A program made the translations under genes and the position numbers. A stretch of DNA of 64,000 nucleotides from contig CAXXJS010000010.1 in the NCBI GenBank assembly GCA_963662665.2, positions 1 to 64,000 of the forward strand, given 5' to 3'. How positions within the stretch are numbered: the first letter of the stretch is position 1; every line of letters begins with the position of its first letter. Under the pieces are notes generated by a model. The model was not told the origin of the DNA, ran no database searches, and saw only the letters and a list, made by a program, of their open reading frames with translations. This stretch comes from Candidatus Latescibacterota bacterium (lineage in GTDB: Bacteria > Latescibacterota > UBA2968 > GCA-2709665). Of the stretch, positions 1-64,000 are shown one piece after another.

Positions 1-519
1 CTGGGGACCGTGGATGGCCGGACGGCCCTGGTGCTGGTGGAGGACGGGTCCCGCCGGGAGGCCTGGCTGGCGGGCATGCCTGCCGTGAAATATACGGGAA
101 ACATCCCCGGCATGTCTTTTCTCGAGGAGACTTCGAACGTGGCGTTGCTGCGGAGAATGCTTCTCTGGGCGTCCGGCCGCCGGCCCCTTGTGAGGTTGGA
201 TCCCTTTCCGCCGGTGGACGATTACCGAACGCTACGGCCGACAGACCGCCGGGCCGTGCCCACCATCGAGTTGCTTCCAATGGTCAATCACAGCAATTCC
301 GTGCTCGCCATCGTCTTTCCATATACGCCGGTCAGGAACCGGACCGCGCTGGAGATCGTCCTTCACGAAGGAAAGACCGTCTACGACGTCAATGAGATCT
401 GGTCCGGAGAAAACTGGCTTGAACGTGTAGTTTCGTCAAAAGACGGTGTGGCGCGCATACCGCTCGACATTCCGGGCGATTGCGACCTGCTGGCAATACA
501 CATACAGTTCAAAGGTTGA
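1..519 (+). CDS. Hypothetical protein, C-terminal part (5' end outside window)
   Basis: Frame open from base 1 to TGA at 517-519, co-oriented with the downstream operon; no motif recognised. Confidence 0.6.
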   Translation: MGTVDGRTALVLVEDGSRREAWLAGMPAVKYTGNIPGMSFLEETSNVALLRRMLLWASGRRPLVRLDPFPPVDDYRTLRPTDRRAVPTIELLPMVNHSNSVLAIVFPYTPVRNRTALEIVLHEGKTVYDVNEIWSGENWLERVVSSKDGVARIPLDIPGDCDLLAIHIQFKG

Positions 520-554
520 TTGCTTTCGCGCCACAGTCCGGAGGTGTCGTACGA

Positions 555-2534
555 ATGGCTCAGTCAGCCCGAATGGTCATGTCTGATGTCCGAAAAACAG
601 CCGCGTCGACCGGCGATGGCCTGTCGTGCCGGGCGTTCCTGATCGGACTCGGGCTGTGCGCCTTTCTGGGGGTCTGGCTGACGTACAACCGGATGGTGGT
701 CCAGGGCCCTTCCATGGGCTGGTACTTCCTGGATCGGGGCGTGCTGTTCCTCTTTTTCTGTCTGGCAGTATTGATCAACCCCCTGCTCGGCCTGCTGAAA
801 CGCAGCTTCGCCCTGGGCCGGGGCGAGCTGCTGGCCATCTATGCCATGCTGCTGCTCCTGATGCCCGCATGGGCGATGTGCAAGGCATTGCTCGGATTCA
901 TGACCGGCGTGACCTACTACGCCTCACCGGAGATGCGGCACCTGGAGGCCGTCCTCCCCTATTCGCTGCCATGGCTGGCGGTCCTGGACGCCGAGCCCGT
1001 CAGGTGGCTGTACGAAGGATTGCCGAAGGGAGGTTCCGTCCCCTGGTGGGCGTGGGTGGTCCCTCTGTGGAGTTGGGGCTCGTTCCTGGTCGCGCTGTTT
1101 GCAGTACTGGGCTGTGTGGCCGTCATCCTTAGAAAGCAGTGGGAGGAACACGAGCGGTTCGCCTTTCCGATCATGCAGGTTCCCCTCGCGATGGGCGAGC
1201 GAGGAGAGGGTCTGATTGGACAGCTGTTCCGCGGCCGGTTGATGTGGTCGGGCTTTGCGGTTCCGTTCGGCATCGGTTCCGTCAACGCATTGCACAGCTA
1301 TTTCCACACACTGCCCCGAATGAGCCTTCGGGCGATGATCTGGGTCTTCAGGCGCGCGATTCCGCTGTCGATAAGACTCAACTTCGCGCTCCTTGGCTAT
1401 GCCTATTTCGTAAACCTGGACGTGAGCCTCAGCATCTGGCTCTTCAATGTCATCGCCAAATGCATAAACGGCGCGTTCGTCATGCTGGGCGCGGAACGAT
1501 ACGGCGTATCCGGGATGGTGGGTCGGCACAGCTCCCAGGGGTCGGAGCTCCTGGCGTTTATGGGCATGGGGTACATGCTGGCCCTGGCCGGGTACAGCCT
1601 GTGGATTGCCCGGGGACATTTAAAGGCTGTGTGGACAAAGGCTCTGGGTCGCGAGTCGAGCCTGGACGATTCGGAGGAGGTGCTCCCCTATCGGACAGCC
1701 GTGGCTTGTGTGTTCGTGGGGACGCTGTATCTGGGTTGCTGGCTCTACCAGGCGGGACTGCCGCCGCACGTTATCGCCTTGCTGTTTGCCGCCTGCTTCG
1801 TCGTATTCCTCGTGCTCGCGCGGATCGTAAGCGAAACAGGCTATGCCGCCACCTATTCTCCGCTGAATCCGTCGGAGTTTGTGGTCTGCGCGGTAGGGTC
1901 CTCGGCGTTCGGTCCCACGGGGCTGGTTACGAACGGACTGAATTACGTATGGACGATGACCCGGCTGAATACGATGATGCCCCGTGCTTCCGCGGCGCTC
2001 AGGCTGGCCCGGGAAATGGGAAAGACTCGAGGCCTGATCTGGGCAATGGGCGCGGCCCTCGCCGTGGGCCTGGTCGTCGCCAGCCACACGACGCTGGATC
2101 TCGGGTACGCCCACGGTGGCCGAAACCTCGATTACTGGTTCCGCGACGTGAACGACGCCGCCCTGCCGTTCGACGAATACGTGGGGCGCCGCCTGCTGGA
2201 TCCGAGTGCGGTCTTCTACAGGGGATTCGTATATACAGGATTGGGTCTGGGCATTGCCGTGCTGCTCATGGTCCTGCGAATGCGCCTGCCATGGTGGCCC
2301 CTGCACCCGGTGGCGTTGCCGGTGAGTACAATCTGGATGACGGAGCACTATTATTTCAGTGTTTTTCTGGCCTGGGGGATCAAAGCGCTGGTGATGAAGT
2401 TCGGCGGGGCGTCCCTGTACCGGAAAACCAGGCCGTTCTTTATCGGGATTATCGTGGGTGAGGCGGTTTGTTTGGGAATGTGGAGTATTATTGACTATTT
2501 TACCGGGAAAGTCGGCAACTTGTTCCTGCTCTGA
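555..2534 (+). CDS. DUF6785/DUF6784-type polytopic membrane protein (putative OPT-like transporter), copy 1
   Basis: Many hydrophobic segments; motifs LRKQWEEHERFAFPIMQVP, WWPLHPV, KFGG..YRKTRPFFIG; GGAGG upstream of ATG 555. Confidence 0.8.
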   Translation: MAQSARMVMSDVRKTAASTGDGLSCRAFLIGLGLCAFLGVWLTYNRMVVQGPSMGWYFLDRGVLFLFFCLAVLINPLLGLLKRSFALGRGELLAIYAMLLLLMPAWAMCKALLGFMTGVTYYASPEMRHLEAVLPYSLPWLAVLDAEPVRWLYEGLPKGGSVPWWAWVVPLWSWGSFLVALFAVLGCVAVILRKQWEEHERFAFPIMQVPLAMGERGEGLIGQLFRGRLMWSGFAVPFGIGSVNALHSYFHTLPRMSLRAMIWVFRRAIPLSIRLNFALLGYAYFVNLDVSLSIWLFNVIAKCINGAFVMLGAERYGVSGMVGRHSSQGSELLAFMGMGYMLALAGYSLWIARGHLKAVWTKALGRESSLDDSEEVLPYRTAVACVFVGTLYLGCWLYQAGLPPHVIALLFAACFVVFLVLARIVSETGYAATYSPLNPSEFVVCAVGSSAFGPTGLVTNGLNYVWTMTRLNTMMPRASAALRLAREMGKTRGLIWAMGAALAVGLVVASHTTLDLGYAHGGRNLDYWFRDVNDAALPFDEYVGRRLLDPSAVFYRGFVYTGLGLGIAVLLMVLRMRLPWWPLHPVALPVSTIWMTEHYYFSVFLAWGIKALVMKFGGASLYRKTRPFFIGIIVGEAVCLGMWSIIDYFTGKVGNLFLL

Positions 2535-2591
2535 CGATTGAAACGTCCATCGATGATCGAACGATCACTCTTGCCGGAAGGAGCCGAAACC

Positions 2592-3494
2592 ATGCTTTCT
2601 CAGGATCAGATTGATTTCTACCGTATCAACGGCTATCTGGGCGTGGAGGACGTTCTCTCCCGCGACGAGGTCGAGGAACTTCGCCGGGTGACCGACGCTT
2701 TCGTCGAAGCATCGCGGCAGGTCACCGAAACCGACAGTGTATTCGACCTGGAACCGGGCCATACGCCCGAATTCCCGCAGTTGCGCCGTCTAATAGATCC
2801 CTCCAGGCAGCACGACGCGTACGCCCGCGGCCTGCGGCACGAAAAGATACTCGACATCACCGCGCAGCTCATCGGACCCGGCATCCGGACGAACGGAGAC
2901 AAGCTGAATATGAAATCCGCGGAGGTGGGCAGCCCCGTGGAATGGCACCAGGACTGGGCGTTCTACCCCCACACCAACGACGATCTGCTCGCCGTCGGCG
3001 TCGCAATAGACGACATGACCCTCGAGAACGGCTGTCTGCTTGTCGTTCCGGGGTCTCACAAGGGGCGCATCCACGACCACCACCTCAACGGTCGCTTTGC
3101 CGGTGCGGTCACGGAGCCGGATTTCACCGGCGAAGGCGCCGTACCCATTGAACTCAAGGCAGGTGGCATCTCCATCCACCACGTCCGGATGCTGCACGCC
3201 TCTACCCCAAACACTTCCGGCAAGCCCAGGCGTCTTCTGCTCTATATGTATTGCGCGCTGGATGCCTTTCCGCTGGTTCAGCCCATAAATACCTGGGAAG
3301 AGTTCAACCGCAAGATCCTCCGCGGGGAACCCACCCGGGAACCGCGTATGGTCAGCGTCCCGATCCGGGTCCCGCTTCCTCCGGCGGAACGCAGCGGATC
3401 AATATATGAAATTCAGACCGTCCTCGAGGAGAGTAAGGTTACTCCGGATGATGTGGATTCACCTGGTGAAGTCACCTCGCTAACGTCGAGGTAG
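2592..3494 (+). CDS. Phytanoyl-CoA dioxygenase (PhyH) family Fe(II)/2-oxoglutarate oxygenase
   Basis: WHQD (HxD), ENGCLLVVPGSHK, distal His in LHAS, N-terminal LSQDQIDFYRINGYL. Confidence 0.9.
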   Translation: MLSQDQIDFYRINGYLGVEDVLSRDEVEELRRVTDAFVEASRQVTETDSVFDLEPGHTPEFPQLRRLIDPSRQHDAYARGLRHEKILDITAQLIGPGIRTNGDKLNMKSAEVGSPVEWHQDWAFYPHTNDDLLAVGVAIDDMTLENGCLLVVPGSHKGRIHDHHLNGRFAGAVTEPDFTGEGAVPIELKAGGISIHHVRMLHASTPNTSGKPRRLLLYMYCALDAFPLVQPINTWEEFNRKILRGEPTREPRMVSVPIRVPLPPAERSGSIYEIQTVLEESKVTPDDVDSPGEVTSLTSR

Positions 3495-3572
3495 GACTCT
3501 GGAACGGATGCAGTAGGATATCCCGTCGATAGTCGAATTCCAGGATGTGCGGTACAAAGGAGGACGTGAGGG

Positions 3573-5552
3573 ATGGCCGACGTCCCGGCGAAAAGCCTTC
3601 AAGATCGGGCGCCTGGTGAACGCAGCGGCATGCGTGAGGAGGTACGGGACGGACTGACTGGCAGGGCCTTCCTGATCGGGCTCGCGCTGTGCCTCTTTCT
3701 GGCAGTTGTCATCCCCTACAACCGAATGGTGATCCAGGGCACGTCGCTCCACTTCTATTTTGTGGACCGTGGCGTCCTGTTCGTTTTTTTCTTACTGATC
3801 CTTCTCTGCAACGTCGTGCTGAAGCCGGGGTACTCCCTGAAACGGGGAGAACTCCTGTGCATCTTCTCAATGCTTCTGGTGTCGATGCCCGCCCTGTGGA
3901 TGGTCAAGTGGCTAATCGCCTTCCTGACCGGCATGACCTACTACGCTTCGCCGGAGCGCCCTGACCTCGAGGCGGTGCTGCCCCATGTTTTCCCGTGGAC
4001 GGCCCCCCGGAATGCCGAGGCCGTGCGTGGGTTCTACGAGGGGCTCCCGCCCGATGTCTCCATCCCGTGGCTGGCGTGGCTGGCCCCGTTGGCGAGTTGG
4101 GGGTCTTTTTTTTTGGTGTTGTTCGGGGTGCTGATATGCATCGCCGTGATGTTTCGCAAGCAGTGGTCGGAGCACGAGCGGTTCGCGTTCCCGATTCTGC
4201 AGGTGCCGCTGGAAATGGCGGAAACGGGGCGCGGGCGGCTGAATCCCCTGTTCAGGAACCGGTTGATGTGGGCGGGTTTTGCAATTCCACTTCTGATTGG
4301 TACGATCAATGGGCTGAATCACTATTTCCATACACTGCCCAGAATCCAGATGGGGACGATGCTCTGGATCTTCCAGGGCACGACGCCGTTGCCACTCAGA
4401 ATGCACTTTGCAATTCTTGGGTATTCCTACTTTGTGAACCTGGACGTGAGCCTCAGCATCTGGCTGTTCAATGTGATCTCCAAGGTCATCAGGGGAACGC
4501 TCGCAGTTCTGGGCGCGGAGTATGCGGATGCGTCCGGAATGGTGGGCCGGTTCAGTTCACGGGGCTCGTCCTTTCTGGCGCTGACCGGGATGGGCTATAT
4601 GCTGGTGCTGGCCGCCTACAGCGCGTGGACGGCGCGCGGCCACCTGCGCGGAATTTTTTCCAGGGCGTTCGGGATACCGTCAACCGCCGACGATTCCGGA
4701 GAAGTTATCTCTTACCGGGCGGCCGTATTCGGAGCCCTGGGCGGGCTGGTTTACCTCGGGTGCTGGCTCCATCAGGCGGGAATCTCGCTCGCGTTGATCG
4801 TGTTTCTGTTCTTCTCGTGCATCGTGGTGTTTTTTGTACTTGCCCGGATTGTGAGCGAGACGGGATTCGTGGCCGCGTATTCGCCGATCAATCCCGCCGA
4901 GTTTGTGGTTTGCGCAACGGGGTCGGCGGCGTTCAGCCCGGCAGGGCTCGTGACCCTCGGGTTCGGCTACGCCTGGACAATGACCCGGGTCAGCAACGTG
5001 ATGCCCCGCGCGCTGGGGGCGTTGTGGCTGTCAAGGGGGATGGGGCGCAAACGGGGCTTGATCTGGGCTCTCGGCGCGGCAATGGCGGTTGGACTGATTG
5101 TGGCAAGCACGATAACGCTGGACCTGGGCTATGCGCGCGGCGGCCTGAACCTGGACCGCCACTTCCGCGATTATTCCCGCATTCCTTTCGATGCCTTTGT
5201 AGGCCCGCGCATGCTGGAGCCGAGTCCGGTCTTCACAAGAGGACTGGTGTATACCGGACTCGGGATGGGGGTTGCGGGCCTGTTGACCCTGCTGAGAATG
5301 CGGCTTAGATGGTGGCCTCTGCACCCGGTGGCGCTGCCTCTAAGTACGATCTGGTACACGGATACCTATTTTTTCAGTGTGTTCCTGGCCTGGGGGATGA
5401 AGGCGATCGTACTGAAATTCGGAGGGGCGACGCTTTTCCGCAGGACCCGGCCGATTTTCATGGGGATAATTCTTGGAGAGGCGACCGGTGCGGGTGTGTG
5501 GGCCATCGTGGACTATTTCACCGGAACGATTGGCAACCGGGTCTTCGTCTAG
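3573..5552 (+). CDS. DUF6785/DUF6784-type polytopic membrane protein, copy 2
   Basis: Collinear paralog of 555-2534 (FRKQWSEHERFAFPILQVP, VNLDVSLSIWLFNVI, WWPLHPV). Confidence 0.8.
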   Translation: MADVPAKSLQDRAPGERSGMREEVRDGLTGRAFLIGLALCLFLAVVIPYNRMVIQGTSLHFYFVDRGVLFVFFLLILLCNVVLKPGYSLKRGELLCIFSMLLVSMPALWMVKWLIAFLTGMTYYASPERPDLEAVLPHVFPWTAPRNAEAVRGFYEGLPPDVSIPWLAWLAPLASWGSFFLVLFGVLICIAVMFRKQWSEHERFAFPILQVPLEMAETGRGRLNPLFRNRLMWAGFAIPLLIGTINGLNHYFHTLPRIQMGTMLWIFQGTTPLPLRMHFAILGYSYFVNLDVSLSIWLFNVISKVIRGTLAVLGAEYADASGMVGRFSSRGSSFLALTGMGYMLVLAAYSAWTARGHLRGIFSRAFGIPSTADDSGEVISYRAAVFGALGGLVYLGCWLHQAGISLALIVFLFFSCIVVFFVLARIVSETGFVAAYSPINPAEFVVCATGSAAFSPAGLVTLGFGYAWTMTRVSNVMPRALGALWLSRGMGRKRGLIWALGAAMAVGLIVASTITLDLGYARGGLNLDRHFRDYSRIPFDAFVGPRMLEPSPVFTRGLVYTGLGMGVAGLLTLLRMRLRWWPLHPVALPLSTIWYTDTYFFSVFLAWGMKAIVLKFGGATLFRRTRPIFMGIILGEATGAGVWAIVDYFTGTIGNRVFV

Positions 5553-5579
5553 TCGACAATAGTGGAAGGAGCAGACGGC

Positions 5580-7127
5580 ATGGAAATTTTCGACATGAAC
5601 TGTATGCTTGGACCCACGCGTACCGACCGCGAGCCGTGCTTCCGGACACCCGGGGAGCTGCTGGCCGAGATGGATCGTCTGGGCATCTCGGAAGCCCTGG
5701 TCCACGCGAGCCACGTCGCCATGGGACACCCGGCGGACGGAAACGCCTGGGTGGTTGAGGCCACGCGTTCCCACCCGCGCCTGCATCCCTGTTGGGCCGT
5801 GCTGCCGCCGGGAACGGGGGAACTGCCCGAGCCGCAGGAACTCGTGGCGCAGATGCGCGCGCATGGGGTGCGGGCGGCCAGGATTTTCCCGGGAGTACAC
5901 GTTTTTCCGTTGCTGGAACGAATTCTGCGGCCGCTGCTGAAGGCCCTTGCGAAAGCGGGAATTCCGTTGATTCTGGACCAGGGGCGCACAAGCTGGAGCC
6001 AGCTCACCGACTGGCGTGCGGTCTTCGAAATCGCAGAAGCCCACCCCGCGCTGCCGCTCGTGTTGATTCGTGAAGGCGGCACTACCGCGCGGGCGTTGTT
6101 TGGAGTTTGGGACGCGTTTCCAAACATCCATATCGAGGCTTCCTACATCCAGGAATCGCGGATTGTGGAGGAGATTTCCGAACGGTTCGGGCACCGCCGC
6201 CTGTTGTTCGGGACCGGGATGCCCGCATGGGACCCTGGAGGCCCGCTGGGCCTTCTGGCGGGCGCGCGAATATCAGAAAACATAAGAGCCGATATCGCCG
6301 GGAACACACTTCGGCGGCTGCTGGGTCTGCCGGAACGGGAACCTGGAACGGCGCCGGTCTGGCGCTGCGGCGCAAACGGATTCCGCGTGTTTGACGTGCA
6401 CGGACATCTGGGCAGATTTCATTCGAAGTATCACAGGGATTGGTCAGCCGAACAGATGGTATCGCGAATGGACGAAGTGGGGGTGGAGCGGTTCGCGGTC
6501 AGCCACTTTCTGGCCATCGGCGCCGATTATTGTGAAGGAAATTCCCGGATCGGTGCGGGCGTGGCGTCCTATCCGGACCGGCTCGTGGGATACGTGGTCT
6601 ACAACCCGAATTACGAATCGGAGATGGCCGATGAGATGGCGCGCGGATTCGACGAACTCGGCTGCCGGGGCATCAAGCTCCACTGCGGGCTTCACGACAC
6701 GTCAACCGAGGACCCAGGCTACCGCCTGGCGTTTCAGACGGCGCACGAGCGCAACTGTCCCATGCTGTGCCATGTCAACCGAGGACCGTCTCCTGCCTTC
6801 CTCATGGATACGCTCGCGGCGTTCCCGGATGCCAAGTTCATCTATGCGCATATCGGCGGAGGCACCCGTGAGGAACTAAAGCCCTTCCTCGACGTCGCGC
6901 ACGCGCGGCCGAATTTGTTTTTCGACCTGGGTTACTCGAAAATGGCGCGTGGCACCCTTGCCTGGCTGGTCGAGCACGCGCCACCCACGCAGATCCTGTA
7001 CGGATCGGACCACCCGGTAAACGGATTTCCCTATCAACTCGGAAGGGTACTGTACGCCGACATTCCCGATGCATTGAAGCGCGTAATCCTCTGGGACAAT
7101 GCGGCGAGGATATTCGGCGTGCAGTAA
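5580..7127 (+). CDS. Two-domain amidohydrolase (amidohydro_2-like fusion)
   Basis: Two TIM-barrel-like halves: the first ends RLLFGTGMP..GNTLRRLLG; the second has FDVHGHLG, GIKLH, AHIGG, ILYGSDHP, ILWDNAARIF. Confidence 0.85.
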   Translation: MEIFDMNCMLGPTRTDREPCFRTPGELLAEMDRLGISEALVHASHVAMGHPADGNAWVVEATRSHPRLHPCWAVLPPGTGELPEPQELVAQMRAHGVRAARIFPGVHVFPLLERILRPLLKALAKAGIPLILDQGRTSWSQLTDWRAVFEIAEAHPALPLVLIREGGTTARALFGVWDAFPNIHIEASYIQESRIVEEISERFGHRRLLFGTGMPAWDPGGPLGLLAGARISENIRADIAGNTLRRLLGLPEREPGTAPVWRCGANGFRVFDVHGHLGRFHSKYHRDWSAEQMVSRMDEVGVERFAVSHFLAIGADYCEGNSRIGAGVASYPDRLVGYVVYNPNYESEMADEMARGFDELGCRGIKLHCGLHDTSTEDPGYRLAFQTAHERNCPMLCHVNRGPSPAFLMDTLAAFPDAKFIYAHIGGGTREELKPFLDVAHARPNLFFDLGYSKMARGTLAWLVEHAPPTQILYGSDHPVNGFPYQLGRVLYADIPDALKRVILWDNAARIFGVQ

Positions 7128-7159
7128 TACTCCCTCATCAGTCGCGGAGGTTTTTAGCC

Positions 7160-8872
7160 ATGAAAATCGGCATCCTGACCCATCCGCCCGATCTTTCGGA
7201 CTACGTCGCCGAGATCTTCAAGACCTGGGGACTTGCCGCGTTCGATCGGATCGGCGAGGAACAGGTGGAGGCCCTGTATCCTGCGTCGACTCCCGTACTG
7301 GTCTGCCCGGCATCCGAAAGAGATGTGCAGACGCAGGAATTCCTGATTGGTTATGCACGGCGCGGCGGCACCGTCGTGACGTTCCTTCCCGGAGACGTAC
7401 TTGCCCACGCCGCGGGGCTGGCCTGCGAGGGCGCCAAGGCCGCGCCGCTTCGCCTGCGTCCGGTACGATATCCCCCGGGGGGCGTCTCTGGCGAGGACTT
7501 CCCGGTTGTTGGGGCGGCGGAACATTACATCCGGCAGTCTGACGCGGGAGTCGGTATCGCCTATCTTTACCATCCGGACGCATTTGAGGGAGAGTCCGTC
7601 GGGATTTTCGAAACGCCGTACGGAAAAGGACGGATCCTCACATTCGCTTTCGACCTGCCCGCGTGCGTATTCACCCTGCGTCAGGGAGACCCGTGTCAGA
7701 TCGAACGGGCCGTGGGCGGAAACGTCCGGGCGGACTCCATTGGAATCGACCTGGGGCCGACGGACAGCGGCCTGCTGCCCTTTGCGGATCTGCTGGCCCG
7801 GTGGCTCGTGGAACTGGTCTGCCGGTTCGTTCCGGCGCCCGTCCCGCTGCTCTGGCACCTGCCGGGCGAGGCAACTGCGATCGTGCTCTATTCGGGCGAC
7901 GAGGACGGAGCGGAGCTTTCCGCCACGGAGCAGGAATTCCGGGAGGTAACCGCGGCCGGTGCGCGCATGAATCTCTACATCATTCCCATTGGAACGGACT
8001 CGACGGCCGCGGACGTGCAGCGGTATTTGAAAGACCACGACGTGGGTCCGCACCCGAACCTCCGGTCCATGGACGAACGGCCGATAGCGGAGCGCGTTGC
8101 CGAATTCGAGCGACAGATTCTGTTGTTCGAGGAAATGTACGGGTTCAAGCCCAGGAGCGTACGCAACCACTGCCTTTCCTGGGCGGGTTACATGGAACTG
8201 GTGGAGGCTCAGGCGCGTCTGGGCATCCGGATGGATGCGAACTACCTGTGCTCGGCCTACATGCGGGACCGTTGCAGCAGCCCGTACCACCTGAGAGGGG
8301 CGGCCATGCCAATGCGTTTCTGTCGTCCTGAGGGGCGCTTGATTGACGTGCTCCAGCAGCATACCCACCTGTCCGACGACGTCTGGTTCCAGGAAAACGC
8401 ACCCAAGTCCTTCCACTATTCGCCGGAGATGTACGGCGTACTCGCGGACCGCATCCTCTGCGACAGCGCCTCCCGCTTCCACGTGCCTTACGGCGTGATT
8501 CTGCACCCGGGCAACTGGGTGAGATTCTCAAGGCCGCACGGGCTCGTTCTGCTGGAAAAAGCCGCGGAAAGAAACATTCCCGTCTGGTCGTACGATCAGT
8601 GGTGCGATTTCTGGCTGCTGAGGGACCGGTGGCGCGTGGCGCGTCTGTCCTGGCGGGACCACACGCTGACGTTCACGGCAACGGGCGCGCCGGACGACGG
8701 AATTCTGCGCTGGTTGATTCCTGCGGCATTCGGCGGAGAAGCGCTGGAGCAAGTCCGGGTGGATGACCGGCCGACGCCGTTTGAGATCGTCACCCGATAC
8801 GGTCAGGACTTCGCGCAGGTGGCATTGGGTAACGGCATCGACAGTTGCGGAATATCGGCCGTTTACAGCTGA
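7160..8872 (+). CDS. Hypothetical protein with polysaccharide deacetylase-like central domain
   Basis: 570 aa ORF with SGDED, DVGPHP and VRNHCL motifs reminiscent of CE4-like folds; GGAG RBS. Confidence 0.55.
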   Translation: MKIGILTHPPDLSDYVAEIFKTWGLAAFDRIGEEQVEALYPASTPVLVCPASERDVQTQEFLIGYARRGGTVVTFLPGDVLAHAAGLACEGAKAAPLRLRPVRYPPGGVSGEDFPVVGAAEHYIRQSDAGVGIAYLYHPDAFEGESVGIFETPYGKGRILTFAFDLPACVFTLRQGDPCQIERAVGGNVRADSIGIDLGPTDSGLLPFADLLARWLVELVCRFVPAPVPLLWHLPGEATAIVLYSGDEDGAELSATEQEFREVTAAGARMNLYIIPIGTDSTAADVQRYLKDHDVGPHPNLRSMDERPIAERVAEFERQILLFEEMYGFKPRSVRNHCLSWAGYMELVEAQARLGIRMDANYLCSAYMRDRCSSPYHLRGAAMPMRFCRPEGRLIDVLQQHTHLSDDVWFQENAPKSFHYSPEMYGVLADRILCDSASRFHVPYGVILHPGNWVRFSRPHGLVLLEKAAERNIPVWSYDQWCDFWLLRDRWRVARLSWRDHTLTFTATGAPDDGILRWLIPAAFGGEALEQVRVDDRPTPFEIVTRYGQDFAQVALGNGIDSCGISAVYS

Positions 8873-8956
8873 ACGATGCCGTGTCGCCGGGTCAGGTCCG
8901 CCACGAGGCGGGTTGACGACGAAAAGCCACCGGACAGAACACGAGGAGATCACGGA

Positions 8957-9598
8957 ATGCAAAAGCTGGTCTTCCTGGGCATCGGATCGAACAATTCCGA
9001 CATTCTGGACGCCGTGCAGGAAATTAACGCCCTGAAACCGACCTATGAGGTGCTGGGATACGTGACGCGCAACGGCAAGCCCGTGAATAAGGGCGGCCTG
9101 AAGCACCTGGGGGACTTTGACACCGTTCGCACCCTGCCGGAGGACGTACGGATTACCGGCTTTTCGTTCGGCCCTGGGAGTTATCAAACCTGGCCGGGCA
9201 CCGTTGCCGAACTGGGCCTGCCGCGGGAACGCTTCGCCACGATTATCCATCCCCACGCGTTCGTTTCCGCGCAAAGCACGGTGGGACGCGGATCGGTTGT
9301 TCTGGCGGGAACGACGGTTGGGGCATTCGTAACCATTGGCGACCACGTGATCATCCTGCAGAACGTTGGACTGTCCCACGACGACGTGATCGAGGACTAC
9401 TCCTGCCTTGCGGTGGGGGTGAGCTTTTCGGGTAGCGTACGGGTGCGACGAAACTGTTTTCTGGGAACGAACGCCACGATTATCGGCGCAACGATCGGCG
9501 AGGGAAGCATGGTGGGCGCCGGAACCCTGATCCTGCGCGATGTGCCCGCGGGAGAGGTCTGGGTGGGCAATCCCGGGAGGTTTTTGCGGAACGTGTGA
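8957..9598 (+). CDS. NeuD/PglD-family hexapeptide-repeat acetyltransferase
   Basis: FATIIHP, left-handed beta-helix repeats, C-terminal VWVGNPGR; GAGGAG upstream. Confidence 0.9.
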   Translation: MQKLVFLGIGSNNSDILDAVQEINALKPTYEVLGYVTRNGKPVNKGGLKHLGDFDTVRTLPEDVRITGFSFGPGSYQTWPGTVAELGLPRERFATIIHPHAFVSAQSTVGRGSVVLAGTTVGAFVTIGDHVIILQNVGLSHDDVIEDYSCLAVGVSFSGSVRVRRNCFLGTNATIIGATIGEGSMVGAGTLILRDVPAGEVWVGNPGRFLRNV

Positions 9599-9614
9599 CG
9601 GCGCATCACCAACG

Positions 9615-10280
9615 TCAGCCGCGGAGTCCGCGGTCGCCTGGCGTTTTGCCGATCACAATATTGAAATTCGCCGTTAATTCTCCAATTTCCGATCCGGCCA
9701 GCGGCTTGAACGGCACCGCCAGGAGATCGTGTGACGCGCGACCGGACCTCCGGAATATGGCGTCTTTCTCGTTATCCGGGTTGCCCTTTACGTACATCTG
9801 CGTGGTCAGTGCCCGGCGTCCGTTCCTGTTGATGGCGAAATGAATATGGGCCGCCCGGCCGCCCGAGTATCTGACGGGCTTGATCGTACGAAAACGGTAT
9901 TTACCCGTGGAGCCCGTTTCGAATCGTCCGAATCCCTGGAAGTTCCGGTCCCGCCTGTTTCTTTGCGGGGCATCGCTATGAATGTAGACGCCGTTGCTGT
10001 CGACCTGCCAGATCTCCACCTGGGCACTCTTCACGGGTTGGCCCCGGACATCGGTGACGCGTCCGGTCAGATGCGTGATTTCTCCCACCGCCGGCGTGAT
10101 CGCGTCATTGATGATCAGCAGGTCGTTATCCACGTCCAGCGGCATCCGGTCCGGATAGAAGGGACCCTCGGTCTGCCGAGGCGTTCGAGTCAGTTCCTCG
10201 GCAAAAGCCCCCGGCGCCACAAGCGCCCCGGCGCCCAGCGTGCCTGCCTGAAACAGAAACCGCCTGCGATCAATCGACAT
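9615..10280 (-). CDS. Intradiol ring-cleavage dioxygenase family protein with Tat signal
   Basis: SIDRRRFL twin-arginine leader; TEGPFYP, VEIWQ..GVY, TIKPVRY, AHIHF (Tyr, Tyr, His, His iron ligands). Confidence 0.88.
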   Translation of the reverse strand: MSIDRRRFLFQAGTLGAGALVAPGAFAEELTRTPRQTEGPFYPDRMPLDVDNDLLIINDAITPAVGEITHLTGRVTDVRGQPVKSAQVEIWQVDSNGVYIHSDAPQRNRRDRNFQGFGRFETGSTGKYRFRTIKPVRYSGGRAAHIHFAINRNGRRALTTQMYVKGNPDNEKDAIFRRSGRASHDLLAVPFKPLAGSEIGELTANFNIVIGKTPGDRGLRG

Positions 10281-10322
10281 CACGGCTTCTCCATGGAGTG
10301 AATTCACGGTCGGAAAGAGTTC

Positions 10323-11576
10323 TCAATGATTGTAGATCACGTTCAGCTCGACAAAGCTGTCTCTCCGGCTGGCGTGGGACAGGTCGCCGGCGTCAACGTC
10401 GAGAAGGGCAATCGCCTCCAGGTGCAGGGAGAACCTGCCGGAGATTCGCCGGTTCAATTCGAACGTCAACACGCGTGTGGCCGTGTCGAAATCGTTCATC
10501 ATGCTGCCGAGAACTTCGGTGCTCCGGATATCATTGAACGCGAGGCGGGCGGCGATGAAGAGGTCGTTCTGGAAGACATTCGTCGCGCTCCGGCCGCGGC
10601 CGTCATAGTTCCATTCCCCGATCAGGCTCAGATCGGCCGCGGAGCCGATCACGGAATAAATCGTATACTCGCCGCCCAGTGTGGCGGCAACGTAGTCCTC
10701 CTCCACGCCGTGGCGGTCCCGCGCGCCGGCCCTGCCGAGCGCTTCGAGCTTGTAGAGCCACGGACCCGCCGTAACCTGGGCGTCCAGCCCGAACTGCCGG
10801 ATCCGTTCATAGTTCGGTACCAGAACCGGTCCGCCGCCCGGGTCGACGCCTGGTATCAGCAGAGGATCCCGACTGTTGCCGTCGAATACGCTGATCCCCA
10901 CATCCATATTTCCGGAACTTCGGCTGTAGCGGGCGGCGAATTCCGGTTGCCACCGTCCGGCGTCACTCTCATACGAAACCCGTTTATTGTCTACGATGTA
11001 AGGGAAACGCAGGCGGCCCGAGCGCCCCGGAAAGGTGCGGGCGCGATGGAAGGTCAATCCGAACAGTTCCACCGCCCCCCAGTCGCCTGACAACGTGAGA
11101 TGGGCCATGGGCTGGCCTAGCGTGGGCTCTTTGTACGGGTGTTCCACAAGGTCGATCTGGTTGACGATATTCACCAGGTGGCGCGATTCGGTCACACCCC
11201 AGAATACCCGGTCGACGCCCAGACGCACTTCCCATTCCTGACTGCGCACCTCGCCGAAGAGCAGGAGATAGGCCTCCCGCAAATCGGCATGGGTGCGCCG
11301 TTCGTCCCCGGCGTCGAAGCGGAAGAACGGTGCGAGGGTGAAGCTTCTGCCCCGGGCGTCTTCGAGGTAGAGCCCGGGTTCGATCACCACACCAGTGCCA
11401 TGCGAACCCTGGCCGGTATAGACGCCGGTATCGGGATACCAGCGGCTCTCGACGCTTATGCGCCCGGACAACTCCAGCGTTTCGATCTGGGCAACGGCAT
11501 CGCCGGATAATACCGCCACAAGCATACAGACGGCGATGAGCCGCGCGCATTGAAAAACAATACGGTTCCGCATCAA
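10323..11576 (-). CDS. Putative outer membrane beta-barrel protein of MMPL/LolA-like loci
   Basis: Signal peptide, amphipathic strands, RTHADLREAY and VFWGVTESRHLV motifs, ends VIYNH; start overlaps upstream stop. Confidence 0.7.
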   Translation of the reverse strand: MMRNRIVFQCARLIAVCMLVAVLSGDAVAQIETLELSGRISVESRWYPDTGVYTGQGSHGTGVVIEPGLYLEDARGRSFTLAPFFRFDAGDERRTHADLREAYLLLFGEVRSQEWEVRLGVDRVFWGVTESRHLVNIVNQIDLVEHPYKEPTLGQPMAHLTLSGDWGAVELFGLTFHRARTFPGRSGRLRFPYIVDNKRVSYESDAGRWQPEFAARYSRSSGNMDVGISVFDGNSRDPLLIPGVDPGGGPVLVPNYERIRQFGLDAQVTAGPWLYKLEALGRAGARDRHGVEEDYVAATLGGEYTIYSVIGSAADLSLIGEWNYDGRGRSATNVFQNDLFIAARLAFNDIRSTEVLGSMMNDFDTATRVLTFELNRRISGRFSLHLEAIALLDVDAGDLSHASRRDSFVELNVIYNH

Positions 11577-12388
11577 CGCGTCCGTTTCAGTCCGGTGCGT
11601 GAAAAGTCCCGGTCGGCGAGGTCAGTCCGGAACTTGTAGTCCGTCCAGGACAGCACCGTGCTTTTTCCGGTGAGATGATTGACCATGGTCATCACCCCCG
11701 CGCGCCAGTAACGACCCGCGTACAGCCCGTAGTTCTCCAGCGTGAGGGTCTTCAGATGCGCGTCCTTGCGGTCGTAGTACTCCACTTTCCGGACGCGAAG
11801 CTCGTCCCTGTCGCGCCACACAACCTGGCGGCTGTAACCTGATTTCCTGTCCGTGGGGAAGCGTTCCGTTACCGTGCACGTCTGATCACCGCAGGCCTCG
11901 TCACGCAGGTAGCGGTAGGTGAATTTTTCCACGGCCTGAGCGGTCATGTCTTCATAGGCGAACTCACTGCCCATGAAGGAACCGGACCGGTTCGAAGAAC
12001 TGATCCGCTTGACGCGTTTCAAAGCGGGCAGATAGAGCCATTGATCGTCCGCTCGGTCCCCGTGCGCGTGAACGAGAAGCGCCGTTCCCCGGACGTCGCG
12101 CGGCTCGTCAAATACAAACAGGCTCTTGTCGCCGGCGCCAGGTACCTCCAAAACCTTTACTCGGAGCTGGCGCTGGCTCTCCTGCCCGTGTTTGTTGCGA
12201 AGCACCATGACCTGCTGCGCCGTAAAGTTGCCAAAGCCTTCCTCCCGGGCGCGGGCTTCCCGGGCGATACTCAGGCCGGTTGCATCCGACGTCACGTTCT
12301 GCGAGTGAACGGGCGCCGGCGCGCCGATTGCCGCCGCGACAATCAGCCATGGCGTCGAAAACGCAAGCACTTTGCGTGGATAACTCAT
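11573..12388 (-). CDS. Outer membrane lipoprotein-sorting (LolA-like) periplasmic protein
   Basis: DDQWLYLPALKRVKRI and SGSFMGSEFAYED motifs; GGAGG RBS; start overlaps the MMPL stop. Confidence 0.88.
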   Translation of the reverse strand: MSYPRKVLAFSTPWLIVAAAIGAPAPVHSQNVTSDATGLSIAREARAREEGFGNFTAQQVMVLRNKHGQESQRQLRVKVLEVPGAGDKSLFVFDEPRDVRGTALLVHAHGDRADDQWLYLPALKRVKRISSSNRSGSFMGSEFAYEDMTAQAVEKFTYRYLRDEACGDQTCTVTERFPTDRKSGYSRQVVWRDRDELRVRKVEYYDRKDAHLKTLTLENYGLYAGRYWRAGVMTMVNHLTGKSTVLSWTDYKFRTDLADRDFSRTGLKRTR

Positions 12389-14688
12389 AATTTCCTCCGG
12401 TCGATGGTAATCAGCAGCGTCGGAAGAAGCAGAAAATCGGCGACCAGCGCGAAGATGATCGTGATCGTCACCAGAAGGCCCAGTGCCCAACTCACCTCGA
12501 ATCCCGACGTGGCGAATACCAGAAAGCCTGCCGACAACACCGCCGTCGTCGTCCAAAGGGCATAGCCTACGGTCCGAAAGGTGTATCGCACGGCGTCGGG
12601 CGCAGCAAGGCCCTCGCGTCGGGCTTTCAGATATTTGCTCAGAAAGTGGATCGTATCGTCCACGACAATTCCGAAAACGACGGCGATGACCACCGAGGAG
12701 GCGATGCCCACGTTGCCCACGAGATAACCCCACAGGCCGAAGCTCATGATTGCGGGGATGAAGTTCGGCAGAAGACTGAGGAGCCCGATGCGTACGCTCC
12801 TGAAGATCCAGATCAGGATAAACGAGATGAGCGCCATGGCCATGATCGTACCGCGCAGCATGCTGTTGATATTCCGCAGCGAAAGGTGTGCAAAGACGAT
12901 ACTCAAGCCCGATGCCTCCTGTGCGAACGCGGGCGCGTTGGCGCGAAGCCAGACCTGTGCGCGCTCATCGAGTTCGCGGAGATCGCGAGACCAGGCGTTT
13001 CTGGTGGTGACGACCATGCGTGTCGCGGATTTGGCGACGTCGATGCGGTCGTTGAGATCGCTTCCAAAGGGCAACGACAGCTCGTAAAGCAGCAGGTACT
13101 GCGCCGCGACCTCCGGGTTTTCAGGCAGACGATGAAAAGCCGGATCGTCGCCATGCATATTCTTGTTCAGACGTTTCATAATGTCCGAAAATACCTGGAC
13201 ATGGGTCACCTCGGGTTGCTGCCTGTACCACCCGGCGAAAGCGTCGACACGACGCAGATAGTCGGGATCGGTGATGCCGCCTTCTCGCCCCGCATCCAGC
13301 GAATATTCCAGCTTGTCAAGCCCGGTGAGATTGTCGATGATATAATCCGTATCGCGCCGGAACTCGTAACGTTCATCGAAATACCGCGCCATGTTGTCGC
13401 TTAGCTGGATACGGGGAATGCCCATGATCAACCATGCGACCACCAGTATAAGGGCCACCAGAAGGAGTTTGCGACGCGCGATGACGAAGTCGGCAAATCG
13501 GTCGAGGAAGTGTGCATCTCGAGAACGTCGGGCAGACACGCGCAACGGCAGAATAGACAGCAGAGCCGGCAGAAGCGTGACGGAATACAGGAGTGCGCAA
13601 AACACACCAACCGCAACGTAATTGCCCAGGGTATGAAAGGGCGGTGAATCCGAGGCATTCAGACTCAGGAATCCGATCGCGGTTGTAACGGACGTGATGA
13701 ACACCGGATGGATATTGACGCGCAGTGATTCGACAATCGCCGCGTTTCTATCGAGGCCGCTCCTCATTCCCAGCAGAACACTCGTGACAATGTGAATTGA
13801 ATCCGCCATGGCGATCACCATGACGATAATCGGTATACCGGCGTTGGTTGGGCTGAACACGACATGTCTCCAGCCGGCGAACCCCATGGTTGTATTAATG
13901 ACAAAAACAAGCACGGCGACGATGGCCACCGTTCCGAGGACCGAGCGCAGAAGAACAATTGTGGCGCCTACGATGATCACGAACACGATAGGCGTCAGGG
14001 TCTGCATGTCGTCCTGTGTGGCGTCGGAGAAAGCCCGGTTCATGACAACGTCGCCGGTCATGTAATAGGCGACGTCCGGATGGCTTGCCCGGGCTTCGTT
14101 CAGGAGCGAACGGAGATAATCGGTTATTTCAACGACGGCCTGGTCCGGATTCGCCGGCAGGATAAAATTCACGGCCACCCCCGCCAGTCGCCCGTCACTG
14201 GAAACCAGACGCCCGGCAATCCCGACGGCTCCCAGCGCGATCTTCTCGATTCGCGCCAAATCGGAATCGCTCAGTGAAGATGCGTCATCAACGAGCGGAG
14301 CGACAACGAGATCGTCATCGTGTGCTTCGCTATGGGTATAGTTGGTCAGGGAATTGACCCGGCTGGAATAGGGCGTGCGCCATGCGGCATCGGTCAAATC
14401 CTCAACCGCGGCAAGCGCGTCGCGGGTGAACACCGAGCCATCTGCGGGCGCAATGGCAATCAGCGCCGCATTGGAGGCGGAGTACGTGTTCTCGAGGGCA
14501 TCGAAAGCGAGGAGTTGCGGGTTGTCTTCGTTGAACAGAATGCGGTAATCGTTTGTAACCGTAATAAAGCGAATGCCAGCCGTCATGGCCAGCATGAACA
14601 GCGTTGCGAGCGCAACGATCAGCCATCGACGGCGCAGAATATTAGCGACGCAACGATCCAGCAGCCCATGAGTCATCGCCGCTCCCAT
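12385..14688 (-). CDS. MMPL/RND family transporter
   Basis: Two repeats with MADSIH and GIVVDDTIHFL motifs, TSVTTAIGFLSL, two large extramembrane loops. Confidence 0.9.
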   Translation of the reverse strand: MGAAMTHGLLDRCVANILRRRWLIVALATLFMLAMTAGIRFITVTNDYRILFNEDNPQLLAFDALENTYSASNAALIAIAPADGSVFTRDALAAVEDLTDAAWRTPYSSRVNSLTNYTHSEAHDDDLVVAPLVDDASSLSDSDLARIEKIALGAVGIAGRLVSSDGRLAGVAVNFILPANPDQAVVEITDYLRSLLNEARASHPDVAYYMTGDVVMNRAFSDATQDDMQTLTPIVFVIIVGATIVLLRSVLGTVAIVAVLVFVINTTMGFAGWRHVVFSPTNAGIPIIVMVIAMADSIHIVTSVLLGMRSGLDRNAAIVESLRVNIHPVFITSVTTAIGFLSLNASDSPPFHTLGNYVAVGVFCALLYSVTLLPALLSILPLRVSARRSRDAHFLDRFADFVIARRKLLLVALILVVAWLIMGIPRIQLSDNMARYFDERYEFRRDTDYIIDNLTGLDKLEYSLDAGREGGITDPDYLRRVDAFAGWYRQQPEVTHVQVFSDIMKRLNKNMHGDDPAFHRLPENPEVAAQYLLLYELSLPFGSDLNDRIDVAKSATRMVVTTRNAWSRDLRELDERAQVWLRANAPAFAQEASGLSIVFAHLSLRNINSMLRGTIMAMALISFILIWIFRSVRIGLLSLLPNFIPAIMSFGLWGYLVGNVGIASSVVIAVVFGIVVDDTIHFLSKYLKARREGLAAPDAVRYTFRTVGYALWTTTAVLSAGFLVFATSGFEVSWALGLLVTITIIFALVADFLLLPTLLITIDRRKL

Positions 14689-14836
14689 CCCGATCCGGGA
14701 ACGGCGATAACCTCACCGTTTTGAACGTACGACGCTGTCGACACGGATAACCCTGGATCACTTCGTTCCATCTATCCGATGAATCCCCGGCTTTCTGTTA
14801 GTAAACGGAGGCGCTTACACCACGCCGCAGGCATCT

Positions 14837-15991
14837 TCACCATTTGATTGATTTTTGTGTGTGGACATGGCTGGGCATCTTGTAACTCAGTCCTTCATCG
14901 TCGTATACCGAAATCTGGAGAAGTTGTGAGAAGTTATCCGATCTGATAACCTGTGTGTTGGTGAGCATTCGATGCACGCGTTGCTTCATCCGGTACATCC
15001 ACAGTGCGCCGAATGTGGAGGTCTTTGGAAACTCGAACTGGTCGGCAAGTCGGTTTCCTATGAGCGCTCGTGAAAGGCGGTAGGCCAGATCCGTCAGTTT
15101 TTTGTGTTCAACCGGATCGTTTATATCCGCAACTGACGGAATTGCATTTATCAACATATTCGCCACGCCTATCGAATCGGCGTCCGGCGGCGGCTCGCAC
15201 ATATAGCCGATCCTGTAGATCTCTTCCGCCTCTTTGCTGGTCTTATAAAGGATGGTCTCGGGAATCCCCATGAGATAGCCGGCATAGCGCCACACCTTGA
15301 TAACGCTCTCTTGTTCTTCCTTGCCGAGGGCCGCGCCCACCAGCAACGAGTATTCCACCAGGCGCTTGGAAAAGACGGAGATGGCAAAACCCAGGTGCGC
15401 CGCGCTTACCGGCGTGCCCCAGGCTTCGTGATTCCAATCGTCGGATTTCGCCAGCAGGTTCCTTATTCGAGTATGGACGAAGCGTATTCGCGTGGACAGC
15501 TTCCATCCGTCGCCGTGTCTCTGCAAGCCGCCGGGGAAAAAGATATCCATCATGTGGCGGTTATTCTGTTGGCGGCGCCTTTTGGTCGTCGCGACTCGCC
15601 CGGTAATATTGAAAGACTTGGCAATAAGCGTGGAGAATCCTTCCACCAGCACGCCGGTAACGAAGGCCACGAGCATGAGGTTTACGTTTGCGTGGAAGGC
15701 GCGTATCCCCGGCCGAAAGTCCTCGTAGTTGAGCCATGGAGGTTCTTCAAGACTTTCGAAGAAATCGCGCAGGGCCTGTGGCGCATGGCACAGGACCTCA
15801 TCGCGCCCCTCAATCCCGGCCCCGACAAACCGGTGCAGGTCGTGAGGAGGCATCGAGGAGAGTTCCTCCATAATCGGGTCCAGCGCGGGATCGCCTATGG
15901 TGGTATGCTTGACGTAGTTGTCGGCCATCTCCTGGTTGTAGCGGCGTGCCTTCGCATACCCCTCAACGTACGCAGACGGTGTATGATTCAT
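14837..15991 (-). CDS. Oxygenase MpaB/DUF2236 (Lcp-like heme oxygenase fold) family protein
   Basis: RIRFVHTRIR, WGTPVS and WRYAGYLMGIPE motifs; AAGGAG RBS. Confidence 0.85.
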   Translation of the reverse strand: MNHTPSAYVEGYAKARRYNQEMADNYVKHTTIGDPALDPIMEELSSMPPHDLHRFVGAGIEGRDEVLCHAPQALRDFFESLEEPPWLNYEDFRPGIRAFHANVNLMLVAFVTGVLVEGFSTLIAKSFNITGRVATTKRRRQQNNRHMMDIFFPGGLQRHGDGWKLSTRIRFVHTRIRNLLAKSDDWNHEAWGTPVSAAHLGFAISVFSKRLVEYSLLVGAALGKEEQESVIKVWRYAGYLMGIPETILYKTSKEAEEIYRIGYMCEPPPDADSIGVANMLINAIPSVADINDPVEHKKLTDLAYRLSRALIGNRLADQFEFPKTSTFGALWMYRMKQRVHRMLTNTQVIRSDNFSQLLQISVYDDEGLSYKMPSHVHTQKSIKW

Positions 15992-16213
15992 TCTTCAATC
16001 TCCTTGCATTTTGGCCGATGAGCCCCCGGAATGTTTTCAAGCGTATCGTCGTTCTGTAGATTGAATCTCAAATTCGACCTGGAACTTTTCATCAAAAACG
16101 GGGTACACCAATGCCGGGAGGGTACCGCCCGACGTTCCCCATCCGCCATTCCGCACCCCTCGGTACTCCTTCTGTCAGGCACACAATCACTTAATCTAAT
16201 ACTGAAGCGAATA

Positions 16214-16242
16214 AATATAGCGGCCGATAGCTACAAAGTCAA
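16214..16242 (-). promoter_or_regulatory. Sigma70-type promoter for the oxygenase/MMPL cluster
   Basis: Minus strand TTGACT-N17-TATATT. Confidence 0.6.
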
Positions 16243-16602
16243 CAGCATTCATACGATCAATTCGCCTGGTTTCGGCCATGAATATAACCATCGCCCGATG
16301 GCGTCACAAGCAGACAGGACCGTACTGATTTCCTTTGTCAATCGCAATTCCGGCACAGGAGAAACCGGGGCGAAGTGGAAACAGAATCTTCAGACACAGG
16401 GCGAAAGGAAAACCCTGTTTCTTAAGGATCGAGTACACATGAGGACATCGAAGGGGCGATTCCCGGGAAGCCGAAGGCCTTTCGTCGCGGCTGACTCCCA
16501 CAAGTTTCTGCTTCGGCAGGTCGGAAGACCATTCAACGGCAGTGCCGAATCGCACGAAACCGGTCAATCAGGGGTGATCCGAATTCTACAAATGCCATGT
16601 CT

Positions 16603-16618
16603 TAGGCTATTTCAAAAT
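16603..16618. repeat. 16-bp direct repeat TAGGCTATTTCAAAAT, copy 1
   Basis: Exact second copy at 19046-19061. Confidence 0.7.
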
Positions 16619-16624
16619 TAAATC

Positions 16625-16653
16625 TTGACATAGCTGGATACGCTCGTTATTTT
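16625..16653 (+). promoter_or_regulatory. Sigma70-type promoter directly before the AAA ATPase start
   Basis: TTGACA-N17-TATTTT, ATG 5 nt later. Confidence 0.65.
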
Positions 16654-16658
16654 CCGGT

Positions 16659-17867
16659 ATGATCACACGCGATCTGACGTCGAGACTCGAGAAGTCCGCA
16701 CGCACGTTCCCATCCATTACACTTACCGGCCCACGGCAGAGTGGAAAAACGACGCTTTGCCGGGCCATATTTCCCGAACATCGATACACAACCCTTGAGT
16801 CTCCTGACGTTCGTGCATTCGCTACGGAAGATCCACGGGGCTTTCTGGCTCAGTTTCCGGACGGCGCCATCATCGACGAGGTGCAACGTGCACCCGCACT
16901 GCTTTCCTACCTGCAGGGTATAATCGACGATAACCCGGTCCCTGGACGCTGGATCCTGACGGGCTCGCAGAACCTCGCCCTGCTGGCGTCGGTAAGCCAG
17001 TCGTTGGCCGGAAGGACCGCGGTGTACTATCTATTGCCGCTCACACGGGTGGAAGTCGAGCGATTCCCCCGGTTCCCCGGGAATCTGGACGAAACCCTCT
17101 TTGCAGGTTCATATCCACGCATATTCGACGAAGGTCCGGATCCATCCGACTGGATCCGTTCGTACGTCGCTACATATATCGAGCGAGACGTGCGGACAAT
17201 CACCAACGTGGGAGATCTGGGTACATTCCAACGATTTCTCGAATTGTGCGCCGCCCGGACAGCGCAGTTGCTGAACCTTTCCTCTGTCGCCGACGACTGC
17301 GGGATTTCCCAGCCGACCGCAAAGGCCTGGCTCAGCATTCTCGAAACCAGCTTTATCACCTTCCGGCTGCCGGCATTTCACGCCAATCTTCGCAAGCGCC
17401 TCGTCAAAATGCCCAAACTTCACTTCTACGACACGGGGCTCGTCTGCTGGCTGCTCGGTATCCGCACCCCTGAACAGTTAAGGAATCATCCTCTCCGTGG
17501 CCCGATATTCGAGACCTGGGTCGTCTCCGAAATTGCAAAACTCCGAAACAACCAGGGTGAAACGGCTGGTCTGTCATTTTACCGGGACCGGAACGGAGCC
17601 GAAGCCGACCTGATTATCGAGCATCCGTCCCGCATCGTGCTCGTGGAGTCCAAGTCCGCCGATACGGCGTCGTCGAGCCTGTTCGACAGCGCAGGCCGCG
17701 TCCAGAGGCACCTCACCGCGTTACCTTTGCCAAGTTCCGTCTTTGTCGCATACGGGGGCAGCCAGCACCAGCGCCGGGCACGGGGCAGCCTGATTCCATG
17801 GCGCAACCTCCACGAAGCGGCGTTCCAGGACGACCCGTCCGGCAGCGAGGTCGGCAAGAAAGAGTGA
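16659..17867 (+). CDS. AAA_14 ATPase with DUF4143 domain
   Basis: Walker A GPRQSGKT, Walker B IIDEVQ, LTGSQN, KRLVKMPKLHFYDTGL, C-terminal EAD..ESK nuclease-like motif. Confidence 0.92.
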   Translation: MITRDLTSRLEKSARTFPSITLTGPRQSGKTTLCRAIFPEHRYTTLESPDVRAFATEDPRGFLAQFPDGAIIDEVQRAPALLSYLQGIIDDNPVPGRWILTGSQNLALLASVSQSLAGRTAVYYLLPLTRVEVERFPRFPGNLDETLFAGSYPRIFDEGPDPSDWIRSYVATYIERDVRTITNVGDLGTFQRFLELCAARTAQLLNLSSVADDCGISQPTAKAWLSILETSFITFRLPAFHANLRKRLVKMPKLHFYDTGLVCWLLGIRTPEQLRNHPLRGPIFETWVVSEIAKLRNNQGETAGLSFYRDRNGAEADLIIEHPSRIVLVESKSADTASSSLFDSAGRVQRHLTALPLPSSVFVAYGGSQHQRRARGSLIPWRNLHEAAFQDDPSGSEVGKKE

Positions 17868-17950
17868 CCGGCGCCGGGGATTGGCCAAACGGCAAGATCA
17901 ACTGCCGAAACCACAATTGCCATACGGGAACGTCCATCAGCGACATTGTA

Positions 17951-19045
17951 ATGGACCGGATTGTACGTCAAGAACCAATTGTAGACATCGTTTCCCGACA
18001 CTACGTTTTCGGGTCGATGCGACGTTTGTCCCGTCTTACGGGCGGTGTACTCAACGAGGTGTATCTGGCGGAGACGCCGCGCGGCGATTTCGTGATACGG
18101 GTGAATCGCGTCAGGCGGTCCATAGACGAGATCGAGCGGCTTTCGGACTTCCTCTCACACCTCGACCGGAGCGGAATTCCTGTGGATGGGCTTGTTCGGA
18201 CGGCGGGCGGGCAGGTCGCCGTGGATAACGATGGACGACTTCTGTCTGTGCACCGATATTTCCCGGGAACGGTCTACCCGACTCCGGCGGACCTGACAGA
18301 CAGCCAGACAGCGAACATGATGGGGTTCCTCGCGAGCTACCATTCCGCGGCCTCGCGATACCGCAGCCACGAGAGCCTTGCGGCCCGGGATGAACCGCTG
18401 GCGGTCATCTACACCGACGATCCGGACCGCCTGCGAGAACGTCTCGAAAGTCTCCCGAAAACCAGTCGGGCCGCAGAATCCGCCGTCAACGGCGCAATCC
18501 ACCGGCTGGCCGGGTTCTTTGACTCCAGACAGTACAAAGAACTCGAACGGACCTGGATCCACGGCGACTACAGGTCCTGCAACGTCGCATTCAATGGAGA
18601 CCGCGTGTGCGGGCTGTTCGACTGGGATCTGCTATGCAGCGGTCCCCGGCTTTGGGACGTTGTGGTTGCATCCGGCGACATGGCAAGGACTGCCGGAGGT
18701 TCCCTGTCCCGACAACCGGAAGCGTGGCGTCGAGAATTCGTTGGTCATCTCGCAGCCTACCGGAAGGAAGCATGCCGCCATGGGGCGGATATCACGGAGC
18801 CCGAGGCCAGGTCCATTCCGGACCTGCTGGTCGCCGACACAGTTCTCAGCGGCGTATTTTTCGCACTTTATTTGAGACAACTGCCTCTGAAGCCAGGCGA
18901 GACCGGAGACGAGCGCAGTCGACGGTCGGAAAAACTCCTGTCGGAGTCCATTGACGACCTCATTGCGATCGACAAACTGACTGCCAACCGGACGCACAGG
19001 TTCACTTTTGCCAATTTGGATCCGGCTGAACATACGGACGCATAA
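17951..19045 (+). CDS. APH/type II homoserine kinase-like phosphotransferase
   Basis: LTGGVLNEVY, Brenner motif IHGDYRSCNV, GLFDWD. Confidence 0.82.
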   Translation: MDRIVRQEPIVDIVSRHYVFGSMRRLSRLTGGVLNEVYLAETPRGDFVIRVNRVRRSIDEIERLSDFLSHLDRSGIPVDGLVRTAGGQVAVDNDGRLLSVHRYFPGTVYPTPADLTDSQTANMMGFLASYHSAASRYRSHESLAARDEPLAVIYTDDPDRLRERLESLPKTSRAAESAVNGAIHRLAGFFDSRQYKELERTWIHGDYRSCNVAFNGDRVCGLFDWDLLCSGPRLWDVVVASGDMARTAGGSLSRQPEAWRREFVGHLAAYRKEACRHGADITEPEARSIPDLLVADTVLSGVFFALYLRQLPLKPGETGDERSRRSEKLLSESIDDLIAIDKLTANRTHRFTFANLDPAEHTDA

Positions 19046-19082
19046 TAGGCTATTTCAAAATATATTATTAAATTAGCCTATT
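19044..19082. repeat. Direct repeat copy 2 (19046-19061) within an AT-rich inverted repeat
   Basis: AATAGGCTA (19044-19052) pairs with TAGCCTATT (19074-19082). Confidence 0.6.
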
Positions 19083-19142
19083 TTAGAGTCGCCAACGGTC
19101 CGGGATGGCCCGTTGCGCAAAGGGAAAGCAGGAAAGGCGGAT

Positions 19143-20411
19143 ATGGACCTGCACCGCGTGGTCGAGGATCTGGGAATCGAGCAAGGCAGGGACGCCCTTG
19201 AATCAGGGTGGGAGGACTCCCGGCGCGCGATGCCGGACGGGGAGATCCGATTTCTTACATCTGACTTCGTGAGCGAGGCCTGCCGGGGCATTTGTCTTCC
19301 GGAAGATATCGTCCAGGCTGCCGTACACGCGGCTGCCCGGGTATCCAGGAACTCCGCGATGCGCGCGTTGGCCTGGCACTGCCACTGGTGCCTCTATCGG
19401 GTCATGGGTTATTCCAGCCGATACGCGGACAATTGGCCCTGTATGAGTGGCCCGCTCGGGGAATCGGCAGGTCTTTTCTACCTGCTGGTGCTGCTTTCAT
19501 GGTTTCCTCATATGCGATCGGTACACCGGGCGCATGGAATTCCGGAAAAGGTCGTGCACGATAGCATGGATCAGATTTACCTGAGGGGCGAAACCTGCAG
19601 CGAGATCTTCGGTGGATGGGGGCTGGACGGACACGCGGCCCGCTGGCTGGCCAATTTCCTCCGTGGTGAAATCTACGCCCTGGGCCGGCTCGAACATCAA
19701 TTCAACGTGATGAACGACCCGTTTCGCGTCTATCGGCACAGGGCGTCGTCAGCCGTCATCGCGCTGAGCGAAGACGGCGTTTCCTATCGCCGCGACGGTC
19801 AGCGGCACAAAGGCGGAGACACGCGCCCGGCGTGGACCTCCCGGCTCCAGGTCGCAGGCGGCAGGATTGCCGGCCACCCCATCCTCCCCACCGGCCGCGC
19901 CGTTGAAATGACGGTAACGCTTGCCGAAGCAGACTGGGTCCCTGTCCTCGGCCCTGGGGACCCCGTGCTTTATTTTCATATTCCGGGCGGAATTCCGCTG
20001 GACCATGCCGATTGCGGGGATTCCTTCAGGGCCGCAATGGACTTCTTCCCCCGCCATTTTCCCGAACGTCCGTACAAGGCGTTCTTCTGTGGTTCCTGGT
20101 TGCTGGATACGCAACTGGAGGACTGGCTGCCATCCGGTTCCAATCTGGTGCGTTTTCTGCGTGAATTCTACCTCGTGCCCGGCGGCATCTCGGAGCGGTC
20201 GATACTGCAGACGGTTTTCGGGAATGCGGCGGATGACCTGAGCAGGGCGACCGGCGTTACATCGCTTCAGCGTGCAATACAGGAACATGTGTCCGCGGGC
20301 AGGCCGATAGATCCCCGCGCCGGCAAATGCTTTCTGTTCCCCGAAGATCTGGATTGGGGAGGGCAGGTATACCGAACATCGAAGTTCTCCTGGCCCCTGG
20401 CGGGCTATTGA
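19143..20411 (+). CDS. GNAT-like N-acyltransferase (NAT_N/GNAT_C type, related to glycopeptide acyltransferases Orf11*/Dbv8)
   Basis: LGRLEH, HIPGGIPL, AMDFF, CGSWLLD..L and SNLVRF motifs. Confidence 0.75.
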   Translation: MDLHRVVEDLGIEQGRDALESGWEDSRRAMPDGEIRFLTSDFVSEACRGICLPEDIVQAAVHAAARVSRNSAMRALAWHCHWCLYRVMGYSSRYADNWPCMSGPLGESAGLFYLLVLLSWFPHMRSVHRAHGIPEKVVHDSMDQIYLRGETCSEIFGGWGLDGHAARWLANFLRGEIYALGRLEHQFNVMNDPFRVYRHRASSAVIALSEDGVSYRRDGQRHKGGDTRPAWTSRLQVAGGRIAGHPILPTGRAVEMTVTLAEADWVPVLGPGDPVLYFHIPGGIPLDHADCGDSFRAAMDFFPRHFPERPYKAFFCGSWLLDTQLEDWLPSGSNLVRFLREFYLVPGGISERSILQTVFGNAADDLSRATGVTSLQRAIQEHVSAGRPIDPRAGKCFLFPEDLDWGGQVYRTSKFSWPLAGY

Positions 20412-20482
20412 TGTGAAACACGCGCCGGTACCAAGCCGCGGCGACAATGGATACCCGCACAAGGAAATACAAGGAGGTCGAC

Positions 20483-21613
20483 ATGGAGCGATTCGGACAG
20501 CTCGAGCTGGACTACCTGGCGAAGGTGATCGCCAGCGGGACCCTGAACAGCAAGACCGGAAAATTCACGTCGCAACTGGAGGAGCGGTTCGCAGCGTGGG
20601 TAGGGGCCGAATACGCGGTGGCGATGAACAGTGCGATGAGCGTCCTGCACACTGCCGTGGCGGCGGCGGGCGTGGGGCCGGGCGTGGAGGTGATCTGCGA
20701 CCCGGTGGTCCATTTCGGGGGCGCAGCGGTAATGTATCACAACGGGGTGCCCGTATTCTGCGATATCGACGAGGATAGCTGGAATATGGATCCCGATTCG
20801 CTGCAGTCGTGCATCACGGAACACACGGGCGCCGTCATCTGTACGCCGATGTGGGGAAACCCGCCGGATTACGACGGGATTCTCCGGGTGGCTGAGAGCA
20901 ACGGGCTACCGGTAATCGAAGACGTGGCGCACGGTGTCGGGGGTTCTTACAGGGGCAGGCCCCTGGGAACGCTCGGGTCGATCGGATCCTACAGTTTCCA
21001 GGAGGCCAAACATCTCACCAGCGGGGACGGCGGCATGGCTGTGACGGATCGGGCCGACCTGGTCGAAAAAATGCTGGAAATGAGGATCATAAAAACGACC
21101 CTTGGCTGGAATTACCGTATGACGGAACTACAGGCCGGGGTGATGCTGGCGCAGATGGACAGGGCGGACGGTATAATTTCCGCGCACCACAAGGCGGGGG
21201 CGCTCTACTGCGAAGCCGCAAAAGAGACCCCGTGGCTGGTGCCTCAACGCGTGGCGGACGGATGCGTCCACGCCTATCACGGGGTCGCGTTTCGATTTGA
21301 AGGTGACCGCGATGGAATCCCGGTGGAGCGTTTTCAGACGACTATGGTCGAACACGGATGTCCGGTCTCGATCGGCTACAAGAGACGCTCTGCCGCGGAG
21401 GACCCGATTTTCACGGAGGTCCTGGCGTACGGCAAAGGGTGCCCCATCCGGTGCCCTCATTACAAGGGCCTTGCGCGCTACGGAAAGGGAGTGACGCCGG
21501 TGGCCGATCGCGCGGTGCCCCGCATGGTCGTGATGCCGATGGACGTGTATACGCCCGGAAAGACCGAGGAATTCTCGGAAAAGATCCACGCGGGCCTGAA
21601 AGCGCTTGGGTGA
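20483..21613 (+). CDS. DegT/DnrJ/EryC1/StrS PLP-dependent aminotransferase
   Basis: VIEDVAHG, YSFQEAKHLTSGDGG (PLP lysine), GWNYRMTELQA; AAGGAGG RBS. Confidence 0.92.
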   Translation: MERFGQLELDYLAKVIASGTLNSKTGKFTSQLEERFAAWVGAEYAVAMNSAMSVLHTAVAAAGVGPGVEVICDPVVHFGGAAVMYHNGVPVFCDIDEDSWNMDPDSLQSCITEHTGAVICTPMWGNPPDYDGILRVAESNGLPVIEDVAHGVGGSYRGRPLGTLGSIGSYSFQEAKHLTSGDGGMAVTDRADLVEKMLEMRIIKTTLGWNYRMTELQAGVMLAQMDRADGIISAHHKAGALYCEAAKETPWLVPQRVADGCVHAYHGVAFRFEGDRDGIPVERFQTTMVEHGCPVSIGYKRRSAAEDPIFTEVLAYGKGCPIRCPHYKGLARYGKGVTPVADRAVPRMVVMPMDVYTPGKTEEFSEKIHAGLKALG

Positions 21614-21774
21614 GCCAGGCGTCACGAACCTGGAACGGCCCTCGCTCGGAACGCACGCAGAGATGCGACACACGACGGAGGTCGTGCTGCCGATTGAGCG
21701 TTCCGCCCGGATAGGGCGCCCGGTTGAGTTGAATCGTTCGGAAATGTAGATGCGGAGGGAGAGAACGGCCGCGG

Positions 21775-22635
21775 TCAATGCCCGTGCTGCGCTTCCGTTC
21801 CATGAACGGCGCTGGATTCAACGAAGTAGAGGGCGTAGGCCAAACCGATTCCCACAAGAAGGGATGCGATGAGTTTGCCGCGGTCGTGGCTGTGGAAATG
21901 GATCTCAGGCAGCAGATCGCTCAGAGCGATGCACAGAAACGCGCCCGCGGCAAACGCAAGTACATAGCCTATGACCGAGCCGTCGTCCAGGCCGAGGAGT
22001 CCCACTCCCCAGAAACTGGCAAGAGCGACCAGCGGGCAAAGCAAGGCGAACGCGATATTGGCCGCGTTTCGCACGCGTGCGCCGTGGCCCGCGAACTTCA
22101 TCATGCCAATGATGGAATACGCGTCGAGCGGTTTGTGAAGAAGAATGGCGAGGAATACCCCGAGTGCGGGCAGCGCCCCGCCGTCTTCATGCGGCGAACT
22201 CACCCGCATGCTGGTGCCCAGGGCGACGCCTTCGGTTACGGTATGTACGCCCAGGCCCATGGCAACCCCTACCAGACTGCCCGAGTGTCCGCCGGCTTCG
22301 CCGTGGTCGTGATGATCGTACAGTTCGCCGGCTTCATTGCTGAAGTCGTGCTGATGGAATTGAAAGACGCGCAGCAGGAAGATCATCAGGATCATGCCGA
22401 ACACCACCCACGCGACGGCTTTTTCGACGTTTCCGGGTCCGGTAATCCGCTCGAGACTGTGAGGGAAGAGATGGTACATGGCAATGCCGAGGATGAATCC
22501 CGCCACGAGGCTCATCAGTATCTGAATCCTCGTGTGGGTCATGGACCCCAGAACGGCCAATCTCCCGCCAATAAATGAAACGGCAAAGATGCCGAGTGAG
22601 TACCCGATAATAATCAGTAGCCCGTCGTAATCCAC
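21775..22635 (-). CDS. ZIP family metal transporter
   Basis: VHTVTEGVALG, ILLHKPLD, AAGAFLCIALSDLLPE; His-rich loops HQHD..DHHDH and HFHSHD. Confidence 0.9.
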   Translation of the reverse strand: MDYDGLLIIIGYSLGIFAVSFIGGRLAVLGSMTHTRIQILMSLVAGFILGIAMYHLFPHSLERITGPGNVEKAVAWVVFGMILMIFLLRVFQFHQHDFSNEAGELYDHHDHGEAGGHSGSLVGVAMGLGVHTVTEGVALGTSMRVSSPHEDGGALPALGVFLAILLHKPLDAYSIIGMMKFAGHGARVRNAANIAFALLCPLVALASFWGVGLLGLDDGSVIGYVLAFAAGAFLCIALSDLLPEIHFHSHDRGKLIASLLVGIGLAYALYFVESSAVHGTEAQHGH

Positions 22636-22866
22636 AATAACCTCACCTCAATTTGGCTTGGGAAGCCGCACTGTCTTCTCCAACGCCTGCGCCCGAGCGG
22701 GGGCCGTCGTGACGACTCAGTTTCGCCAGATGCCAGAACGGAAATTCCCTGGAGAAACCTCGGGGTCGCACAATACGTTTCTTCATTGGAATTATTCGGG
22801 GGCAACCCCACATCCCGCACCGGGCTGCCCCCTTTCGATCATTTTCGCTTTCAGACCCGAAGCGCA

Positions 22867-23355
22867 TCAGAAGAAAAGCATAAGAAGCAGGATGCTGCTC
22901 AGCCCGCCCAGCATAAACCCGCCTATGCTGACCGCGCCCGAAACCAATGAATAATCGGCAATACGAAACGTCTGTTCGCCCAGGGTGAAGAGCACCTGGG
23001 TGCGATTGATTTCCCGATCCGCGAAATTTTTCAATGCCTCCTCGGCGCTGTGGGCCTCCTTTACCGAGACCATCGCGACAAGAATCATCGTCAGCGCAGA
23101 TGCCAGGGTCCCGGTTGCAAATACGAGCAGCGTCGTCAGGGCGATCCAGTGGTAGGCCGCGTCTTCGACTCCTGAAGGCGAACTCATGAATCCGATGACC
23201 AATGCCGCACCGCCCGCGTTGCCAAGCAGCAAAAGCCGGGCCGACTCGGTAATCAGCCTGAACATCGTGCCGCGACGCATATGGACAACCTTGTAGAGTT
23301 CGCGCAGCCACTCTTCGCCGATTTCTTCAACTGAAAATTCGTCCACCTTTTTCAA
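22867..23355 (-). CDS. Hypothetical membrane protein (about 3 TM segments)
   Basis: Starts 3 nt after the binding protein stop, GGAGG RBS, hydrophobic segments. Confidence 0.65.
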   Translation of the reverse strand: MKKVDEFSVEEIGEEWLRELYKVVHMRRGTMFRLITESARLLLLGNAGGAALVIGFMSSPSGVEDAAYHWIALTTLLVFATGTLASALTMILVAMVSVKEAHSAEEALKNFADREINRTQVLFTLGEQTFRIADYSLVSGAVSIGGFMLGGLSSILLLMLFF

Positions 23356-23358
23356 GGG

Positions 23359-24513
23359 TCAATCTCCTCCGAGATCGATCAGACGGACGTAGCGCGAACC
23401 TGAGTTGGTTCCAGGCTCGAATGCGAGCGTCCAATCGTCGATCGCTATCGGTCCGGACGACAACGCCCGCTGCAGAAAATACTCCCGCGTCAACGTCCCG
23501 CCCATGCGCTCCAGCACCTCGATGACGAAGCGGCCCAGAATGTATCCCTCGAGGGACACCTCGTTGACGCCGTAATTCCCGTCCGCCTCACCGCTTGCAG
23601 TGTCCACGGCCCCCATGGCCCGATGAAAGTTCCTGACCACCAGCATGCCCGTGTCGCGGGCATCGGGCATCACTTCGGAGACCAGTATTCTGTCGTTTGG
23701 CGCGTCAATCCGCTTCTTCAACTCGTAGGACAGAACAAACGAAAGATTGGCCATAATGTATCTGTGGCCAAGAGAGTGCGCCAGGTTGATAATTTCAGAG
23801 TTGGAGGCATACGCACCCACGATCATGATGGCCTCCAGGTCGGCCTTGGCCAGGGCGAACAGGCTGGCCTGGACGGCATGGGTGTTTCGGGAGAAAGCGG
23901 TTTTCGCCAGAATGGGAATTCCCTTGCCGTCGAGAATCGACTTGTAGTTCTTCAGGACGGAACGCCCGAAAGCATCGTCCTGATAGATAATGCCGAACCG
24001 CTTCTTGCCCCGTTTCCTCTGAATGTGATTTACCAGAACGCGGGTCTCGTCCATATAACCCGCTCTGAGGTTGACGACGTTTGGAAACCTTAGAGCATTG
24101 CGCAGGAACGCGGCGCCGGTAAACGGTCCCACAAAGGGAATCTTTGCCGTCTTCAGCACCGGCGCGATGCGTTTCGCCGTGGGCGTACCCACGCCGCCGA
24201 TAACGGCGAATACGTCGTCCTCGGAAGCGAATCGTTCCGCGTTGGCGGCCGCCAGATCTGGTTCGTAGGCGTCGTCGAGGGAAATCAGCTTCAGTATTCT
24301 GCCGTTAACGCCGCCGCCGCGGTTCGCTTCGAGCAGGGCCGCGCGAATACCGGCCCGATAGTTGAATCCCAACTGTCTGTTCGGCCCGGAAAAACATGCG
24401 CTCTGACCGAAGACAATCGTTGTATCGCTGACACCTTGCGCCGCTTGGGACGTCGCGACAGGCAGCAGGGCGAGCCAGAATACCCATAGCCCATTGACGA
24501 TGTGTGCCGCCAT
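23359..24513 (-). CDS. Periplasmic binding protein type 1 (Leu/Ile/Val-binding-like)
   Basis: Signal peptide; FGQSACFSGP, GGVNGR..LDDAYEP, GGVGTPT, IYQDDAFG. Confidence 0.88.
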   Translation of the reverse strand: MAAHIVNGLWVFWLALLPVATSQAAQGVSDTTIVFGQSACFSGPNRQLGFNYRAGIRAALLEANRGGGVNGRILKLISLDDAYEPDLAAANAERFASEDDVFAVIGGVGTPTAKRIAPVLKTAKIPFVGPFTGAAFLRNALRFPNVVNLRAGYMDETRVLVNHIQRKRGKKRFGIIYQDDAFGRSVLKNYKSILDGKGIPILAKTAFSRNTHAVQASLFALAKADLEAIMIVGAYASNSEIINLAHSLGHRYIMANLSFVLSYELKKRIDAPNDRILVSEVMPDARDTGMLVVRNFHRAMGAVDTASGEADGNYGVNEVSLEGYILGRFVIEVLERMGGTLTREYFLQRALSSGPIAIDDWTLAFEPGTNSGSRYVRLIDLGGD

Positions 24514-24543
24514 TCGCTACCCTCTTCCCGAGGCGTGTCACAT

Positions 24544-25944
24544 CTACTTCGACGTGGCGCCACCCTCCCCCTTCTTTCCCGATTTGCCGGCAGCCACGTT
24601 CTTCTTCCCCTGCTTGGGGCCGGCCTTCGTTTTCTTCCCGGATTTGACGCCGGGCGTTGCCTGCTTCATCGACCTGGCATCCTCCTCAGGGAGCACCTCC
24701 ACCATCGGCTTTTCCTGCTCCTGCCGGCTGAACCGTTTGCCACGCACAACGTGGCTATGAGAGAATATCGAAGGTGTGTCGAAAATGAGCGACCGGGGAT
24801 TGGCCACGTCCAGGTGATCGCGTTCCGCGCGCGCTCTGTGAAACTGCCCGTCGAGCGTGAGTTTGTCCTCATCTACATTTTCTATCCTGTGTATATTGGG
24901 CATTTGCGTTGACGATAACGCCATCCTGCCGGTCGCGGCGCCGGTTAACGAAGGTTGCTCCCCCAGGGCCAGATCGGCCGGCGTGAACCCCTCGCCAGCG
25001 CCGTCAATCATGTTAATGTCGATGGCCGACTGATTGGCCGGGTTGACCGCCGCCAGGCTCGCATCCGAAAAGATCCTTCGCATCCGATCCCAGTAGCGCG
25101 TGGTACGGACGTGTGAGGGCTGCCGCCTGTACTCCGCCAGCAGAGCCGTAAACGCCCCGGCGCTGCTTTTCGCCTGCACGACCCGTTCTGCTGCCCTGGC
25201 CTTTGCTTCCAGTACCAGCGCCTCGGCCTGTCCCCGGCTGCGCGCAATCAGCTGCTCCTTCTGGCGATTGGCGTCGCTCACCGCCTTCGCGCGCTCCGCA
25301 AATGCGTCGCTGACGTCCCTGAACGCTGCAATGGTTTCCTCGATGGGGCGCACGTCGACGATGTCGAGAGAAACGAGTTCAATCCCAACGTCGCGGTTTT
25401 CGAGCCACGCGGTTATCCTGTCGAACAGCCTGCTTTGAATGATGTTTCGATTCGAGGTCAGGATCAGATCAATGAAGTTCTCGCCCAGGACATCGATCAG
25501 TTCTTCCCGGGTGTAAACGGTCAACATCGCAATGGGATCGCTGGAGACGAACAGGAAATTCCCGAGATTATCGATCCGGTACTGAAGCGCAACGTTTACC
25601 TCAAGCAGATTCACATCGCCGGACAATATGGTGAAGTTGACCTTGCTGCCTTCCCTGCTGGATACCTGGTATCGGGTGACCCGCTTGACCTTGCGGATGT
25701 GCACCTGGTCGATGATTGGAATGCAATAGTGCATTCCGGGGCGGACATTGGCATTCACGACCCTGCCGAACCGGAGCACGACGCCGTGTTCTTCCTTTTT
25801 TACAATGTACAACCCGCTGGCCAGAATGCAGACGACAACCGCGGCAGCGGTCCAGACGATGATTCGCCACCGGTGTTTCGAGTAATAATCGAAGACGGCG
25901 TAGATGATCCGCGTACTTTGCGGCAATTGTGACTGTTCGCTCAT
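24544..25944 (-). CDS. HflK-like SPFH/band 7 protein with long C-terminal extension
   Basis: One N-terminal TM; GVVLRFGR..PGMHY, LSGDVNLL..QYRI, AFRDVSDA, coiled coil ARSRGQA. Confidence 0.85.
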   Translation of the reverse strand: MSEQSQLPQSTRIIYAVFDYYSKHRWRIIVWTAAAVVVCILASGLYIVKKEEHGVVLRFGRVVNANVRPGMHYCIPIIDQVHIRKVKRVTRYQVSSREGSKVNFTILSGDVNLLEVNVALQYRIDNLGNFLFVSSDPIAMLTVYTREELIDVLGENFIDLILTSNRNIIQSRLFDRITAWLENRDVGIELVSLDIVDVRPIEETIAAFRDVSDAFAERAKAVSDANRQKEQLIARSRGQAEALVLEAKARAAERVVQAKSSAGAFTALLAEYRRQPSHVRTTRYWDRMRRIFSDASLAAVNPANQSAIDINMIDGAGEGFTPADLALGEQPSLTGAATGRMALSSTQMPNIHRIENVDEDKLTLDGQFHRARAERDHLDVANPRSLIFDTPSIFSHSHVVRGKRFSRQEQEKPMVEVLPEEDARSMKQATPGVKSGKKTKAGPKQGKKNVAAGKSGKKGEGGATSK

Positions 25945-25962
25945 TGCGCTTGAACTCTGGTT

Positions 25963-26853
25963 TTATCGGGGCGAGGTCCTGCTGTTGAGGTACTTGAACA
26001 ACTCGTTGTCGGCCGGCAGCATCAACGTCGTATTCCGGTCGACAATCAGGTCGTAGCTGTCCAGCGCGCGGATGAAGCTGTAGAATCCCGGGTCCTGCCG
26101 GTAGGCCTTGCCCAGCAAGGCCATCGCCTCGGCCTCGGCCTTACCGAGAATGGCGGTTGCCTCCGCGTGGGCGTCGGCCATCAGCTTTTCGTGTTCGTTA
26201 ATGGCCAGGGCCTCGATACGCAGCGCCATTTCCTCACCCTCGCTGCGATACCGGGCGGCAATGCGCGCCCGTTCCGCGATCATGCGCTGAATGACGCTCG
26301 GCCGGTTCTCCGTGGGCAGTGTGTATTCAACGATTCCCGCCTCGATGACCTCGATGCCGTAGCTTTCTCTGGCAGTTGGCGCGATTCTGGCGTGTATTTC
26401 CCGCGAAGCCTCGTTCAGGTCTTCGTGTTCCAGCCCCAGCCCGATAAAGGAGTCCATAGCCTTGTTGCTGATGATAATCCCGCTGCTGGACAGATAGAGG
26501 TCCTGCAAGCGCTCAACGGCGTTCTTCCCGGTGCGGATCGCCTCAACGAACAGAATGGGGTCCACGGTCCGCCAGAGCAGGTACCCGTCGACGCGAACGC
26601 TCTTCTGATCGTCCGTGATCAGTTCGTGAGGCACGTCGGTCAGCGTATGAATGCGTCGGTCCACCTTGTAAATCCTGGAGATCGGGCGGGGCCACTTCAC
26701 GTGAAGCCCGGGTTGTCGCACCGGCGGCGAAATCCTGCCGAAATGCGTCAGTACGCCCTGCTGGGTTTCGTGGATAATGTAGATGCTGTCGTAGACGATT
26801 GCGCCGACGATCACGGCGATGGCCGCGGTCATTGTGGCTTTCTTGAGCGTCAT
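25963..26853 (-). CDS. HflC-like SPFH protein
   Basis: THFG..PGLHVKWP, ITDDQKSV, RMIAERARIAARYRSEGEE, DPGFYSFIRALDSY. Confidence 0.9.
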   Translation of the reverse strand: MTLKKATMTAAIAVIVGAIVYDSIYIIHETQQGVLTHFGRISPPVRQPGLHVKWPRPISRIYKVDRRIHTLTDVPHELITDDQKSVRVDGYLLWRTVDPILFVEAIRTGKNAVERLQDLYLSSSGIIISNKAMDSFIGLGLEHEDLNEASREIHARIAPTARESYGIEVIEAGIVEYTLPTENRPSVIQRMIAERARIAARYRSEGEEMALRIEALAINEHEKLMADAHAEATAILGKAEAEAMALLGKAYRQDPGFYSFIRALDSYDLIVDRNTTLMLPADNELFKYLNSRTSPR

Positions 26854-27010
26854 TGCCTTTCCTCGTCAGTAAGGGCGTCCGGGTCGCGTGTGTGAGATCG
26901 ACCCGTGGACCCGGTGCGACTCTGAATTATCGAGCGCCAACCGAATGGCGTGGAATCCGGCGCTCCGTCCCGGACATGCATTGCATGCCTTCAACTGCCG
27001 CGTTTACCGC

Positions 27011-29311
27011 TTAGTGGCCCTTCTTTCGGTGGCCGTCCGGCGGGTTGGCGCCGGATGCGTTTCTCTTCCACAGCGCGACCTTTTCGAGGCTCTTCTTGTT
27101 GGGAACGATGATCTTTGGATTGCCCGCCAACGCCGATTCCAGTTTTTCCCGCCACAGCATGTTCCTCAGTACGCCCGGCGCGGTTCTGACGGCCCTGGAG
27201 ACCGTGGATATCGCATCGGACTCAGCGGCCGCCGTCTTGACCCTCCGATATGCCTCGCCGTCGGCCTGCTGTACCTCCCACGCCGCGTTTCCGTGAGCCT
27301 GGGGCACCAGCGATACCAGGAAGCGCTGCGCGTTGACGATAATCCGCTCCCGGTCTTCCTGCGCGCTGGATACGTCCCGGAAAGCGCTCATGGTTTCCGC
27401 CACGGGGCTGACGTCCAGCAGGCTGACCTTGACGATTTCAACGGTTTTCAAAACCGAATTTGCGAAGTGCACGTCCACGTCGAAGGACCGGGTGAGATGT
27501 TCTTCGAGCGTTGCGCGATGCACGTTCAGCAATCTTTCGAGGTCCCGCGCGGATATGAAGGAACGCACGTGGGCCTTGACGACGTCGGCGATGACTTTCT
27601 GCGGGTCCTCCGTCCGATAATGATAGACGTAGGGATCCGTAACCCTGTATTGCACGTTGACGGTAAGAGATATCAGGTTGAGGTCGCCGGACACGTACTC
27701 TTCGGGCGTCTCACAGAGGATGGACTTCACTTCCCGTACCGGCCACTTGTCGACTTTGACGAAGGGCCAGGGGAGAAGATAGCTCAACCCCGGCTGGATG
27801 TCACGCCAGTAGACCTCCCCCAGAAGCCGGCCATAACCCACCGCATGGGGGGGTACGGTTGTGAATCCGCTGGCCAGGAACAGGACGAGGAGCAATCCCC
27901 AGAGCATCTTTCCCATTGGCGTGCCGGGAGAAATGATCCCTTTGAAATTACGCCCGCGCGTGAGGCGCTGCCAGGCCTGGGCCCACGTTTTCGACAGGGG
28001 TCGTATGTTGAGAAGCAGGTCCTCCCATCCGCTGCGGAGGGCGCCCGCCCGGAAACGCCAGACGATAAGCGCAATGAGAATAAGCGCTGATCCCCACTGC
28101 ATGAACTGTATCGCAGGCGATTCGGAGGGACCGAGGTACAACGGAATCGTCAGGCCGGCGGCCAGGAGCAGTGCGTCTACAACAATGCCGATGACGACCG
28201 TGACGGCGACGACGGCCGAGACGTAAATGGTGGCGAAACGGGCGCCAAACTGGCTGACGATGATCGCGATCGTTCCGGTATTGGTGGCCGGCCCGGTCAT
28301 CAGAAAAATCAGCGCCGCTCCGGGGCTGAATCCCTTCGCAACGAGGGCCGCGGCGATCGGCGTGCTTGCCGATGCGCAGATATAGAGAGGAACGCCGACC
28401 AGCACCATCACGGGATAGGAGACCCAACGGGCATATTCGTTTGTCATCAGGTCGCCCGGTATCACCAGGAAGAGCACCCCGCCCAGGGCCACGCCAACCA
28501 GCAGCGCGAAGAGGATGTCGTCCGCAATCTCCACGAAACCGTAGTGAAAGATGTGCTTCACCAGCTTTTTAAAATCGAGTGCCTGACCGCCCTCGGACGA
28601 ATCCCCCGGAGAAGCCTTTCCGGCCTCCTCCGCTTCCTGCGCTTCCCGGTAGAATGCGGGCTTCACCCAGGAAAGGGACTTCCAGCGGCCGGCCACCGTG
28701 GCGACGCTCTTCAGCCACTGCACGAAAAGGCCCTTCAATCGCGAAAAGCTGACGTAGCAGTCGTCAGTTTCGGGAATGAGGGGCTCGTGCGAACCGTGAT
28801 CGTGGTCATGATCGTGCCCGTGGTCATGGTCGTGATCATGTTCGTGGTCGTGATCGTCGTGGCTGTGGTCCGACACGGTTTCTTCAGGGTCGTTACGTAT
28901 CAGGCCGATACAAAAGATGCCGGCGACGACGGCCGTGATAAAGCTGATCACCGGACGCACCACCGCGGCGGCAAATCCGAAGAAGGCATTTGTGACCAGA
29001 ATCGAGTCCGCCCCGGTCTCGGGTGCGGTTATCAGGAACGACATGCAGGACGATCGGGATGCGCCCTTCCTGCGCATCTCGGCAACCACGGGCACAACGG
29101 AACAACTGCACAGCGGAACGGGTACGCCCACGGCCGAACTCACGGCTACGGATTTCAGGCTGTCGTCCTTGAGCCACCTGAGGATGGCCTCACGGGAAAT
29201 AAACACGTGGATCAGACCCGAGAGAAACAACCCCAGCAACAGCATGGGCGCCAGGAGTAAACCTGACATCCAGAGAAAGTCGAAAAAACTGACCAGCGTC
29301 TGCTGTACCAC
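27011..29311 (-). CDS. SO_0444/DUF318-type metal permease fused to a C-terminal HflK-like SPFH domain
   Basis: PLCSCSVVP, SFLITAPETGADS, His/Asp tract, PLYICASASTP, FLMTGPATN; then PGLSYLLPWP, SGDLNLI..QYRV, AFRDVSSAQED; GGAGG before GTG. Confidence 0.88.
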   Translation of the reverse strand: MVQQTLVSFFDFLWMSGLLLAPMLLLGLFLSGLIHVFISREAILRWLKDDSLKSVAVSSAVGVPVPLCSCSVVPVVAEMRRKGASRSSCMSFLITAPETGADSILVTNAFFGFAAAVVRPVISFITAVVAGIFCIGLIRNDPEETVSDHSHDDHDHEHDHDHDHGHDHDHDHGSHEPLIPETDDCYVSFSRLKGLFVQWLKSVATVAGRWKSLSWVKPAFYREAQEAEEAGKASPGDSSEGGQALDFKKLVKHIFHYGFVEIADDILFALLVGVALGGVLFLVIPGDLMTNEYARWVSYPVMVLVGVPLYICASASTPIAAALVAKGFSPGAALIFLMTGPATNTGTIAIIVSQFGARFATIYVSAVVAVTVVIGIVVDALLLAAGLTIPLYLGPSESPAIQFMQWGSALILIALIVWRFRAGALRSGWEDLLLNIRPLSKTWAQAWQRLTRGRNFKGIISPGTPMGKMLWGLLLVLFLASGFTTVPPHAVGYGRLLGEVYWRDIQPGLSYLLPWPFVKVDKWPVREVKSILCETPEEYVSGDLNLISLTVNVQYRVTDPYVYHYRTEDPQKVIADVVKAHVRSFISARDLERLLNVHRATLEEHLTRSFDVDVHFANSVLKTVEIVKVSLLDVSPVAETMSAFRDVSSAQEDRERIIVNAQRFLVSLVPQAHGNAAWEVQQADGEAYRRVKTAAAESDAISTVSRAVRTAPGVLRNMLWREKLESALAGNPKIIVPNKKSLEKVALWKRNASGANPPDGHRKKGH
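28787..28870 (-). repeat. His-Asp low-complexity tract within the permease
   Basis: Encodes DHSHDDHDHEHDHDHDHGHDHDHDHGSH. Confidence 0.9.
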
Positions 29312-29380
29312 TCAATGGCCTCCAGTGCATCGGATGATGCGAAGGACCGCCTGAAAGGCGGTTCAGAAACCCGAGCGGAA

Positions 29381-29409
29381 ATGATAATGACTATCAGATT
29401 TCAAGTCAA
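29381..29409 (-). promoter_or_regulatory. Sigma70 promoter overlapped by a Fur/Zur-type 7-1-7 box
   Basis: Minus strand TTGACT-N17-TATCAT; TGATAATGACTATCA at 29382-29396 is one mismatch from TGATAATnATTATCA. Confidence 0.8.
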
Positions 29410-29595
29410 GGACAATATAATATAGCATATTCCACCGCCCCTGCAAGGGGGCGATACACAGTTGAAAATGACGTGGTTTCGGCCGCCCGGACAGAACAGT
29501 TCAGCGGCAGGCGGCTCGCGGATCCGGGTCGCGCTCCGGGCTGCCGTTCCCGGCGACGTCGGGTGCGACGGTCTGGCGCAGGAACGCCGTTTGTT

Positions 29596-30384
29596 TCAGG
29601 CTCGGGAAGGCCCGTGATCGCAGCCGGCCTCAGACGTACTCCTGGCATAACGTGGGCGGTTGTGTATCGGGCGGAACCCGATCCCTTCGTAGACCTTTTC
29701 GGCTGCACTGCCGGCTGCCACTTCAAGCCCTGTCCATCGATTGCCCATTGCCCTTGAGTCCGCAACCGCGCGCGCGGTCAGTGCGGACGCCACGCCTTTG
29801 CGGCGGTATTGCGGCAAGGTGCCTACGAAGTCCACGCAACCCATATCGTATTTGGAGTAAAGCAAAGAGGTTCCCGCCGGCTTTCCATCCACCCATGCGA
29901 GGTAGAGCCGTACTTCGGGGATGTCGAGAACCGTCCGGCTCAGGGCGCCCACGTCGTCCGGAAAATCGAAAGCGCGACACATCGTGCCACACCAGACTTC
30001 GTAACGGCCGGGACCGGGTTCTTCTATCCGAATCGATCCCGGCGCGACGGATTGCGCGGTCCGGTCGCAGTTCATCGCCACGGCCTGTAAATCAAACGCG
30101 AATCCGCGTCTTTTCAGCCGTTCGGCCAGATCAGCGGGCCGGTCCAGCGGCGACAGGGTGAACGCACATTCGAAATCCTTTCCCCTGAAATATGCGAGGG
30201 CGTTGTCGATCATCTTGTCCACGTCCGAGTCGGACACGTTGATCTGTACGACGCGGTGCAGCAAGGACACTTTGACGCACTCGTGGCTAAATGCCAGGGC
30301 CCCGCCCAAGTCGTGGCTGTCGCACCAGCGGGCCCGAAAACCGACCCAGAGTTTTTCGAAAGCTTCCGTGAATTGACCGGACAT
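29596..30384 (-). CDS. GNAT family N-acetyltransferase
   Basis: VGTLPQYRRKGVA acetyl-CoA motif, VYEGIGF. Confidence 0.88.
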   Translation of the reverse strand: MSGQFTEAFEKLWVGFRARWCDSHDLGGALAFSHECVKVSLLHRVVQINVSDSDVDKMIDNALAYFRGKDFECAFTLSPLDRPADLAERLKRRGFAFDLQAVAMNCDRTAQSVAPGSIRIEEPGPGRYEVWCGTMCRAFDFPDDVGALSRTVLDIPEVRLYLAWVDGKPAGTSLLYSKYDMGCVDFVGTLPQYRRKGVASALTARAVADSRAMGNRWTGLEVAAGSAAEKVYEGIGFRPIHNRPRYARSTSEAGCDHGPSRA

Positions 30385-30704
30385 AGCGTGTAAAGACGCG
30401 TGGACTTCGGCGCTCTGCGTGTTCCAGCGGAAGCCCCACCGCTTCCATTCAAGCTAACGACCGCAGATCGGGTGAAGCCATCTTATATATCTTACATGGG
30501 TCTTTGAGGGTTATTGGACCGACATGCATTGCCAAAGTGTGCCATATTGGTATATTTCCTTCTCCGCCATAATGAGATCGACCATATGAGATTCGCAGGC
30601 AATCGGCGCATGTCCGAATCCGGCGAGGAGAAACGACGAACAGCCTTAAATAAAGGAGGATCAATGAGTCATTTATTTGCATGCGGCAATCGGGGTCTTC
30701 TACC

Positions 30705-31673
30705 ATGAGATTCATTGTAACGGGCAGCAACGGCTTCATCGGCCAGAATACATGCCGCAGGCTGATCGAACTCGGACACGATGTCATCGGCGTCGACGAC
30801 CTTTCGTCCGGATCGGCCGACAACGGCGTCGAGGGCGTCCAATACCACGCCCACAGCGTTGTGGATGCGGACTGGCTTGTGCGGCTCATGAAAAACACGG
30901 TTCCGGACGCGGTCCTTCACCTGGCGGCGAAGCCGCGTGTTCCGGATTCTGTGAAGAATCCGCTGCGCAGCGCGGAGGCAAACACAATGGGGACCCTGTC
31001 CGTACTCAACGCGATCTTGGAGACCGGGCTGAAGGGGAGAACACGCCTCGTCTTCGCCAGCAGCAGCGCGGTCTGCGGCAACGCTTCGGTCCTTCCCACG
31101 CCGGAGGCCTGCCCCTCGGACCCGCAGTCACCCTACGCTCTGGCGAAACTGCACGGCGAGCAGTGGTGCGCCATGTTTCATCGATTGTACGGACTGGATG
31201 TCGTAAGCCTGCGATATTTCAACGTATTCGGTCCCGGCGGGCTTTTCGGCGGCGCCTATTCAACCGTATTGTCGGCCTGGTCCTATCACCTGTTCGTGGA
31301 TCCGTCGTACCAGCCCTTCCTGGAAGGCGACGGCACCCAGACACGGGACTTCTGCTTCGTTGAGAACGTTGTCGACGCGAATATCGCCGCTGCGACCCGC
31401 GAACGCGGCTTTGAAGCGGACGTACTGAACGTGGGTCAGGGGGAAGCCCACTCCGTGCTTGAGGTCAAGGACGTTCTGGAAAAGGTTGCAGACAGAGAAC
31501 TCCCGCTTGAACGCCGTCCGGCTCGTGTAGGCGACGTGGCGCACACGCTGGCCGACATTTCACGGGCACGGGACGAACTCGGGTTCGAGCCGGCGACCGA
31601 CTTCTACAACCAGGTTGAACGCACCGCGATATGGCACCGCGATTGTTATCCCGAACGGCCGCGGGAGCGTTGA
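30705..31673 (+). CDS. NAD-dependent epimerase/dehydratase (extended SDR)
   Basis: VTGSNGFIG, HLAA, ASSSAV, PYALAK (YxxxK), LRYFNVFGP, GDGTQTRDF. Confidence 0.93.
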   Translation: MRFIVTGSNGFIGQNTCRRLIELGHDVIGVDDLSSGSADNGVEGVQYHAHSVVDADWLVRLMKNTVPDAVLHLAAKPRVPDSVKNPLRSAEANTMGTLSVLNAILETGLKGRTRLVFASSSAVCGNASVLPTPEACPSDPQSPYALAKLHGEQWCAMFHRLYGLDVVSLRYFNVFGPGGLFGGAYSTVLSAWSYHLFVDPSYQPFLEGDGTQTRDFCFVENVVDANIAAATRERGFEADVLNVGQGEAHSVLEVKDVLEKVADRELPLERRPARVGDVAHTLADISRARDELGFEPATDFYNQVERTAIWHRDCYPERPRER

Positions 31674-31956
31674 GTTGAGAAACTGAAAACCTGAAGCACC
31701 ACCCGATACGCATCCGTACGTTGCACTCCTTCACCTTTACCACTGTTCACGGATTCATTTCGTGTAATTGTCTCATTTGGCAGGTACAGGAGGTCCCCGC
31801 ATCTGCGAAATTCGTTGGTCGCTACTGAAAAAAAGATCCCGAAATAGCGCGGATTATTCGGATTGCCGGGCACGCGCATCGCGGGAACTGTCGGCCTGAT
31901 CACTTATCCGGGCAACGCCCCTGACCTGGCGCAGCAATGGATTCACTGGAAATGGG

Positions 31957-32030
31957 TGGGCGATACTGGATTCGAACCAGTGACCTCCTGCTTGTAAGGC
32001 AGGCGCTCTAACCAGCTGAGCTAACCGCCC
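31957..32030 (-). tRNA. tRNA-Val (anticodon TAC)
   Basis: Minus strand GGGCGGTTAGCTCAGCTGGTTAGAGCG-CCTGC-CTTACAA-GCAGG-AGGTC-ACTGGTTCGAATCCAGT-ATCGCCCA; followed by CCC, so CCA is not encoded in register. Confidence 0.97.
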
Positions 32031-32332
32031 ATCGATTCTTCGGACGCATCTTCGGCCGGTTTTTCCGACCCGCCCAGCAGCAGACCGAGCGGGATCAGCA
32101 CACAATATCCTATCACCAGCAGAACAGGCGCCAGCGTAAGCGACAGGAAACCGTCGACCGGGGGCTGAGACAGGCACAGGTAACCGATCAGGATCGTGCA
32201 CAGGCCGGCACCCAGGAAAGCCCAGTTCCTGCGGGAGTAGGGCAGGGGACTCGGTGCAGGCTCCCGCCGCTGTTTCTGCACCCTGCGCGCGGTGCGGCCG
32301 CGAGAGCGTCTTCCTGAATTTTTCGTTGCCAT
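32021..32332 (-). CDS. DUF3098-like small membrane protein
   Basis: Basic N-terminus, two TM segments, SLTLAPVLLVIGY motif; GGGAG RBS; stop codon lies inside the tRNA. Confidence 0.8.
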   Translation of the reverse strand: MATKNSGRRSRGRTARRVQKQRREPAPSPLPYSRRNWAFLGAGLCTILIGYLCLSQPPVDGFLSLTLAPVLLVIGYCVLIPLGLLLGGSEKPAEDASEESMGG

Positions 32333-32350
32333 TGGGTATACCGACTCCCT

Positions 32351-32510
32351 GGCAGTCCTGTTTCAAGAAGCTTCTATGCAGGCGCGACCAGGCCGAATCG
32401 GGAATTCGGAGAGGGACGCGCAACACGGTAATTCTGTCACAAGAGCCGCCCGTCCGGCTGAAGCATGCGAGGCAGGCTGCAGACCGGATGGGCTTTTTCA
32501 ACGGGCTGCT
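32351..32510. mobile_element. MITE-like intergenic repeat, most complete copy
   Basis: Right end GGGCTTTTTCAACGGGCTGCT, degenerate inverted left end GGCAGTCCTGTTTCAAGAAGC; internal sequence shared with 59321-59452. Confidence 0.65.
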
Positions 32511-32867
32511 TTATGAAGCGGTCCGTTTTTCCTCAATCCTTGCGGCTTTGCCCTGCAGTTCGCGCAGATACTTAATACGTGTACGGCGCACCTTGCCGGG
32601 TCGAATCTGCTCGACCCTCGCCACGCGCGGCGAGTGGAGCGGAAAAATCCGCTCCACTCCCACACCGCCCACCACCATCTTCCGTACCGTGAAAGTCTCC
32701 TGGATCCCGTGTCCACGACGCTGGATCACCACGCCTTCGAATACCTGCGTTCGCTGCTTTTCGCCTTCAACCACCCGTACGAGCACCCGCACGGTATCCC
32801 CCGCGCCAAACTGCGGCACATCGGACTTGATCTGTTCCTCGGTCAAGGATTTCAACAACGCGTCCAT
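32511..32867 (-). CDS. rplS: 50S ribosomal protein L19
   Basis: [37 protein letters not shown]; follows trmD. Confidence 0.97.
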
Positions 32868-32960
32868 GGTGACACTCCTGAAACGAAATAAACAACCTGA
32901 GAAAAAACCGCCGCTTTCTGCCGGTTGGATGCAGTGTGAATACTCTGCAACCAACGTCAG

Positions 32961-33698
32961 TTACTTCCCGTGCCCACCAACATTGCCCTTCTCTGAACCG
33001 ACACTGTCTCCAACGCCTTTTCTCTTCAACAGGTCCGGACGCCGTTCCCGGGTCCGTTGCACCGCCGTGTCGTGCCGCCACCCTGCAATCCGCAGATGGT
33101 CGCCACTTAACAGAACATCGGGAACCCGCAGGCCCTCAAACTCTCTGGGCTTCGTATACCACGGACAATCCAGAAGCCCGTTCTGAAACGAATCCTCCAG
33201 GGCGGATTCCGCGTCTCCGATGGCCCCGGGGATCAATCGCACGATCGCGTCCAGCAACACCAGCGCGGGCAATTCGCCGCCACTCAACACGTAATCGCCC
33301 ACCGAAACTTCCTCGGTAACGTACAAATCCCGGACACGCTCGTCAATACCACGATACCGTCCGCACAAAAACACCAGATTCGGCGCAAGGGACAATCGGT
33401 TTACGGTCTTCTGATCCAGCCGTTTCCCCTCCGGCGTGAGGAAAATTACATAATCCAGCGGCCGACCGGCGTCTTGAATGGCGGCCAGCGCCCGGGCGAT
33501 CGGTCCGGGCTTGAACACCATTCCCGCTCCGCCACCGTAGGGTGCGTCGTCCACCGAACGGTGGACGTCATCGGTAAAATCCCTCAAATCATGCGCTGCG
33601 ACGTCGATCAGGCCCGCACGGACCGCACGACCCGTAATGCCAAACGCAGCCACGTCTCGAATCAGATCCGGAAATATGGTGAGGAAGTCTATATACAT
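32961..33698 (-). CDS. trmD: tRNA (guanine-N1)-methyltransferase
   Basis: VDDAPYGGGAGM, LCGRYRGIDER, SVGDYVLSGGE, VPDVLLSGDH. Confidence 0.97.
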   Translation of the reverse strand: MYIDFLTIFPDLIRDVAAFGITGRAVRAGLIDVAAHDLRDFTDDVHRSVDDAPYGGGAGMVFKPGPIARALAAIQDAGRPLDYVIFLTPEGKRLDQKTVNRLSLAPNLVFLCGRYRGIDERVRDLYVTEEVSVGDYVLSGGELPALVLLDAIVRLIPGAIGDAESALEDSFQNGLLDCPWYTKPREFEGLRVPDVLLSGDHLRIAGWRHDTAVQRTRERRPDLLKRKGVGDSVGSEKGNVGGHGK

Positions 33699-33732
33699 AG
33701 CAGTCCGGTCGCATGGTGCCTTTTTTCGCTTT

Positions 33733-34263
33733 CTAATCCAGGAGTCCCTCAACGTCCTTCACGACCAGACGCCCGCCCTCCAGGTCGACCCGAACCAGAT
33801 CCTTCGCGGCGGGTACCAGACGTTCCCTCCCATCATCCCCGTTGATCACGTACAGATCGTTTCCGGGATGGGAAATCACGTCGACCACCTTCCCGACTTC
33901 CAAACCTTCTTCCGTCTCAGCCTTCAGTCCCACGATCTCAAAAACGTAAAATGTATCTTCAGGAAGCCGGTACACCTCGTCGGCGCTGACCAGTAACCGG
34001 CTTCCCCGAAACGGCGCAACAGCGGCAGACGTGTCTATGCCGAGGAATTTTACGGCCATGCGCCGACCATAGTTCCGCACGCGGTCGATCCCGAGTGTCA
34101 CCCGGTTCCCGTCGGGGCTTTCGACCAGAGCTTGCTTGAGATCTTCAAACCGTTCCGGAAAATCCGTCAGGGGATGCAGAAACGCCTCGCCCATGAGGCC
34201 TCTGGGTTTCAGAACCCTGCCGATGGCGACGTATCGTTCCCGATCTGCCGGATCTTGAGACAA
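33733..34263 (-). CDS. rimM: 16S rRNA processing protein RimM
   Basis: IGRVLKPRGLMGE, LTDFPERF, PGNDLY; between rpsP and trmD. Confidence 0.95.
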   Translation of the reverse strand: MSQDPADRERYVAIGRVLKPRGLMGEAFLHPLTDFPERFEDLKQALVESPDGNRVTLGIDRVRNYGRRMAVKFLGIDTSAAVAPFRGSRLLVSADEVYRLPEDTFYVFEIVGLKAETEEGLEVGKVVDVISHPGNDLYVINGDDGRERLVPAAKDLVRVDLEGGRLVVKDVEGLLD

Positions 34264-34266
34264 GGA

Positions 34267-34572
34267 TTATTCCTCATCTTCAGGTTCGGTTTCGGCCGAT
34301 TCGTCCGTTTCGGTTGCGGATGTGCCGTCCTGGCTCAGTATTCCCTGCTGCCGAAGCAGACTCTTCACCGTTCCTGACGGCTCGGCGCCCAGTTCCAGCC
34401 AGTGGCGCGCCCGCTCGGCGTTCAACCGGACAACCCGCGGATTCTCGGTTGGATCGTAATACCCCAGGCTTTCAATGAACCGACCGTCCCTCGGGGACCG
34501 GCTGTCTGCAATCACGACCCTGTAAAACGGTGAATTCCTGGCGCCTTTTCGGGTCAATCGAATCTTTACCAA
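34267..34572 (-). CDS. rpsP: 30S ribosomal protein S16
   Basis: [29 protein letters not shown]; TTG start with GGAGG RBS. Confidence 0.97.
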
Positions 34573-34639
34573 GATCCATCCTCCCAATCTGAAAACAAGC
34601 TGTCAGACTTCCGTTGCTCTGCCGATTACAGAATTCGAC

Positions 34640-35968
34640 TCAAACCGGAAACGGTACTCCCGCGCCGCGGCCCTGTTTTTCCGTCCGCGACATCCGTCTC
34701 ATCATCTTGCGCATCATCCCGAACTGCTTGATCAGCCTATTGACTTCCTGGATGCTGCACCCGCTGCCTTTCGCAATGCGCCGGCGCCTGCTGCCGTTCA
34801 GGATCTGGGGTCTTGCCCGCTCGTGCCGTGTCATTGACAGGATGATCGCTTCAGTATGCACAAATGCGTCTTCATCCACCTGCATTCCCTTCATTGCTTT
34901 TCCCGCTCCCGGAACCATGTCCATCAGCTGGTTCAACGGCCCCATCTTGCGAACCTGATCCAGCTGCTGCAGAAAGTCATCGAATGTAAATGATGCACTT
35001 CTCAGCTTCCTTTCCAGCTTCTGCGCCTGTTTCACGTCCACCGCGTCCTGAGCCCGTTCCACCAACGTCACAACGTCGCCCATACCCAGAATACGGGAGG
35101 CCATCCGATCCGGATGAAACGGCTCGATTCCGTCCACCGTTTCACTAACGCCCGCGTATTTGATGGGTACGCCCGTGACTTCACGGATCGATAGCGCCGC
35201 GCCACCGCGCGTATCGCTATCCAGCCGTGTAAGCACCACTCCAGTAAAGTTGAGTTGTTCGTTAAACGCCGTCGCCGCTGAAACCGCGTCCTGACCTGTC
35301 ATCCCGTCCGCCACAAACAGAATCTCACCCGGCGAAACCGCGTCACGAATCCGCTCCAATTCCGCCATCCGTTCATCGTCCACGTGCAACCGGCCCGCCG
35401 TATCCAGAATCACGGGGTCCATCCCGTCCGCATGCGCCACGGCCACGGCCTCGGCGCAAATCACCGCCGGGTCGGTTCCGTCTGCCGCCCGGTGGACCGG
35501 CACGTCTACTGACGCGCCGAGTACGCAAAGCTGGTCGATTGCCGCCGGCCGATAGATATCAGCCGCCACAAGAAGCGGCCGCAGGCCCTTCCCTTTCAGG
35601 AGTCGAGCCAATTTTGCGCACAGCGTCGTCTTCCCCGACCCTTGCAGGCCGACAACCATCACGACGTTAGGCGCCGGCGCCGTCAGATTCAACTCCTGAT
35701 GCTCGTCTCCCATGAGATGAATCAGTTCGTCGTGGACGACCTTGACGACCTGCTGCCCGGGAGTAATGCTTCGCAACACGTCACGCCCTATCGCCCGCTC
35801 TCTTACACGGGCAATAAACGACCGCGCCACCTTGTAGTTGACGTCCGCCTCCAGGAGCGCGCGGCGGACGTCTCTCAGCGCTTCATCGATATTGGCTTCG
35901 GCCAATCTGCCGCGGCCACGAAGCTTTTTGAAAACCCCTTCAAGCTTTTCCGCGAGATGATCGAACAT
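34640..35968 (-). CDS. ffh: Signal recognition particle protein
   Basis: ALLEADV, GLQGSGKTT, DTAGRL, GGAALS, RMASRILGMGD, M domain SRRRRIAKGSG. Confidence 0.98.
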   Translation of the reverse strand: MFDHLAEKLEGVFKKLRGRGRLAEANIDEALRDVRRALLEADVNYKVARSFIARVRERAIGRDVLRSITPGQQVVKVVHDELIHLMGDEHQELNLTAPAPNVVMVVGLQGSGKTTLCAKLARLLKGKGLRPLLVAADIYRPAAIDQLCVLGASVDVPVHRAADGTDPAVICAEAVAVAHADGMDPVILDTAGRLHVDDERMAELERIRDAVSPGEILFVADGMTGQDAVSAATAFNEQLNFTGVVLTRLDSDTRGGAALSIREVTGVPIKYAGVSETVDGIEPFHPDRMASRILGMGDVVTLVERAQDAVDVKQAQKLERKLRSASFTFDDFLQQLDQVRKMGPLNQLMDMVPGAGKAMKGMQVDEDAFVHTEAIILSMTRHERARPQILNGSRRRRIAKGSGCSIQEVNRLIKQFGMMRKMMRRMSRTEKQGRGAGVPFPV

Positions 35969-36092
35969 GGGGCCGTCCTGTCGTTGATCCTGAAGTGAGA
36001 CACAGAACGTTAAAAATACGGGACAGCGGGATTTTATGCAACAAAAAACTCCAGAATCGGGGCACCCCCGGATGGTCTTTCCCAGCAAACTG

Positions 36093-36758
36093 TCAGGCCG
36101 GCCCGGCCAACCCCGCGCGCCTCAACGCAGCCACGTTTTCAACTACTCTGCCATCCCGAAACGCTGCAGATCCCGCAACCAGAACGTCCGCCCCCGCAGC
36201 GACGGCCTGCCCCGCGTTTTCCAACCCGATTCCCCCGTCGATTTCGATCTCCGCATTCACGCCCTGACGTTCGATCTCCGCCCTCAATCGCCGAACTTTC
36301 TCCAGAGACTCCGGCATGAACGCCTGACCGCCAAAACCCGGCTCCACCGACATCACAAGCGCAAGATCAAGCGACGCGAGCAGGGGAAACAACACTTCTA
36401 CGGGTGTTGCCGGCTTCACCGTAGCGCCCGCCCGCATTCCCATCGACCGGATTTCACGAAGCAATGCGGGCACATCAGCGTTGACCTCCACGTGGACGGT
36501 GCATATGTCAGCTCCGCTATCCGCAAAGTCCTTCAGGTACCTGCCCGGGTCGCTGATCATAAGATGTACGTCAAGGGTCAACGCCGTCGTTTTCCGAACG
36601 GCTTCCACCACCATTGCGCCGAACGTAATATTCGGAACGAAATGACCGTCCATCACGTCCAGATGAATATACTCCGCACCTGCTGATTCCACGGCTCGAA
36701 TCTCGCGTTCCAGCGCGGCGAAATCCGCCGACAGGAATGACGGAGCGATTTTAATCAC
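36093..36758 (-). CDS. rpe: Ribulose-phosphate 3-epimerase
   Basis: IAPSFLSADF, HLDVMDGHFVPN, MSVEPGFGGQ, IEIDGGI. Confidence 0.97.
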   Translation of the reverse strand: MIKIAPSFLSADFAALEREIRAVESAGAEYIHLDVMDGHFVPNITFGAMVVEAVRKTTALTLDVHLMISDPGRYLKDFADSGADICTVHVEVNADVPALLREIRSMGMRAGATVKPATPVEVLFPLLASLDLALVMSVEPGFGGQAFMPESLEKVRRLRAEIERQGVNAEIEIDGGIGLENAGQAVAAGADVLVAGSAAFRDGRVVENVAALRRAGLAGPA

Positions 36759-36825
36759 AAAAAAACCTCCAGTTCTCGGAAACGGGGGCTGAACGCATAC
36801 ACCAACCTGCGACGATGACCGACCG

Positions 36826-37560
36826 TTACAATTTGCTCACGACCAGCCGCACACGCGTACCCTGCTTAACCTCTTCCCCGGAATCGGGGACGTGGCGGAT
36901 CACCACGTTCAATAGATGCTGGGTGCTGAACTCGTACCGGATATCCCGCACCTGCAGCCCGGCCGAATCCAACTCCGCACGGGCCGTATCAAGCGGTTTA
37001 CCGACCAGATCCGGCATCGGGAACATCTCTCCCGGAAGCCCGTTGCTTAGCGTTACCGATATCGGCGTTCCAACCTGAACCCGCAGTCCCGGCGCGGGAT
37101 CCTGGCTGATAATCAGGCCTTCCTTGACGGTTGGAGACGCATCCTCCAGAGTATCACCCATGGCAAGGCCGGACTGTGCAATCCACAACTGCGCCTGGCG
37201 TAGTGATTTCTCCCGAAGGTCGGGCACCTCGTACAGGCGGTTCCCCCGACTGGGAACCGCATACACCGTCCGGTTTTTTTTCACAAGTGAATACGCAGGC
37301 GGATTCTGTTGTACAAGCCTGCCTTCGGCAATCGATGCGTCCCACCGGGGCTGCTGAAGCTTCAGCCTGAGACCCCGTTGAGACAGCGCCAGGCCGGCCT
37401 CGTCGGGTGTCAGATCGACGATATCGGGCACCTCTACCTGCTGGCCGGCACGCACCAGACGCGGCATGATGAATCGATCGAGCAAAATCAGCCCCACGGC
37501 GCCGGTGAGCACAGCGCAGCCCGCGAACAACGCCGCCTCTCGCAAAATCCTTCTGGCCAT
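36826..37560 (-). CDS. Membrane-anchored protein with three PASTA domains
   Basis: TM segment then VPDIVDL, VPDLREK and MPDLVGK repeats. Confidence 0.9.
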   Translation of the reverse strand: MARRILREAALFAGCAVLTGAVGLILLDRFIMPRLVRAGQQVEVPDIVDLTPDEAGLALSQRGLRLKLQQPRWDASIAEGRLVQQNPPAYSLVKKNRTVYAVPSRGNRLYEVPDLREKSLRQAQLWIAQSGLAMGDTLEDASPTVKEGLIISQDPAPGLRVQVGTPISVTLSNGLPGEMFPMPDLVGKPLDTARAELDSAGLQVRDIRYEFSTQHLLNVVIRHVPDSGEEVKQGTRVRLVVSKL

Positions 37561-37644
37561 CCTCCTGGTAACCCGCCTGTTTCAATTATTAGATACCGCG
37601 TCCGGGGCGGAGAAGTCTGCACGCTCCGTCCGGTGTCGGATTCA

Positions 37645-37673
37645 AAAATAGGACAACATCACCCTCGTGTCAA
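37645..37673 (-). promoter_or_regulatory. Sigma70-type promoter for PASTA gene-rpe
   Basis: Minus strand TTGACA-N17-TATTTT. Confidence 0.6.
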
Positions 37674-37687
37674 GATCACACCCCCCG

Positions 37688-38611
37688 TCAGCGCCCGATC
37701 GTCATTGAAACCCGGTGTGACATCCCCAGCACGGTGTGGTAGAGCGTTGCATAGTCGATCCGGAACACACCCCGGCTCACGCCCATTCCTATCGACAATC
37801 GCTCGGGCCGACCCCCTGTGCCCAGTCGCAACGTTACGTTGCGACTGGGACTGAATTCCACACCCGCGCTCGCTCCGGTTGGCTGGCCCGCTTCCTTGCG
37901 AACATCCACCAGCAACGCCAGATCCGGCACAACCTCGAATCCAACGCCCGCAATACCGCCCTGACCCAGCACGTCCACCGACTGCCCCCCCGCGTTCCAC
38001 GCTGCAAGGCCCAGCGTTGCCTTCGAACTGAGTACTATCCTCGCGCCCAGGTCGAATGCCGTCCACGCGCGGTTCGCGCCGGCGGCGACCGACAGCCGCA
38101 TGCGCCGGACCCTCACCCCGAGACCCAGCCGGGATGCCACACGAATGCCAAATGTAACCCCGGTTGTCCGCTCCCGGTACAGGCTGAACCCGTACTCCTC
38201 GTATCCGAGGCCGACGGCCACCCGGCCCGAAGACGCGACCGTCCCGATCGCCTGGACATCCAACGCCGCCATGCCGAACGGACGCTCATATCCTCCCGTA
38301 ACGCTGACTCCCTCGGCCCATGCTAACGCGCCCGCGTTCCAGAAAACGCCTTCAACGCCCGCCGCCCAACCCACGAATGTGTCACCCAATCCACCCGGCC
38401 GCGCGCCCACGGGATGAAACTCGAACGCGGCAGCGGCATGGAAGGGGACCGTGGATACTCCTGCAATCCCGCAGCAGGCCGCGAGTGCGATCCGGGCCAC
38501 GCGGCGAAGCCATGGATTTAATGGACCGCCGTGCCTTGCCACAACGAGCGGGCGCCGCTGCGCGGGGCGTTCATTCATCCGCCGCGCCGCGTTTTCGTAA
38601 GATATCCCCAT
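37688..38611 (-). CDS. PorV/FadL-like outer membrane beta-barrel protein (start uncertain)
   Basis: Signal peptide, VGARPGGLG..FWNAGALA motif, C-terminal IDYA..LGMSHRVSM. Confidence 0.7.
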   Translation of the reverse strand: MGISYENAARRMNERPAQRRPLVVARHGGPLNPWLRRVARIALAACCGIAGVSTVPFHAAAAFEFHPVGARPGGLGDTFVGWAAGVEGVFWNAGALAWAEGVSVTGGYERPFGMAALDVQAIGTVASSGRVAVGLGYEEYGFSLYRERTTGVTFGIRVASRLGLGVRVRRMRLSVAAGANRAWTAFDLGARIVLSSKATLGLAAWNAGGQSVDVLGQGGIAGVGFEVVPDLALLVDVRKEAGQPTGASAGVEFSPSRNVTLRLGTGGRPERLSIGMGVSRGVFRIDYATLYHTVLGMSHRVSMTIGR

Positions 38612-38965
38612 CCTGAAGGGATCTTAACCGCAAGCCCTGTGCCGTACCTTGTATCTATCCGAAATAACAGACTATCTTATTCAATATCAAATTCTTGAGA
38701 TGGAACTTTCCAGACCCCTGCCGAGCCACCGATCCGTATACTGCCGTGCCGAACGTTACAGTTCAAGGTCGAATTGCCGCCCGGTGGAAGACAGAAAGCC
38801 CGTGGGCAATCACCCACGGGCAATATAGAATTAGACCTGACCGCGCTGCTGCGTTATATTTCCAACCAAACCGGGACGAGGATGACCCGGCTCTACGCAC
38901 GGCCGAAGATTCCGGTTACCGCATTGAAACCTTCTCAATTATGACTGGATTACGGGACGGGCAGC

Positions 38966-39943
38966 GTGTCTCTTCGAATTCCCCTCCGCGAAGGCTCGTC
39001 GGTCAATCACGGTTGGTCCTATCACGACCGTATCCGGCCCGATGCGAAAGGGGAAACCGTTCTTCAGTTCTATCTTCAGCGCTATCCCCATTCTTCCCGA
39101 AGCGAATGGCGGAAACGAATCCTGTCCGGCGACGTTCGGCTGAACGACAGCCCGACGACGCCCGAAACGCCACTTTCCCCGGGCCAGCGGCTCACCTACC
39201 ACCGAAGACCGTGGCGGGAGCCCGACGCTCCTTGTTCCTTTGCCCTGCTCTACGAAGATGAACACCTTATTGCCGCAGCCAAACCCGCCGGCCTCCCAGT
39301 GCTGCCCGGCGGCCAGCGTCTTTGCAACACGCTGCTCGCCCGCGTCCGGGAACGCTACGCGGAAACCCCGGGGCCCGCGCCCCTGCATCGACTGGGACGG
39401 GGGACCTCCGGCATCGTTCTGTTCGCCCGTTCCGAATCGGCAAGACGAATCCTTTCCGAGGACTTCCGCAACCGGCGGTTATGCAAGATATACCGCACAC
39501 TCGTCGCCGGCACGGACATGCCCGAACGGTTTGTTGTGGATGTACCCATCGGTCGGATACCCTATTCGCCAACCCGGTACCTGTACGCGGCAACGAGCGA
39601 GGGTAAACCGGCCAGGACGGAATGCCGGGTACTGTACCGCAACCTTGAAACCAATCGGAGTCTGATCCGCGTCAATCTCGTCACGGGCCGCGCCCATCAG
39701 ATCCGGATCCACCTTGCTGCGGCCGGACATCCCCTGATTGACGACCCTCTGTATCGTGCGGGTGGCCTGCCAGTCGTTACACCTGCTGGAGATCGTGCTC
39801 CGCTCCCCGGTGACGTTGGATACCGCCTTCACGCGCACCAACTGTTCTTCACCCACCCGTCCACACGTTGCAACGTAGACATCACGTGCCCGCCGCCACC
39901 GATCCTCCGCACACCCGGTGAAAACCAGCCGATTAATCTCTGA
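38966..39943 (+). CDS. RluA family pseudouridine synthase
   Basis: S4-like N-terminus, KPAGLP, HRLGRGTSG (Gly at the usual catalytic Asp), TGRAHQIRIH, LHAHQL. Confidence 0.88.
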   Translation: MSLRIPLREGSSVNHGWSYHDRIRPDAKGETVLQFYLQRYPHSSRSEWRKRILSGDVRLNDSPTTPETPLSPGQRLTYHRRPWREPDAPCSFALLYEDEHLIAAAKPAGLPVLPGGQRLCNTLLARVRERYAETPGPAPLHRLGRGTSGIVLFARSESARRILSEDFRNRRLCKIYRTLVAGTDMPERFVVDVPIGRIPYSPTRYLYAATSEGKPARTECRVLYRNLETNRSLIRVNLVTGRAHQIRIHLAAAGHPLIDDPLYRAGGLPVVTPAGDRAPLPGDVGYRLHAHQLFFTHPSTRCNVDITCPPPPILRTPGENQPINL

Positions 39944-40715
39944 TTCTGGTCGTCTCATCCGTTAGCGCCTGTCCGACGTGCCGGCCTGTGAAACCCACGG
40001 CGTTTCTCAGGTCGGCGCCGCGCAGGTCCGCATTGTGAAAGTTGGCCTTATAGAGGTCGGTGTCTTGCATTCGCGCCTTGACAAGCCTGGCGCACCGGAG
40101 GTCCGTTTGTACCATGTCCGCATTCTGCAGCCTTGCACTATGCAGATCCGCATTCCGGAGGTCCGCCGCCTGAAGGTTGGCGCCCTCAAGGTATGCGCCT
40201 CTCAGATTGGCTTCGCGCAGGTCGGCGTTGAGTAGATTGGCGCCCTGAAGGCGCGCTCTCCGCAGATCGGTCCCAACAAGCGTTGTATCGCGAAGGTTTG
40301 CGCCCCGCAGCGTGGCCCCCCGCAGCCGGGCGCCGGAAAGATCGGCGCTCGTGAGATCGGCGAGTTCCAGATCCGCGGGCGCAAACACGACGTTTTTGAG
40401 ATTCGCGCCTCGGAACACGGCTCGCTGAAGGCTGGCGCCTGAGAGATCGGCGTCCTGAAGGTTCGCGTCCCGGAAGTTGGCTTCGTAGAGCCTGGATCGC
40501 TGGAGACTGGCGCCGTGAAGGTCCGCGTTCTGGAACCGCACGCCGCTGAGGGTGGCTTCGCTCAGGTCGGCGAATGCGAGTCTGGCATCCTGGAGTTCCG
40601 CCCGGTTCAGGTTCACGCCGGACAGTTCGGCGCGTTCTCCTTCCGTTCCTCCGGAATCGATCCACGATTGGTGGCGGTCAATGACAAGTCGCAGTTCGGA
40701 AGGTGACATGGACAT
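39933..40715 (-). CDS. Pentapeptide repeat protein
   Basis: Long run of A(D/N)LxxA pentapeptides after a HQSW..GERAELS N-terminus. Confidence 0.92.
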   Translation of the reverse strand: MSMSPSELRLVIDRHQSWIDSGGTEGERAELSGVNLNRAELQDARLAFADLSEATLSGVRFQNADLHGASLQRSRLYEANFRDANLQDADLSGASLQRAVFRGANLKNVVFAPADLELADLTSADLSGARLRGATLRGANLRDTTLVGTDLRRARLQGANLLNADLREANLRGAYLEGANLQAADLRNADLHSARLQNADMVQTDLRCARLVKARMQDTDLYKANFHNADLRGADLRNAVGFTGRHVGQALTDETTRIRD

Positions 40716-40795
40716 TTCAAATCCCCGTCGGGTGTGGACTGTTTACGTCTCACGTCTTGCGTCTACCCGCTCACCATTCCCGGGTTTCGCCCCCG

Positions 40796-41356
40796 TCACG
40801 TCGTGTGAATTTCAGATTCGGTGATGACCAGGTCCATAGGGATATCATGAGGGCCGGTTGGAAGACGATCGAAGAGCTGGAAGTCGTATGCCAGACCCAC
40901 TCTTGAAGCAGAGGTCGTTGAAAGGAAACGGTCGTAGTAACCGGCGCCGAAACCAATGCGGTTTCCGGCGCAGTCGAAGGCCAGACCCGGAACGAGAACG
41001 ATGTCGAAAGCGTCGGACGGCACCAAGGCGCCCGCCCCGTCGGACGGCTCCAGCAGGCCGAAGTCCGACGGCTTCAATTCAACAAGGCAGCGGATTTCCC
41101 GGTGGATCAGCATTCGGTTGGGCTCTGTAACAGGCGCCGCGATTCGCTTGCCACTCTTCAGGGCGGATTCGATGAGGACCTGCGTATCGACTTCCTTCCC
41201 GACCGAGACGTAACTCGCCACGAATCCGGCGCGGCGATAGACCTCCTGGCCGGTCAGGCGCGCGACAATGTGTTCACTCCGGGCGCGAACCTCCTCGGAC
41301 GTCAATTCGGACCGTCGTTTCTTCATTGTATTTCGAATTTGCTTTTTGGATGGCAT
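40796..41356 (-). CDS. ygfA: 5-formyltetrahydrofolate cyclo-ligase
   Basis: KKQIR, EVDT, VPGLAFD..GNRIGFGAGYYDRFL, PHDIPMD. Confidence 0.93.
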   Translation of the reverse strand: MPSKKQIRNTMKKRRSELTSEEVRARSEHIVARLTGQEVYRRAGFVASYVSVGKEVDTQVLIESALKSGKRIAAPVTEPNRMLIHREIRCLVELKPSDFGLLEPSDGAGALVPSDAFDIVLVPGLAFDCAGNRIGFGAGYYDRFLSTTSASRVGLAYDFQLFDRLPTGPHDIPMDLVITESEIHTT

Positions 41357-41402
41357 CGGGGTCGATTCGACTTGAAACCTTTCTGCGCTTTCGGGGTTCA
41401 TA

Positions 41403-41526
41403 ACTATACCTCGAGGATGGCGGGTTGTCAAGACAGGAGCTCCATGGAAAACCGGTATTGCGGGTAGGGGCCGCCGCGGTTGGACGGAAAAGTTCGCTTG
41501 ACTTTGAATGTGGGGGCCATTACATT
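41403..41526. promoter_or_regulatory. Divergent sigma70 promoters for ygfA and uppS
   Basis: Minus TTGACA-N17-TATAGT (41403-41431); plus TTGACT-N17-TACATT (41498-41526). Confidence 0.65.
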
Positions 41527-41575
41527 TACAAATGCCGAATTTTGAAGTAATAACGGCAAATTCTACGAGGGAATC

Positions 41576-42391
41576 TTGGATCGCCGCGACGTGGATATCC
41601 AGAATGAACTGAAGGCAAATGGCAATCTCCCCGGGCATGTCGCAATAATAATGGACGGGAATGGTCGCTGGGCGCAACAGCATGGCCTTGTCAGGACTCA
41701 GGGTCACCGTTCCGCTCGTAAAGTCGTGCGCGACATTGTACGGGCATGTGGAGAACTGGGGATCGATATTCTCACTCTGTTTGCATTCGGAACGGACAAC
41801 TGGCGTCGTCCGTGGGCCGAAGTCCTTTCGTTAATGCAACTGTTGCGAGACGTTGCTGCTGAAGAACTGAAGGAGCTCCTTGAGAATAACGTACGCCTGA
41901 TTGCTACCGGAGATACGGACCGTCTGGCAAGGCAGGCGCGGCAGGCGATGAAATACGCCATGTTCAGGACATCGGAAAACACCGGGTTGACGCTGAACCT
42001 GGCGATGAGTTATGATGGTCGCAGCGATATTCTCCAGGCCGTCAGACGTATTGCCTCCGGGGTGGAACAGGGAAGAATCAGCAGCGACGGGATCGACGGG
42101 AAGCTGTTTTCCAGGATGCTTTACACCGTCGATCTGCCCGACCCCGATTTATTGATCCGCACAAGCGGAGAGTTTCGTCTGAGTAATTTTATGCTTTGGC
42201 AGTGCGCTTACACGGAATTCTGGTTCACGCCGGTCTTGTGGCCCGATTTCAGGCGCGAACATCTGTACGAAGCCATTCGGGCGTATCAGTCCAGGGAACG
42301 CCGTTTCGGGAAGACCAGCGCGCAGATCCGTTCCACCACGGTTGGCGCCGGGAACGGGGTTGCGAAGCGGATGGGCGCGGCGACGGGATAG
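41576..42391 (+). CDS. uppS: Isoprenyl transferase (undecaprenyl diphosphate synthase)
   Basis: HVAIIMDGNGRWA, DPDLLIRTSGEFRLSNFMLWQ, RERRFG. Confidence 0.97.
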   Translation: MDRRDVDIQNELKANGNLPGHVAIIMDGNGRWAQQHGLVRTQGHRSARKVVRDIVRACGELGIDILTLFAFGTDNWRRPWAEVLSLMQLLRDVAAEELKELLENNVRLIATGDTDRLARQARQAMKYAMFRTSENTGLTLNLAMSYDGRSDILQAVRRIASGVEQGRISSDGIDGKLFSRMLYTVDLPDPDLLIRTSGEFRLSNFMLWQCAYTEFWFTPVLWPDFRREHLYEAIRAYQSRERRFGKTSAQIRSTTVGAGNGVAKRMGAATG

Positions 42392-42440
42392 AAACTCCCG
42401 TATCGGGTTTCGATCCAATTCCCGCTTCCGTCAGGCAGGG

Positions 42441-43271
42441 GTGGTTTTGGCGGTACAGTCGAATTTGCTTCACCGGATCTCAGCGGCGGCGGTCTTCGGG
42501 CCGCTTTTTCTGGTTCTGTTCTGGGTTGGCGGAATACCGCTCCTGATTGGCATTTGCCTGGTGGCTGCGGGAGGGACGTGGGAGTACTGCCAGATGCAGA
42601 AAAAGAGGGGGCTGCATCCCTGGACGGGCGTCGGGGTTGCGGCCTCTTTGGTTTGGTGCCTGTGGTTGAACGGTTTCGGCGAACGGCTCGTGCTGATACC
42701 GGCCACGGTGATTCTGCTTGTTCTGCTAACCCTGGCGCTGGGACAGAGGGAGGGTCGATTCAGGCTGGCTGACGCCGAGGCGACCTTTGTCGGGACGTGC
42801 TATATCGGGTTGCTGTCGGCCTTCGCGCTGCTGGTCCGGAACTATTCCGGATTTGAAACGGCCGACGAAGGCGGCGCCTGGTTTGCCGTTGTGGTACTCC
42901 TGGGAATCTGGGGCACGGATATTCTTGCATATTTTGCGGGGCGCCTTTGGGGGAAGCGACATCCTTTCCCGAAGATCAGTCCGGGTAAGACGGGGGCGGG
43001 TTTCGCGGGCGGAATTGTCGGAGCGGTTACGGTAATGTACGCTGGCGGCCATATCCTGGATTTGTACACGCTTCCAGAGGGTATCGCGCTGGGGATCGTG
43101 GTGGGCGTTAGCGCTCTATGGGGAGATCTGGTTGAATCGATGATTAAGCGGAACGCGGGGGTCAAAGACGCCTCCGGCCTGATTCCCGGACACGGCGGCG
43201 TGCTGGACCGATTCGACAGTTTTCTGTTTGTGTACCCTGCAGTGTATCTTTATCTCCGCGCGATTCATTAA
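42441..43271 (+). CDS. cdsA: Phosphatidate cytidylyltransferase
   Basis: ISPGKT, GDLVESMIKRNAGVKD..PGHGGVLDRFDS. Confidence 0.96.
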   Translation: MVLAVQSNLLHRISAAAVFGPLFLVLFWVGGIPLLIGICLVAAGGTWEYCQMQKKRGLHPWTGVGVAASLVWCLWLNGFGERLVLIPATVILLVLLTLALGQREGRFRLADAEATFVGTCYIGLLSAFALLVRNYSGFETADEGGAWFAVVVLLGIWGTDILAYFAGRLWGKRHPFPKISPGKTGAGFAGGIVGAVTVMYAGGHILDLYTLPEGIALGIVVGVSALWGDLVESMIKRNAGVKDASGLIPGHGGVLDRFDSFLFVYPAVYLYLRAIH

Positions 43272-43334
43272 GATGTCCGTGCATTCAGGGAACATTCGAT
43301 TTCATTCATCCGTCGACATGAACGGGATCTGTGT

Positions 43335-44492
43335 ATGAAGCGAGTTGCTCTGCTCGGATCAACAGGATCTATCGGTACCAGTACGCTGGACGTCCTGGCC
43401 GGCCTGCCCGAACGATTCGAAGTGGAATGCCTCAGCGCGGGGGGCAATATCGATCTGCTCTGCGAGCAGGTCGCGCGTTTCCGGCCGAAGCGGGTGTGCG
43501 TGGGAGAAGAGAACGCCAAAAACGCCGACGCGAGACATGAGTTGCAGGGTATTGAGGTGTTACACGGTGCAGACGGACTCATCGCGTTGGCGACGGATAC
43601 GCAGGTGGACCTGGTAATCAACGGGCTGGTAGCGGGAGTAGGACTGCGGCCAACCCTGGCGGCGGTCGAGGCAGGCAAGGACGTCGCCATTGCAAATAAG
43701 GAGACGCTGGTGGTAGCAGGGCATCTCGTGACAGATCTCGCACAGCGGAACGGCGTGCGGTTGATTCCGCTGGACAGCGAACTGACCCCTTTGTGGCAGA
43801 GCCTGCAGGACGTTCCGTCGACGCAGGTGACGCGCATCGTACTTTCCGCCTCCGGAGGTCCGTTCTTCGAGACGTCACTGGACGATATGGCTCGGGCGAC
43901 ACCCGACGAGGCCCTCCGTCATCCGACGTGGCGGATGGGGCCGAAGATCACCATCGATTCGGCAACATTGATGAACAAGGGCTTTGAGGTGATCGAGTCC
44001 CGCTGGTTTCTTGGGCTCGACATCGACCGGATCGATGTCGTCATTCACCGGCAGTCCATCGTGCATTGTCTTGTGGAGTTCCTGGATGGAAGCCTGACCG
44101 CACATCTGAGCCGGCCCGATATGCGCCTGCCCATTCAACAGGCGCTGACCCATCCGGAGCGGTTGCCGACAACCGTCCCGTCGCTGGACCTTGTGGCTAT
44201 GGGTTCATTGAGCTTTGATGCACCCGACCTGGAGCGGTTTCCCTGCCTTGCGCTTGCGTATGAGGCGGGGCGTGCGGAAGGCACGGCCGCGGCGGTCCTG
44301 AACGCGGCCAACGAGATTGGTGTCTATTCTTTTCTGGCTGGGCGAATCGGATTTCTGGATGTGTCCGACGTCGTACGCCGGACTCTGGACGCTCATGTCA
44401 ACGCAACATGCTCGAGTCTCGATGCTGTATTTGAAGCGGACCGCTGGGGGCGGGAAAAGGCAAGGGAGGTTGTCACACGCCTGGGGAGATAG
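43335..44492 (+). CDS. dxr: 1-deoxy-D-xylulose 5-phosphate reductoisomerase
   Basis: LLGSTGSIG, ANKETLV, HPTWRMGPKITIDSATLMNKGFEVIE. Confidence 0.97.
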   Translation: MKRVALLGSTGSIGTSTLDVLAGLPERFEVECLSAGGNIDLLCEQVARFRPKRVCVGEENAKNADARHELQGIEVLHGADGLIALATDTQVDLVINGLVAGVGLRPTLAAVEAGKDVAIANKETLVVAGHLVTDLAQRNGVRLIPLDSELTPLWQSLQDVPSTQVTRIVLSASGGPFFETSLDDMARATPDEALRHPTWRMGPKITIDSATLMNKGFEVIESRWFLGLDIDRIDVVIHRQSIVHCLVEFLDGSLTAHLSRPDMRLPIQQALTHPERLPTTVPSLDLVAMGSLSFDAPDLERFPCLALAYEAGRAEGTAAAVLNAANEIGVYSFLAGRIGFLDVSDVVRRTLDAHVNATCSSLDAVFEADRWGREKAREVVTRLGR

Positions 44493-44624
44493 GTTGAAAA
44501 CCCCTGTCGCGGCTTCCCGTTGTTCAGCCGCAACCAAAGGAGCGGTATACATCAAACAGCGTGATTGAACCTGCGCGCATTTTGAGTTGAACTCTAACAG
44601 TAAGGTCTAAAGGAGTAGAGCGCT

Positions 44625-45932
44625 TTGGAATTTCTGGAGACGATTTTCTATTTCATTCTCGTTTTGGGCGTGCTGGTTTTCGTGCATGAATTCGGTCATT
44701 TCGTGGTCGCCAAAAAGTCGGGTATTCGCGTGGAGCAGTTCTCGCTGGGATTTCCGCCCAAGGCGATCGGGATAACGATTGGCGAGACCGAGTACTGCAT
44801 TTCCTGGCTGCCCCTCGGAGGATACGTGAAGTTGGCGGGAATGTCGGACTTTGGAAGCGCGGAAGTCAGGCGTGAGCCGTGGGAACTTCAGTCAAAGCCG
44901 CGGGCAATTCAGATGGCGGTGATGGTCGCAGGGCCCATTATGAATTTTCTGCTCGGTTTCATGCTCATTCTGGGGCTTCGGCTGGCACTGGGCGACTATG
45001 TTCTGCAAACCACGAAAGTAGGCCGGATCGAGTCCACGTCGCCATTTTACGCGTCGGGTCTGCGCCCGGAAGACCGCATCCTCGCTGTTAACGGGACCCC
45101 GGTGGAAAACTGGGGTGGACTGATCGAGGCGTACAACGCGGGTGGCGGCGGAGACGTTTCTTTGGAAGTGTCTCGCGGGGAAGACGTGGTTTCCCTTGTA
45201 GCCACACCCGATCCCGGTCAGGAACCGGGGTTCGATCCCTTTCTGCCTCCGACCGCCGGGTCGGTGATGCCCGGGTACCCGGCTGCCAGAGGGGGGATGG
45301 AGCCCGGAGACCGTGTGCTATCTGTCGCCGGTGAATCCGTGAGCGGATGGGACGAGATGAGAACGAAGATTTCCGCAAGGCCGGGGCAGGAAACCGAGAT
45401 ACGGTGGTTGCGCGGGGAAGAGGTGATGTCCGCACGCATCGCGCCTCAGCCACAGAGAGGCGAGGGCCGTACCATCGGTGTGATTGGCATCGGGCCGTCC
45501 TATGAACCCAGTGCGCGTGTACCTGTGACGATTACCACCGCCATCGAGCGCAGCGGGCGGGACCTCGTGGGTTATACCACGCTCATATTCGTACTCATCA
45601 AACGCCTGGTCCTGGGCGAGATCTCGGGCGGCATGATTGCGGGCCCTGTAGGAATCGCTCAGATGGCGGGGAGCAAGGCGCGGGAAGGTCTGGAAGCGTT
45701 GCTCGATTTTATCGCGATGCTGAGTATTAATCTTGCGGTGCTGAACCTGTTACCCATTCCAGCGCTGGACGGGGGCCACCTGATGATCCTGGGCGTGGAA
45801 GCCGTAACCCGACGGTCGCTTTCCGCGCGTCAGAAAGAGCGGCTCCAGCAGGTCGGGTTCGTATTCCTTCTCGGCCTGATGGTGTATGTGACTTTTGGTG
45901 ACATTGGCCGGATCCTGGGAATGTTCTACTGA
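44625..45932 (+). CDS. rseP: RIP metalloprotease with two PDZ domains
   Basis: HEFGH, LPLGGYVK, NLLPIPALDGGH; AAGGAG RBS. Confidence 0.96.
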   Translation: MEFLETIFYFILVLGVLVFVHEFGHFVVAKKSGIRVEQFSLGFPPKAIGITIGETEYCISWLPLGGYVKLAGMSDFGSAEVRREPWELQSKPRAIQMAVMVAGPIMNFLLGFMLILGLRLALGDYVLQTTKVGRIESTSPFYASGLRPEDRILAVNGTPVENWGGLIEAYNAGGGGDVSLEVSRGEDVVSLVATPDPGQEPGFDPFLPPTAGSVMPGYPAARGGMEPGDRVLSVAGESVSGWDEMRTKISARPGQETEIRWLRGEEVMSARIAPQPQRGEGRTIGVIGIGPSYEPSARVPVTITTAIERSGRDLVGYTTLIFVLIKRLVLGEISGGMIAGPVGIAQMAGSKAREGLEALLDFIAMLSINLAVLNLLPIPALDGGHLMILGVEAVTRRSLSARQKERLQQVGFVFLLGLMVYVTFGDIGRILGMFY

Positions 45933-45960
45933 TCCGGATGAAGCCGTTTCAACATCACCG

Positions 45961-46002
45961 AAAAATGAAGGCGGGCATTCGAACCCGCCTTCATTTTTTT
46001 TT
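45961..46002. terminator. Bidirectional intrinsic terminator between convergent genes
   Basis: AAAAATGAAGGCGGG-cattcgaa-CCCGCCTTCATTTTTTTTT. Confidence 0.85.
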
Positions 46003-46353
46003 GTTGGCGCGATGCCTGCCGACGGTATTTCGCCTGAGGGTCTTTCTCCAGCTTACGTAAACGCTATCGGACTCGAGGGTTTCCATAATATCCCGGGTGA
46101 GGACTTCCAGAGCCTCGGGGTCCGTTTTCCAGGTCTCGGTTAACCGCTCGAGGTCTTTCTCGGTAAGATCAAACCCGTCCAGTGCGGCTTTTCGCTTTGA
46201 GGCGAGACTGTCAGGATGCTCCGCATACTGATGATGGAGCCGGATCACGTCCAGCACAACGTGTGCCAGTTGTCGATCCCCGGGTGCGGGTCCGTTCCGG
46301 ACCGCGCACGCCAGCAGACCGGAGAACAGGAGAGTGATGAGTCTCGGTTTCAT
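45991..46353 (-). CDS. Hypothetical lipoprotein
   Basis: MKPRLITLLFSGLLAC lipobox-like leader; TTGACG-N17-TATCTT directly upstream. Confidence 0.6.
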   Translation of the reverse strand: MKPRLITLLFSGLLACAVRNGPAPGDRQLAHVVLDVIRLHHQYAEHPDSLASKRKAALDGFDLTEKDLERLTETWKTDPEALEVLTRDIMETLESDSVYVSWRKTLRRNTVGRHRANKKK

Positions 46354-46660
46354 CGTGGAAAAGATATCCGGGCGCACCGAAAGCGTCAAGCCAAAACACC
46401 CCGCGCCGAATTTGGGCGGGAGCAAGCGGGGTAAAGAGTGCCCGCCTCGTGTCGTTGTCACTGTCTTACCGCCGGGGCACCGAAACGCAAGGAATGAACA
46501 AGGACGAAAGGGGTACTTGCACTATATCTGGTATTTTTTCCGCGTGTCGCTCCCGGCACCCACCACATTTTCGGACCAGGACTCGATGGTCCAGTAAGTG
46601 CACACATGGTCACGGCGTTGTTTTTTTTGGAGATAAGACGAAAAATCAATTAGAAATCCC

Positions 46661-46730
46661 TTGACTTTTGTATAAGCAAGCCCTAATTTTGGTGGTGGAA
46701 AGTGGTGGAAAGTGGTGCATTAGGGTGGAT
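46661..46730 (+). promoter_or_regulatory. dcw promoter with MraZ-binding direct repeats
   Basis: TTGACT-N17-TAATTT then GTGG-containing repeats at 10-nt period (ggtggtggaa agtggtggaa agtggtgcat tagggtggat). Confidence 0.8.
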
Positions 46731-46766
46731 CTGAATAGATCAGTGAAAAAATCGCTCAGCACGACG

Positions 46767-46793
46767 AGCCCCGACTGGTAAGTCGGGGCTTTT
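46767..46793 (+). terminator. Terminator-like hairpin in the mraZ leader
   Basis: AGCCCCGACT-ggta-AGTCGGGGCT-TTT, perfect 10-bp stem. Confidence 0.5.
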
Positions 46794-46849
46794 CTCCCGA
46801 TTCCGATCCTGGCCTCAGTGTCCCGTCCTGTCTCCCCCGAGGCGCTCAC

Positions 46850-47305
46850 ATGCCAGACGAAACGCCACTGTTCATTGGAGAATATGAGGATATTCCCGTC
46901 GATAACAAAGGTCGGCTGATTGTCCCGGCCGCCATTCGCCGGGTATTGCCTACGCACGTTACATCGCTTGTAATTGCCAGGTGGTTCGACGGCTGCCTGG
47001 CCGGGTTTGATCCGATCGGCTGGCAGCAAGTCCTGCAGCAGATAAAAGAGGGGAATCATAAAGGAAAGGTGAAGCGGCAAATCGCCCGCTGGGTTATGGG
47101 CGGCGCGGCGGAGACGAGAATTGACCGGCAGGGGCGTTTGCTGGTTCCACGTAAGCTGCTTGACACATCGGAAATTTCGGATCGCGCGACGCTCAGTGGC
47201 GTGGGCAACAGGATAGAGATCTGGAATCCGGCACGATACACCGCCGACATGAGCGACGTCGGCGAGAATCTGGAAGCCTTCGCGGAAGATCTGGACATTC
47301 TCTAG
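46850..47305 (+). CDS. mraZ: Transcriptional regulator MraZ
   Basis: DNKGRL and DRQGRL repeats, RIEIW; first gene of the dcw cluster. Confidence 0.96.
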   Translation: MPDETPLFIGEYEDIPVDNKGRLIVPAAIRRVLPTHVTSLVIARWFDGCLAGFDPIGWQQVLQQIKEGNHKGKVKRQIARWVMGGAAETRIDRQGRLLVPRKLLDTSEISDRATLSGVGNRIEIWNPARYTADMSDVGENLEAFAEDLDIL

Positions 47306-47306
47306 A

Positions 47307-48242
47307 ATGCACGGGGCCGTGGAATTTCATACGTCGGTTATGGGGCGCGCAACGGCCTGCCGGGTGGTGAACGACCCGAACGGCGTGTACATCGATTGCA
47401 CGGTGGGCGGAGGCGGCCATGCCGAGTACATGCTGGAGCGGATGGGCCGACACGGACGACTGATCGGGATGGATCAAGATCCGGAGGCGGTTGAAGCCGC
47501 AACCCGTCGCCTCCGCAGATTCTCACACCGCGTGGAAATAATCCGGACCCAGTTCCGGGAACTGCCGCGTATCCTGGATAAACAGGGCGTAGAACGGGTA
47601 TCCGGTGCGCTTTTCGACCTTGGGGTTTCTTCGCATCAAATCGATGAAGCCTCCCGTGGTTTCAGCTATCTCCAAAGCGGCCCCCTGGATATGCGAATGG
47701 GGCCCGACGCCTTCCTGACCGCTCGGGAGGTCGTGAACGCTTACTCGCTGGAAAAGCTGACACGGATTTTCAAAGAATTCGGAGAAGAGCGCGCTGCCGG
47801 ACGGATTGCCCGGGCGATCTGCCGTCGGCGGGTCAGGAAACCCCTGGAAGACACATCGGAACTGGCCGCGCTGGTAGCGGAGACCAGCCCCGGACCTCAA
47901 TCGAAAAAGGCTATGGCAAGAGTCTTTCAGTCCATCCGGATCGAGGTCAACGGTGAGTTGGAGCAAATCCGGGAGACCCTTGAGTGTGCAATCGACAGGT
48001 TGGCGCAGGGCGGACGAATCGGAATTCTGTCGTATCACTCGCTTGAAGACCGCGCGGTGAAGACGGTATTCCGTTCGGCTTGCCTGGGTTGCGTTTGCCC
48101 GCCGAATCTTCCCGTTTGCGGATGTGGACGGGTCCCGCAGGTGCGTGTCCTGACCCCTGGTGGCATTCGCCCTGATCCGGACGAGCGACTGCGAAACCCG
48201 CGGTCCAGGAGCGCAACGTTGCGGGTCGCAGAAAGATTGTGA
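47307..48242 (+). CDS. rsmH: 16S rRNA m4C1402 methyltransferase
   Basis: DCTVGGGGHA, DLGVSSHQ, SYHSLEDR, NPRSRSATLR. Confidence 0.97.
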   Translation: MHGAVEFHTSVMGRATACRVVNDPNGVYIDCTVGGGGHAEYMLERMGRHGRLIGMDQDPEAVEAATRRLRRFSHRVEIIRTQFRELPRILDKQGVERVSGALFDLGVSSHQIDEASRGFSYLQSGPLDMRMGPDAFLTAREVVNAYSLEKLTRIFKEFGEERAAGRIARAICRRRVRKPLEDTSELAALVAETSPGPQSKKAMARVFQSIRIEVNGELEQIRETLECAIDRLAQGGRIGILSYHSLEDRAVKTVFRSACLGCVCPPNLPVCGCGRVPQVRVLTPGGIRPDPDERLRNPRSRSATLRVAERL

Positions 48243-48274
48243 AACCGACGGTTCCGAGTTAAGAAAGAACGCGC

Positions 48275-48607
48275 ATGAAGACCAATTTCCAGATGAACGC
48301 GTCGGGTGGGTATCGTTACGTATTTCTGAGCTTTGCGCTGGTCGTTGCGGGTCTCCTGGGTTATCTGTGGGCGCAGGCGCAAACCGTGCGGCAGGGTGAC
48401 GAGATCGCACGGCTTCGAACCGAGCACCAGCAACTGCTCCGCCGGCAGGAGCGTCTGCGGGCGGAGATTTCCGGACTCCGAAGAAGCAGTCGAATCCGTG
48501 AGATCGCTTCGAACAGACTCGAAATGGTGTTTCCCAAGGGTCCGCCTCGGAATCTTTACCTGGATAGGCAATCCGGCCGCCGCGCTCTTACCGGAAAAAA
48601 GAACTGA
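48275..48607 (+). CDS. ftsL: Cell division protein FtsL-like
   Basis: One TM plus leucine zipper, RIREIA..LEM..P; between rsmH and ftsI. Confidence 0.8.
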   Translation: MKTNFQMNASGGYRYVFLSFALVVAGLLGYLWAQAQTVRQGDEIARLRTEHQQLLRRQERLRAEISGLRRSSRIREIASNRLEMVFPKGPPRNLYLDRQSGRRALTGKKN

Positions 48608-48610
48608 GCC

Positions 48611-50707
48611 ATGCGGATTGAAGTACGCCACATTCGCCGGCAAAGGGCCATTTGCCTGCTGGGCGGAATCTTCGTTCTGGTCCTGATCTACAGATTGGCG
48701 GCGCTTCAGGTCTGGACGGGCGACCTTTACAGCGCCCGCGCAAAGAGACAGCACGAGAAGCGGACTGAATTGCAGGCGAACCGCGGTCGTATTCTGGACC
48801 GCCAGGGCCGGGTGCTTGCAACGAACCTGCAAGCCCAATCGTTCTTTGTAAACAAGGTAGCCGAGCTGGATAGCGCCCGATCCATCGCGTTGCGATTTTC
48901 CGGGCGTGATGGTGAGGAAACGGCCGCACTCATGCGGCGGCTACAAAAGAATCAATTCGTCTGGCTGGCCAGAAAGGTAATCAACGACCGGCGACAGGAT
49001 CCGCTGCCGAAGGGCGTCGGCCGGATTGTCGAGATGAAGCGAAACTATCCGATGGGTGAACTTGCCGCACAGATGCTGGGGTATACCGACATCGACAATT
49101 TGGGAATCGAGGGCGTGGAACTGGCCTGCAATTCGCTGTTGCAGGGCACGCCCGGAGATATGACGTCCAGGAGGGACGCGCGTGGCGAGGTACTGGGGGC
49201 TCTGGGGGTTGTGCGGCGGATTCCTGAAGACGGCGAGGATGTGATGTTGACCGTCGACGTCGATTATCAGTCGATCGTCGAGGAAGAGTTGGCTGCGGCC
49301 GTGGCCGAATTCCAGGCGGTGAACGGGATAGCGATCGTCACGTCGCCCCGGTCAGGTGAAATTCTGGCGATGGCCAACGTGCCGTTGTACGATCCGAATC
49401 ATTTCGGGAAATACGACGCGTCGGTCAGACGCAATCGGGCGGTTACCGACATTTTTGAACCCGGTTCGACTTTCAAGGTGGTAGCGGTGGCCGGCGGTCT
49501 GGAAACGGGGCTCTGGCGACGTGAAGATCGAATCTACTGTGAGCATGGCCGGATGTACATTTCCGGCGGTGTGATTCGAGACACACATCCGTGCGGATGG
49601 CTCACGGTCCAGCAGGTCGTGGAAGAATCCAGTAACATTGGAACCGTGAAGATCGCTCGAAAACTGAAACAGGCAGGACTGTTTAAATTTGTCCGAATGT
49701 TCGGATTCGGAATCGAGACGGCCGTTGATTTACCGGGCGAAGTGTCGGGAAACGTGAAAAAACCGACACGATGGTCCGGAAGAACGCTGGCATCGATGGC
49801 GATCGGGCAGGAAGTGGGCGTGACGGCGTTACAGATGGTCATGGCTTACGGAGCCATTGCCAACGGCGGCGAATTAATGGTCCCGCGCATCTATCGCCGC
49901 CGTTCTCAGGACGGCGCCTGGACCTCCGAACGACCCCACGTCCTGCGGCGGGTGGTTTCTGAGGAGACGGCAAGGAACATGGCCGAAATCCTCGAAGGGG
50001 TGGTACAACGAGGCACGGGCGCGAACGCACGGATACCAGGCTATCGCGTCGCTGGAAAAACGGGCACCGCGCAGCGGGCAAGAGAAGGGGGGAGGGGCTA
50101 CGATCCGAACCGGTACGTTTCCTCATTCATCGGTTTTCTGCCGGTCGAGCGTGCTGAATTCGTGTGCATTGTGGTCGTAGACAGCCCAAAGGGAATTCAC
50201 TGGGGCAGCAAGGTAGCCGCACCCGTCTTCAGCCGCATTATGAAACGCATCTTGAGTCTGCGCGACACGGAAATGCGGCATCGGGCAGTCGTTAAGGCCG
50301 GTGGGAAGGAAATCGTGGAAGCGTCCAGACCGATTTTGGCGGGATTGTCGCGGAATGTGGCGAGACGGGTAATGGATCGGCACGTTTTCAGGCCAATGAA
50401 TGTGGACACGGGCCCACGATTGCCGGTAAAGGCGCATACCCCATCGAATGATATCAGAGAATCGGGGCAGAAGACGGTTTCATCAGATTCAGCAAACGCC
50501 ATCGATTCCGTCATGACGCCCGACGTACTGGGGATTCCATTGCGTCAGGCTGTGGTTCAATTGACTTCCTCCGGATTAGTTGTAAACGCTTCCGGCAGCG
50601 GGCGGGTCGTTTCGCAAACTCCAGGCGCCGGAACGCCGGTTGCCCGGGGCACGGTCTGCAACGTGGTGTGCAGCACCGAGGACGTGCCCATCCCCAACGC
50701 AAGATGA
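48611..50707 (+). CDS. ftsI: Class B penicillin-binding protein with C-terminal PASTA domain
   Basis: RGRILDR, EPGSTFK (SxxK), SSN, GKTGTAQ. Confidence 0.95.
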   Translation: MRIEVRHIRRQRAICLLGGIFVLVLIYRLAALQVWTGDLYSARAKRQHEKRTELQANRGRILDRQGRVLATNLQAQSFFVNKVAELDSARSIALRFSGRDGEETAALMRRLQKNQFVWLARKVINDRRQDPLPKGVGRIVEMKRNYPMGELAAQMLGYTDIDNLGIEGVELACNSLLQGTPGDMTSRRDARGEVLGALGVVRRIPEDGEDVMLTVDVDYQSIVEEELAAAVAEFQAVNGIAIVTSPRSGEILAMANVPLYDPNHFGKYDASVRRNRAVTDIFEPGSTFKVVAVAGGLETGLWRREDRIYCEHGRMYISGGVIRDTHPCGWLTVQQVVEESSNIGTVKIARKLKQAGLFKFVRMFGFGIETAVDLPGEVSGNVKKPTRWSGRTLASMAIGQEVGVTALQMVMAYGAIANGGELMVPRIYRRRSQDGAWTSERPHVLRRVVSEETARNMAEILEGVVQRGTGANARIPGYRVAGKTGTAQRAREGGRGYDPNRYVSSFIGFLPVERAEFVCIVVVDSPKGIHWGSKVAAPVFSRIMKRILSLRDTEMRHRAVVKAGGKEIVEASRPILAGLSRNVARRVMDRHVFRPMNVDTGPRLPVKAHTPSNDIRESGQKTVSSDSANAIDSVMTPDVLGIPLRQAVVQLTSSGLVVNASGSGRVVSQTPGAGTPVARGTVCNVVCSTEDVPIPNAR

Positions 50708-50720
50708 CAAAGACCGTGTT

Positions 50721-52190
50721 ATGCGGCTGGTCGACTTCACTTACCGGATTCAAGAGGTACAATGGCTTCATACGGGCGATCCGTGGGTTACGGGTCTGGC
50801 CACGGACTCGAGGAAGGTTCGACCGGGCGACCTGTTCGTTGCCATACGAGGCGGGCAGATTGAGGACCGGCACGCATTTGTTCCGCAGGCCGTGGCCGCG
50901 GGGGCCGTGGCGGTGGTGGTTGAAGAGCCTGTCGAGGCGGAGGTTGCGGCCATCCGGGTACCGTCCACGCGAAAGGCGCTGGGCGAATTCGCGGATCATT
51001 TCTACGGGTCGCCTTCGCGTAGACTGCGGATGGTGGGGGTAACGGGGACCAACGGCAAGACCACGACGGCAATGCTGATACAGGCGTCACTGGAGGCGGC
51101 CGTTGGGGTCTGCGGATTGCTCGGGACGATTGAATACCGGCTGGGCGATCGTCGGGTGCCGTCGTTCATCGGAACGCCGGAAGCACACGATCTACAGCGG
51201 CTGTTGAAGGAGATGACGGACAACGGCTGCGCTTCCGCCGTAATGGAAGTAACGTCGCACGGATTGGCATTGGACCGCGTACACGGCATCGAATTCGACA
51301 CGGCCGTTTTTACCAATTTTTCGCGGGACCATTTGGATTTTCACGAATCGTTGGAATCCTATCTGGCCGCCAAAAAGCTGCTCTTTGACAACTTGAATCG
51401 GGATGCGCACGCGGTGGTCAACGCGGACGACCCGACGACCGATCGCCTTTTGCGCGACTGCCGCGCTCGGGTGGTGTCCTTCGGTCGTTCGCCGGCGGCC
51501 GATGTGAGAATCACGAACGCGAATGCGGACGGTTGCGGGACACGGATGAATCTGGAAACGCACCGTGGAACCCTGCAACTTGAGCTGGCGCTTCGGGGCC
51601 ATTTCCATCAAATGAACGCGGCGGCGGCAATTGCCGCGGGGTTGGCGATGGACGTGGACGCAGAGTTGATTGCTGCGGCCATCCGGGACGTGCAGGTGCG
51701 TGGTCGATTTGAAAGCGTGCACGAAGGACAGGATTTCGGCGTGATTGTGGATTATGCACATACTCCCGATGCGCTCGAAAACGTCTTGTGCGCGGCACGT
51801 GAGTTTACGGAAGGCCATTTGATCTGTGTGTTTGGATGCGGGGGTGATCGAGACCGCGGCAAGCGGCCTGAGATGGGCCGGATTTCCGCAGAGATGTCCG
51901 ATCTGACGGTTGTAACGTCAGACAATCCCAGGACCGAAGACCCGGAGTCGATTCTCAGAGACATAACGGCGGGTGTTGGCCGTGCGGAACACCGTGTCGA
52001 AGTTGATCGGCGAAAGGCGATATCGCTGGGCATCGGACAGGCGTCGGCCGGCGACCTGGTCGTTATTGCGGGCAAGGGACACGAGGATTACCAGGATATC
52101 GGTGGTAAGAAGGTTCACTTTGACGATAGGCAGGTGGCGCGGGACGTCCTTCGGGGTGCGTCCAGTCCACTTCAGGATCCTCGAAGCTGA
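50721..52190 (+). CDS. murE: UDP-MurNAc-tripeptide synthetase (meso-DAP type)
   Basis: GVTGTNGKTT, VDYAHTPD, GCGGDRD, DNPR specificity motif. Confidence 0.96.
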   Translation: MRLVDFTYRIQEVQWLHTGDPWVTGLATDSRKVRPGDLFVAIRGGQIEDRHAFVPQAVAAGAVAVVVEEPVEAEVAAIRVPSTRKALGEFADHFYGSPSRRLRMVGVTGTNGKTTTAMLIQASLEAAVGVCGLLGTIEYRLGDRRVPSFIGTPEAHDLQRLLKEMTDNGCASAVMEVTSHGLALDRVHGIEFDTAVFTNFSRDHLDFHESLESYLAAKKLLFDNLNRDAHAVVNADDPTTDRLLRDCRARVVSFGRSPAADVRITNANADGCGTRMNLETHRGTLQLELALRGHFHQMNAAAAIAAGLAMDVDAELIAAAIRDVQVRGRFESVHEGQDFGVIVDYAHTPDALENVLCAAREFTEGHLICVFGCGGDRDRGKRPEMGRISAEMSDLTVVTSDNPRTEDPESILRDITAGVGRAEHRVEVDRRKAISLGIGQASAGDLVVIAGKGHEDYQDIGGKKVHFDDRQVARDVLRGASSPLQDPRS

Positions 52191-52230
52191 TGAATCCTGG
52201 AAGCGAAAGTCGTCAGCTGGAACGCGCAAT

Positions 52231-53655
52231 ATGGACGGAATGACACTGGCGGAAGCGGCCGATGCAATGGGCGGAGAGCTGGTTGGAGCGGTTGACTCGG
52301 CAATTTGTCCGACGGGTGGGTGCATCGATACGCGGGTGTTGAATGCAGGGGAGTTGTTCTTCGCGCTCGAGGGAGAACGCGCCAACGGAAAGCGAGACGG
52401 GCATGAATTCGCGGGCGATTCCCTGAAAAGGGGCGCATCCGCGGCTGTTGTTTCGCGGAAATGGGCCGATGATCGAAATTCCCGCAGCCCGTCGGGGACC
52501 CTGATCGTGGTTGAAAACCCGGGCCTTGCGCTGGGCGTTCTGGGCAGGGTTTACCGCCGGCGATTTCAGATTCCGGTTGTGGCCGTTACGGGCAGCAGCG
52601 GAAAAACAACCACCAAGGATATGGCTGCCGCCGTGCTGAGCACCCGTTACCGGGTGCTGGCTACGGAAGGCAATTTAAACAACTGGCTTGGGGTTCCGCT
52701 GACGCTGCTGCGGCTTTCAAACGCCCACGAAGCCGCGGTTGTTGAAATGGGCATCAGCGAACACGGCGGACTGAAATACTTGTGTGAAATCGCGGATCCG
52801 ACGATCGGTGTCATTACAAATATCGGACCAGCACATCTCGAGTTTTTAGGCTCTGTAGAGGGGGTGGCTAAAGCCAAAGGGGAACTCCTGGATTATCTAG
52901 AAGAGTCTTCAATGGCTATCTTGAACCTCGATGACCTGTTCGTGTCACAGGAGCGAGCAAGACTAAAGGGGAGACTCCTGGGCTTTGGTATCGAGAAGAT
53001 ATGTCAGTTTCGTGGGGAGGGACTTGTCATAGACCAGGAGGGCTGCGGTCACTTCTCTCTGCAGGGCCGTTTTTTTCATCTTGTTGTACCCGGCCGGCAT
53101 CAGGTTTACAACGCACTGGCCGCGGCGGCGGTCGGCACGGCCCTGGATGTGCCGGTCGACCAGGCCGCGAAAGCCCTTGGCGCGTTTCGACCTTCAAGGC
53201 TGCGGGGCCAGGTGGTCGAGCAGAATGGAATCCGGCTGTTGAACGATTCGTACAATGCCAACCCCGATTCGATGCGGGCGGCTCTTGAAACGCTGGCGCA
53301 AATGACCGGGACCGGGGGCGGCCGGAGGGTGGCCGTGCTGGGGGATATGCTGGAACTGGGCACATCCGCGATACAGGACCACAGGCGCCTGGGCAGGCTT
53401 GCCGCCAGACTCGGAATGGACGCCATTTTCGCACTCGGTGACATGTCGGGTCACGTATGCGAAGGAGGTATATCGGGCGGCCTGCCCCCCGAAAGGTCGA
53501 GGGCATTCAATGACCGTGCATCCCTGGTGGCTGAACTCAAGGAATATCTCAGACCGGGCGACCTGGTGCTTATGAAGGGGTCTCGCGGCCTGTCGATGGA
53601 GACGACCGCGGAAGCACTGGGGTTTAGATTAAAACCGGGAGATTCAGCCGGCTGA
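52231..53655 (+). CDS. murF: UDP-MurNAc-pentapeptide synthetase
   Basis: AVTGSSGKTTTKDM, NDSYNANPDSM, VLGDMLELG, KGSRG. Confidence 0.96.
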   Translation: MDGMTLAEAADAMGGELVGAVDSAICPTGGCIDTRVLNAGELFFALEGERANGKRDGHEFAGDSLKRGASAAVVSRKWADDRNSRSPSGTLIVVENPGLALGVLGRVYRRRFQIPVVAVTGSSGKTTTKDMAAAVLSTRYRVLATEGNLNNWLGVPLTLLRLSNAHEAAVVEMGISEHGGLKYLCEIADPTIGVITNIGPAHLEFLGSVEGVAKAKGELLDYLEESSMAILNLDDLFVSQERARLKGRLLGFGIEKICQFRGEGLVIDQEGCGHFSLQGRFFHLVVPGRHQVYNALAAAAVGTALDVPVDQAAKALGAFRPSRLRGQVVEQNGIRLLNDSYNANPDSMRAALETLAQMTGTGGGRRVAVLGDMLELGTSAIQDHRRLGRLAARLGMDAIFALGDMSGHVCEGGISGGLPPERSRAFNDRASLVAELKEYLRPGDLVLMKGSRGLSMETTAEALGFRLKPGDSAG

Positions 53656-53784
53656 TGAAGTGATGATTTGATGGCCATCGACGGTCCTGTGCGTCTGACT
53701 TTTCGTTCTCTTTCGCAATCCCTGACCTGGAAGTTCAATCTTGAGATGCCGTTTCGGGATCTTTTTCTCAATAAGCTGGAACAT

Positions 53785-54960
53785 ATGGCGACCGGCGGAA
53801 CAGAACGGCAGACTTATCTGCTGATGTTGCTGGTGATCGGGCTGGTGGGATTCGGCCTTGTAATGGTGTATAGCGCCAGCACGGCACTGGGTCACGTGCG
53901 GTTTGAGAGCGGCCACTTTTTCCTGAAGCGGTGGGCGTTGCGCACCGTGGTCGGTCTCGTGGCGATGGTTCTGATTATGCGGGTGGACTATCGATTCTGG
54001 GCGCGTTTTGCCCGCGTCCTTCTGGCCATCGGTTTCCTGGGATTGGCTGTTGTGCTGGTTTTTAAGCTCGCAGGCTTCGGTAAGGTGCGCGGCGCTTATC
54101 GATGGATTCCGTTACCGGGCGGCACCCTCCAGCCTTCGGATCTGATGCGCCTCGCATTGGTGGTTTATCTGGCGGAGTCTTTGAGCAGACGCCAGGGGCT
54201 TGTGAAGGATCTCGTACAGGGTTACCTCCCACATATTGCCATCGTCGGCGTTGCGATGGGAATGGTTATGCTCCAGCCTGATCTCGGGACGGCTCTGGCG
54301 ATCGGATTGACATGCACGCTGATGTTATATCTGGCCGGCGTACGAGTCAAGCACCTTGCCGTTACCGGGGCGGCTTTGCTGCCGTTGTTGTATATCGTCG
54401 TATTTGTTCTGGGATATCGGAAGGAACGGATGATGACGTTTTTCAGTCCGTCCGACGACGCCCAGGGCGCCGGATACCACGTAATGCAGTCTCTGCTGGC
54501 GCTGGGAAGCGGAGGCTGGACCGGATTGGGGCTGGGGCAGAGCCTGCAGAAATATTTCTTTCTTCCGGAGCCACATACTGACTTTGTATTCAGTATCGTC
54601 GGCGAAGAGTTGGGGCTGGTCGGCACGGCCGGCCTGGTGATTTGCTTTCTCATATTTGGCAGGTGCGGTTTTCAGATTGCCCGCCGCGCGCCGGATCTGC
54701 ACGGATTCTTCCTGGCCACGGGAATAACGTTTATGATTCTGGTCTATGCGTTTGTGAATATGGGTGTCTGCACCGGATTGATACCGGCCACAGGGCTTCC
54801 ACTGCCCTTTATCAGTTACGGCGGATCGTCACTGCTCTTCACGCTGCTTGCCGTTGGCATTCTAATCAACATCGGGCGGTGCGGCGCGGCCGACCCCGGA
54901 ACGCTTCCCCAACGAACCGGTACCGTCAGAATGTACCGGACAGGAGATCGCAGATTCTGA
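53785..54960 (+). CDS. ftsW: Peptidoglycan glycosyltransferase FtsW
   Basis: MVYSAS, QPSD, QPDLGT, FLPEPHTDFVFSIVGEELG, LPFISYGGSS. Confidence 0.96.
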   Translation: MATGGTERQTYLLMLLVIGLVGFGLVMVYSASTALGHVRFESGHFFLKRWALRTVVGLVAMVLIMRVDYRFWARFARVLLAIGFLGLAVVLVFKLAGFGKVRGAYRWIPLPGGTLQPSDLMRLALVVYLAESLSRRQGLVKDLVQGYLPHIAIVGVAMGMVMLQPDLGTALAIGLTCTLMLYLAGVRVKHLAVTGAALLPLLYIVVFVLGYRKERMMTFFSPSDDAQGAGYHVMQSLLALGSGGWTGLGLGQSLQKYFFLPEPHTDFVFSIVGEELGLVGTAGLVICFLIFGRCGFQIARRAPDLHGFFLATGITFMILVYAFVNMGVCTGLIPATGLPLPFISYGGSSLLFTLLAVGILINIGRCGAADPGTLPQRTGTVRMYRTGDRRF

Positions 54961-56066
54961 TGCCGTTACGTCTGTTGTTTGCCGTAACCCTTACCGGCGG
55001 CCACACGGTACCCGCGCTGGGCGTGGCGGCCGCGGTTCGTAAGCGTTACCCTGACACGGTAATCCGATTCGTCGGTATTGCTCGAGGCGTTGAAGCCAGG
55101 CTGATTCCACGAGAGGGATTTGTCCTTGAGACCCTGCCGGTTATAGGCCTGAAGCGCCGTCTGCATCTCAACCTGCTGCAATTTCCATGGACGCTTATGA
55201 GAGGCGTCTATACCGCCTTTCGCATCCTGCTGGCGTACAATCCTCATGCGGTGATCTGTACCGGAGGGCACGTCAGCGGCCCGGTGGGGGTTGCCGCGCG
55301 GATGCTTGGTATTCCGCTGGTTCTGCACGAGTCGAATAACCTTCCGGGTCTTACCGTTCGCCTGCTGTCCCGTGCAGCCAGGCAGGTTTTTCTGGCATTC
55401 GAGGGGGCAAAGCGCCGCGTGGGCGGGCGGGAGAAGCTTGTTGTTGGCAACCCGATCCGGGAAGGATGGAGACGCGTTGACAGGATCGAGGCGCGCCGGC
55501 GGTTCGGGCTGGCCGTTGACCGGGTCACTCTGTTCGTCACGGGAGCCAGCCAGGGATCATTGGGAATCAATCGGGCCGTGGCGGCGGCACTACCGGTATT
55601 GACGGAACGTGGCTATCAGATTCTGTGGCAGACCGGTAAGGTGGGCTACGAGGCAGCGGCAGCAGCCGCACGCGCCTGCGGAGACCGCGTTGTCGTCAGG
55701 GACTTTATCGACGATATGGCGGTGGCTTACAGTGCGGCCGACCTCGCGTTGACCAGGGCGGGCGCCATAACTGTGACGGAAGTGACACAACTGGGTGTCC
55801 CTGCGTTGATGGTGCCGTTGCCACTGGCGGCCGAGAACCATCAGGAATTCAATGCACGGGCGGTGGTTCAAGCGGGAGCCGCGCGGATGGTGCATGAATC
55901 GGAACTGAGCGCGGAAAGGCTCGTCCAGGAAGTGTCCGTGCTGGTTGATTCGAACGGCCTTCTTTCGGATATGGCCCGTCGCAGCCGCGCGCTGGCCGTT
56001 CCGGACGCGGCTGAGCGGATGGTTGCCGAAATGGCGCGACGTGGACTTCTGCGCGGTGGGGATTAA
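54960..56066 (+). CDS. murG: Lipid II GlcNAc transferase
   Basis: TGGH, HESN..PG, GNPIR, RAGA.T..E, HQEFNA; start overlaps the ftsW stop. Confidence 0.94.
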   Translation: MPLRLLFAVTLTGGHTVPALGVAAAVRKRYPDTVIRFVGIARGVEARLIPREGFVLETLPVIGLKRRLHLNLLQFPWTLMRGVYTAFRILLAYNPHAVICTGGHVSGPVGVAARMLGIPLVLHESNNLPGLTVRLLSRAARQVFLAFEGAKRRVGGREKLVVGNPIREGWRRVDRIEARRRFGLAVDRVTLFVTGASQGSLGINRAVAAALPVLTERGYQILWQTGKVGYEAAAAAARACGDRVVVRDFIDDMAVAYSAADLALTRAGAITVTEVTQLGVPALMVPLPLAAENHQEFNARAVVQAGAARMVHESELSAERLVQEVSVLVDSNGLLSDMARRSRALAVPDAAERMVAEMARRGLLRGGD

Positions 56067-56080
56067 AGGACGGATGCCGC

Positions 56081-57469
56081 ATGGTGAAATTGAAACCGGG
56101 TTGCCGGGTTCATTTTGTGGGCATCGGGGGCGTGGGAATGAGCGCGGTCGCGGAGCTGCTGTTTCAGCAGGAATGCGTTGTTACCGGATCGGACCGCGAG
56201 GCGTCCGCACTGACCGACCGGTTGGGGCTGCTGGGAGTTCCGGTACAAATCGGACACACGGTGGATGCCGTAAGAAATGTTGACCTGGTTGTGTACACAC
56301 CAGCTGCGGGACCGGAGAATCCGGAGTTGGCGGAAGCCCGGTCCAAAGGGATTCCAACGATCAAGAGGGCTGCCATTTTGGGGCAGTTGACGGCAGGGCG
56401 CCGGGTTGTCGGGGTGGCCGGTACCCACGGGAAAACGACAACGACGGCTATGGTCGGCGGGGTTCTCGACGCCGCGGGTCTGGACCCCACCGTGCTGGTT
56501 GGAGGGATCGTCCGGGGACCGGAGACAAACTTGCGGCCGGGCTCACGGGCAATTTGGGCGGTCGAGGCCGATGAATTCGACAGTTCCTTTCTGACCTTGC
56601 GTCCGGAGGTCGCAGTGGTGACTTCGCTCGAGGCGGATCATCTGGACAGCTACGGAGACATGAAGAGCCTCGTTTGTGCGTTTCAGCAGTTTCTGGAACA
56701 GACAAGCCGTTGTGCGGTGATGGCCTCCGATGGACCGCTGGTGCGGAGACTGAACCCGGGGCATCTTGAAATATTTCCGTATGGCCTGAAGGAGGAAACA
56801 GGGATTTCAGCACGATCCGTCCGTCCCGATGGCCACGGAAGTCGGTTTCGCGCGGTCGAGGGCAGAAAACCACTTGGCGACGTTGTCCTCAGGGTTCCCG
56901 GCCGGCACAATGTGAGCAATGCGCTGGCAGCGGTGGGTGTGGGCCTGGCGATGGAACTCCCCTGGAAGGCAATACGGTCCGGACTGGAAGACTTCCGGGG
57001 CGTGCGACGTCGTCTGGAAGTACTCGGTGATCCGGGCGGTGTGCGGATTGTAAACGACTACGCCCATCATCCTACCGAGGTCCGCGCCGCGCTGGAAACC
57101 ATCAGAGACGGATGGGCGGGCCGTCTGGTGGCTGTTTTCCAGCCCCATCTGTATTCCAGAACCAGGGATTTCGCCGTTGAATTCGGGAGGGTCTTGAGTG
57201 AAGCCGATCAGGTCTGGGTCGCCGACGTCTACGCCGCTCGCGAAGATGCCATTCCCGGTGTGACCGGTGAGATGGTGGCGCGCCAGGTACGGAATGCCGG
57301 CTGTTCCGAAGTACACTGTGTCGCGGGCCTGGACGATCTCGAGACTCGCCTTTCAGAAGCGGTTGCGCCCGGCGACCTCGTGTTGGTGATGGGCGCCGGC
57401 AACGTGGAGCAGGTTGCGTTTGGACTGAAACACCGGCTGTCCGAGGGAGCGCTACGGGCCAATGCCTGA
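56081..57469 (+). CDS. murC: UDP-MurNAc-L-alanine ligase
   Basis: HFVGIGGVGMS, AGTHGKTTT, EADEFD, DYAHHPTE, FQPHLYSRT. Confidence 0.97.
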   Translation: MVKLKPGCRVHFVGIGGVGMSAVAELLFQQECVVTGSDREASALTDRLGLLGVPVQIGHTVDAVRNVDLVVYTPAAGPENPELAEARSKGIPTIKRAAILGQLTAGRRVVGVAGTHGKTTTTAMVGGVLDAAGLDPTVLVGGIVRGPETNLRPGSRAIWAVEADEFDSSFLTLRPEVAVVTSLEADHLDSYGDMKSLVCAFQQFLEQTSRCAVMASDGPLVRRLNPGHLEIFPYGLKEETGISARSVRPDGHGSRFRAVEGRKPLGDVVLRVPGRHNVSNALAAVGVGLAMELPWKAIRSGLEDFRGVRRRLEVLGDPGGVRIVNDYAHHPTEVRAALETIRDGWAGRLVAVFQPHLYSRTRDFAVEFGRVLSEADQVWVADVYAAREDAIPGVTGEMVARQVRNAGCSEVHCVAGLDDLETRLSEAVAPGDLVLVMGAGNVEQVAFGLKHRLSEGALRANA

Positions 57470-58400
57470 TGCTTCAAAGCGGGATTCGCTCGCCCGTGAA
57501 ATTCGCGCACGCTGCAGGGGCGACCTTCTGGTTGACGAACCCTTGAAGAAGCATACCCATTTTGGTTTGGGTGGCGCCGCGGATCTGTTTTTCCGGCCCA
57601 TGGACCTGGACGATCTGACTACCGCGGTGCCGTTCGTTCTGGACTCCGACCTGCAGGTGTTACCTCTGGGCGGCGGAACCAATATGCTGGTGGGCGATGC
57701 AGGTTTCAGGGGGCTCGTAATCTGTTTGACCCGCGGACTTGCGGGAATGGCGGTTGAATCGGACCAGGGCGTCGCGCAGGCGGGTGCGAGCCTTCAGGTG
57801 TTTTCCAGACGCTGCCAGCGTGCGGGCCGGGCCGGGATGGAGTTCGGCTGCGGAATTCCCGGTACCGTAGGCGGCGCAATCCGGGGTAACGCGGGCGCGT
57901 GGGGGGGGCAGATTATGGAGCGGACGGCCTGGTTGAGAGGCGTGGACCTCCGGTCGGGTCAGACGCTGGAATTGCGGAAAACGTCGATAGCTTTCTCCTA
58001 CCGCCACACGGATCTTCCGGATGGATTTCTGATCGTGGAGGCGGGGTTCTATCTGGAAGAGGACGATCCTGTGAAGGTGCAGACACGCATGGATGAAATG
58101 CTGGCGCAGCGAAGAAGCTCCCAGCCGTTGTGGGAGCGCAACGCCGGCTGCATCTTCAAGAACCCGCCGGGCGCGTCGGCGGGGCTGCTCATCGACAAAG
58201 CCGGTTGCAAGGGTCTATCCGTGGGCGACGTCGAAGTCTCGGACGTACATGCGAATTTCATCGTGAATCGGGGCCGCGGCACGGCGGCGGACGTGCTCTC
58301 ACTGGTCCGGAAGGTTCAGGAAAGAGTACACAAGGCTTTCGGTATCGAAATGAAAATGGAAGTTCGGGTGGTCGGCGAGCGGGGAATCGAGACCCCGTAG
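57462..58400 (+). CDS. murB: UDP-N-acetylenolpyruvoylglucosamine reductase
   Basis: LGGGTN, GIPGTVGGA..NAGA, GCIFKNP, HANFIVN. Confidence 0.96.
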   Translation: MPDASKRDSLAREIRARCRGDLLVDEPLKKHTHFGLGGAADLFFRPMDLDDLTTAVPFVLDSDLQVLPLGGGTNMLVGDAGFRGLVICLTRGLAGMAVESDQGVAQAGASLQVFSRRCQRAGRAGMEFGCGIPGTVGGAIRGNAGAWGGQIMERTAWLRGVDLRSGQTLELRKTSIAFSYRHTDLPDGFLIVEAGFYLEEDDPVKVQTRMDEMLAQRRSSQPLWERNAGCIFKNPPGASAGLLIDKAGCKGLSVGDVEVSDVHANFIVNRGRGTAADVLSLVRKVQERVHKAFGIEMKMEVRVVGERGIETP

Positions 58401-58495
58401 GCGATGGGTCCGGTTAACGAACTCACCCTTGTGGCGGCTTTTCGGAACGTGTATGCCCAGCGCGTCCGGCCGATACTTGAAACGACGGAGGTCAA

Positions 58496-59290
58496 ATGTC
58501 CAATCATCGACCGATCTATTCCCGAACCCAGGAAAGGGAGCGGATTCCCTGGGTAGAGCCCGAACCCCGATCGCCGGCTCGCATATTGCGGTGGATCGTC
58601 GTTCTGGCGCTTGTCGGACTGCTGCTGTTCGGCATTCAGAACGCATATTCGTCATTCACCGACTCCGACCTTTTTCGGCTGGACCACATAAACGTGGTGG
58701 GCAACCTGCTGTTGAAGAAGAGCGAGGTAGCGGTTATTTCCGGTCTCGAGATTGGCGTCAACCTCTTTGCGGCCGATCTCAATGCGGCGACAAGGCGTCT
58801 GGTGGCCGATCCGACGATAAAGGACGCATTGTTGCTGAGGCAACCGCCGGGCGGGCTGCTCATCGAACTGCGGGAGAGGCGTCCGCTTGCGCTGGCGGCA
58901 ACGTCGGAAGGCCTGGTCGGTCTAGACGGGGAAGGCGTGCTTTTTCCGCTCCCGCAGGTCCGGATTGACCTGCCGGTCGTGACGGGCATTGAAGCGGCCG
59001 CGGACTCACCCGGGGTCTACCGGCTTTCCAGCCTTGTATCGTTCCTGGAACAGCTGCACTCAAAGGCGCCGGCGTTTCTGGATGAAGTCTCCGAAATACA
59101 CCTGGTGTCCGTCACTGAGGCCCGGATCCATCTCGTGGGAGATGGGTTGACACTTCGCATGCGACTTGAAGGTGCGATCGACCAGGTCCGGCGTTTTAAT
59201 GCGTTTGTAAAGGCGGGAGCGCACAGGAATCAGACGCCGGTTTACATTGACCTCCGGTTCTCGAATCAGGTCGTTGTGGGGACAGGTTGA
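58496..59290 (+). CDS. ftsQ: Cell division protein FtsQ/DivIB
   Basis: One TM, POTRA domain, C-terminal YIDLRF; GGAGG RBS. Confidence 0.9.
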   Translation: MSNHRPIYSRTQERERIPWVEPEPRSPARILRWIVVLALVGLLLFGIQNAYSSFTDSDLFRLDHINVVGNLLLKKSEVAVISGLEIGVNLFAADLNAATRRLVADPTIKDALLLRQPPGGLLIELRERRPLALAATSEGLVGLDGEGVLFPLPQVRIDLPVVTGIEAAADSPGVYRLSSLVSFLEQLHSKAPAFLDEVSEIHLVSVTEARIHLVGDGLTLRMRLEGAIDQVRRFNAFVKAGAHRNQTPVYIDLRFSNQVVVGTG

Positions 59291-59320
59291 CCGTCTGCAG
59301 ATAGAGTCGATCCTAAGGCG

Positions 59321-59452
59321 AGGCGCGCGACCCCGTCGAACCGGGGGAATCGGCGAGGGAGCGTAACGCGGTAATTCGGACACCAGAACCGGCCTGCCTG
59401 CTGAAGCATGCGGGGCAGGCCGCAGCCCGGACGGGCTTTTTCAACGGGTTGT
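59321..59452. repeat. MITE-like repeat, copy 2 (ftsQ-ftsA spacer)
   Basis: Collinear with about 32380-32510: CGGTAATTC, GCTGAAGCATGCG.GGCAGGC, GGGCTTTTTCAACGGG. Confidence 0.8.
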
Positions 59453-59512
59453 CAGAGGTTTCGCAAACCCGTACCCGGCACCTGTTCGGCAGTTGTCGGA
59501 AAGGAAGTGAGG

Positions 59513-60748
59513 ATGGCCAAAGGGGATCAGATCATCGGGATGGATATTGGAACGACCAAGATCTGCGTGGTCGTGGCGGAGGTGGAAGAAGACAATCATC
59601 TCAAGATTACCGGGATCGGCACAAGCCCGTCCAACGGGCTGAAACGCGGGGTCGTGGTAAACGTGGCTCAAACCGTCCAATCCATCCAACGCGCCGTCGA
59701 AGAAGCCGAACAGGCTTCGGACGTACGTATCGGGACGGTTTACGCAGGCATTGCCGGTGATCACATTCGCAGCCTGAATTGCCGAGGTGTAATCGCGGTA
59801 TCCGGAGCCGATAACGAAATTACCGCTCAGGATGAAGCCCGTGTGATCGAAACCGCAAAAGCGGTTTCGATTCCCATGGACCGGGAAATAATCCACGTAT
59901 TGCCCCAATCGTTCGTGGTGGACGACCAGCCGGGTGTCAAGAACCCGATCGGTATGTCGGGCGTGCGCCTCGAAGCCGACGTGCATATGGTGACTGGCGC
60001 CGTGACGTCGGCACAGAATATATGCAAGAGTATCCGAAGGGCAGGGGTAGAGGTCGTGGATCTCGTGCTGGAGCCCCTGGCATCCAGCTACGCCGTCCTG
60101 TCACCCGAAGAAGAGGAAATGGGGGTAACGCTGGTCGACATTGGCGGTGGCACAACCGACGTCGCGGTATTCTACGACGGGAGCATTCGGCATACGGCAG
60201 TCGTGGGGCTCGGCGGTGAAAATGTAACCAATGATATTTCAATCGGATTGCGAACGCCGCTACGCCAGGCGGAAAGCATCAAGCGTTCACGCGGCTGTTC
60301 GTCGCGCTCGTTGGTCGAGAAGGACGAGACCATTCAAGTACCGGGAATCGGCGGCCGGCCGTCCTACGAAGTACCGCGGGAGGAACTGTCTTCGATTATC
60401 GAAGCACGCATGGAGGAAATTTTCGCTCTGGTACATCGGGAAATCCGCAGGACCGAATTCGCCGACATGCTGGCGGCGGGCGTCGTCATTACCGGCGGCG
60501 GATCGATGCTCGAAGGGGCGGCGGAACTCGCGGAGGAGGTGTTTGGAATGCCGGTAAGCGTCGGCAACCCGAACGGCGTAACCGGCCTGTCGGACGATGT
60601 CATCGCGCCCATTTACGCAACCGGGGTGGGCCTGGTGAAATTCGGCCTGCGGCAAGAGGAAAACGGCGGGGCGTTGAGGGTGGGCGGCAATAACTCGTTC
60701 GGATCTGTTCTTGGCAGGATGAGGGCGTGGGTGAAGGACTTCTTTTAA
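59513..60748 (+). CDS. ftsA: Cell division protein FtsA
   Basis: MDIGTTKI, DIGGGTTD, LTGGGS-like ITGGGS, YATGVGL, C-terminal amphipathic helix. Confidence 0.97.
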   Translation: MAKGDQIIGMDIGTTKICVVVAEVEEDNHLKITGIGTSPSNGLKRGVVVNVAQTVQSIQRAVEEAEQASDVRIGTVYAGIAGDHIRSLNCRGVIAVSGADNEITAQDEARVIETAKAVSIPMDREIIHVLPQSFVVDDQPGVKNPIGMSGVRLEADVHMVTGAVTSAQNICKSIRRAGVEVVDLVLEPLASSYAVLSPEEEEMGVTLVDIGGGTTDVAVFYDGSIRHTAVVGLGGENVTNDISIGLRTPLRQAESIKRSRGCSSRSLVEKDETIQVPGIGGRPSYEVPREELSSIIEARMEEIFALVHREIRRTEFADMLAAGVVITGGGSMLEGAAELAEEVFGMPVSVGNPNGVTGLSDDVIAPIYATGVGLVKFGLRQEENGGALRVGGNNSFGSVLGRMRAWVKDFF

Positions 60749-60767
60749 TGCGAACGGCGGCCGGGCC

Positions 60768-60803
60768 GGCCGTAGCCCGGATGGGCTTTTTCAACGGGCT
60801 GTT
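60768..60803. repeat. MITE-like repeat, right-end fragment (ftsA-ftsZ spacer)
   Basis: GGCCGTAGCCCGGATGGGCTTTTTCAACGGGCTGTT matches the right end of the other copies. Confidence 0.75.
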
Positions 60804-60847
60804 ACGAGTTTACCCGTTCCACAACGCGAATTGACAGGAGAAGCTAA

Positions 60848-62011
60848 ATGGTGACATTTTCGATTGTTGACGACGAAAACCAGGCGAAGATGCGGGTTGT
60901 CGGGATCGGCGGCGCAGGGGGCAATGCAGTGAACCGGATGATCGCGGCGGACCTGAAGGGTGTGGAGTTTATCGCGGTCAATTCGGACCTGCAGGATCTG
61001 GACAGATCCGAAGCATCAAAACGGGTACAGATTGGCCAGACGATGACGAAAGGGCTGGGCGCGGGCGCCAATCCGGATGTCGGACGTCAGGCCATGGAGG
61101 AGGACCGGAACCACGTCGCGGAACTGCTGGCCGGTTCCGATATGGTATTCGTGACCGCCGGTATGGGCGGCGGAACCGGTACGGGCGCCGCACCGGTGGT
61201 GGCCGAAATTGCAAGAGAAGCTGGCGCACTTACGGTTGGCATCGTGACCAAGCCGTTCAAAATGGAGGGCGTACCGCGGTTACGCAACGCCGAGATGGGC
61301 ATCGCTCAGTTGAAGGATTCCGTGGATACGCTCATCGTAATCCCAAACCAGCGTCTCCTCGACGTTTGTTCCGAGGACACGACACTGCGTGAAGCATTCA
61401 GGGTTGCCGACGACGTCTTACTACAGGCCACGCGGGGAATTTCGGATCTGATTGCGATACCGGGTGAGGTCAATCTTGATTTCAACGACGTGCGTACGGT
61501 AATGCAACAGGGCGGAGACGCGTTGATGGGAACCGGCACGGCCAAGGGGGAAGGCCGTGCAATTCAGGCAGCCGAAACTGCAATCAGCAGTCCCTTGCTG
61601 GAAGAGCTGTCCATAGACGGCGCGAGGTGCGTGCTGGTGAATATCGCGGCCGGGAGCGACCTGAAGCTGTTCGAAGTGGACGAATCGGTATCTACCGTTA
61701 CCAAGGCGGTTGGACCTGAGGCGAACATAATCTGGGGAACCGTGTTGGACGATTCGCTCAGTGATGAACTGCGGGTAACCGTAATTGCCACAGGTTTCGT
61801 CGGAGAAGAGGATACGGTTGAAACGAAAGCGCCCCGTGTTTCGACGGACAATTCTCTCGGTCTCGACGTTCCGGCATATATGCGCAAGGGCGACACGGCC
61901 GAGGCGGCGGAGCCTCAGGTCGCGCAGGAAGAAACGGCAGATGGAGACCTCTCTCTGGACGACCTCGAGATTCCGTCGTTTCTGAGGCGGCGTTTAAAGG
62001 ATACTGCCTGA
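60848..62011 (+). CDS. ftsZ: Cell division protein FtsZ
   Basis: GIGGAGGNAVNRM, AGMGGGTGTGAAP, NLDFND, C-terminal LEIPSFLR. Confidence 0.98.
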   Translation: MVTFSIVDDENQAKMRVVGIGGAGGNAVNRMIAADLKGVEFIAVNSDLQDLDRSEASKRVQIGQTMTKGLGAGANPDVGRQAMEEDRNHVAELLAGSDMVFVTAGMGGGTGTGAAPVVAEIAREAGALTVGIVTKPFKMEGVPRLRNAEMGIAQLKDSVDTLIVIPNQRLLDVCSEDTTLREAFRVADDVLLQATRGISDLIAIPGEVNLDFNDVRTVMQQGGDALMGTGTAKGEGRAIQAAETAISSPLLEELSIDGARCVLVNIAAGSDLKLFEVDESVSTVTKAVGPEANIIWGTVLDDSLSDELRVTVIATGFVGEEDTVETKAPRVSTDNSLGLDVPAYMRKGDTAEAAEPQVAQEETADGDLSLDDLEIPSFLRRRLKDTA

Positions 62012-62115
62012 CCCCCGGCGGGGCGTGTGTCCTGACCCGGAAACATGCTGCCTGAATTCGGTACAGAACACGAACCCCCGGATGTGCTCTTCGGGGATAA
62101 CGGAGGACGAGGCAC

Positions 62116-63105
62116 ATGGAAACCGTGCGATGGGGTATCCTCGGTTGTGGCGACGTCACTGAGGTGAAGAGCGGGCCCGGATTTCAGATTGCGAAGGGGT
62201 CCAGGCTGGTTGCGGTGATGCGGCGGGACGTTGACAAGGCGGAGGATTACGCGCGCAGACACGGCGTGCCGCGGTTTTACGGACGTGCTGAGGCATTGAT
62301 CGAGGATGCCGAAGTCGACGCCGTCTACGTGGCGACCCCGCCTTCTTCGCATCTTGATCTGGCGCTCAAGGTGGCACAGGCACGTAAACCGTGTCTTGTG
62401 GAAAAACCCATGGCATTGAATCACAGCGAGTGCCGGCAGATGGTTGCGGCCTTCCGGAAGATTGGACGGCCGCTTTTTGTCGCGTATTACCGGCGGGCGC
62501 TACCTCGGTTCCTGCGCGTTCGTGAGCTGCTGCGGGAAGGAACGGTGGGCGAGTTGAGTTCAGTTCACATCACGCATTACGACCCGCTTGCCCGCGGCGA
62601 CGCAGCGAGTGGTTGGCGATACAGGCCCAAAATCTCGGGGGGCGGGCTGTTTATGGATCTGGGGTCTCACGGTCTGGATCTGCTGGATTTCCTTGTGAGT
62701 CCGATCAGACGTGCCGGCGGATGTGCGGCGAACACGGGAGGCGCCTATGGGGCCGAGGACGTGGTAGCCGCCAGCTTTGAGTTTGAATCCGGGGTTGTCG
62801 GAACCGGCATCTGGAATTTCAACGCGGATTTTTCCGAAGACCGGATCACGTTTACCGGCTCGGTGGGAGAATTGCAATGTCCGGTATTTTCGGATACCGA
62901 TATTCTGCTGAAGGCGAGCGGCAAAACGACGTCTCTGGAATACCGGAATCCTCCGCATGTACATCAGCCGCTGATACAGACGGCGGTGGATGAACTCCTG
63001 GGCAGGGGAACGTGCGAGTCAACCGGTGAGACTGCGGCGCGGACGGCCCGGGTGACGGATCGATGTTTGAAATCGTACTACAATGGACCAAATGCCGTGT
63101 CTTAG
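62116..63105 (+). CDS. Gfo/Idh/MocA family oxidoreductase
   Basis: WGILGCGDV, AVYVATPP..H, VEKPMA, GGGLFMDLGSH. Confidence 0.93.
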   Translation: METVRWGILGCGDVTEVKSGPGFQIAKGSRLVAVMRRDVDKAEDYARRHGVPRFYGRAEALIEDAEVDAVYVATPPSSHLDLALKVAQARKPCLVEKPMALNHSECRQMVAAFRKIGRPLFVAYYRRALPRFLRVRELLREGTVGELSSVHITHYDPLARGDAASGWRYRPKISGGGLFMDLGSHGLDLLDFLVSPIRRAGGCAANTGGAYGAEDVVAASFEFESGVVGTGIWNFNADFSEDRITFTGSVGELQCPVFSDTDILLKASGKTTSLEYRNPPHVHQPLIQTAVDELLGRGTCESTGETAARTARVTDRCLKSYYNGPNAVS

Positions 63106-63185
63106 GTGGCCCGTAAATCCGGGACCCGTCCACGTCTGGCTCGAAATTCCGAGGGGTCTCCGTACACGAACCGGTCTCCGGAAGG

Positions 63186-63998
63186 TCATGCGGGTTTCCC
63201 CGTTCGAAGATATGCCTTCAGCGCGGACGGATCCATCCCTGCAATGCCCAGTTCGCGAACGTCTCTGCCGGATACCCAGCCGTCCACTCCCATGACAATC
63301 GATCCGATGTCAACCATCGCGCGCATTGTGGGAGCGGGCACGTCGTACTGGGCGCCGACCGAGTGCCAGGCGGCCAGACCATAGGGGATGTCTTCGGTAA
63401 GCCAACGACTTTCCAGGGAGCCGGGTGCTTTGAGGCGGGTGAGCATGTAGCTGCCGTTGATGGTGGCCCAGAGGTCGCCACCCGGCCCGAAACCGGCGCG
63501 ATGAAATGCGATATTGGCCGGGCACAGGTCGTAACCGAGTCGCCTGGCGATCGCACGGCGTTCGTCGTCCACCTTCGTGATCACACTGGCCACAGAGGGG
63601 GTTACGCCCTCTTCGTAAAAGTAGAATTCACCGCGGGAATACTCCACGCGGCCGGCGTTCATGAGGACACCGGCGGGATGGACTACCGGATTCATTGCGG
63701 CCAGGCCGCAGGCCATCACGTCGGGATATCCCGTTATACCAGGAAAGAGTGCGTCCAGGCGTCCCCGCACGGATTCGAACTCGCCGGCCGGCAATACGCC
63801 CAGACCCAGGCCGGTGACGGTGCCCCAGATGGTCGCGGTGTCCGGCGCCGTTTTCCGGCAAACGAACGGCGCCGTGTCCACTTCGGCGAGAACAACGCCC
63901 TCGGCGCCTGCGTCGCGGAGGATACGCGCCCATTCAAGGGTCCCCATGGTGCCGGGCATGATGACGACGGTCTGACCCGGTCGCAAGTGCGGGGCGCA
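63186..63998 (-). CDS. NAD/NADP octopine/nopaline (opine) dehydrogenase family protein, 5' end outside window
   Basis: NPVVHP..MN, FYFYEEG, DDERR, RWLTEDIPYGL motifs. Confidence 0.85.
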   Translation of the reverse strand, partial: CAPHLRPGQTVVIMPGTMGTLEWARILRDAGAEGVVLAEVDTAPFVCRKTAPDTATIWGTVTGLGLGVLPAGEFESVRGRLDALFPGITGYPDVMACGLAAMNPVVHPAGVLMNAGRVEYSRGEFYFYEEGVTPSVASVITKVDDERRAIARRLGYDLCPANIAFHRAGFGPGGDLWATINGSYMLTRLKAPGSLESRWLTEDIPYGLAAWHSVGAQYDVPAPTMRAMVDIGSIVMGVDGWVSGRDVRELGIAGMDPSALKAYLRTGKPA

Positions 63999-64000
63999 GA

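Follow-up and report, generated by a model that had tools for sequence, protein, structure and literature searches.

A metal permease fused to an HflK-like SPFH protein in a predicted Zur-type operon of a Latescibacterota bacterium

Here we describe a six-gene operon in the genome of a Candidatus Latescibacterota bacterium (GCA_963662665.2), found within an analysed stretch of 64,000 nucleotides (contig CAXXJS010000010.1, positions 1 to 64,000; hereafter the window). All six genes lie on the minus strand and, in operon order, encode a permease::HflK fusion, an HflC-like protein, a second HflK-like protein, a LivJ-type binding protein, a protein with three transmembrane (TM) helices and a ZIP transporter. 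ORF calls and family matches bear out this set, strand and order as given by a first-pass annotation of the same DNA, and its gaps of 18, 30 and 3 nt are exact for the middle genes; the two outer gaps are larger (157, 18, 30, 3 and 231 nt from the ORF coordinates). An overlapping 222-aa ORF at 22643-23311 had no family match. We found no description of such an operon in the literature searched. In public annotation these proteins are named just “SO_0444 family efflux transporter” or “HflK”.

The fusion gene (27011..29311, minus strand; 766 aa) joins an SO_0444/ArsP_1 permease, through a linker and an extra TM helix, to an HflK-like SPFH part with a long coiled-coil helix. The permease part matches PF03773 ArsP_1 at residues 17-378 (E 1e-45) and passes the cut-off of NF033936, “SO_0444 family Cu/Zn efflux transporter” (319.8 bits vs 300, residues 20-418). 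It carries the signature motif of the family, Cys-Ser-Cys, as Cys68-Ser69-Cys70 (codons at 29102..29110, minus strand); across 105 aligned fusions C68, C70 and C312 are invariant and S69 nearly so. A His/Asp-rich loop at residues 149-175 (28787..28867, minus strand), evident in the translation, is disordered in the structural model (pLDDT <50 at residues 150-171), and in the first 60 fusions listed a His-rich loop often occupies this position. The permease had been taken for an uptake protein, a reading at odds with the founding member of the family: in the accessible portion of PMC3219624, SO_0444 is an efflux protein, its operon has a ZntR-like regulator, and mutants do not grow in ZnSO4 or CuCl2. 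We therefore predict, from family membership, that the fused permease works outward.

The HflK-like part of the fusion (residues 473-758; 27038..27895, minus strand) aligns to residues 87-365 of E. coli HflK (E 5.5e-17), with PF01145 Band_7 spanning residues 505-661; against the TIGR01933 hflK model the fusion scores 137.8, under the cut-off of 159.4. An AF2 model of the fusion (mean pLDDT 84.8) contains a TM helix at 465-480, SPFH strands at 483-557 and a 70-residue helix at 638-708, and its top Foldseek match is E. coli HflK (7vhq_E, E 4.6e-13). The order of secondary structures fits an HflK-type layout, and the membrane side is read from the positive-inside rule alone: the loop before the last TM helix (residues 419-465) holds 9 K/R in 47 residues, consistent with an HflK-like domain that would face the periplasm.

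In each of the proteins encoded by the next two genes, a single TM helix follows a short N-terminus. The HflC-like protein (25963..26853, minus strand; 296 aa) scores 156.2 against TIGR01932 hflC, above the cut-off of 134.4, and aligns to E. coli HflC (E 4.4e-34). The second HflK-like protein (24544..25944, minus strand; 466 aa) scores 158.4 against TIGR01933, just under the cut-off of 159.4; its residues 27-307 align to E. coli HflK 79-350 (E 3.6e-32), and a C-terminal extension of ~160 residues ends in a Lys-rich tail. For each of the three SPFH proteins, the alignment to E. coli HflK or HflC starts at the TM helix and extends through the C-terminal helices. They are not the only such proteins in the genome, since a canonical hflK-hflC pair on contig C51 scores far higher (267.9 and 221.9 bits), in line with the initial view of the trio as a dedicated set. 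Phylogeny separates them from housekeeping proteins in part: the HflC-like protein of the operon lies inside the HflC superclade (100/99), and the HflC-like proteins of the trios form a clade of their own (support 95/80), to which neither E. coli HflC nor housekeeping HflC belongs, but the K-type paralogues are not split off from canonical HflK (support of 35/59 and 49/88 for the one-sided groups).

Complex prediction for the fused SPFH domain with the HflC-like protein gave 0.57 against 0.00 for the best control, where values up to 0.60 count as weak and likeness to solved HflK/C complexes is a possible cause of the score. Of 157 solved complexes 116 attained the mark used in these predictions, as did 2 of 215 mismatched pairs; runs shared at least 93% of contacts, with a partner pLDDT of at least 78. 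The prediction weakly suggests that the fused SPFH domain pairs with the HflC-like protein, and by analogy to E. coli HflK/HflC the three SPFH proteins may assemble into a ring.

The fourth gene (23359..24513, minus strand; 384 aa) encodes a class I (LivJ-type) periplasmic binding protein with a hydrophobic N-terminus by hydropathy. It matches PF13458 Peripla_BP_6 (E 8.7e-43, 147.7 vs a cut-off of 31.7), has 4kv7 as its closest solved relative (E 7.3e-41) and scores 41 against the LivJ subfamily model, under the cut-off of 477. It is an orphan, as the operon contains no ABC permease or ATPase genes to go with it. By its PF13458 and 4kv7 matches it is not a binding protein of metal type. The small membrane protein (22867..23355, minus strand; 162 aa, TTG start) has three hydrophobic helices by hydropathy and no family match, and is the product of a genuine gene, kept with the cassette at 89-97% identity in relatives. 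The ZIP transporter (21775..22635, minus strand; 286 aa) has a His-rich central loop and exceeds the PF02535 gathering cut-off (65.6 bits vs 35.1), scoring below that of the ZupT equivalog NF003243 (25.5 vs 252).

Upstream of the fusion gene, a promoter scan (10/12 matches) located a -35 hexamer TTGACT (29404..29409, minus strand), which is kept in 10 relatives, and, 17 nt from it, a -10 hexamer TATCAT (29381..29386, minus strand). A 7-1-7 inverted repeat of Fur/Zur type, TGATAGTCATTATCA (29382..29396, minus strand), lies inside the spacer and overlaps the -10. In the 5' UTR (29312..29380, minus strand), GTTTCT (29370-29365) can pair with the Shine-Dalgarno sequence GGAGG (29323-29319), with two small hairpins between them; the fold has -8.5 kcal/mol, 1 of 15 pairs is compensatory in RNAalifold with 12 relatives, and there is no Rfam match.

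When all 4,860,532 bases of the genome were scanned for TGATAATnATTATCA, the promoter box of the operon was the sole site at 1 mismatch, and it exceeds chance expectation. With a spacer of 1 or 2 allowed, 13 sites had no more than 2 mismatches; the two with 1 mismatch are the operon promoter and the promoter of the only Fur-family gene of the genome. That gene heads an operon with a COG0523 GTPase, a WD40 protein and a second ZIP, which looks like a Zur operon and is akin to known Zur regulons that include COG0523 GTPases and ZIP/ZupT importers. To our knowledge SPFH proteins are not known from Zur regulons, and none was found there in the literature searched. The two promoters have the same -10 hexamer, covered in both by a TGATA..TATCA palindrome with the same half-sites at the same promoter position, and their half-site spacing differs by 1 nt (7-1-7 at the permease operon vs 7-2-7 at the zur promoter). 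Because the genome is 92% complete, another Fur-family gene could be absent from the assembly.

Outside this genome the box is less constant. The left half-site varies in relatives and is replaced in two of them (L013 and L019), and at 20 loci of other genera the sequence before the permease holds no box like it, the closest candidate agreeing at 10/14 positions. The near-consensus Fur/Zur box proposed earlier is the best match in its own genome and resembles a likely zur operator, but was not found at those loci. In 6 relatives from the genus, similar 16-mers occur close to a Fur-family or cobW gene, a second permease copy stands beside three cobW homologues at one locus (L162), and at another (L062) the trio is followed by ZnuA and an ABC-3 permease. 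From the sequence of the box and its likeness to the zur promoter, we predict Zur-type control of the operon.

A gene-neighbourhood survey, as envisaged in the first-pass annotation, found the set to be conserved. All six genes occur in order in 8 close relatives and in 10 of the 10 fusion-bearing genomes of other genera that were sampled. At distant metagenome loci with the fusion, the HflC-like gene lies directly 3' of it in 13 of 14 cases, and the third, HflK-like gene is present wherever the contig extends far enough. A Phycisphaeraceae MAG has the core trio at 25-30% identity, with a ZIP gene directly upstream. At L024 a ZIP gene precedes the trio. Of the 150 top-ranked clusters at 50% identity, 113 join a permease to an SPFH domain, and full-length fusions make up 104 clusters at the same identity. 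Deletions have nevertheless removed the SPFH, binding-protein and small genes from 5 of 15 genus members and from many other genomes, leaving permease and ZIP adjacent. The end points of the five genus deletions differ (query residues 455, 493, 534, 534 and 632), and fragments of the small gene remain between permease and ZIP in two other genomes. Since it has been lost repeatedly, the SPFH module is not required; of the cage around transporters that was originally envisaged, a dedicated and conserved trio stands, but as a dispensable one.

A parallel arrangement involves another exporter family. Locus L092 encodes a CDF::Band_7 fusion followed by two Band_7 genes, with a sensor kinase, an HtrA-type protease and a parvulin as neighbours. 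A search with this fusion returned 560 proteins at E <= 1e-20, and PF01545 and PF01145 were both present in 120 of the 120 matches listed. These CDF::HflK systems (L092 and its 560 relatives) share the three-gene layout of the operon, and their SPFH parts group with the trio proteins, whereas their transporter is a cation diffusion facilitator. CDF fusions are named just “HflK” in the source annotation, and the literature searched held no study of them.

The explanation we favour, with doubt and confidence about equal, is a Zur-type-controlled operon for a metal of the zinc class, in which the transporter is the built-in client of an accessory HflK/C-like ring. Its stable core would be the Cys-Ser-Cys SO_0444/ArsP_1 permease and the ZIP transporter. 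The fusion would be co-transcribed with the HflC-like and second HflK-like genes, and the three SPFH proteins, by homology to E. coli HflK/HflC, could form a ring or dome of alternating subunits on the periplasmic side of the inner membrane. In this way the transporter would become a covalently built-in client of the scaffold, with several copies kept in one membrane patch, and the ring would be an accessory tuning its activity, stability or turnover, while transport itself would proceed without the ring. Once Zur leaves the promoter, ZIP would bring in zinc, and the fused permease would export a soft metal of the Zn, Cu or Cd class beneath the dome. A Zur-repressed exporter is paradoxical, and this counts against the explanation. 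That the ring shields transporters, as was also suggested at first, is something we can only infer. A bolder version, which we think quite unlikely, makes the dome a protein-walled periplasmic metal chamber, in which exporter domains fixed at the rim would fill the enclosed space with zinc-class ions, and the ions, held back from diffusing off, would pass to proteins inside or return through ZIP; the orphan binding protein is a candidate recipient within it.

Alternatively, the trio may still be an FtsH-modulating cage, with the fusion placing the permease beside FtsH and its level set by regulated proteolysis. We regard this as possible but on the unlikely side. The trio aligns to E. coli HflK/HflC across the parts that build the FtsH cage, its K-type paralogues lack a supported split from canonical HflK, and the genome has one FtsH-family gene over the cut-off (contig C21). 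Yet the canonical hflK/hflC pair, with its much higher scores, is already present, and the HflC-like proteins of the trios are a separate clade. No ftsH was found by profile search on the contig of the operon, nor near the operon in the window or at the loci examined, and hflX had no match over the cut-off in the 92%-complete genome, so that the absence of both genes from the window, remarked on at the outset, holds. 

The operon could also serve plain Cu/Zn (or Cd) efflux and resistance, acting like SO_0444 under metal excess, with a palindrome that is no Zur operator or acts otherwise; this seems unlikely to us. Such a role would agree with the NF033936 match, the CDF exporter of the parallel fusion, the absence of the box from other genera, the requirement for SO_0444 under Zn or Cu stress (accessible portion of PMC3219624) and, from the available part of PMC5472717, the ability of Zn-bound Zur in Streptomyces to induce an exporter gene. 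It is opposed by a box that overlaps the -10, the position of a repressor, by the constant presence in the operon of ZIP, a member of an importer family, and by zinc-shortage genes as neighbours elsewhere (COG0523, ZnuA, ABC-3); moreover, a family scan of window ORFs, as distinct from a dedicated search, brought no MerR/ZntR-type gene to notice. A third account denies any functional assembly and sees the SPFH, binding-protein and small genes as decaying passengers and the fusion as tolerated and unused. Exactly this segment is deleted repeatedly, one fusion locus lacks partner genes (L071), and at another (L103) the third SPFH gene is read as two fragments (residues 1-180 and 198-339), and a transposase gene lies downstream. 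Selection is nonetheless likely, and the account very improbable, because the intact fusion and partners at 25-30% identity over phylum-level distances, the 104 full-length clusters and the same fusion in CDF exporters are hard to explain otherwise.

The accessory ring that we favour can be set against several known systems. With the E. coli HflK/HflC-FtsH cage (7vhp, 7wi3, 9cz1/9cz2, 9paw) the trio shares one TM helix followed by an SPFH domain, predicted here to be periplasmic, a long helix and a C-terminal part, as well as adjacent K-type and C-type genes. The operon differs in having two K-type paralogues and one C-type, in a metal permease of ~9 TM helices that replaces the short cytoplasmic N-terminus of HflK, in lacking an hflX context, in K-types that score under the HflK equivalog cut-off, and in the separate canonical pair of its genome. 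SO_0444 of Shewanella oneidensis has the NF033936 family and the Cys-Ser-Cys motif in common with the permease, which here is fused to HflK, paired with ZIP and placed behind a Fur/Zur-type box instead of in an operon with a ZntR-like regulator (as given in the accessible portion of PMC3219624), its transport direction being predicted. Human stomatin cages around aquaporin-1 and urea transporter-B (9zd2; PMC12407830) are likewise SPFH rings with a transporter client, but, according to the available part of that source, they are eukaryotic, homo-oligomeric and cytoplasm-facing, and the client is non-covalent.

How SPFH cages affect the proteins inside them is a question shared by HflK/C, prohibitins, stomatins and flotillins, and it is hard to settle partly because clients are usually unknown or loosely bound. 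Here a peptide bond ties a client to the predicted cage, in at least two separate cases (ArsP_1 and CDF exporters), and two dedicated partner subunits come with it. The operon therefore offers a defined client, a defined stoichiometry and a measurable activity, metal transport, with natural deletion variants as the cage-less control. If the chamber version were true, bacteria would have their own equivalent of a zinc store or metallation compartment, one that arose independently around at least two exporter families. The accessory ring itself may represent an added layer in bacterial zinc homeostasis.

Here we report that the six co-oriented minus-strand genes claimed by the first-pass annotation are present as described, as judged from open reading frames, Pfam and NCBIfam. 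The first gene (27011-29311) encodes a fusion of 766 residues: the first ~420 match NF033936 (319.8 bits against a cut-off of 300) and Pfam ArsP_1, and the last ~290 are HflK-like, with Band_7 and TIGR01933 matches (137.8 bits). It is followed by an HflC-like gene (25963-26853; TIGR01932, 156.2 against a cut-off of 134.4), a second HflK-like gene (24544-25944; 158.4 against a cut-off of 159.4), a binding protein gene (23359-24513; Peripla_BP_6), a small gene (22867-23355) and a ZIP gene with a Pfam match (21775-22635), separated from fusion to ZIP by 157, 18, 30, 3 and 231 nt. The small protein (162 residues, three hydrophobic helices) belongs to no family in Pfam or NCBIfam, and its neighbours in the protein atlas are unnamed hypothetical clusters. 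A role for the binding protein in binding metal was considered and ruled out; the protein belongs to class I, LivJ type, and its nearest solved relative is 4kv7 (E 7.3e-41). The flanks (19113-21613 and 29596-31673) carry genes of sugar-modification type, encoding a NAT_N/GNAT_C acyltransferase, a DegT aminotransferase, a GNAT protein and an NAD epimerase, and because they are syntenic in all close relatives the cassette occupies a fixed chromosomal site in this genus.

By hydropathy, the permease part of the fusion has about nine helices, followed by a 47-residue loop with nine Lys/Arg residues, one further helix and the SPFH domain, which by the positive-inside rule is predicted to be periplasmic, as in HflK. 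The HflC-like and second HflK-like proteins show the usual short N-terminus followed by a single helix. An AlphaFold2 model of the fusion, made with an alignment of 105 fusions (mean pLDDT 84.8, pTM 0.61), contains a disordered His/Asp loop at residues 150-171, a helix at 465-480, SPFH strands at 483-557 and a 70-residue helix at 638-708. A Foldseek search with this model placed E. coli HflK at the top (7vhq_E, E 4.6e-13), with prohibitin, QmcA, stomatin, erlin and flotillin cages ranked after it. At the level of sequence, residues 473-758 of the fusion align to HflK 87-365, residues 27-307 of the second HflK-like protein to HflK 79-350, and the HflC-like protein to HflC (E 4.4e-34). Three cysteines (C68, C70 and C312) are invariant across the 105 fusions; Cys-Ser-Cys is given as the signature of the SO_0444-type family in a bioRxiv preprint. 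The C-terminal third of the second HflK-like protein (24544-25030) extends ~160 residues past the HflK core and ends in a Lys/Gly-rich tail (KSGKKTKAGPKQGKKNVAAGKSGKKGEGG); as C-termini lie at the apex in a dome of the HflK/C type, this tail would project into the periplasm.

Predicted as two chains, the fused SPFH part and the HflC-like protein scored 0.57 against 0.00 for the best control, with runs sharing at least 93% of contacts and a partner pLDDT of at least 78; this is weak support, as are all scores up to 0.60. Of 157 solved complexes 116 attain the mark, as do 2 of 215 mismatches, and the pass may reflect likeness only, because HflK/C complexes have already been solved.

The SPFH set had been inferred to be a dedicated one, and it is not the housekeeping set: a canonical pair is found on another contig, C51 (hflK 267.9 bits, hflC 221.9 bits). 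The claimed absence of ftsH and hflX from the window also held: there is no FtsH-family match anywhere on the window's contig, and no hflX over the cut-off in the whole 92%-complete genome. In a tree of 36 SPFH sequences, with only two canonical pairs (E. coli and the window genome) and an outgroup of two distant SPFH proteins, the ten second-position, HflC-like proteins cluster in a single clade (ultrafast bootstrap 95, SH-aLRT 80), nested with both canonical HflC proteins in the HflC group (100/99). The K-type proteins of the first and third positions can each be one group, with weak support (35/59 and 49/88), and have no supported placement relative to canonical HflK.

The MAGs most similar to the window carry the label Candidatus Latescibacterota or Gemmatimonadota and share 88-96% protein identity with it. 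Eight of them share the same flanks and seven have all six genes, the remaining record (L019) ending inside the fourth. Across the phylum, for which 168 genomes were searched and a further 164 matches lie beyond those listed and counted here, the matches listed include a full-length fusion in at least 25 genomes, and in at least about 40 more a permease of 70-80% identity whose end falls near residue 440-500. We fetched 20 of these loci: all ten fusion-bearing loci, from other genera, have the six genes in the same order, and in nine of the ten permease-only loci the ZIP gene directly adjoins the permease. Within the window's genus the fusion is intact in 10 of 15 genomes and the permease is cut in the other five, at query residues 455, 493, 534, 534 and 632; ZIP directly follows the cut permease in all three of these that were fetched. 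The binding protein and small genes co-occur with the SPFH genes and are lost together with them in the deletion forms. Two permease-only loci (L166 and L167) retain small-gene fragments between permease and ZIP. The six-gene form is thus ancestral, at any rate in lineages that still hold such remnants; the stretch that begins with the SPFH domain and ends with the small gene has been deleted several times, and the permease-ZIP pair is what selection keeps. Another locus (L162, G136:C1:4234300-4253300) has two permease-only copies in opposite orientations, separated by ~4.6 kb; ZIP adjoins one of them, and three cobW/COG0523 homologues come after the other. Comparable pairs occur in genomes G128, G133, G134, G135 and G140.

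The operon's promoter, on the minus strand, consists of TTGACT (29409-29404), 17 nt and TATCAT (29386-29381), with the palindrome TGATAGTCATTATCA (29382-29396) in the spacer and extending into the -10. The window genome has one Fur-family gene, which on contig C61 (L028, 5686-9542) heads a zur-like operon: the Fur-family gene (122 aa), a COG0523/CobW GTPase (473 aa), a WD40 beta-propeller (346 aa) and a second ZIP (269 aa). The combination of Fur-family, COG0523 and ZIP-type genes is typical of zinc-starvation regulons; the WD40 protein is unusual in a zur-type operon. Its promoter has TTGACA, ataac and TGATAATCGGTTATCA, with the -10 TATCAT in the right arm, a layout as in the window. When TGATAAT/ATTATCA with a spacer of 1 or 2 was sought, 13 genome sites had at most two mismatches, and the only one-mismatch sites were those at these two promoters. 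The two-mismatch sites, considered as operators, are taken as chance matches; they precede an NADH-dehydrogenase-type subunit, a nuclease, DUF499 and others, and among the sites checked none precedes a zinc gene.

Six further genomes of the genus contain similar 16-mers, which adjoin a Fur-family homologue in G045, G053 and G054 and lie ~0.8-1.2 kb or less from cobW homologues in G049 and G052; in G056 the 16-mer and its flanks are identical to those of G053 and G054, with no Fur-family or cobW match in the fetched stretch. The half-site spacing of the window and zur-like boxes differs by one base, and in close relatives the left arm of the window's box drifts (GATGGTC, TATAGTC) or, in two, is replaced. 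No comparable or convincing box was found upstream of the permease in 20 loci of other genera, or by eye in the 157-nt and 231-nt gaps of the operon. Weighing these observations, we lean slightly towards Zur control of the operon, in the window's genus. In most relatives (L013-L018, e.g. L015 and L017) the -35 is also directly preceded, ~20-45 nt before it, by an AT-rich inverted repeat, ACTATAT ... ATATAGT, of which the window has a shortened form; the repeat is a possible UP element or second operator.

Downstream of the promoter, in the 5' UTR (29312-29380, minus strand), GTTTCT (29370-29365) is pairable with the Shine-Dalgarno GGAGG (29323-29319), with two small hairpins between them. The stretch is conserved in 12 relatives, with one compensatory pair only, and is a possible translational control element. 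An Rfam search over 21500-29800 at E <= 1 gave a chance snoRNA match only, and nothing in the 5' UTR.

The cassette is not confined to this phylum. Five of the genes (fusion, HflC-like, HflK-like, binding protein and small gene) are present at 53-75% identity in a Dadabacteria-labelled MAG (L021), and four (ZIP, fusion, HflC-like and HflK-like) at 25-30% in a Phycisphaeraceae MAG. Records labelled Opitutae, Defluviicoccus and Gammaproteobacteria have an SPFH part with 55-68% identity, and together with the Dadabacteria cassette this suggests movement between phyla. An exhaustive profile search returned 8852 relatives; both permease and SPFH parts are present in 113 of the best 150 clusters (50% identity), 104 of them at least 670 residues long. 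All 120 clusters listed (90% identity) in a search for longer proteins with the SPFH part carry PF01145 and PF03773. Some fusions, in records labelled Gemmatimonadota, Latescibacteria, Opitutae, Defluviicoccus and Gammaproteobacteria, are named “SO_0444 family Cu/Zn efflux transporter” by NCBI, and among the cluster members of ten fusion representatives just two names came up, “HflK protein” and “YraQ/regulator of protease activity”. An HflC-like gene lies next to the fusion in 13 of 14 metagenome loci (L071 is the exception), followed by a K-like gene wherever the contig continues. In seven metagenome loci (L061, L064, L065, L069, L071, L103 and L105) an acetamidase/formamidase gene (PF03069) is directly upstream of the fusion, and in four (L061, L065, L105 and L129) a further HflC-like gene lies farther upstream.

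The feature is real and conserved; for its mechanism, we infer that the three SPFH proteins would build a ring in which the transporter is a built-in client, and that the ring would tune its activity, stability or turnover. The permease, which is found beside a ZIP, is of metal type and contains both a thiol motif and a His-rich loop; in many cases an HflK paralogue is fused to it, together with HflC-like and HflK-like partner genes. As families, CDFs are exporters from the cytoplasm and ZIPs are importers. The permease would move soft metal outward and ZIP would import zinc once Zur releases. An exporter behind a zinc-starvation promoter might eject soft metals admitted by a promiscuous ZIP, or might feed the periplasmic space beneath the dome. 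Loss of SO_0444 is reported to cause sensitivity to Zn and Cu, and its product was proposed to be an efflux protein, encoded in a ZntR-type operon (PMC3219624). E. coli HflK/C is a periplasmic cage according to PDB titles. Human stomatin cages enclose the membrane proteins AQP1 and UT-B (PMC12407830), whereas here the transporter is covalently attached. In literature with subscription journals mostly outside coverage, we found no description of transporter::HflK fusions, and term counts on a 2009 survey of prokaryotic SPFH proteins returned none of the words “transporter”, “permease” or “cation”.

The three-gene layout recurs at a metagenome locus (L092) whose first gene is a cation diffusion facilitator (CDF) fused to an SPFH domain. 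Such CDF::SPFH proteins have 560 relatives at E <= 1e-20, with both domains in all 120 listed; records include Kouleothrix, Chloroflexi, a Rhizobium strain and Oceanicaulis, with Kouleothrix and the Rhizobium strain among the carriers in culture, and the sources call the protein “HflK”. At L092 (4157-13088) the CDF::SPFH gene and its two SPFH partners are preceded by a HAMP histidine kinase and an HtrA-type protease and followed by a two-domain parvulin, a context that points to envelope stress rather than zinc. Judged by its genes, the operon appears to encode a scaffold of the HflK/HflC kind to which a metal transporter is joined covalently, and the transporter::HflK design is seen with a second exporter family, CDF, besides SO_0444/ArsP_1.

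Follow-up and report, generated by a model that had tools for sequence, protein, structure and literature searches.

SPFH-domain proteins (HflK/C, stomatin, prohibitin, flotillin, erlin) form cages that enclose membrane proteins, and the clients of these cages are usually hard to identify. A gene found in a 64,000-nucleotide stretch of a Candidatus Latescibacterota genome (contig CAXXJS010000010.1; hereafter, the window) presents this problem in an unusual form, as it encodes the cage client itself: transporter and putative cage subunit are one polypeptide, and the genes of two candidate partner subunits regularly accompany it. This raises the questions of whether the fusion is genuine and of what a metal permease would do when tethered to an HflK-like protein.

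A single reading frame encodes a permease and an HflK-type protein

The gene spans positions 27011..29311 on the minus strand. It starts with GTG, 8 nt downstream from a GGAGG, and continues for 766 amino acids without a stop, bearing out the preliminary description of one uninterrupted frame. From the N-terminus, the product comprises an SO_0444/ArsP_1 permease (residues 1-421), a linker helix, an HflK-type transmembrane (TM) helix, an SPFH domain and a coiled coil. The domain architecture proposed earlier is recovered by Pfam, with ArsP_1 (PF03773) at residues 17-378 (E 1e-45; 156.6 bits, gathering score 32.3) and Band_7/SPFH (PF01145) at residues 505-661 (E 1.7e-12; 48.2 bits, gathering score 23.6), both above the gathering score in the same protein. 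Its parts are:

28049..29311, minus strand: permease half (residues 1-421) of SO_0444/ArsP_1 type, made of two homologous repeats, each predicted as a helical hairpin plus a broken helix, and a ninth helix (family matches, invariant residues, models)
29099..29116, minus strand: PLCSCS motif (residues 66-71) at the tip of the first hairpin, with C68 and C70 invariant in alignments
28574..28900, minus strand: inter-repeat loop (residues 138-246) with a His/Asp tract at residues 146-175 (28787-28876), from the sequence and from pLDDT <50 at residues 144-171
28370..28390, minus strand: PLYICAS motif (residues 308-314) at the tip of the second hairpin, with Y310 and C312 invariant in alignments
27920..28117, minus strand: ninth TM helix, continuous with a long linker helix that is rich in positive charge (residues 399-464; helix at 399-450 in the model)
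27851..27919, minus strand: HflK-type TM anchor (residues 465-487), from the model and from a profile match to E. coli HflK that begins at chain residue 76
27128..27850, minus strand: SPFH domain (residues 488-636) and coiled coil (residues 637-728) of HflK type (profiles, model, Foldseek, tree)
27011..27127, minus strand: low-confidence C-terminal tail (residues 729-766, with pLDDT <50 at residues 748-766) and stop codon

The two Cys motifs of the permease are located as the preliminary description had them. So are the long loop, 109 residues in length, that contains the His/Asp tract, and the extra TM segment (residues 465-480 in the model), which is followed by SPFH strands and a long coiled coil.

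An assembly error, or a recent accidental read-through of two genes yielding a fusion without function as such, could produce a frame of this kind. Truncated versions in three relatives (L016, L019, L018), ending at residues 493, 562 or 632, and stops shortly past the permease half in some relatives might be taken in this sense. However, the truncated forms are deletions that remove the cage genes and leave scars of the genes for the binding protein or the 162-aa membrane protein described below. In addition, the junction region (27400-28600) is identical, with no differing letter and no gap, in contigs from three sequencing runs of two studies (X1, X2, X4), and in a run from a third study (X6) the same span shows 8 listed substitutions and no indel; the comparison is between contigs rather than raw reads, and one run may be the source sample. 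Runs containing just a part of the window, like RNA runs with a share of at most 0.08, were set aside and carry no weight here as to habitat or expression. No stop or frameshift thus separates the domains in these contigs. Nor are homologues always separate genes: there are 717 near-length matches, and phmmer with the two halves of the window's protein finds both halves in all of the best 120, which are those listed (61-93% identity; query cover in the best local alignment 77-100%, and at least 94% in 117). The precomputed Pfam column records both halves in 116 of these 120. Both halves are also present in 114 of the best 150 cluster representatives at 50% identity, and the full-length fusion, with its junction region aligned, is kept in other phyla down to about 26-30% identity. 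Finally, the AF2 model of the whole fusion (pLDDT 83.1) is confident across the junction, the blocks spanning residues 441-490 scoring 77-89. Together, the relatives with both halves, the cluster representatives and the junction contigs of several runs rule out an assembly artefact and confirm that the fusion is real; that it should be a functionless accident of either kind is extremely improbable.

The permease half

The fusion is the sole ArsP_1 gene in the genome. Its permease half resembles the SO_0444 family (NF033936; PF03773; TCDB 2.A.119, ArsP family) in its above-cut-off score, its CSC motif and its two-repeat architecture. The NCBIfam model of this family, NF033936 (SO_0444 Cu/Zn efflux), matches residues 20-418 over model positions 8-349 of 351, with 319.8 bits where the cut-off is 300. 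Named SO_0444 family Cu/Zn efflux transporter by NCBI, the relatives of the fusion differ from that family by the HflK half, which the name ignores. None of 66 fused sequences departs from C68 and C70, and none of 36 mixed sequences from C68, S69 and C70; a bioRxiv paper (10.1101/2022.07.06.499078) gives the CSC motif as the SO_0444/SaoE signature.

The inter-repeat loop, put forward in the preliminary description as a candidate for binding or sensing Zn, Ni or Co, varies between 26 and 131 residues and contains at least 5 His in 36 of the 66 family members. As to its location, the linker (residues 421-464) carries a mean of 6.7 Lys plus Arg over the 66 sequences, which is the strongest positive-inside signal of the protein. 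Because of this basic segment, and because homology to HflK starts at the TM helix, we infer a topology with the N-terminus outside, the His/Asp loop inside and the SPFH domain outside; the predicted loop would then face the cytoplasm. A point against this model is that hydropathy analysis gives the permease family a 4+4 TM topology (PMC7176098), which would make the loop periplasmic.

A model of the permease alone (pLDDT 82.3, pTM 0.77) was compared to solved structures with VIA-align. The 13 best matches (Z 9.3-12.7) are all hairpin-bearing elevator transporters with ion-transporter-superfamily-like folds (ArsB, DASS, TRAP-QM, AbgT, CNT), the next match falling to Z 5.4; for a helical predicted model, Z values below about 13 lie in a range where only a common arrangement may show. 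The top match is ArsB (10tp_A; Z 12.7, rmsd 4.7 over 267 residues). Foldseek returned no match to this model at E<=0.001, and a PDB sequence search gave no solved relative of the permease half.

The HflK-type half and its putative partners

The NCBIfam hflK model (TIGR01933) gives the fused half 137.8 bits over residues 501-741, below the cut-off of 159.4, so we file this half as an HflK-type paralogue rather than as HflK itself. The assignment to this type agrees with the best PDB matches of the family profile (HflK 7vhp_E, E 4.5e-58; HflC, E 3.6e-19), with the best Foldseek match (HflK 9cz2_XA, E 9e-14) and with a tree in which the fused SPFH domain falls within the HflK clade (support 100/100). 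Downstream from the fusion lie two more genes of this kind and three others:

25963..26853, minus strand: HflC-like candidate partner (296 aa; TIGR01932 156.2 bits, cut-off 134.4; HflC clade, 100/100)
24544..25944, minus strand: second, unfused HflK-like protein (HflK2; 466 aa) with a long Lys-rich C-terminal tail (TIGR01933 158.4 bits, cut-off 159.4; "K2" group in the HflK clade)
23359..24513, minus strand: periplasmic binding protein (Peripla_BP_6, Pfam match) with a hydrophobic N-terminus
22867..23355, minus strand: small membrane protein of 162 aa, no family match (the protein atlas returns unnamed clusters only)
21775..22635, minus strand: ZIP-family metal transporter (286 aa) with a His-rich loop (PF02535, 65.6 bits)

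Within the HflK (100/100) and HflC (100/100) clades, the tree sets the fused SPFH domains, the K2 proteins and the HflCs of the module apart as groups of their own. A canonical hflK/hflC pair, both members above equivalog cut-offs, is found elsewhere in the genome (contig C51). The association of the three genes is conserved at distant fusion loci: an HflC-like gene lies directly 3′ of the fusion in 15 of 15 assessable loci from several phyla, followed by an HflK2-like gene in 12 of 12.

These features invite comparison with E. coli HflK/HflC, whose structures with FtsH are available (7vhp, 7wi3, 9cz1/9cz2, 9paw). The C-terminal 300 residues of the fusion match HflK from the TM helix through the coiled coil, and an HflC-type gene comes next. 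In contrast to the E. coli system, a transporter plus linker of about 460 residues takes the place of HflK's N-terminal tail in the cytoplasm, the module contains three SPFH genes instead of two and coexists with a canonical pair, and it shows no link to ftsH, hfq or hflX. Homology suggests that the fusion, HflC and HflK2 could assemble into a cage. A complex predicted for the fused SPFH part and HflC scored 0.56 (best control, 0.00), with a partner pLDDT of 78 and at least 96% of contacts shared between runs. Of 157 solved complexes, 116 reach the mark that this score passes, as do 2 of 215 mismatched pairs; only 18 of the 157, together with both passing mismatches, do so in the same range (<=0.60). 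This hints at pairing between the two proteins; as an HflK/C-like complex has already been solved, the pass may reflect likeness only.

Conservation and distribution of the operon

The six-gene operon is whole in seven of eight close relatives; in the eighth (L015), the contig ends within the binding-protein gene. The latter gene is also kept in Dadabacteria (L017) and at a metagenome locus (L030). Wherever a close relative has the permease (11 relatives, L015 not being assessable), the ZIP gene adjoins it, whether or not the cage is deleted; the same holds for 14 of 16 unfused relatives. Two candidate relationships were discarded. The 162-aa membrane protein is not an NfeD partner, as it gives no NfeD match and NfeD genes are present only on contig C40; and an apparent triple fusion with ZIP (P0015) rests on a Zip match of 32.2 bits, below the cut-off of 35.1, that overlaps the His-rich part of the permease.

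Sampling of 151 genomes of the phylum identified the full fusion in at least 21 and the permease half alone in 31. None of 16 permease-only loci has an SPFH, binding-protein or HflC match, and 63 of 64 unfused permease loci from metagenomes lack an SPFH neighbour. The cage genes are dispensable, as the permease-only genomes indicate. A tblastn search of 72,556 plasmids returned 61 records, none covering 80% or more of the query; two that were inspected are ordinary hflK-hflC pairs.

A putative Fur-type operator in the promoter region

Upstream from the fusion gene, the sequence contains:

29381..29409, minus strand: promoter-like TTGACT-17-TATCAT (10/12 promoter match), its spacer and -10 holding a Fur-family-type operator, TGATAGTCATTATCA (29382-29396)

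The -35/-10 block is aligned in 11 of 12 sequences (the window and 11 relatives). Scored against the 7-1-7 Fur-family consensus, the operator matches at 13 of 14 positions, more than any other box in the 4.86-Mb genome. An operator of similar design, which also sits in a similar promoter and differs from that of the fusion by one base in spacing, precedes the genome's only Fur-family gene (contig C61), which heads a COG0523 GTPase-WD40-ZIP cluster. TGATA-N5/6-TATCA occurs four times in the genome, with about 2.7 occurrences expected by composition. Like 16-mers are found near Fur-family or COG0523 genes in relatives, and genes for ZnuA/ZnuB sit beside the module in two other phyla (L017 and L034). 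These findings suggest that the operon is zinc-limitation induced: the lone Fur-family regulator, probably a Zur, seems to repress it, and under such repression it would be made when zinc is limiting.

The regulator itself matches no Zur model and gives only weak PerR/Fur matches (41 bits at most), and a search of the 92%-complete genome gave no znuA. The other 12-of-14 boxes in the genome comprise three inside long ORFs and three that are intergenic or at a gene start, the latter adjoining genes with no Pfam match or with a match to an NADH-quinone oxidoreductase/Mrp antiporter-type subunit (PF00361). Upstream regions of the distant fusion loci contain no 7-1-7 box of at least 12/14, their two 11/14 matches lying far from genes, and the patterns used gave no clear Fur-type box upstream of 19 unfused permease-ZIP cassettes. 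Rfam detected no riboswitch or known RNA at E<=1 in the conserved 5′ leader (29200-29700). No MerR/ZntR or ArsR gene is present among the seven operon and flanking ORFs scanned, and the 17-bp spacer with its Fur-type box is not the long spacer of MerR-type promoters.

HflK fusions to other metal transporters

ArsP_1 permeases are not the only transporters joined to HflK. Among 109 long HflK-like proteins, 87 are fused to metal transporters (P1B-ATPase, 50; CDF, 25; ArsP_1, 12), and the transporter precedes HflK in all seven fusions that were rescanned. The CDF and P1B-ATPase fusions have the same predicted design, the last helix of the transporter ending in the cytoplasm and being followed by the HflK TM helix and SPFH domain. 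They differ from the ArsP_1 fusion in that the transporter families are unrelated, so that the same solution is seen in three unrelated families and in many phyla. Their operon context is known from one locus (L068), where a CDF-HflK gene is followed, like the ArsP_1 fusion, by HflC and then a second HflK. In the tree, the CDF-fused SPFH domains group with the ArsP_1-fused ones (support 81/87). The covalent transporter-HflK fusion is widespread, yet searches of open-access main texts, with term look-ups in PMC13086221 and PMC2636767, gave no account of a transporter-SPFH fusion.

An unfused counterpart exists in Pseudomonas aeruginosa, where, according to the papers cited here, three tandem HflK/HflC-family genes (PA2439-PA2438-PA2437, PaFlo5-7) are co-expressed with the inner-membrane transition-metal transporter HmtA, a P1B-ATPase. 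PA2439-PA2437 and hmtA are induced by Zn depletion (PMC4542158, table 2; PMC11761036), the PA2439 promoter is bound by Zur (PMC8531726), and HmtA is listed as an importer in these three papers. In strain PA14, PaFlo5-7 showed no clear phenotype; a term search of that study (PMC13086221) gave no mention of hmtA or of fusions. The P. aeruginosa system differs from the fusion in that its transporter belongs to another family and has a gene to itself, and the two trios are likened by description, not by sequence. A further likeness is offered by the human stomatin cage, which is among the fold matches of the HflK-type half. This SPFH ring corrals membrane transport proteins (PDB 9zd2, aquaporin-1 bound; PMC13724742); unlike the fusion module, it associates with them non-covalently, is a cytoplasmic cage and is made of one SPFH species.

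The preliminary description had taken the fusion as Rosetta-stone evidence that transporter and cage interact. This logic is supported on a broader basis than proposed, which includes the dedicated HflC and second HflK genes, the CDF and P1B-ATPase fusions and the P. aeruginosa counterpart. These data link SPFH scaffolds to transition-metal, probably zinc, homeostasis, and offer a possible explanation for the zinc-starvation-induced HflK/HflC paralogues of P. aeruginosa, which have no known role.

Possible roles of the tethered transporter

Taken as a whole, the module is probably best explained as a metal permease tethered to an HflK/HflC-type cage and encoded by an operon induced by zinc limitation. 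The permease would be a thiolate-site metal transporter, most likely for Zn(II), possibly for Cu or other soft metals. Its last helix would end in the cytoplasm, and the basic linker helix would connect it to an HflK paralogue with its TM anchor, its SPFH domain in the periplasm and its coiled coil. The HflC-like and permease-free HflK-like proteins, presumably co-transcribed with the fusion, would join it in a ring or vault of HflK/HflC type at the periplasmic side of the inner membrane, in which some HflK positions would carry a covalently tethered transporter and the unfused HflK would dilute the bulky fused subunits. Confinement, control of turnover by FtsH and a private periplasmic space are candidates for what the cage contributes. 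As a defined set of just three proteins that can be expressed, the fusion, HflC and HflK2 lend themselves to studies of structure and transport.

Several findings count against this explanation, among them a regulator that matches no Zur model, distant fusion loci with no clear Fur-type box, dispensable cage genes and the sub-cut-off hflK score of the fused half. So does the exporter character of CDF proteins and most P1B-ATPases, which makes efflux a better fit than uptake. The protein could be an orthodox SO_0444-type Zn/Cu exporter acting in metal excess, the HflK/HflC-like ring only stabilising it, clustering it or setting its turnover. The above-cut-off match to NF033936, the classic exporters found in the other fusions, an unfused relative behind an ArsR-family regulator (L108) and the predicted cytoplasmic His/Asp loop, which would suit substrate capture by an exporter, all speak for this possibility. 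So does SO_0444 itself, which is needed for growth in Zn or Cu excess (fitness phenotype with ZnSO4 and CuCl2) and was proposed to mediate efflux (PMC3219624). However, SO_0444 goes with a ZntR-like regulator (same source), whereas the operon and promoter of the fusion suggest zinc shortage rather than excess: the promoter carries a Fur-type repressor box, none of the seven ORFs scanned encodes a MerR/ZntR or ArsR protein, a ZIP transporter belongs to the same operon and ZnuA/ZnuB flank the module in two other phyla. The unfused P. aeruginosa counterpart is, in the papers cited above, likewise induced by Zn depletion and includes a listed importer, HmtA. We therefore consider detoxifying efflux rather unlikely as an account of the whole, and lean slightly towards uptake or redistribution in zinc shortage as the direction of transport. 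Fusion to HflK might instead place the transporter in the HflK/C-FtsH holoenzyme, to be degraded or protected as metal supply changes, the cage being a proteolytic switch and not an aid to transport. HflK/C is the solved partner of FtsH (7vhp, 7wi3 and 9cz2 are among the best matches), the genome has one FtsH gene, and the neighbours of the CDF-HflK locus (L068) include genes of envelope quality control (HtrA-like protease, PpiD-like rotamase). Against this, the separate canonical hflK/hflC pair would serve FtsH, and ftsH is on another contig, unlinked to the operon. As the sole explanation such control is very unlikely; it is compatible with the tethered-permease explanation and not exclusive of it.

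A wider reading, which we regard as unlikely, is that HflK-type SPFH cages in many bacteria are dedicated metal-handling chambers, with transporters of the three unrelated families, tethered to the ring, moving zinc to or from a compartment of the periplasm closed off beneath the vault in zinc shortage, and the permease-free HflK setting the number of transporters per cage. If true, it would also explain the Zur-regulated PaFlo5-7/HmtA operon and give SPFH cages a concrete client logic.

Current annotation obscures these relationships. The CDF and P1B-ATPase fusions are recorded as "FtsH protease activity modulator HflK" or "Cu+-exporting ATPase", and the first of these names, like "SO_0444 family Cu/Zn efflux transporter", leaves one half of the protein out of view.

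The fusion gene and its junction

The permease and the HflK-type domain are encoded together at the following positions of the window and of the fusion protein:

27011-29311, minus strand: fusion gene, one 766-codon frame with a GTG start
residues 66-71: PLCSCS motif
residues 146-175: His/Asp tract, within a 109-residue loop
residues 308-314: PLYICAS motif

GGAGG lies 8 nt upstream of the GTG. The preliminary description had proposed a single uninterrupted 766-aa ORF with two Cys motifs and a His/Asp tract in a long loop, and all of these were located as described. A domain-architecture search matched both halves in one protein: ArsP_1 at residues 17-378 (Pfam, E 1e-45) and Band_7/SPFH at residues 505-661 (E 1.7e-12). 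With NCBIfam models, residues 20-418 fall in the SO_0444 Cu/Zn efflux family (319.8 bits, curated cut-off 300) and residues 501-741 are nearest to HflK (TIGR01933, 137.8 bits, below the cut-off of 159.4). Assembled Logan contigs (no raw reads) from three runs of two studies, among which the source sample may be included, show zero differences and zero gaps across the junction region (27400-28600), and a run from a third study shows substitutions only. The continuity across the two domains is thereby confirmed, and an assembly accident is ruled out as the origin of the fusion.

A search limited to proteins of 421-1341 aa (E≤0.001) returned 717 matches. The best 120 are 61-93% identical to the query, and for 117 of them the best local alignment covers at least 94% of it. 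Far from being always separate genes, the two halves occur together in all 120 when those of the window serve as phmmer queries (in 116 by the precomputed Pfam column). Among 50%-identity clusters, 114 of the 150 top-ranking representatives have both, with identities reaching as low as about 29%. The few named sources are MAGs labelled Latescibacteria, Gemmatimonadota, Opitutae and Gammaproteobacteria; locus titles widen the range to Dadabacteria and Phycisphaeraceae. Of 151 genomes sampled evenly from the window's phylum, at least 21 carry a full-length fusion. Residues P66, C68, C70, P74, P97, R119, Y310, C312, G327, G331, G340, P341 and P514 are invariant among 66 aligned fused proteins. 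No description of transporter-SPFH fusions was found in the main texts of the open-access full-text literature, nor was a mention located by look-ups inside two SPFH surveys (PMC13086221, PMC2636767).

A specialised SPFH module

Five genes follow the fusion on the same strand:

25963-26853, minus strand: HflC-like gene (TIGR01932, 156.2 bits, above the cut-off of 134.4)
24544-25944, minus strand: second HflK-like gene (K2), without permease and with a long Lys-rich tail (158.4 against a cut-off of 159.4)
23359-24513, minus strand: Peripla_BP_6 binding protein (family match)
22867-23355, minus strand: 162-aa membrane protein, no family match
21775-22635, minus strand: ZIP transporter

The whole six-gene set is kept in seven of eight close relatives, the contig of the eighth (L015) stopping within the binding-protein gene. 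Sixteen distant fusion loci were compared (Dadabacteria L017, Phycisphaeraceae L020 and 14 metagenome contigs). Where the sequence was long enough, the HflC-like gene lies directly 3′ of the fusion (15/15) and the second HflK-like gene after it (12/12), the copy in L078 appearing broken with a transposase adjoining. Of these loci, only L017 has both the binding protein and the small membrane protein (L030 has the former, then ends), and ZIP was found again in L020.

The housekeeping hflK/hflC pair, both genes above the equivalog cut-offs, resides on contig C51, and the single ftsH on another contig. A maximum-likelihood tree of 47 SPFH proteins separates HflC-type and HflK-type clades (100/100 support each). 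Three groups lie inside the HflK clade: a canonical one, in which the C51 gene of this genome joins E. coli and two plasmid copies, one of K2 proteins without permease (85/94) and one of fused domains (81/87). The HflCs of the module also cluster together (97/88). Together with the C51 pair, these groupings indicate that the operon encodes an extra, specialised SPFH set.

When the fused SPFH part (residues 455-745) was modelled in complex with the HflC-like protein, the score was 0.56, the best of three controls reaching 0.00 (partner pLDDT 78, contact agreement between runs at least 96%). The score is calibrated on 157 solved complexes, of which 116 reach the mark, and 215 mismatched pairs, of which 2 do; scores of 0.60 or below were given by only 18 of the 157 and by both passing mismatches. 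The prediction hints that the two may pair; the HflK/C complex being already solved, the pass may reflect likeness only.

The C-terminal ~130 residues of K2 (window 24544-24950) form a low-complexity tail rich in Lys and Gly (…KSGKKTKAGPKQGKKNVAAGKSGKKGEGG…), which has no counterpart in canonical HflK; K2 proteins of relatives span 302-466 aa and differ in tail length. In L032, L036, L037, L041, L078 and L082 the gene immediately 5′ of the fused permease belongs to the FmdA_AmdA (acetamidase/formamidase) family, and L032, L035, L037 and L082 have a fourth, HflC-like SPFH gene further upstream. A protein with zinc-type alcohol dehydrogenase domains is immediately 3′ of the module in L041. At L078:5912-11072, a DDE transposase and a protein with TOTE conflict-system AEP primase and helicase domains adjoin the degraded HflK-like copy.

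Predicted structure and topology

An AlphaFold2 model of the fusion (66-row alignment) has a mean pLDDT of 83.1, low confidence being limited to the C-terminal tail, the His/Asp tract and residues 236-241. Starting with the TM helix, the last 300 residues resemble HflK (profile against PDB, 7vhp_E chain residues 76-346, E 4.5e-58); top Foldseek matches of this half are 9cz2, 7vhq, 9paw and 7wi3. Since the likeness begins at the TM helix, the permease stands in for the cytoplasmic N-terminal tail of HflK.

A permease-only model (m4014069d3261, residues 1-460; pLDDT 82.3, pTM 0.77) was aligned to 48,161 solved chains. The 13 top matches are all hairpin-bearing elevator transporters, with Z of 9.3-12.7 in a range (below about 13 for helical proteins) that may reflect only a common arrangement. 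ArsB is best (10tp_A, Z 12.7, rmsd 4.7, 267 residues), the others including Pho90, TRAP QM subunits, INDY/VcINDY, YdaH, CNT and NaS1; the next Z falls to 5.4. Foldseek returned nothing for this model at E≤0.001. We take a hairpin-type elevator fold closest to ArsB as a lead from the model. The secondary structure of each repeat agrees with these matches: a long helix comes first, then a pair of short helices split at the invariant Cys motif, another broken helix (break at PETG or GPATN) and a closing helix.

If the short helix pairs are re-entrant, each repeat would cross the membrane three times, the repeats would be inverted, and the very basic linker at residues 421-464 (mean 6.7 K+R across the family) would be cytoplasmic. 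The His/Asp loop would then also be cytoplasmic, the N-terminus outside and the SPFH domain periplasmic, as in HflK. A 4+4 topology, as assigned to the ArsP family by hydropathy analysis in PMC7176098, would instead put the loop in the periplasm. The elevator-like model conflicts with this published 4+4 TMS assignment, the ArsP family being placed in the TOG superfamily. The loop varies from 26 to 131 residues among 66 family members, 36 of which have at least five His in it.

A putative Fur-family operator and zinc-related neighbours

The regulatory elements considered are:

29409-29381, minus strand: promoter-like site TTGACT-17-TATCAT
29312-29380: 5′ leader, with two short conserved hairpins 5′ of the ribosome-binding site
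contig C61 of the same genome, 223640-227541, outside the window: Zur-regulon-like cluster of Fur-family gene (first), COG0523 CobW-type GTPase, WD40 protein and ZIP transporter

The promoter is aligned in 11 of 12 sequences (the window and 11 relatives). Its spacer and -10 contain TGATAGTCATTATCA, which agrees with the Fur-family 7-1-7 consensus at 13 of 14 positions, more than any other site of the 4.86-Mb genome (12/14 at six further sites); the bare operator pattern is not enriched there (4 sites, about 2.7 expected). The genome's one Fur-family gene has a promoter of the same design, TTGACA followed by palindromic TGATAATCGGTTATCA extending into the -10; the two operators differ in spacing by one base. 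Clustering of Fur-family, COG0523 and ZIP genes is a signature of Zur regulons. A limit on the Zur reading is that the regulator gave no match to Zur models. Genus relatives carry like 16-mers about 205 nt upstream of a Fur-family gene (two loci) and in a TTGACT...TATCAT promoter 5′ of a COG0523 remnant (one locus); no such box was found in the distant fusion loci. Most relatives have an extra ~110 nt between promoter and leader, absent from the window and L008, and the leader has no Rfam match.

Other links to zinc do not depend on the operator. Genes for ZnuA and ZnuB are located 4 kb upstream in L017, and in L034 they come directly after the module; znuA was not found in the window's 92%-complete genome. 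Of 16 unfused relatives, 14 have ZIP next to the permease (12 same strand, 2 convergent). In Pseudomonas aeruginosa, PA2439-PA2437 (three tandem HflK/HflC-family genes) and the P-type ATPase HmtA are reported to be induced by zinc depletion, and the PA2439 promoter to be bound by Zur (PMC4542158, with table 2 for the induction; PMC11761036; PMC8531726).

The same fusion in other transporter families

One metagenome contig encodes a comparable protein:

L068:7302-8858: CDF (Cation_efflux) TM domain, without the cytoplasmic C-terminal domain, joined to an HflK-type SPFH domain
L068:8907-9809: HflC-like gene
L068:9819-10916: HflK-like gene

An HtrA-like protease and a PpiD-like rotamase flank this locus. 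The CDF-HflK protein has 571 near-length relatives, mostly annotated 'FtsH protease activity modulator HflK', and all of the best 120 contain PF01545 and PF01145. When the genome's canonical HflK was searched against proteins of 584-2000 aa, the 109 matches comprised 50 with P-type ATPase, 25 with CDF, 12 with ArsP_1, 16 with Band_7 only and 6 others. Four ATPase fusions are P1B heavy-metal pumps (TIGR01525, 548-600 bits, cut-off 346) with the HflK part C-terminal, and three CDF fusions have the identical order, transporter then HflK part. The transporter's C-terminal end would be cytoplasmic in ArsP_1, CDF and P1B-ATPase alike, matching the requirement of the HflK anchor. P1B-ATPase-HflK is likely the fused counterpart of the P. 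aeruginosa hmtA/PA2437-2439 operon; in the Rosetta-stone logic of the preliminary description, the two make a fused/unfused pair. The ATPase proteins (P0409, P0441, P0463, P0487 and 46 more) are about 1000 aa long and, judging by their source names, come from Acidobacteriota MAGs (Bryobacteraceae, Blastocatellia).

On the best supported reading, the fusion joins a metal permease with a thiolate site to an HflK paralogue and, along with its dedicated HflC and the HflK that lacks a permease, would belong to a specialised HflK/C-type assembly made under zinc limitation. The three proteins would assemble into an HflK/C-type structure, the operon would be Zur-controlled and expressed when zinc is limiting, and the permease would have the predicted topology and a presumptive metal substrate. 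The direction of transport could be uptake or redistribution, consistent with the operon's regulation and the ZIP, ZnuABC and HmtA context. Efflux is also possible, given that the permease belongs to the SO_0444 family and that CDFs and most P1B pumps are exporters. SO_0444 itself is described as required under Zn/Cu excess and proposed to be an efflux protein (PMC3219624), a phenotype that counts against the zinc-limitation reading.

Loss of the cage

The permease half occurs alone in 31 of the 151 sampled phylum genomes (62-88% identity, ORFs of ~400-650 aa), and as fragments in five more. The copies in relatives L016, L019 and L018 end at residues 493, 562 and 632, respectively, with ZIP directly behind. 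Pieces of the binding-protein gene in L019 and of the small membrane-protein gene in L135 mark the truncated loci as deletion scars. Independent deletions (L016, L018, L019; L135) took out the SPFH half together with the next four genes, so that the permease now adjoins ZIP. No SPFH gene was found near the permease in 16 permease-only loci examined. Among 64 unfused metagenome loci, hflK/hflC-like genes are nearby only in L108, where they are convergent and an ArsR-type regulator precedes the permease. A FastTree of 156 permease domains, a sample biased toward fused proteins, shows unfused forms scattered among fused ones, and the 13 unfused proteins from Latescibacterota form one clade beside the window's protein. 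These losses mark the cage, the presumed HflK/HflC-like assembly, as a dispensable add-on and the permease with ZIP as the lineage's stable core. Genomes G121, G131, G141 and G120 (loci L127, L134, L137) have two divergent unfused permease copies ~5 kb apart, in most cases each with its own ZIP gene.
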